From the IMG/VR virus record IMGVR_UViG_3300008114_000858, positions 1 to 5,708 of that record: a stretch of 5,708 nucleotides of DNA. One strand, written 5' to 3'. The first letter of the stretch is position 1, and every line of letters starts with the position of its first letter. This DNA comes from a virus. The notes below the pieces were generated by a model that searched no databases, was not told the DNA's origin, and was given only the letters and a program-made list of their open reading frames with translations. The translations under genes and the position numbers were made by a program. Of the stretch, positions 1 through 5,708 are shown piece by piece.

Positions 1-1735
1 AGTAACGCTGTTTCTTCTTACTAATCATGTACTGAATAAACAGAGCCACGTTGTTTTCCACTACAGTCCAAGCGTTGTACCACTCAATCATTGTCTCCAG
101 GCGTTCATGAGTTTTATTGAGGTCATCAAACCTGCCACACCAGGAAGCCACAATCTTATCCCGCTCAATAGTATTAGTAACCTTTCCGTTGCCCTCATCT
201 TTTATGACTTCCACCGGGTTTTTGTAGATATAGATGGCACAGAGTGATTCAGAGGTTGTAGTCTTACCTTCTCCTACAGGGTCAACAGCGGCATAGTACA
301 TCCCAAACGTAGGATCTTTTGCAGGTCTTTCATACACACAAATAACTCCTTCTTTGTCTTCTGTCTTTTTAGAAATAGGAAACTCCATAATTGGAATCTT
401 CCTTGAAGGTTTGTCTATAATCTTACCTTCTGCGTTTCTAGAAAGATCTAAGTATTCTACTGAGTATTCTTTATCTTGAATACGTTGGATCTGTTTAGAG
501 ACAAGGTGAGGTGGAAATACTGATTCTTTCCTAGTAGCAAAAGCTTCTTCTATGTTTGTTGGCTTCTGCGATATCCTTAACTGATACTGTTCAGGAGTAA
601 GATCTCTCTTCCATCTTATCCTCTCTTCAACTATTGCTGCAAGAGCTTCTTCTACTTTTGAGTTACCATACTGATCTATAAAGGGAGGCATGCTCCACTG
701 CTCAGGAATAAAAAGTCCAGTCTTACCTATAGTTCCATCTTTATCTATAAGATTAGACTCTACAGCATATATATCATTAGCCTCAGGTTGAAGTACCATG
801 AGCTTAAGTGGTTCACAGGCTTCAAGATCACCGACTGAGCCGGCAGCAATAAACATACCTGTAGTAATCATACCACTCTGCATGGCAGGTCTCATGTACT
901 CGTAGGTCTGGTCCATCTTTGGAGCAATACCAGCCTCCTCGTGAAAGAAGTAAGTACACGGACCACCGACACCATTTGTTGGGTCTTTTTCAAAAGAGGT
1001 TCCAGTAATAATAGATTTATTACCCTTGTAAGTATCTCGTCCACTAATACGAACCTTAATACGCTGCTGCCAGGAAAATACTTTATCTGGATCAGATGGT
1101 CTGTACCAAGCAGTATGCTCGTTTAGAAATGTACGGTATTCAGTAAGCATACGCCAAGTACCTTTCTCTGAAATATAATCTTTAAGACTTGCTCCCATCT
1201 TAAGAACGGCACCGTTCTCAAACCAGAACATGTTGATCAACTTAGCTGCATGGAAATACGATGAGGCTATCTGACGTTTCTTTAAAATAGCTGAGTGTTT
1301 GTAGTGCAGTTCTGCTAGCTGTTCATACAAAGCCATGTGATACTGAGCATCTCTGACTTTTGCAAAGTCAAAACGTTTTTCTTCCTTGTCGTAGATAGGA
1401 AGAAAATTCAGCCACATGTAATAATCCCGACTGATATACCATGCATTACCGTTATTTTTTACAATAATGCCTGACTTACACTTCATTTTCTGGTCATCCC
1501 AGTAATTAATAAAGTCTTTAGTTTTTACAGGGGCTGGGCAGTAAAAACCTTGTTGTTGGTATTTTCTAGCTTCAGCATTAAATATCTGACTGCTTTCATC
1601 AAAACCATATTGACCAGGCTCTTTAAATAACTTAACCAAATAGTCTCTGAACTCTTCTCTTGAGTAAAAAGTAGTTAGATCCCACTGCCCATTTTCATAG
1701 GTTGGTACTTCTATATATGGTTTATTTTTCTCCAA
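1..1735 (-). CDS. terL: Terminase large subunit (TerL), T4 gp17-like ATPase plus nuclease. The N-terminal ~578 codons are in the window and the C-terminus lies beyond the left edge.
   Basis: My own translation gives an uninterrupted minus-strand frame from 1735 to position 1 (578 codons plus 1 nt). It is absent from the track because there is no in-window stop. The translation begins (TTG)EKNKPYIEVPTYENGQWDLTTFYSREEFRDYL. A Walker-A-like LKKRQIASS lies at about 1260-1290. A Walker-B/catalytic-Glu-like CTYFFHEEAG lies at about 930-960, followed by GMFIAAGS. An RNase-H-type nuclease Asp motif MYYAAVDPVGEGKT lies at about 260-300. Motif order and spacing resemble T4 gp17 (Walker A near residue 155). 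The start is uncertain: the frame is closed by TAG at 1738-1736, the first in-frame ATG is about 83 codons in, and TTG at 1735-1733 is the only canonical start. Confidence 0.85.
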   Translation of the reverse strand, partial: MEKNKPYIEVPTYENGQWDLTTFYSREEFRDYLVKLFKEPGQYGFDESSQIFNAEARKYQQQGFYCPAPVKTKDFINYWDDQKMKCKSGIIVKNNGNAWYISRDYYMWLNFLPIYDKEEKRFDFAKVRDAQYHMALYEQLAELHYKHSAILKKRQIASSYFHAAKLINMFWFENGAVLKMGASLKDYISEKGTWRMLTEYRTFLNEHTAWYRPSDPDKVFSWQQRIKVRISGRDTYKGNKSIITGTSFEKDPTNGVGGPCTYFFHEEAGIAPKMDQTYEYMRPAMQSGMITTGMFIAAGSVGDLEACEPLKLMVLQPEANDIYAVESNLIDKDGTIGKTGLFIPEQWSMPPFIDQYGNSKVEEALAAIVEERIRWKRDLTPEQYQLRISQKPTNIEEAFATRKESVFPPHLVSKQIQRIQDKEYSVEYLDLSRNAEGKIIDKPSRKIPIMEFPISKKTEDKEGVICVYERPAKDPTFGMYYAAVDPVGEGKTTTSESLCAIYIYKNPVEVIKDEGNGKVTNTIERDKIVASWCGRFDDLNKTHERLETMIEWYNAWTVVENNVALFIQYMISKKKQRY

Positions 1736-1940
1736 CTAGCTTGCTTATTTTCTTTTTGTCTCCACCTGTTTTGTGTAAGATTTCTATCAAAGTATCAATA
1801 GACTTACTTCTTAGAATACCAGGTTTAGTAGAGTCACTCCAATAATCATTATAAAGTTCTCTAGGAATAGCTGCCCAGTTTTTATTATGAGCATTGTAGT
1901 GAAACACATAGTTGTAAAGGGCATAGTCTTTGTTTTCCAT
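1722..1940 (-). CDS. Hypothetical small protein (72 aa) immediately upstream of TerL
   Basis: Track ORF with an ATG start at 1940 and a TAA stop at 1724-1722. The composition is protein-like (MENKDYALYNYVFHYNAHNKNWAAIPRELYNDYW...). It overlaps the putative terL TTG start by 14 nt. I recognise no family. Confidence 0.6.
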   Translation of the reverse strand: MENKDYALYNYVFHYNAHNKNWAAIPRELYNDYWSDSTKPGILRSKSIDTLIEILHKTGGDKKKISKLVGEK

Positions 1941-1956
1941 AAGAATTAATTTAATG

Positions 1957-2030
1957 TGGTTGCGGAGCCTAGAGTTGAACTAGGATTCCTGGGTTATGAG
2001 CCCAGTGTGCTACCGTTACACCACCCCGCG
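1957..2030 (-). tRNA. tRNA-Met (anticodon CAU), initiator (fMet)-like, with encoded 3' CCA
   Basis: Hand-folded 74-nt cloverleaf: CGCGGGG UG GUGU AACGGUA GCAC A CUGGG CUCAUAA CCCAG GAAU CCUAG UUCAACU CUAGG CUCCGCA A CCA. The CAU anticodon is at 1998-1996. It has a C1xA72 mismatch, G29-G31:C39-C41, the discriminator A73 and an encoded CCA. Both the 5' CGCGGGG and the 3' CGCAACCA ends match E. coli tRNA-fMet as I recall it. The 11:24 pair is U:A rather than the initiator-typical A:U. Confidence 0.85.
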
Positions 2031-2039
2031 GTATTTTTG

Positions 2040-2129
2040 CTGTAAGGGGAGGATTTGAACCTCCAAGGATAAGAAACCCTATCCACCTCCGAGACAGGGA
2101 GGCACGTCTGCCAGTTTCGTCACCTTACA
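2040..2129 (-). tRNA. Atypical class-II (long variable arm) tRNA with a GUC (Asp-type) anticodon loop; isotype unresolved
   Basis: Hand-folded 90-nt cloverleaf: UGUAAGG UG ACG AAACUGGCAGA CGU G CCUCC CUGUCUC GGAGG U GGAUAGG GUUU CUUAUCC UU GGAGG UUCAAAU CCUCC CCUUACA G. It has a 7-bp acceptor stem, a canonical T-loop, a 3-bp D stem with GG in the loop, and a 21-nt variable arm with a 7-bp stem. The GUC anticodon is at 2095-2093. There is no encoded CCA. Confidence 0.7.
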
Positions 2130-2770
2130 GTAGAAGTCCATGTAGGACCTATAATAGAAACTAGTTCTTCCTTGTTTTTAAATGGTATACGTTTATGTAC
2201 ACCAATAAAAGGAATCTTAGTTCCCTTCTCTAAAAGTTTATCATCATATATCAGACCTTTATCTACATAGTCTTGATGCCAAAGAACTTTAGGAGCATAA
2301 ACACCAAGTATATAAAAGGTCTTTTCACAGTTATTATCCTTTGTTACAATAATCTGAGGATAACGAGCTTTCTTTTGTTTTACAGGATCAAGCTTCTCAT
2401 ATACTTGATCCGGTATAAAATCAAGCATTGGAGGATTAGCTACTCTATGCGTCTTTACTCCAATATGTAATCCTGCAGGTAATAAATCAGGGATATTCTT
2501 TTTTATATCATATGAAGTATCAGGATCTGTAAATTCTATACCTAAAAACTTCTCTACAGCTCTTTGCCCCATGTGCCCATTAGTACTTCTTTTCTCTAAG
2601 TAGTTGTCATCAATAATGTACTGAGGACCTGCGTCTCGTTTTTTATCTGACCAGTCTACAGAATATTCTTTTCTATAGTTATACTCCTCATCGGTTAGTA
2701 CAACTTTATATGAGTCAGAAAGAACAGACTCTATTCTTTTATTATATTCTCTTATAGATACTATTGTCAT
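2120..2770 (-). CDS. Hypothetical protein (216 aa) with a possible restriction-endonuclease-like (PD-(D/E)xK-like) core
   Basis: Track ORF. The ATG at 2770 overlaps the upstream stop as ATGA (2767-2770). The segment GHMGQRAVEKFLGIEF...IPDLLPAGLHIGVKTHR resembles the G..GE.A...L / (D/E)xDL / xEVK pattern of YraN/Hjc-type nuclease folds, but with Gly where the acidic residue of ExK is expected. This assignment rests on motif recall only. Confidence 0.6.
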   Translation of the reverse strand: MTIVSIREYNKRIESVLSDSYKVVLTDEEYNYRKEYSVDWSDKKRDAGPQYIIDDNYLEKRSTNGHMGQRAVEKFLGIEFTDPDTSYDIKKNIPDLLPAGLHIGVKTHRVANPPMLDFIPDQVYEKLDPVKQKKARYPQIIVTKDNNCEKTFYILGVYAPKVLWHQDYVDKGLIYDDKLLEKGTKIPFIGVHKRIPFKNKEELVSIIGPTWTSTVR

Positions 2771-3279
2771 TGGTCGTATGCTAAGTTTTGTCCTCCTCTT
2801 ACTTGAGACTGCTGCTCTTCTTCCAGATCTCGTAGCGTACCTTTAAAACTTTGCCGGATAGCCTCAAACTTCGCGGCTGCATTAACAAGTGCTGTAATGT
2901 TACCGTCTCTACCGTGCTCAATCTCCGTGGTCTCCATATACTTCGCAAGCCTATCCAACATTGTCTTAATACCCATGTACGCTCTGTACGTGGGAGTTTG
3001 GTATAGTTTCTCACACATTCTAAGACCAACGACAATAAGGTCATCATCAGTGGAAAAGTCAGCATCAATCTCTTGAAGAATAATCTCTTCTTTCTCAGCT
3101 TCGGGTACATCAAAGAAGGGGTTTAGATCAGGGTTAGGGCAGGTCATGTAAAACAGATACGCATATATCCGCAAATGTTCATCTGGATATGAGTCCATAA
3201 TATTTTTAAGAAACTTAAGAGTATAGCAGTGTTCACTTGCTGTTACCTTTCCGTTCTGTATATCAAATAATCTTATCAT
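2767..3279 (-). CDS. Hypothetical acidic protein (170 aa)
   Basis: Track ORF with an ATG at 3279 and a TGA at 2769-2767. The composition is protein-like and predicted to be largely helical, with an acidic centre (EAEKEEIILQEIDADFSTDDD) and the C-terminal end RDLEEEQQSQVRGGQNLAYDQ. I recognise no family. Confidence 0.65.
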   Translation of the reverse strand: MIRLFDIQNGKVTASEHCYTLKFLKNIMDSYPDEHLRIYAYLFYMTCPNPDLNPFFDVPEAEKEEIILQEIDADFSTDDDLIVVGLRMCEKLYQTPTYRAYMGIKTMLDRLAKYMETTEIEHGRDGNITALVNAAAKFEAIRQSFKGTLRDLEEEQQSQVRGGQNLAYDQ

Positions 3280-3289
3280 AATATTTTAT

Positions 3290-3370
3290 TTACCAGGGTC
3301 TACCTGCTCTTGTCATAAGTTCAAGCCGGTATTCTTCTAGCCATTTTAAAAACTTTATAAACTTTTTCAT
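3290..3370 (-). CDS. Putative 26-aa micro-protein (MKKFIKFLKWLEEYRLELMTRAGRPW), not in the supplied track
   Basis: The ATG at 3370-3368 overlaps the TGA of the upstream 72-aa ORF as ATGA, the same coupling used at other junctions here. The TAA stop is at 3292-3290, 10 nt before the next ATG at 3279. The ORF fills what would otherwise be an 87-nt gap in a gap-free operon, and the sequence is amphipathic-helix-like. It is short, so it could occur by chance. Confidence 0.4.
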   Translation of the reverse strand: MKKFIKFLKWLEEYRLELMTRAGRPW

Positions 3371-3585
3371 TGTGGTATTAAATTTTCTCCTGCTGTTGGA
3401 TTTCCGTAAACCTTTATATCATTTTGGTCTACTGTTCTTAGTTCTCCCGTGTGATAAAAGCGTACAATAAACTGAGGATTGCTATGTATTGACCCTGCTA
3501 TCATAAACAAAGCCACACCATGACCAAGCTCACGAACTTCTACATCAAAAGGATTAAGTATTTCATGGATGGTTTGTACAATCAT
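3367..3585 (-). CDS. Hypothetical small protein (72 aa)
   Basis: Track ORF. The ATG at 3585 overlaps the nuclease stop as ATGA (3582-3585). The sequence MIVQTIHEILNPFDVEVRELGHGVALFMIAGSIHSNPQFIVRFYHTGELRTVDQNDIKVYGNP has a beta-rich look. I recognise no family. Confidence 0.6.
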   Translation of the reverse strand: MIVQTIHEILNPFDVEVRELGHGVALFMIAGSIHSNPQFIVRFYHTGELRTVDQNDIKVYGNPTAGENLIPQ

Positions 3586-4415
3586 TGTTTAGCTTTTAAC
3601 TTGTGACGATTATCTTCTAACCAATGCAGTAGTGAAATAACTTCTTGTTTTAAATAAGGCAGATCATACTGTACAATATCTTTTACTATGGGATCACCAT
3701 TACTGTCAAGAGCAGTTATGGGATTACCAAACTTATCTTTATCAACTTCTTCAAACATGATGTGATGTATTGTCAAGCTTCCAAACTTTAATTTTGGATT
3801 ATGCTTTAGTATCATAAACATGTAAGTACTAAGCTGTAAAGCGTAGTGATTAAGATTACAATCATCAAGATGGCTAACAGGAGGAAACATTTTTTGTGTT
3901 ATGCCTTCCCAGTTTGTGTATCCTTCTACTTTAATTTCTTTATTGGTCTTGTAGTCTGTAATATGTACTTCTCCATTGACCACTTCTACTAGATCTGACT
4001 GGCCACAAATACCAGCAGACTTTAAATAAACCATATGCTCGGGATAGACTCCACTAGAAAGCTTCTGGTTTGGAGAATACTTAACTCCGTCTTTTTCTAT
4101 GGGTTTTATAACAGGTATAACTACACCATGGCGTTCCATGGATTCTACTTCACATATATCTTTTTCTCTGCAGTTGTGATACCAGGTACCAAGACTTGTG
4201 GCTCTGTTTGCTTCTGACTTCCAGGCATCCTTGATTGCCTCAGGAGTCATACCATACCACTTTGATTTTTTACTCTTACTTGATTTTTCTGCTATCTTAT
4301 CTGCTTCAAAAGGCTGTTTAAAGTTTGATATAAAAGACGTTACACTTAACCAGTCAATATCGTCTGGTTCTATGCTGCTGTACTTGTGATGTTGAGGGGT
4401 GAATGTTATTATCAT
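3582..4415 (-). CDS. PD-(D/E)xK superfamily nuclease, RecB/Cas4-like exonuclease type (277 aa from the ATG)
   Basis: The track ORF 3582..4427 starts at a TTG. I prefer the ATG at 4415-4413 (MIITFTPQHHKYSS...). The motif order is N-terminal HxY...SVTSFI, then GTWYH, then GQSDLVEV (Asp), then HITDYKTNK (DxK), then YALQLSTY (QxxxY). That order is characteristic of RecB-family PD-(D/E)xK nucleases. There is no C-terminal Cys cluster. Confidence 0.75.
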   Translation of the reverse strand: MIITFTPQHHKYSSIEPDDIDWLSVTSFISNFKQPFEADKIAEKSSKSKKSKWYGMTPEAIKDAWKSEANRATSLGTWYHNCREKDICEVESMERHGVVIPVIKPIEKDGVKYSPNQKLSSGVYPEHMVYLKSAGICGQSDLVEVVNGEVHITDYKTNKEIKVEGYTNWEGITQKMFPPVSHLDDCNLNHYALQLSTYMFMILKHNPKLKFGSLTIHHIMFEEVDKDKFGNPITALDSNGDPIVKDIVQYDLPYLKQEVISLLHWLEDNRHKLKAKQ

Positions 4416-4737
4416 GGGTGAATCCAATTGGGTTATTCATAGGGGTTGTAGATATTGCTTGAAGTACTTCTTGAGGACTATGAAAAGTTGCGTAGAACCT
4501 TCCAGAGAATTTGTCAAACACTACGGATCTGTGTTTGCTAATCTTATTTTTACTATTGACGTACTCTTCTATAGAACTAATACATTCTTTCTTAAACCAT
4601 TTCTTTACCTTAATCTGTTTGACAAGAACTTCTTTCTTTTCTGGAAATAAATCCCCGCCTTCCATCTTTTGATAGATAGTCTTGGTCTTGTAGATTGAAT
4701 GAACCACTTCTAGTTGTATGGAATCATGCGGAATCAA
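4354..4737 (-). CDS. Hypothetical protein (127 aa from TTG 4737, or 103 aa from ATG 4665)
   Basis: Track ORF. The TTG at 4737-4735 overlaps the upstream TGA as TTGA. The first ATG, at 4665-4663, gives MEGGDLFPEKKEV.... The 3' end overlaps the nuclease gene by 62 nt. I recognise no family. Confidence 0.55.
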   Translation of the reverse strand: MIPHDSIQLEVVHSIYKTKTIYQKMEGGDLFPEKKEVLVKQIKVKKWFKKECISSIEEYVNSKNKISKHRSVVFDKFSGRFYATFHSPQEVLQAISTTPMNNPIGFTHDNNIHPSTSQVQQHRTRRY

Positions 4738-5063
4738 ATGCCTAACTTACTTTTTAAAAAATCTTCTTCAGCCTGAGTTATTTCAGCTTTCCATTTACCT
4801 AAAGGACAATCTGAAGAAAGTGATCTGGTTTTAAATGCAAGAGAGCAGCCACATCCTCCTTTTGTCTGATCACAACATGGAGTTGTTCCTGCAACAACAC
4901 AACCAGCATCTTTTTCTGTAAACAAATCACATTGCCGGCAGATGCTCATTCTTTCTTTAGCAATCTGCTCTACATCCTCTTTCTTAAAGATTGAGTTTGT
5001 GATACCTTCAAGTATCTGACCCTTGTTCTTCCAGATTCTGATCACGTTCTCTTTTAGACTCAT
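4734..5063 (-). CDS. Cys-rich small protein (109 aa), probable metal-binding, function unknown
   Basis: Track ORF with an ATG at 5063. It has eight Cys arranged as CRQC-x9-C-x7-CC-x5-CGC-x13-CPLGKW. I recall the pattern R..iCxxC ... CGC ... CPxxKW from an uncharacterised family found in bacteria and phages (possibly Pfam DUF6171), but I have not verified that. Confidence 0.65.
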   Translation of the reverse strand: MSLKENVIRIWKNKGQILEGITNSIFKKEDVEQIAKERMSICRQCDLFTEKDAGCVVAGTTPCCDQTKGGCGCSLAFKTRSLSSDCPLGKWKAEITQAEEDFLKSKLGI

Positions 5064-5427
5064 AGCTTGTTCGTTTATGCATTTTTATAAACTCAGCTCT
5101 CTGTTGCTCTTCCTCCATTATTTTTTTAAGATTCCTTAGATCATAAAGCGTTTCTGCTGTTTTATAACGAGCAGTCATTTGCTGAAGACCTTTTTGCTTG
5201 TTGTTCTCTTCAAACTTCTCAAGCATTTGTATCTTATCATCCAGCTTCCAATGCTTTGTCACAAAATCACCAAGATTTGTGATGTGCACTCTGGAATGTT
5301 TAAGTGCACTAAGACTTTTCCTTACTTCTTGCCAGTAGTATGACACAATAGTTTCAACAGCATCTGGACTCAAGCCCGTCTGCTGTGCCACTTCAGGTAT
5401 AAACTCTTTAGCTTTCCTGGGTCGCAA
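5008..5427 (-). CDS. HU/IHF-like (histone-like) DNA-binding domain protein with a non-canonical helical C-terminus (139 aa)
   Basis: Track ORF starting at TTG 5427-5425. The first in-frame ATG is at codon 67, inside the domain. The N-terminal segment KAKEFIPEVAQQTGLSPDAVETIVSYYWQEVRKSLSALKHSRVHITNLGDFVTK aligns by eye to the HU/IHF helix-turn-helix body and first strand (compare E. coli HupA [50 protein letters not shown]). The beta-ribbon arm region is replaced by a charged helical tail. Confidence 0.5.
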   Translation of the reverse strand: MRPRKAKEFIPEVAQQTGLSPDAVETIVSYYWQEVRKSLSALKHSRVHITNLGDFVTKHWKLDDKIQMLEKFEENNKQKGLQQMTARYKTAETLYDLRNLKKIMEEEQQRAEFIKMHKRTSYESKRERDQNLEEQGSDT

Positions 5428-5708
5428 CGCAGAGGAATTTAAAATCCAATAAAATGTTTCCTCGTGAGCTGACTTTCATATCAGGATTGATATATATCTT
5501 CTTCTTGTTCTTTCCCTCTTTCTTAATCAAGTTTTTCTTTTCAGCTTTTGTAAGACAGTTTCTTACAGATTGAGTAGAAGAAAATATCTTCTTCTCAAAA
5601 GCCTTGCTACAAAAACTTGTAAGTTCTTGATCTCCTTCTATGGCAAGAAGAGTAAGACAGTTCAGATCTGCTTCACTAACTGGTATGTCATACAGGTAAC
5701 AGTGCGTA
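5408..5708 (-). CDS. C-terminal 99 codons of a protein whose start lies beyond the right edge; possible winged-helix/HTH DNA-binding protein
   Basis: My own translation gives an open minus-strand frame from 5707 to the TAA at 5410-5408: THCYLYDIPVSEADLNCLTLLAIEGDQELTSFCSKAFEKKIFSSTQSVRNCLTKAEKKNLIKKEGKNKKKIYINPDMKVSSRGNILLDFKFLCVATQES. The stretch SSTQSVRNCLTKAEKKNLIKKEG...IYINP looks like a wHTH recognition helix plus wing. The fold call is tentative. Confidence 0.5.
   Translation of the reverse strand, partial: THCYLYDIPVSEADLNCLTLLAIEGDQELTSFCSKAFEKKIFSSTQSVRNCLTKAEKKNLIKKEGKNKKKIYINPDMKVSSRGNILLDFKFLCVATQES

Follow-up and report, generated by a model that had tools for sequence, protein, structure and literature searches.

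Nematode nev-tRNAs combine long variable arms with anticodons of class-I amino acids, as does the RNA family described here. The allo-tRNAs (Mukai et al. 2017, PMC5389517) share this combination, with GUC among their predominant anticodons and some members in phages; their acceptor and T stems are split 8/4 or 9/3, and their anticodons, corresponding to 35 codons, are diverse because the charging enzyme ignores the anticodon. Non-elongator tRNAs, such as the staphylococcal tRNA-Gly for peptidoglycan synthesis, resemble the family in being paralogues beside a canonical isoacceptor that lack the T-stem pairs for strong EF-Tu binding (PMC1904265). A further group is phage-encoded, has deviant anticodon loops and is reported to counter tRNA-targeting defenses (PMC10264068, PMC11464382, PMC11555353).

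G73, G34, U35, C36, and C38 are strong determinants of aspartate identity and G2-C71 is a minor one; G1-C72 is strictly conserved in bacterial tRNA-Asp and is described as an aid to placing the 3′ end in the E. coli AspRS, and G73 acts as an antideterminant toward both LeuRS and TyrRS (PMC9976931). Elongator tRNA-Asp carries G49-U65 and G51-C63, which compensate for the weak binding of Asp, and Roy et al. reported that G49-C65 and A51-U63 prevent EF-Tu from binding aspartylated tRNA (PMC1904265). In bacterial tRNA-Asn, on which the Asp-to-Asn (GatCAB) route naturally acts, U1-A72, G73, G49-C65, and A51-U63 favor amidation by GatCAB (PMC1635274) and prevent uptake of the Asp-charged form by EF-Tu (PMC1904265); U1-A72 is the bacterial GatCAB determinant and an extra D-loop nucleotide is an antideterminant (PMC1635274).

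The window (the whole 5,708-nucleotide stretch of viral DNA that was analyzed) encodes a class-II tRNA-like RNA, in which a variable arm longer than 10 nt forms a stem-loop and the D stem has 3 bp (Table 1). The original prediction, made from the sequence alone, described a 90-nt cloverleaf with a 21-nt variable arm, a 3-bp D stem, an 11-nt D loop, and the anticodon loop CUGUCUC; all of these hold, on the minus strand, which it had not specified. ARAGORN, one of the checks it proposed, calls a tRNA-Asp(gtc) at 2039-2129(-), and Rfam RF00005 matches 2040-2129(-) with 41.8 bits (gathering score 29; E=1.6e-6). U8 and G9 lie after the acceptor stem and before the D arm. G73 is followed by CAA, so that CCA is not encoded; the tRNA-Met(CAU), which lies 9 nt downstream in the same orientation and forms a two-gene tRNA cluster with the element, does encode CCA, as had been noticed. 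Read from the sequence, this neighbor also has a C1xA72 mismatch and GGG/CCC in its anticodon stem. Folding of the single sequence is only modestly better than that of shuffled versions (z=-2.1); the decisive evidence is comparative. A match to RAGATH-19 in the window was judged to be due to chance.

Table 1. Coordinates of the tRNA-like element, its parts, and the adjacent tRNA in the window
Feature	Coordinates	Strand	Evidence or remark
Complete class-II tRNA-like RNA, 90 nt (positions 1-73), anticodon GUC	2040..2129	-	ARAGORN, Rfam, homologue covariation
Acceptor stem 5′ strand UGUAAGG	2123..2129	-	U1, G2, U3 fixed across family
D arm ACG-AAACUGGCAGA-CGU, 3-bp stem and 11-nt loop, tRNA-Leu type (A14, A15, G18G19)	2104..2120	-	
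Anticodon arm CCUCC-CUGUCUC-GGAGG	2086..2102	-	GUC 2095-2093, U37 2092, C38 2091
Variable arm UGGAUAGGGUUUCUUAUCCUU, 21 nt: U44, 7-bp hairpin GGAUAGG-GUUU-CUUAUCC, U47, U48	2065..2085	-	
T arm GGAGG-UUCAAAU-CCUCC with G49-C65, A51-U63	2048..2064	-	
Acceptor stem 3′ strand CCUUACA, discriminator G73 (2040), C74 (2039)	2039..2047	-	
Initiator-type tRNA-Met(CAU)	1957..2030	-	ARAGORN; Rfam 58.6 bits

Homologues were retrieved with three independent handles: the 5′ half, the D arm plus anticodon loop in genomes, and a motif of the variable arm that makes no use of the anticodon. All three recover U1-A72, G2-C71, G73-C74, GUCU(C), G49-C65, and a 51-63 pair that contains U. Members occur in more than 100 viral contigs and in bacterial chromosomes throughout Bacteroidota. 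The 90-nt phage gene is the minimal, phage-borne member of a Bacteroidota-wide family that recurs in the phages of these bacteria. Among 66 distinct homologues, 99.2% of cells are paired and 15 of 20 pairs show compensatory (double-sided) changes, a combination of pairing and compensation matched by none of 500 shuffles. Covarying pairs include 10-25 and 11-24 of the D stem (11-24 is U-A in 48 and C-G in 16 of the 66 cores), all five pairs of the anticodon stem, and pairs of both the 7-bp acceptor stem and the 5-bp T stem, 49-65 among them. The tertiary-core nucleotides U8, A14, G18G19, T-loop UUCRA, and G53-C61 are invariant columns of the alignment, several of them preset by the search patterns and the T loop and G53-C61 (65/66) only partly constrained by the parser. 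U1-A72 and G2-C71 occur in 66/66 distinct cores and in 114/114 bacterial copies, for which the search pattern set no constraint on positions 1-6; G73 with C74 occurs in 113 of these 114, every copy with G73 also having C74. These patterns mark the element as a real and functional tRNA-family RNA that purifying selection maintains, and the search for orthologues and covariation that the original prediction had called for bore out the cloverleaf.

In 70 in-register phage copies, retrieved without any constraint on the anticodon loop, G34 is present in 69, U35 in 70, C36 in 62 (the other 8 have U36), U37 in 67, and C38 in 69, which answers the question of whether GUC and U37 are conserved. U33 is retained in just 56 of these copies and lost in 14; it is also lost in 12 of the 114 bacterial copies, and C33 replaces it in 12/13 copies of a subgroup with a D-loop hairpin. 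When bacterial genomes were scanned, the search pattern itself forced the loop to be invariant; the viral scans and 10 metagenome copies support the loop without this bias. In the T stem, 49-65 is G-C in 176/186 members and G49-U65 in 4/186, and 51-63 is A-U in 159, U-A in 20, and G51-C63 in 0 of 186. The family signature is thus a tRNA-Leu-type class-II body with U1-A72, G2-C71, G73-C74, and the loop NN-GUCUC; a sister subgroup with GUU stands beside the GUC members.

A resemblance of the D arm to that of tRNA-Leu, noted in the original prediction, is supported by a D-arm pattern scan run without an anticodon constraint. Of its 88 complete matches, 77 have G1-C72 (or G.U) and A73, 75 of them with Leu anticodons, and 10 have U1-A72, G73, and an NN[G/A]UCU[C/A] loop, with no intermediates between the two sets among the 88. 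Phage tRNA-Leu genes also score on a profile of the family's 5′ half. Family members share with bacterial tRNA-Leu the 3-bp D stem, the 11-nt D loop AAAYUGGYAGA with A14, A15, and G18G19, the A15-U48 Levitt pair, and the unpaired nucleotides before (one) and after (two) the variable stem; of the LeuRS features (A73, A15-U48, G18G19, and A20a), those of the D loop and the Levitt pair are present. However, bacterial tRNA-Leu has A73, the key Leu determinant, and G1-C72, whereas the family has U1-A72 and, in all members, G73; the tRNA-Leu set is mostly G51-C63, whereas the family has A51-U63 and the anticodon GUC.

The identity nucleotides point instead to aspartate. All five strong determinants are in the window and are fixed or near-fixed across the family, and the earlier naming of G73, G2-C71, and C38 as Asp identity elements agrees with the published set (PMC9976931). 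The family shares the anticodon GUC, C38, G73, and G2-C71 with canonical bacterial tRNA-Asp(GUC), which is, however, a class-I tRNA with G1-C72 and a purine at 37, whereas the family is class II with U1-A72, U37, and an unconserved U33. The window's loop differs only at position 37 from the E. coli tRNA-Asp loop CUGUCAC. The window has U33 but not the purine 37 that accompanies it in decoding tRNAs, and has G2-C71 but neither G1-C72 nor G10 (position 10 is R across the family and A in the window, so that G10 is not conserved). Where the canonical T stem has G49-U65/G51-C63, the family has G49-C65/A51-U63, and the EF-Tu signature of elongator tRNA-Asp is absent from both window and family. Taken together, G49-C65/A51-U63, U1-A72, U37, and the drifting U33 argue against routine use as an elongator, and the RNA is not an ordinary tRNA-Asp. 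In phage arrays of 8 to 25 tRNAs (L128, L189, L194, L195, L328, L331, and L406), the element lies 3-7 nt from its neighbors and a canonical class-I tRNA-Asp(GUC) is present in the same array; these co-resident tRNAs have A37 in 4/5 and G51-C63 in 4/5. The phage element probably does something other than routine decoding.

With bacterial tRNA-Asn the family has U1-A72, G73, G49-C65, and A51-U63 in common, but tRNA-Asn has U36 and usually a modified A37 and A38, whereas most members have C36, U37, and C38 in a class-II body with an enlarged D loop. Of the features of a GatCAB substrate, U1-A72 is invariant, and the D loop, being of the enlarged class-II type, probably carries extra nucleotides. 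Membership among the allo-tRNAs was considered and rejected, as the split is 7/5, pair 49-65 covaries, U8 cannot pair with C65, and the anticodon loop is essentially fixed. Unlike this family, non-elongator tRNAs of the staphylococcal type show no class switch and no structured arm expansions, have a known acceptor pathway, and are unreported in phage tRNA arrays. Unlike the defense-countering phage tRNAs, the deviant form here is also a host chromosomal gene and involves a class switch of the whole body.

Variable arms range from 15 to >110 nt in the family; relatives have structured arms of 35 to >110 nt or hairpins in the D loop, and the arm in the window is the minimized form of the domain that exceeds 110 nt elsewhere. 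Close relatives whose terminase (TerL) is 90-92% identical (L005-L007) have a 144-nt long form, and phage copies can drop the variable-arm domain yet keep the acceptor and loop features. Within the peripheral domains, GGGUUGACCAC and AUAAA/CUAA are invariant single-stranded motifs. The long relatives go undetected by both ARAGORN and Rfam RF00005, and Rfam searches of phage and bacterial long forms at permissive E-values gave only a marginal generic tRNA match, to one 107-nt copy. Megablast with the window and blastn with the short and the long forms, against 50,697 phage records, yielded neither an informative relative nor a cultured phage, and hence no direct host. We found no earlier description in Rfam 15 or the searchable literature, which is not proof of absence, and the family is apparently undescribed.

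What might such an RNA do? We propose, with a probability of about 0.5, that it is an AspRS-charged, non-elongator tRNA-like RNA that acts as a specialized aspartyl carrier or an AspRS-linked regulatory RNA. Its tRNA-Leu-type class-II body has G73 in place of the leucine discriminator A73 and carries the Asp identity set G34, U35, C36, C38, G73, and G2-C71. The RNA would be co-transcribed with neighboring tRNAs, processed by RNase P and the 3′-end/CCA machinery, and aspartylated by the host AspRS; the GUU sister group may be handled by AsnRS or by a non-discriminating AspRS. Because of its tRNA-Asn-type T-stem pairs, U37, dispensable U33, and bulky variable-arm and D-loop insertions, the Asp-charged form would be a poor substrate for EF-Tu and the ribosome, and such poor use would make it a non-elongator aspartyl carrier or AspRS-linked regulator rather than a decoder or recoder of GAY codons. 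Phages carry the element into the cell as part of their tRNA complement. We infer AspRS charging, EF-Tu exclusion, and the downstream role from identity rules that were determined with E. coli, yeast, and Thermus rather than with Bacteroidota.

Some observations fit this model less well. The family has U1-A72 where bacterial tRNA-Asp strictly conserves G1-C72, and its G10 is unconserved. AspRS identity does not explain the invariance of U37, and a location in phage tRNA arrays is equally expected of a real decoder. The major-groove side of a tRNA faces its variable region. Since class II synthetases approach from that side (PMC7373986), the long arm could hinder AspRS. When the T-stem rule was transplanted, EF-Tu's affinity for Asp-tRNA-Asp fell only ~10-fold (PMC1904265), so some ribosomal use of the element is possible.

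A bolder version of the AspRS-charged, non-elongator model, which we regard as speculative and rather improbable, is a phylum-wide "metabolic" or non-ribosomal tRNA of Bacteroidota, copied by the phages of these bacteria, loaded with Asp by AspRS, and ignored by EF-Tu. The Asp would then be amidated by GatCAB or given to a non-ribosomal acceptor, the arm and D-loop expansions would be docking or regulatory modules, and the adjacent Lrp/AsnC-type regulator would couple expression to the supply of amino acids. Genera that encode AsnRS, GlnRS, and GatCAB together have been reported in several clades, Bacteroidetes among them (PMC4206432).

It is also possible, although we consider it unlikely, that the element is a genuine elongator tRNA-Asp isoacceptor with a class-II body that is charged with Asp and decodes GAC and GAU, its altered body and loop (U37, variable 32/33) perhaps resisting nucleases or toxins that hit canonical tRNA-Asp. 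In its favor, the Asp identity set is fixed, the spacing within phage arrays is tRNA-like, GAY codons are read as Asp, and the ribosome accommodates the long variable arms of tRNA-Leu, tRNA-Ser, and tRNA-Tyr. There is also reported precedent for phage tRNAs that evade tRNA-targeting defenses through anticodon-loop changes or neutralize them (PMC10264068, PMC11464382, PMC11555353). Nevertheless, the T-stem pairs are of the weak-EF-Tu type and never of the tRNA-Asp type (PMC1904265), U33, near-universal in decoding tRNAs, has been lost repeatedly while a pyrimidine is fixed at 37, variable arms of >100 nt and D-loop hairpins are without precedent in elongators, and the presence of the same form on host chromosomes means that it is not a phage-specific escape variant. 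Less probable still is an uncharged tRNA mimic, either a decoy or sponge for a protein that recognizes the anticodon loop of tRNA-Asp (an anticodon nuclease, AspRS itself, or a modification enzyme) or a regulatory RNA with a partner-binding variable arm. The focus of conservation on a 5-nt loop motif and on structured domains with their invariant single-stranded motifs suggests ligand or protein contacts; tandem arrays in some genomes, such as five copies at 172-nt spacing in Persicobacter, and the divergent Lrp/AsnC-family regulator adjoining 81/120 bacterial copies would also suit a mimic. However, G73-C74 and U1-A72/G2-C71 are as fixed as the loop and CCA is encoded in 24 copies, which argues for a functional aminoacyl-acceptor end, and it is the variable-arm domain that is dispensable in phage copies.

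Charging with Ser or Leu, followed by insertion at GAY codons as deliberate mistranslation or recoding, was the second of three options in the original prediction and is very improbable. The long arm, G73, and G2-C71 are SerRS-friendly, Leu-to-Ser identity switches follow A73-to-G73 changes (PMC9976931), and Ser-inserting allo-tRNAs with GUC anticodons exist (PMC5389517). But bacterial tRNA-Ser has a conserved G1-C72 where the family has U1-A72, C11-G24 is unconserved, the arm is Leu-like in geometry, varies from 15 to >110 nt, and is Ser-like in neither length nor geometry, and positions 34-36 and 38 are fixed although SerRS does not read the anticodon, in contrast to the 35 anticodons of allo-tRNAs; for Leu, G73 is an antideterminant against LeuRS. 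In the phage TerL, D columns exchange with E (7%) and N (5%), S accounting for just 1%. GAY codons there exchange with E/N, as opposed to S/T/A or L/I/V, and at five of them all relatives have D, distant TerLs included. We show here, from these alignment columns, that wholesale GAY recoding is absent and that terminase GAY codons behave as Asp, which leaves Ser/Leu recoding unsupported; low-level mistranslation would be compatible with the sequence evidence. A decaying pseudo-tRNA or chance cloverleaf, to which the non-purine 37, the unencoded CCA, and the modest folding score might have pointed, is refuted by 186 distinct homologues with 99% pairing, compensatory changes in 15/20 pairs, and conservation across bacterial families and many phage lineages. 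The remaining option, a class-II-shaped tRNA-Asp, came closest, in that the fixed positions are the Asp identity set, although the RNA is not an ordinary tRNA-Asp; the original interpretation was thus right in part and missed the Bacteroidota-wide cellular family, the coexistence with canonical tRNA-Asp, and the anti-elongator signatures.

If confirmed, the family would form a separate tRNA lineage, spread across the phylum, whose class-II, Leu-type body has taken on the identity set that belongs to a class-I amino acid (Asp) and whose variable arm has become a platform for large structured insertions. Since standard tRNA finders and Rfam miss most members, the Bacteroidota genomes concerned probably lack annotations for them. 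The family bears on the evolution of tRNA identity switches, as several linked changes go together here and no intermediates were found, on how cells keep special aminoacyl-tRNAs off the ribosome, and on why phages carry particular tRNA-like genes. The idea of sense-codon recoding gives way to an apparently undescribed and experimentally tractable class of RNA.

Several other candidate features were tried and set aside. A ~210-aa ORF that abuts the element in phages was considered as a conserved protein partner and rejected: it matched no family, and the bacterial loci lack it. TTGACC in the variable arm does not behave as a -35 promoter box, since its spacing to a -10-like sequence varies with the inserted hairpin; a tmRNA-like tag ORF has no room in the arm, which has conserved UAA/UGA triplets at its 5′ edge; the hammerhead-like CUGAUAAAG matched no ribozyme family; and GGGUUGACCAC does not covary with the outer arm helix, with which pairing had been considered. 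In many bacterial copies a TAnnTTTG promoter motif lies 30-46 nt upstream and a hairpin resembling a terminator lies downstream, and with these, C74, and a full CCA encoded in 24/114, the bacterial copies resemble genes for stable RNAs.

The 90-nt Asp-like RNA of the window belongs to what is apparently an undescribed kind of tRNA, present in phages and in Bacteroidota chromosomes. Rfam 15 has no model for this family and the literature open to search yielded no report of it, although there may be an earlier account elsewhere. ARAGORN, the Rfam tRNA model and our reading of the sequence (see the table) uphold the predicted cloverleaf with its 21-nt variable arm and GUC loop. Since CAA follows G73, no CCA is encoded, as had also been claimed. 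The minimum free energy fold is the cloverleaf, 2.1 SD better than shuffles; a single sequence is weak evidence, and comparative data settle the reality of the element.

Features of the window; parts of the Asp-like RNA were read from the reverse complement
Feature	Position	Strand	Detail
Asp-like RNA	2040-2129	-	Rfam tRNA model, 41.8 bits (gathering score 29), E=1.6e-6; ARAGORN: tRNA with anticodon GTC, 2039-2129
Acceptor stem of RNA		-	UGUAAGG/CCUUACA, then U8 G9
D arm of RNA		-	3-bp stem ACG/CGU, 11-nt loop AAACUGGCAGA; then G26
Anticodon arm of RNA		-	stem CCUCC/GGAGG, loop CUGUCUC (G34 U35 C36 U37 C38)
Variable arm of RNA		-	21 nt, 7-bp stem, GUUU loop
T arm of RNA		-	GGAGG-UUCAAAU-CCUCC
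3' end of RNA		-	G73, then CAA
tRNA-Met(CAT)	1957-2030	-	ARAGORN
216-aa ORF	2120-2770	-	TGA stop = tRNA positions 8-10 of the RNA
Terminase large subunit		-	phrog_6681, E=1.7e-58
PD-(D/E)XK-type exonuclease		-	
HU-like protein		-	

Five related loci carry GTC tRNAs of 91-96 nt upstream of the terminase (ARAGORN), with compensatory stem changes and variable arms that are unrelated in sequence yet always form hairpins. A first scan of viral contigs, which fixed only the conserved 5' part (acceptor start and D arm) and left the anticodon free, gave at least 119 stretches, from which at least 74 distinct elements, complete and 84-174 nt long, were obtained; counts from all our collection scans are lower bounds. 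Most of the long phage elements escape both ARAGORN and Rfam. Among the matches listed, the 70 in-register phage copies have G34 in 69, U35 in 70, C36 in 62 (U36 in 8), U37 in 67 and C38 in 69, and U33 in only 56 (otherwise G in 8, A in 5 and C in 1). GUC and U37 are thus conserved in the related phages among which the original prediction proposed looking for orthologues. The U36 copies form a sister group with a GUU ("Asn") anticodon (L081, L083, L085, L118, L125, L133, L141, L157, L171, L175 and L185), which has the family body, U1-A72, G73 and a YUGUUUC loop, with short arms and T for C at position 74. A profile search found a copy in 25 of 80 terminase loci. In three of the retrieved loci (L005-L007), where terminase identity to that of the window is 90-92%, the element is a 144-nt long form, so the plain hairpin of the window is a minimised arm.

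A scan of viral contigs for the variable-arm motif alone, blind to the anticodon, gave an unbiased check. Most matches were chance ones in coding DNA; at least ~20 were family members, many with an extra D-loop hairpin. Among the matches listed, G34 U35 C36 U37 occur in 13/13 parsed members and C38 in 12/13, C33 replacing U33 in 12/13; throughout the ~20 members 1-72 is U-A, N73 is G and N74 is C, while 49-65 is mostly G-C, but A-U or C-G in four members, and every 51-63 pair includes a U. The members with a D-loop hairpin (L325, L328, L340, L345, L350, L364, L371, L383, L400, L403, L412 and L416) have insertions such as GUGAAA-GGAUAUAUCC-ACGGCAUACAC and C33 for U33, and some of their contigs, at 190-350 kb, are those of jumbo phages.

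An anticodon-free scan of metagenomes with the D-arm pattern returned at least 88 complete tRNAs. Among the matches listed, 77/88 have G1-C72 (or G.U) and A73, 75 of them with Leu anticodons (GAG, UAA, UAG, CAA, CAG) and two with other triplets that are probably parsing errors; 10/88 combine a long arm with U1-A72, G73 and an NN[G/A]UCU[C/A] loop, and one is an ordinary tRNA-Gln. That 75/88 carry Leu anticodons makes the body of the family tRNA-Leu-like, in line with the likeness proposed for the D arm. The family differs from tRNA-Leu by linked changes at 1-72, 73, the anticodon loop and 51-63, and no intermediates appear among the matches listed. Eight metagenome loci (L440, L473, L499, L508, L520, L530, L547 and L550) have tRNA-Leu-like 5' halves that did not parse as whole tRNAs and that diverge just past the anticodon loop (CUUAGGA / CUUAAAA), perhaps because these tRNA-Leu genes contain introns.

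The family is also chromosomal. Scanning prokaryotes (one genome per species) for the D arm combined with GTYTC (positions 34-38), with positions 1-6 free, gave at least 120 stretches and at least 114 distinct bacterial copies of 107-192 nt, in which the loop is invariant by construction. Record titles of ~80 of the 120 listed stretches are all Bacteroidota except one, an alphaproteobacterial match that gives no tRNA parse; carriers include Pedobacter, Chitinophaga, Saprospiraceae, Cyclobacteriaceae, Cytophagaceae, Flavobacteriales and Bacteroidaceae, among others. Among the matches listed, U1-A72 and G2-C71 occur in 114/114 copies, G73 followed by C74 in 113/114, and a full encoded CCA in 24/114. 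ARAGORN called no bacterial copy across 16 loci tested, and in Rfam one 107-nt copy alone reached the generic tRNA threshold and no other family matched. Many copies are preceded, at 30-46 nt, by TAnnTTTG, a promoter motif of the Bacteroidota type, and followed by a hairpin resembling a terminator, features that point to transcription units of their own with a tRNA-like leader and trailer. In 81 of the 120 bacterial loci listed, a divergent Lrp/AsnC-family regulator starts ~155 nt upstream; the protein (157 aa; PF01037 and PF13404) is encoded on the opposite strand about 155-630 nt upstream in L198-L317, with sufB and sufC, assigned by reading the sequences, beyond it. The divergent layout suggests possible control of the RNA gene by the regulator, though synteny alone could account for it. 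Three to five copies stand in tandem in Persicobacter diffluens (L213, 172-nt spacing), Saprospiraceae (L219) and Cyclobacteriaceae (L253). Pedobacter has two types side by side, of ~108-112 nt (acceptor UGUAGGG) and ~141-145 nt (acceptor UGUUGGG). In Marinoscillum/Cyclobacteriaceae loci (L209, L210, L222, L223, L227) a conserved trailer, TTTTGGGTTAATGTTGTTT, lies 5-30 nt downstream, between the element and the terminator hairpin.

Is the RNA a decaying pseudo-tRNA, as one option had it? With the variable arm cut out to keep register, 66 distinct phage and bacterial cores are paired in 99.2% of cells and 15/20 pairs change on both sides; 0/500 shuffles match this, and slid controls reach only 44-64% pairing. 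Our parser required at least 6/7 acceptor pairs and 4/5 T-stem pairs; the anticodon stem, free of constraint from search patterns and parser, covaries at all five pairs. In the long variable arms, RNAalifold predicts three common helices with compensatory changes in 11/12 pairs, so covariation is found in both stems, anticodon and variable arm, for which a test had been proposed. The helices border an internal loop that does not vary, with (G)AUAAA opposite CUAA, and that may be a UAA/GAN-type motif; the arm also contains the invariant GGGUUGACCAC and a variable hairpin. Given this covariation and the conservation across phages and bacteria, we consider the chance of a pseudogene negligible.

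Asp identity resides mainly in G73, G34, U35, C36 and C38, with G2-C71 minor and the anticodon determinants strongest in bacteria (PMC9976931). The Asp marks claimed for the window element (GUC, C38, G73, G2-C71) match this set and are near-fixed across the family. Since the fixed positions are the Asp set, and the non-identity positions 32 and 33 drift, charging by AspRS is the most economical inference from sequence; the GUU subgroup would be charged by AsnRS or a non-discriminating AspRS. Against AspRS, the family has U1-A72 where bacterial tRNA-Asp strictly conserves G1-C72 (PMC9976931), G10 is not conserved, and the long arm may stand in the way of a class II synthetase. Charging with Ser or Leu, proposed as a means of recoding GAY (Asp) codons, fits the long arm, which serine identity uses while ignoring the anticodon; bacterial tRNA-Ser keeps G1-C72 and G2-C71, its G73 is an antideterminant against LeuRS and TyrRS, and E. 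coli leucine identity needs A73 (PMC9976931). The window terminase speaks against recoding: its 32 GAY codons fall in columns that are 76.5% D among the aligned residues of 81 relatives, otherwise E (7.0%), N (5.4%) and S (1.0%), with L outside the top exchanges, while columns that are truly S swap with T/N/A and those that are truly L with I/V/M. At five GAY positions no relative departs from D, not even the distant terminases of FpV4 and crAss-like cr130_1; one of the five is the D of AAVDP. In this phage, then, GAY stands for Asp and wholesale recoding is excluded; rare mistranslation lies beyond the reach of sequence, and we think Ser/Leu mischarging very improbable.

If AspRS loads Asp onto the RNA, does the product serve the ribosome? 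In phage arrays of 8-25 tRNAs (L128, L189, L194, L195, L328, L331, L406) the element shares a strand with its neighbour tRNAs and is 3-7 nt away from them; it would belong to the set of tRNAs that phages bring along. The same arrays also hold canonical class-I tRNA-Asp(GUC), several with tRNA-Asn(GUU), and Bacteroidota presumably have canonical tRNA-Asp too. According to Roy et al., tRNA-Asp needs G49-U65 and G51-C63 for EF-Tu because Asp itself binds weakly; Asp-tRNA-Asn, with G49-C65 and A51-U63, has no measurable affinity, and moving both pairs into tRNA-Asp lowers affinity about tenfold (PMC1904265). In the window element the two pairs are G49-C65 and A51-U63. Among the matches listed, 49-65 is G-C in 176/186 distinct members, and 51-63 is A-U in 159, U-A in 20 and G51-C63 in 0 of the 186; co-resident canonical tRNA-Asp has G51-C63, U65 and A37 in 4/5 each. 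U33 has been lost repeatedly and position 37 is a fixed pyrimidine. We know of no elongator tRNA with an arm >100 nt or a D-loop hairpin. Co-resident tRNA-Asp, the T-stem pairs, U33 loss, pyrimidine 37 and the large arms and hairpins favour a non-elongator role, and the family is probably not a routine decoder. The class-II tRNA-Asp of the original prediction thus stands as an Asp identity set on a class-II body, while the T stem, U33 and U37 argue against routine elongator use.

We propose, with a probability of about 0.5, that the family is an AspRS-charged RNA that EF-Tu would bind poorly and that may act as a specialised aspartyl carrier or AspRS-linked regulator. An auxiliary elongator tRNA-Asp, possibly defence-resistant, would suit the Asp identity set and the phage arrays; given the T stem and anticodon loop, we think it unlikely, though a serious contender. 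An uncharged decoy or regulator is more doubtful still. We give similarly little credence to a link with GatCAB (the Asp-to-Asn amidation enzyme), the RNA being a scaffold for Asp-to-Asn conversion or a donor to a non-ribosomal acceptor. U1-A72 is the bacterial GatCAB determinant, G1-C72 and an extra D-loop nucleotide being antideterminants (PMC1635274, PMC2811023), and some genera of certain clades, Bacteroidetes included, encode AsnRS, GlnRS and GatCAB together (PMC4206432); however, the enlarged D loop argues against recognition, and an Asn-charged GUC RNA would be dangerous on the ribosome. Compared with known tRNAs, the family has identity marks like those of tRNA-Asp, a body like that of tRNA-Leu, and a 1-72 pair and T stem like those of tRNA-Asn. 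Allo-tRNAs, which are 8/4 or 9/3 with diverse anticodons, GUC among the common ones (PMC5389517), were rejected as its identity. For the proposed aspartyl carrier or regulator, non-elongator tRNA paralogues are closest in working, to which the family adds a class switch and structured expansions.

Phages of this kind may tolerate enlarged arms more generally: the L128 array also has a 93-nt tRNA-Met(CAU) (9462-9554) and an 88-nt tRNA-Asn(GUU) (9966-10053), both with class-I bodies and enlarged variable regions. The class-I tRNA-Asp(GUC) of L195 (2288-2363) has the loop CUGUCUA (U37, A38), so pyrimidine 37 also occurs in a canonical-shaped phage tRNA-Asp.

All genes of the window share one strand. 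Its terminase shares ~25% identity with crAss-like and Flavobacterium phage terminases, and IMG/VR contigs encode >80 close relatives of it (67-99% identical), which marks the window as a fragment of an uncultured phage; its hosts are probably Bacteroidota. A weak RAGATH-19 match in Rfam (25.5 bits, gathering score 85.6, E=0.82; 3722-3839, minus strand), inside the exonuclease ORF, was judged chance. The tRNA-Met starts 9 nt 3' of the Asp-like RNA and shows hallmarks of bacterial initiator tRNAs: a C1xA72 mismatch, three successive G-C pairs (GGG/CCC) at the base of its anticodon stem, and a CCA present in the gene. Terminase loci share the order exonuclease, 170-aa ORF, ~210-aa ORF, element, sometimes another tRNA, small ORF and terminase. 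The 216-aa ORF, without a match in Pfam, PHROG or NCBIfam, overlaps the RNA by 10 nt, as the position of its stop implies. Bacterial loci of the family lack an abutting ORF of ~205-218 aa; in 44 related phage loci an ORF of about that length ends at the 5' end of the element, and these ORFs fall into three sequence clusters.
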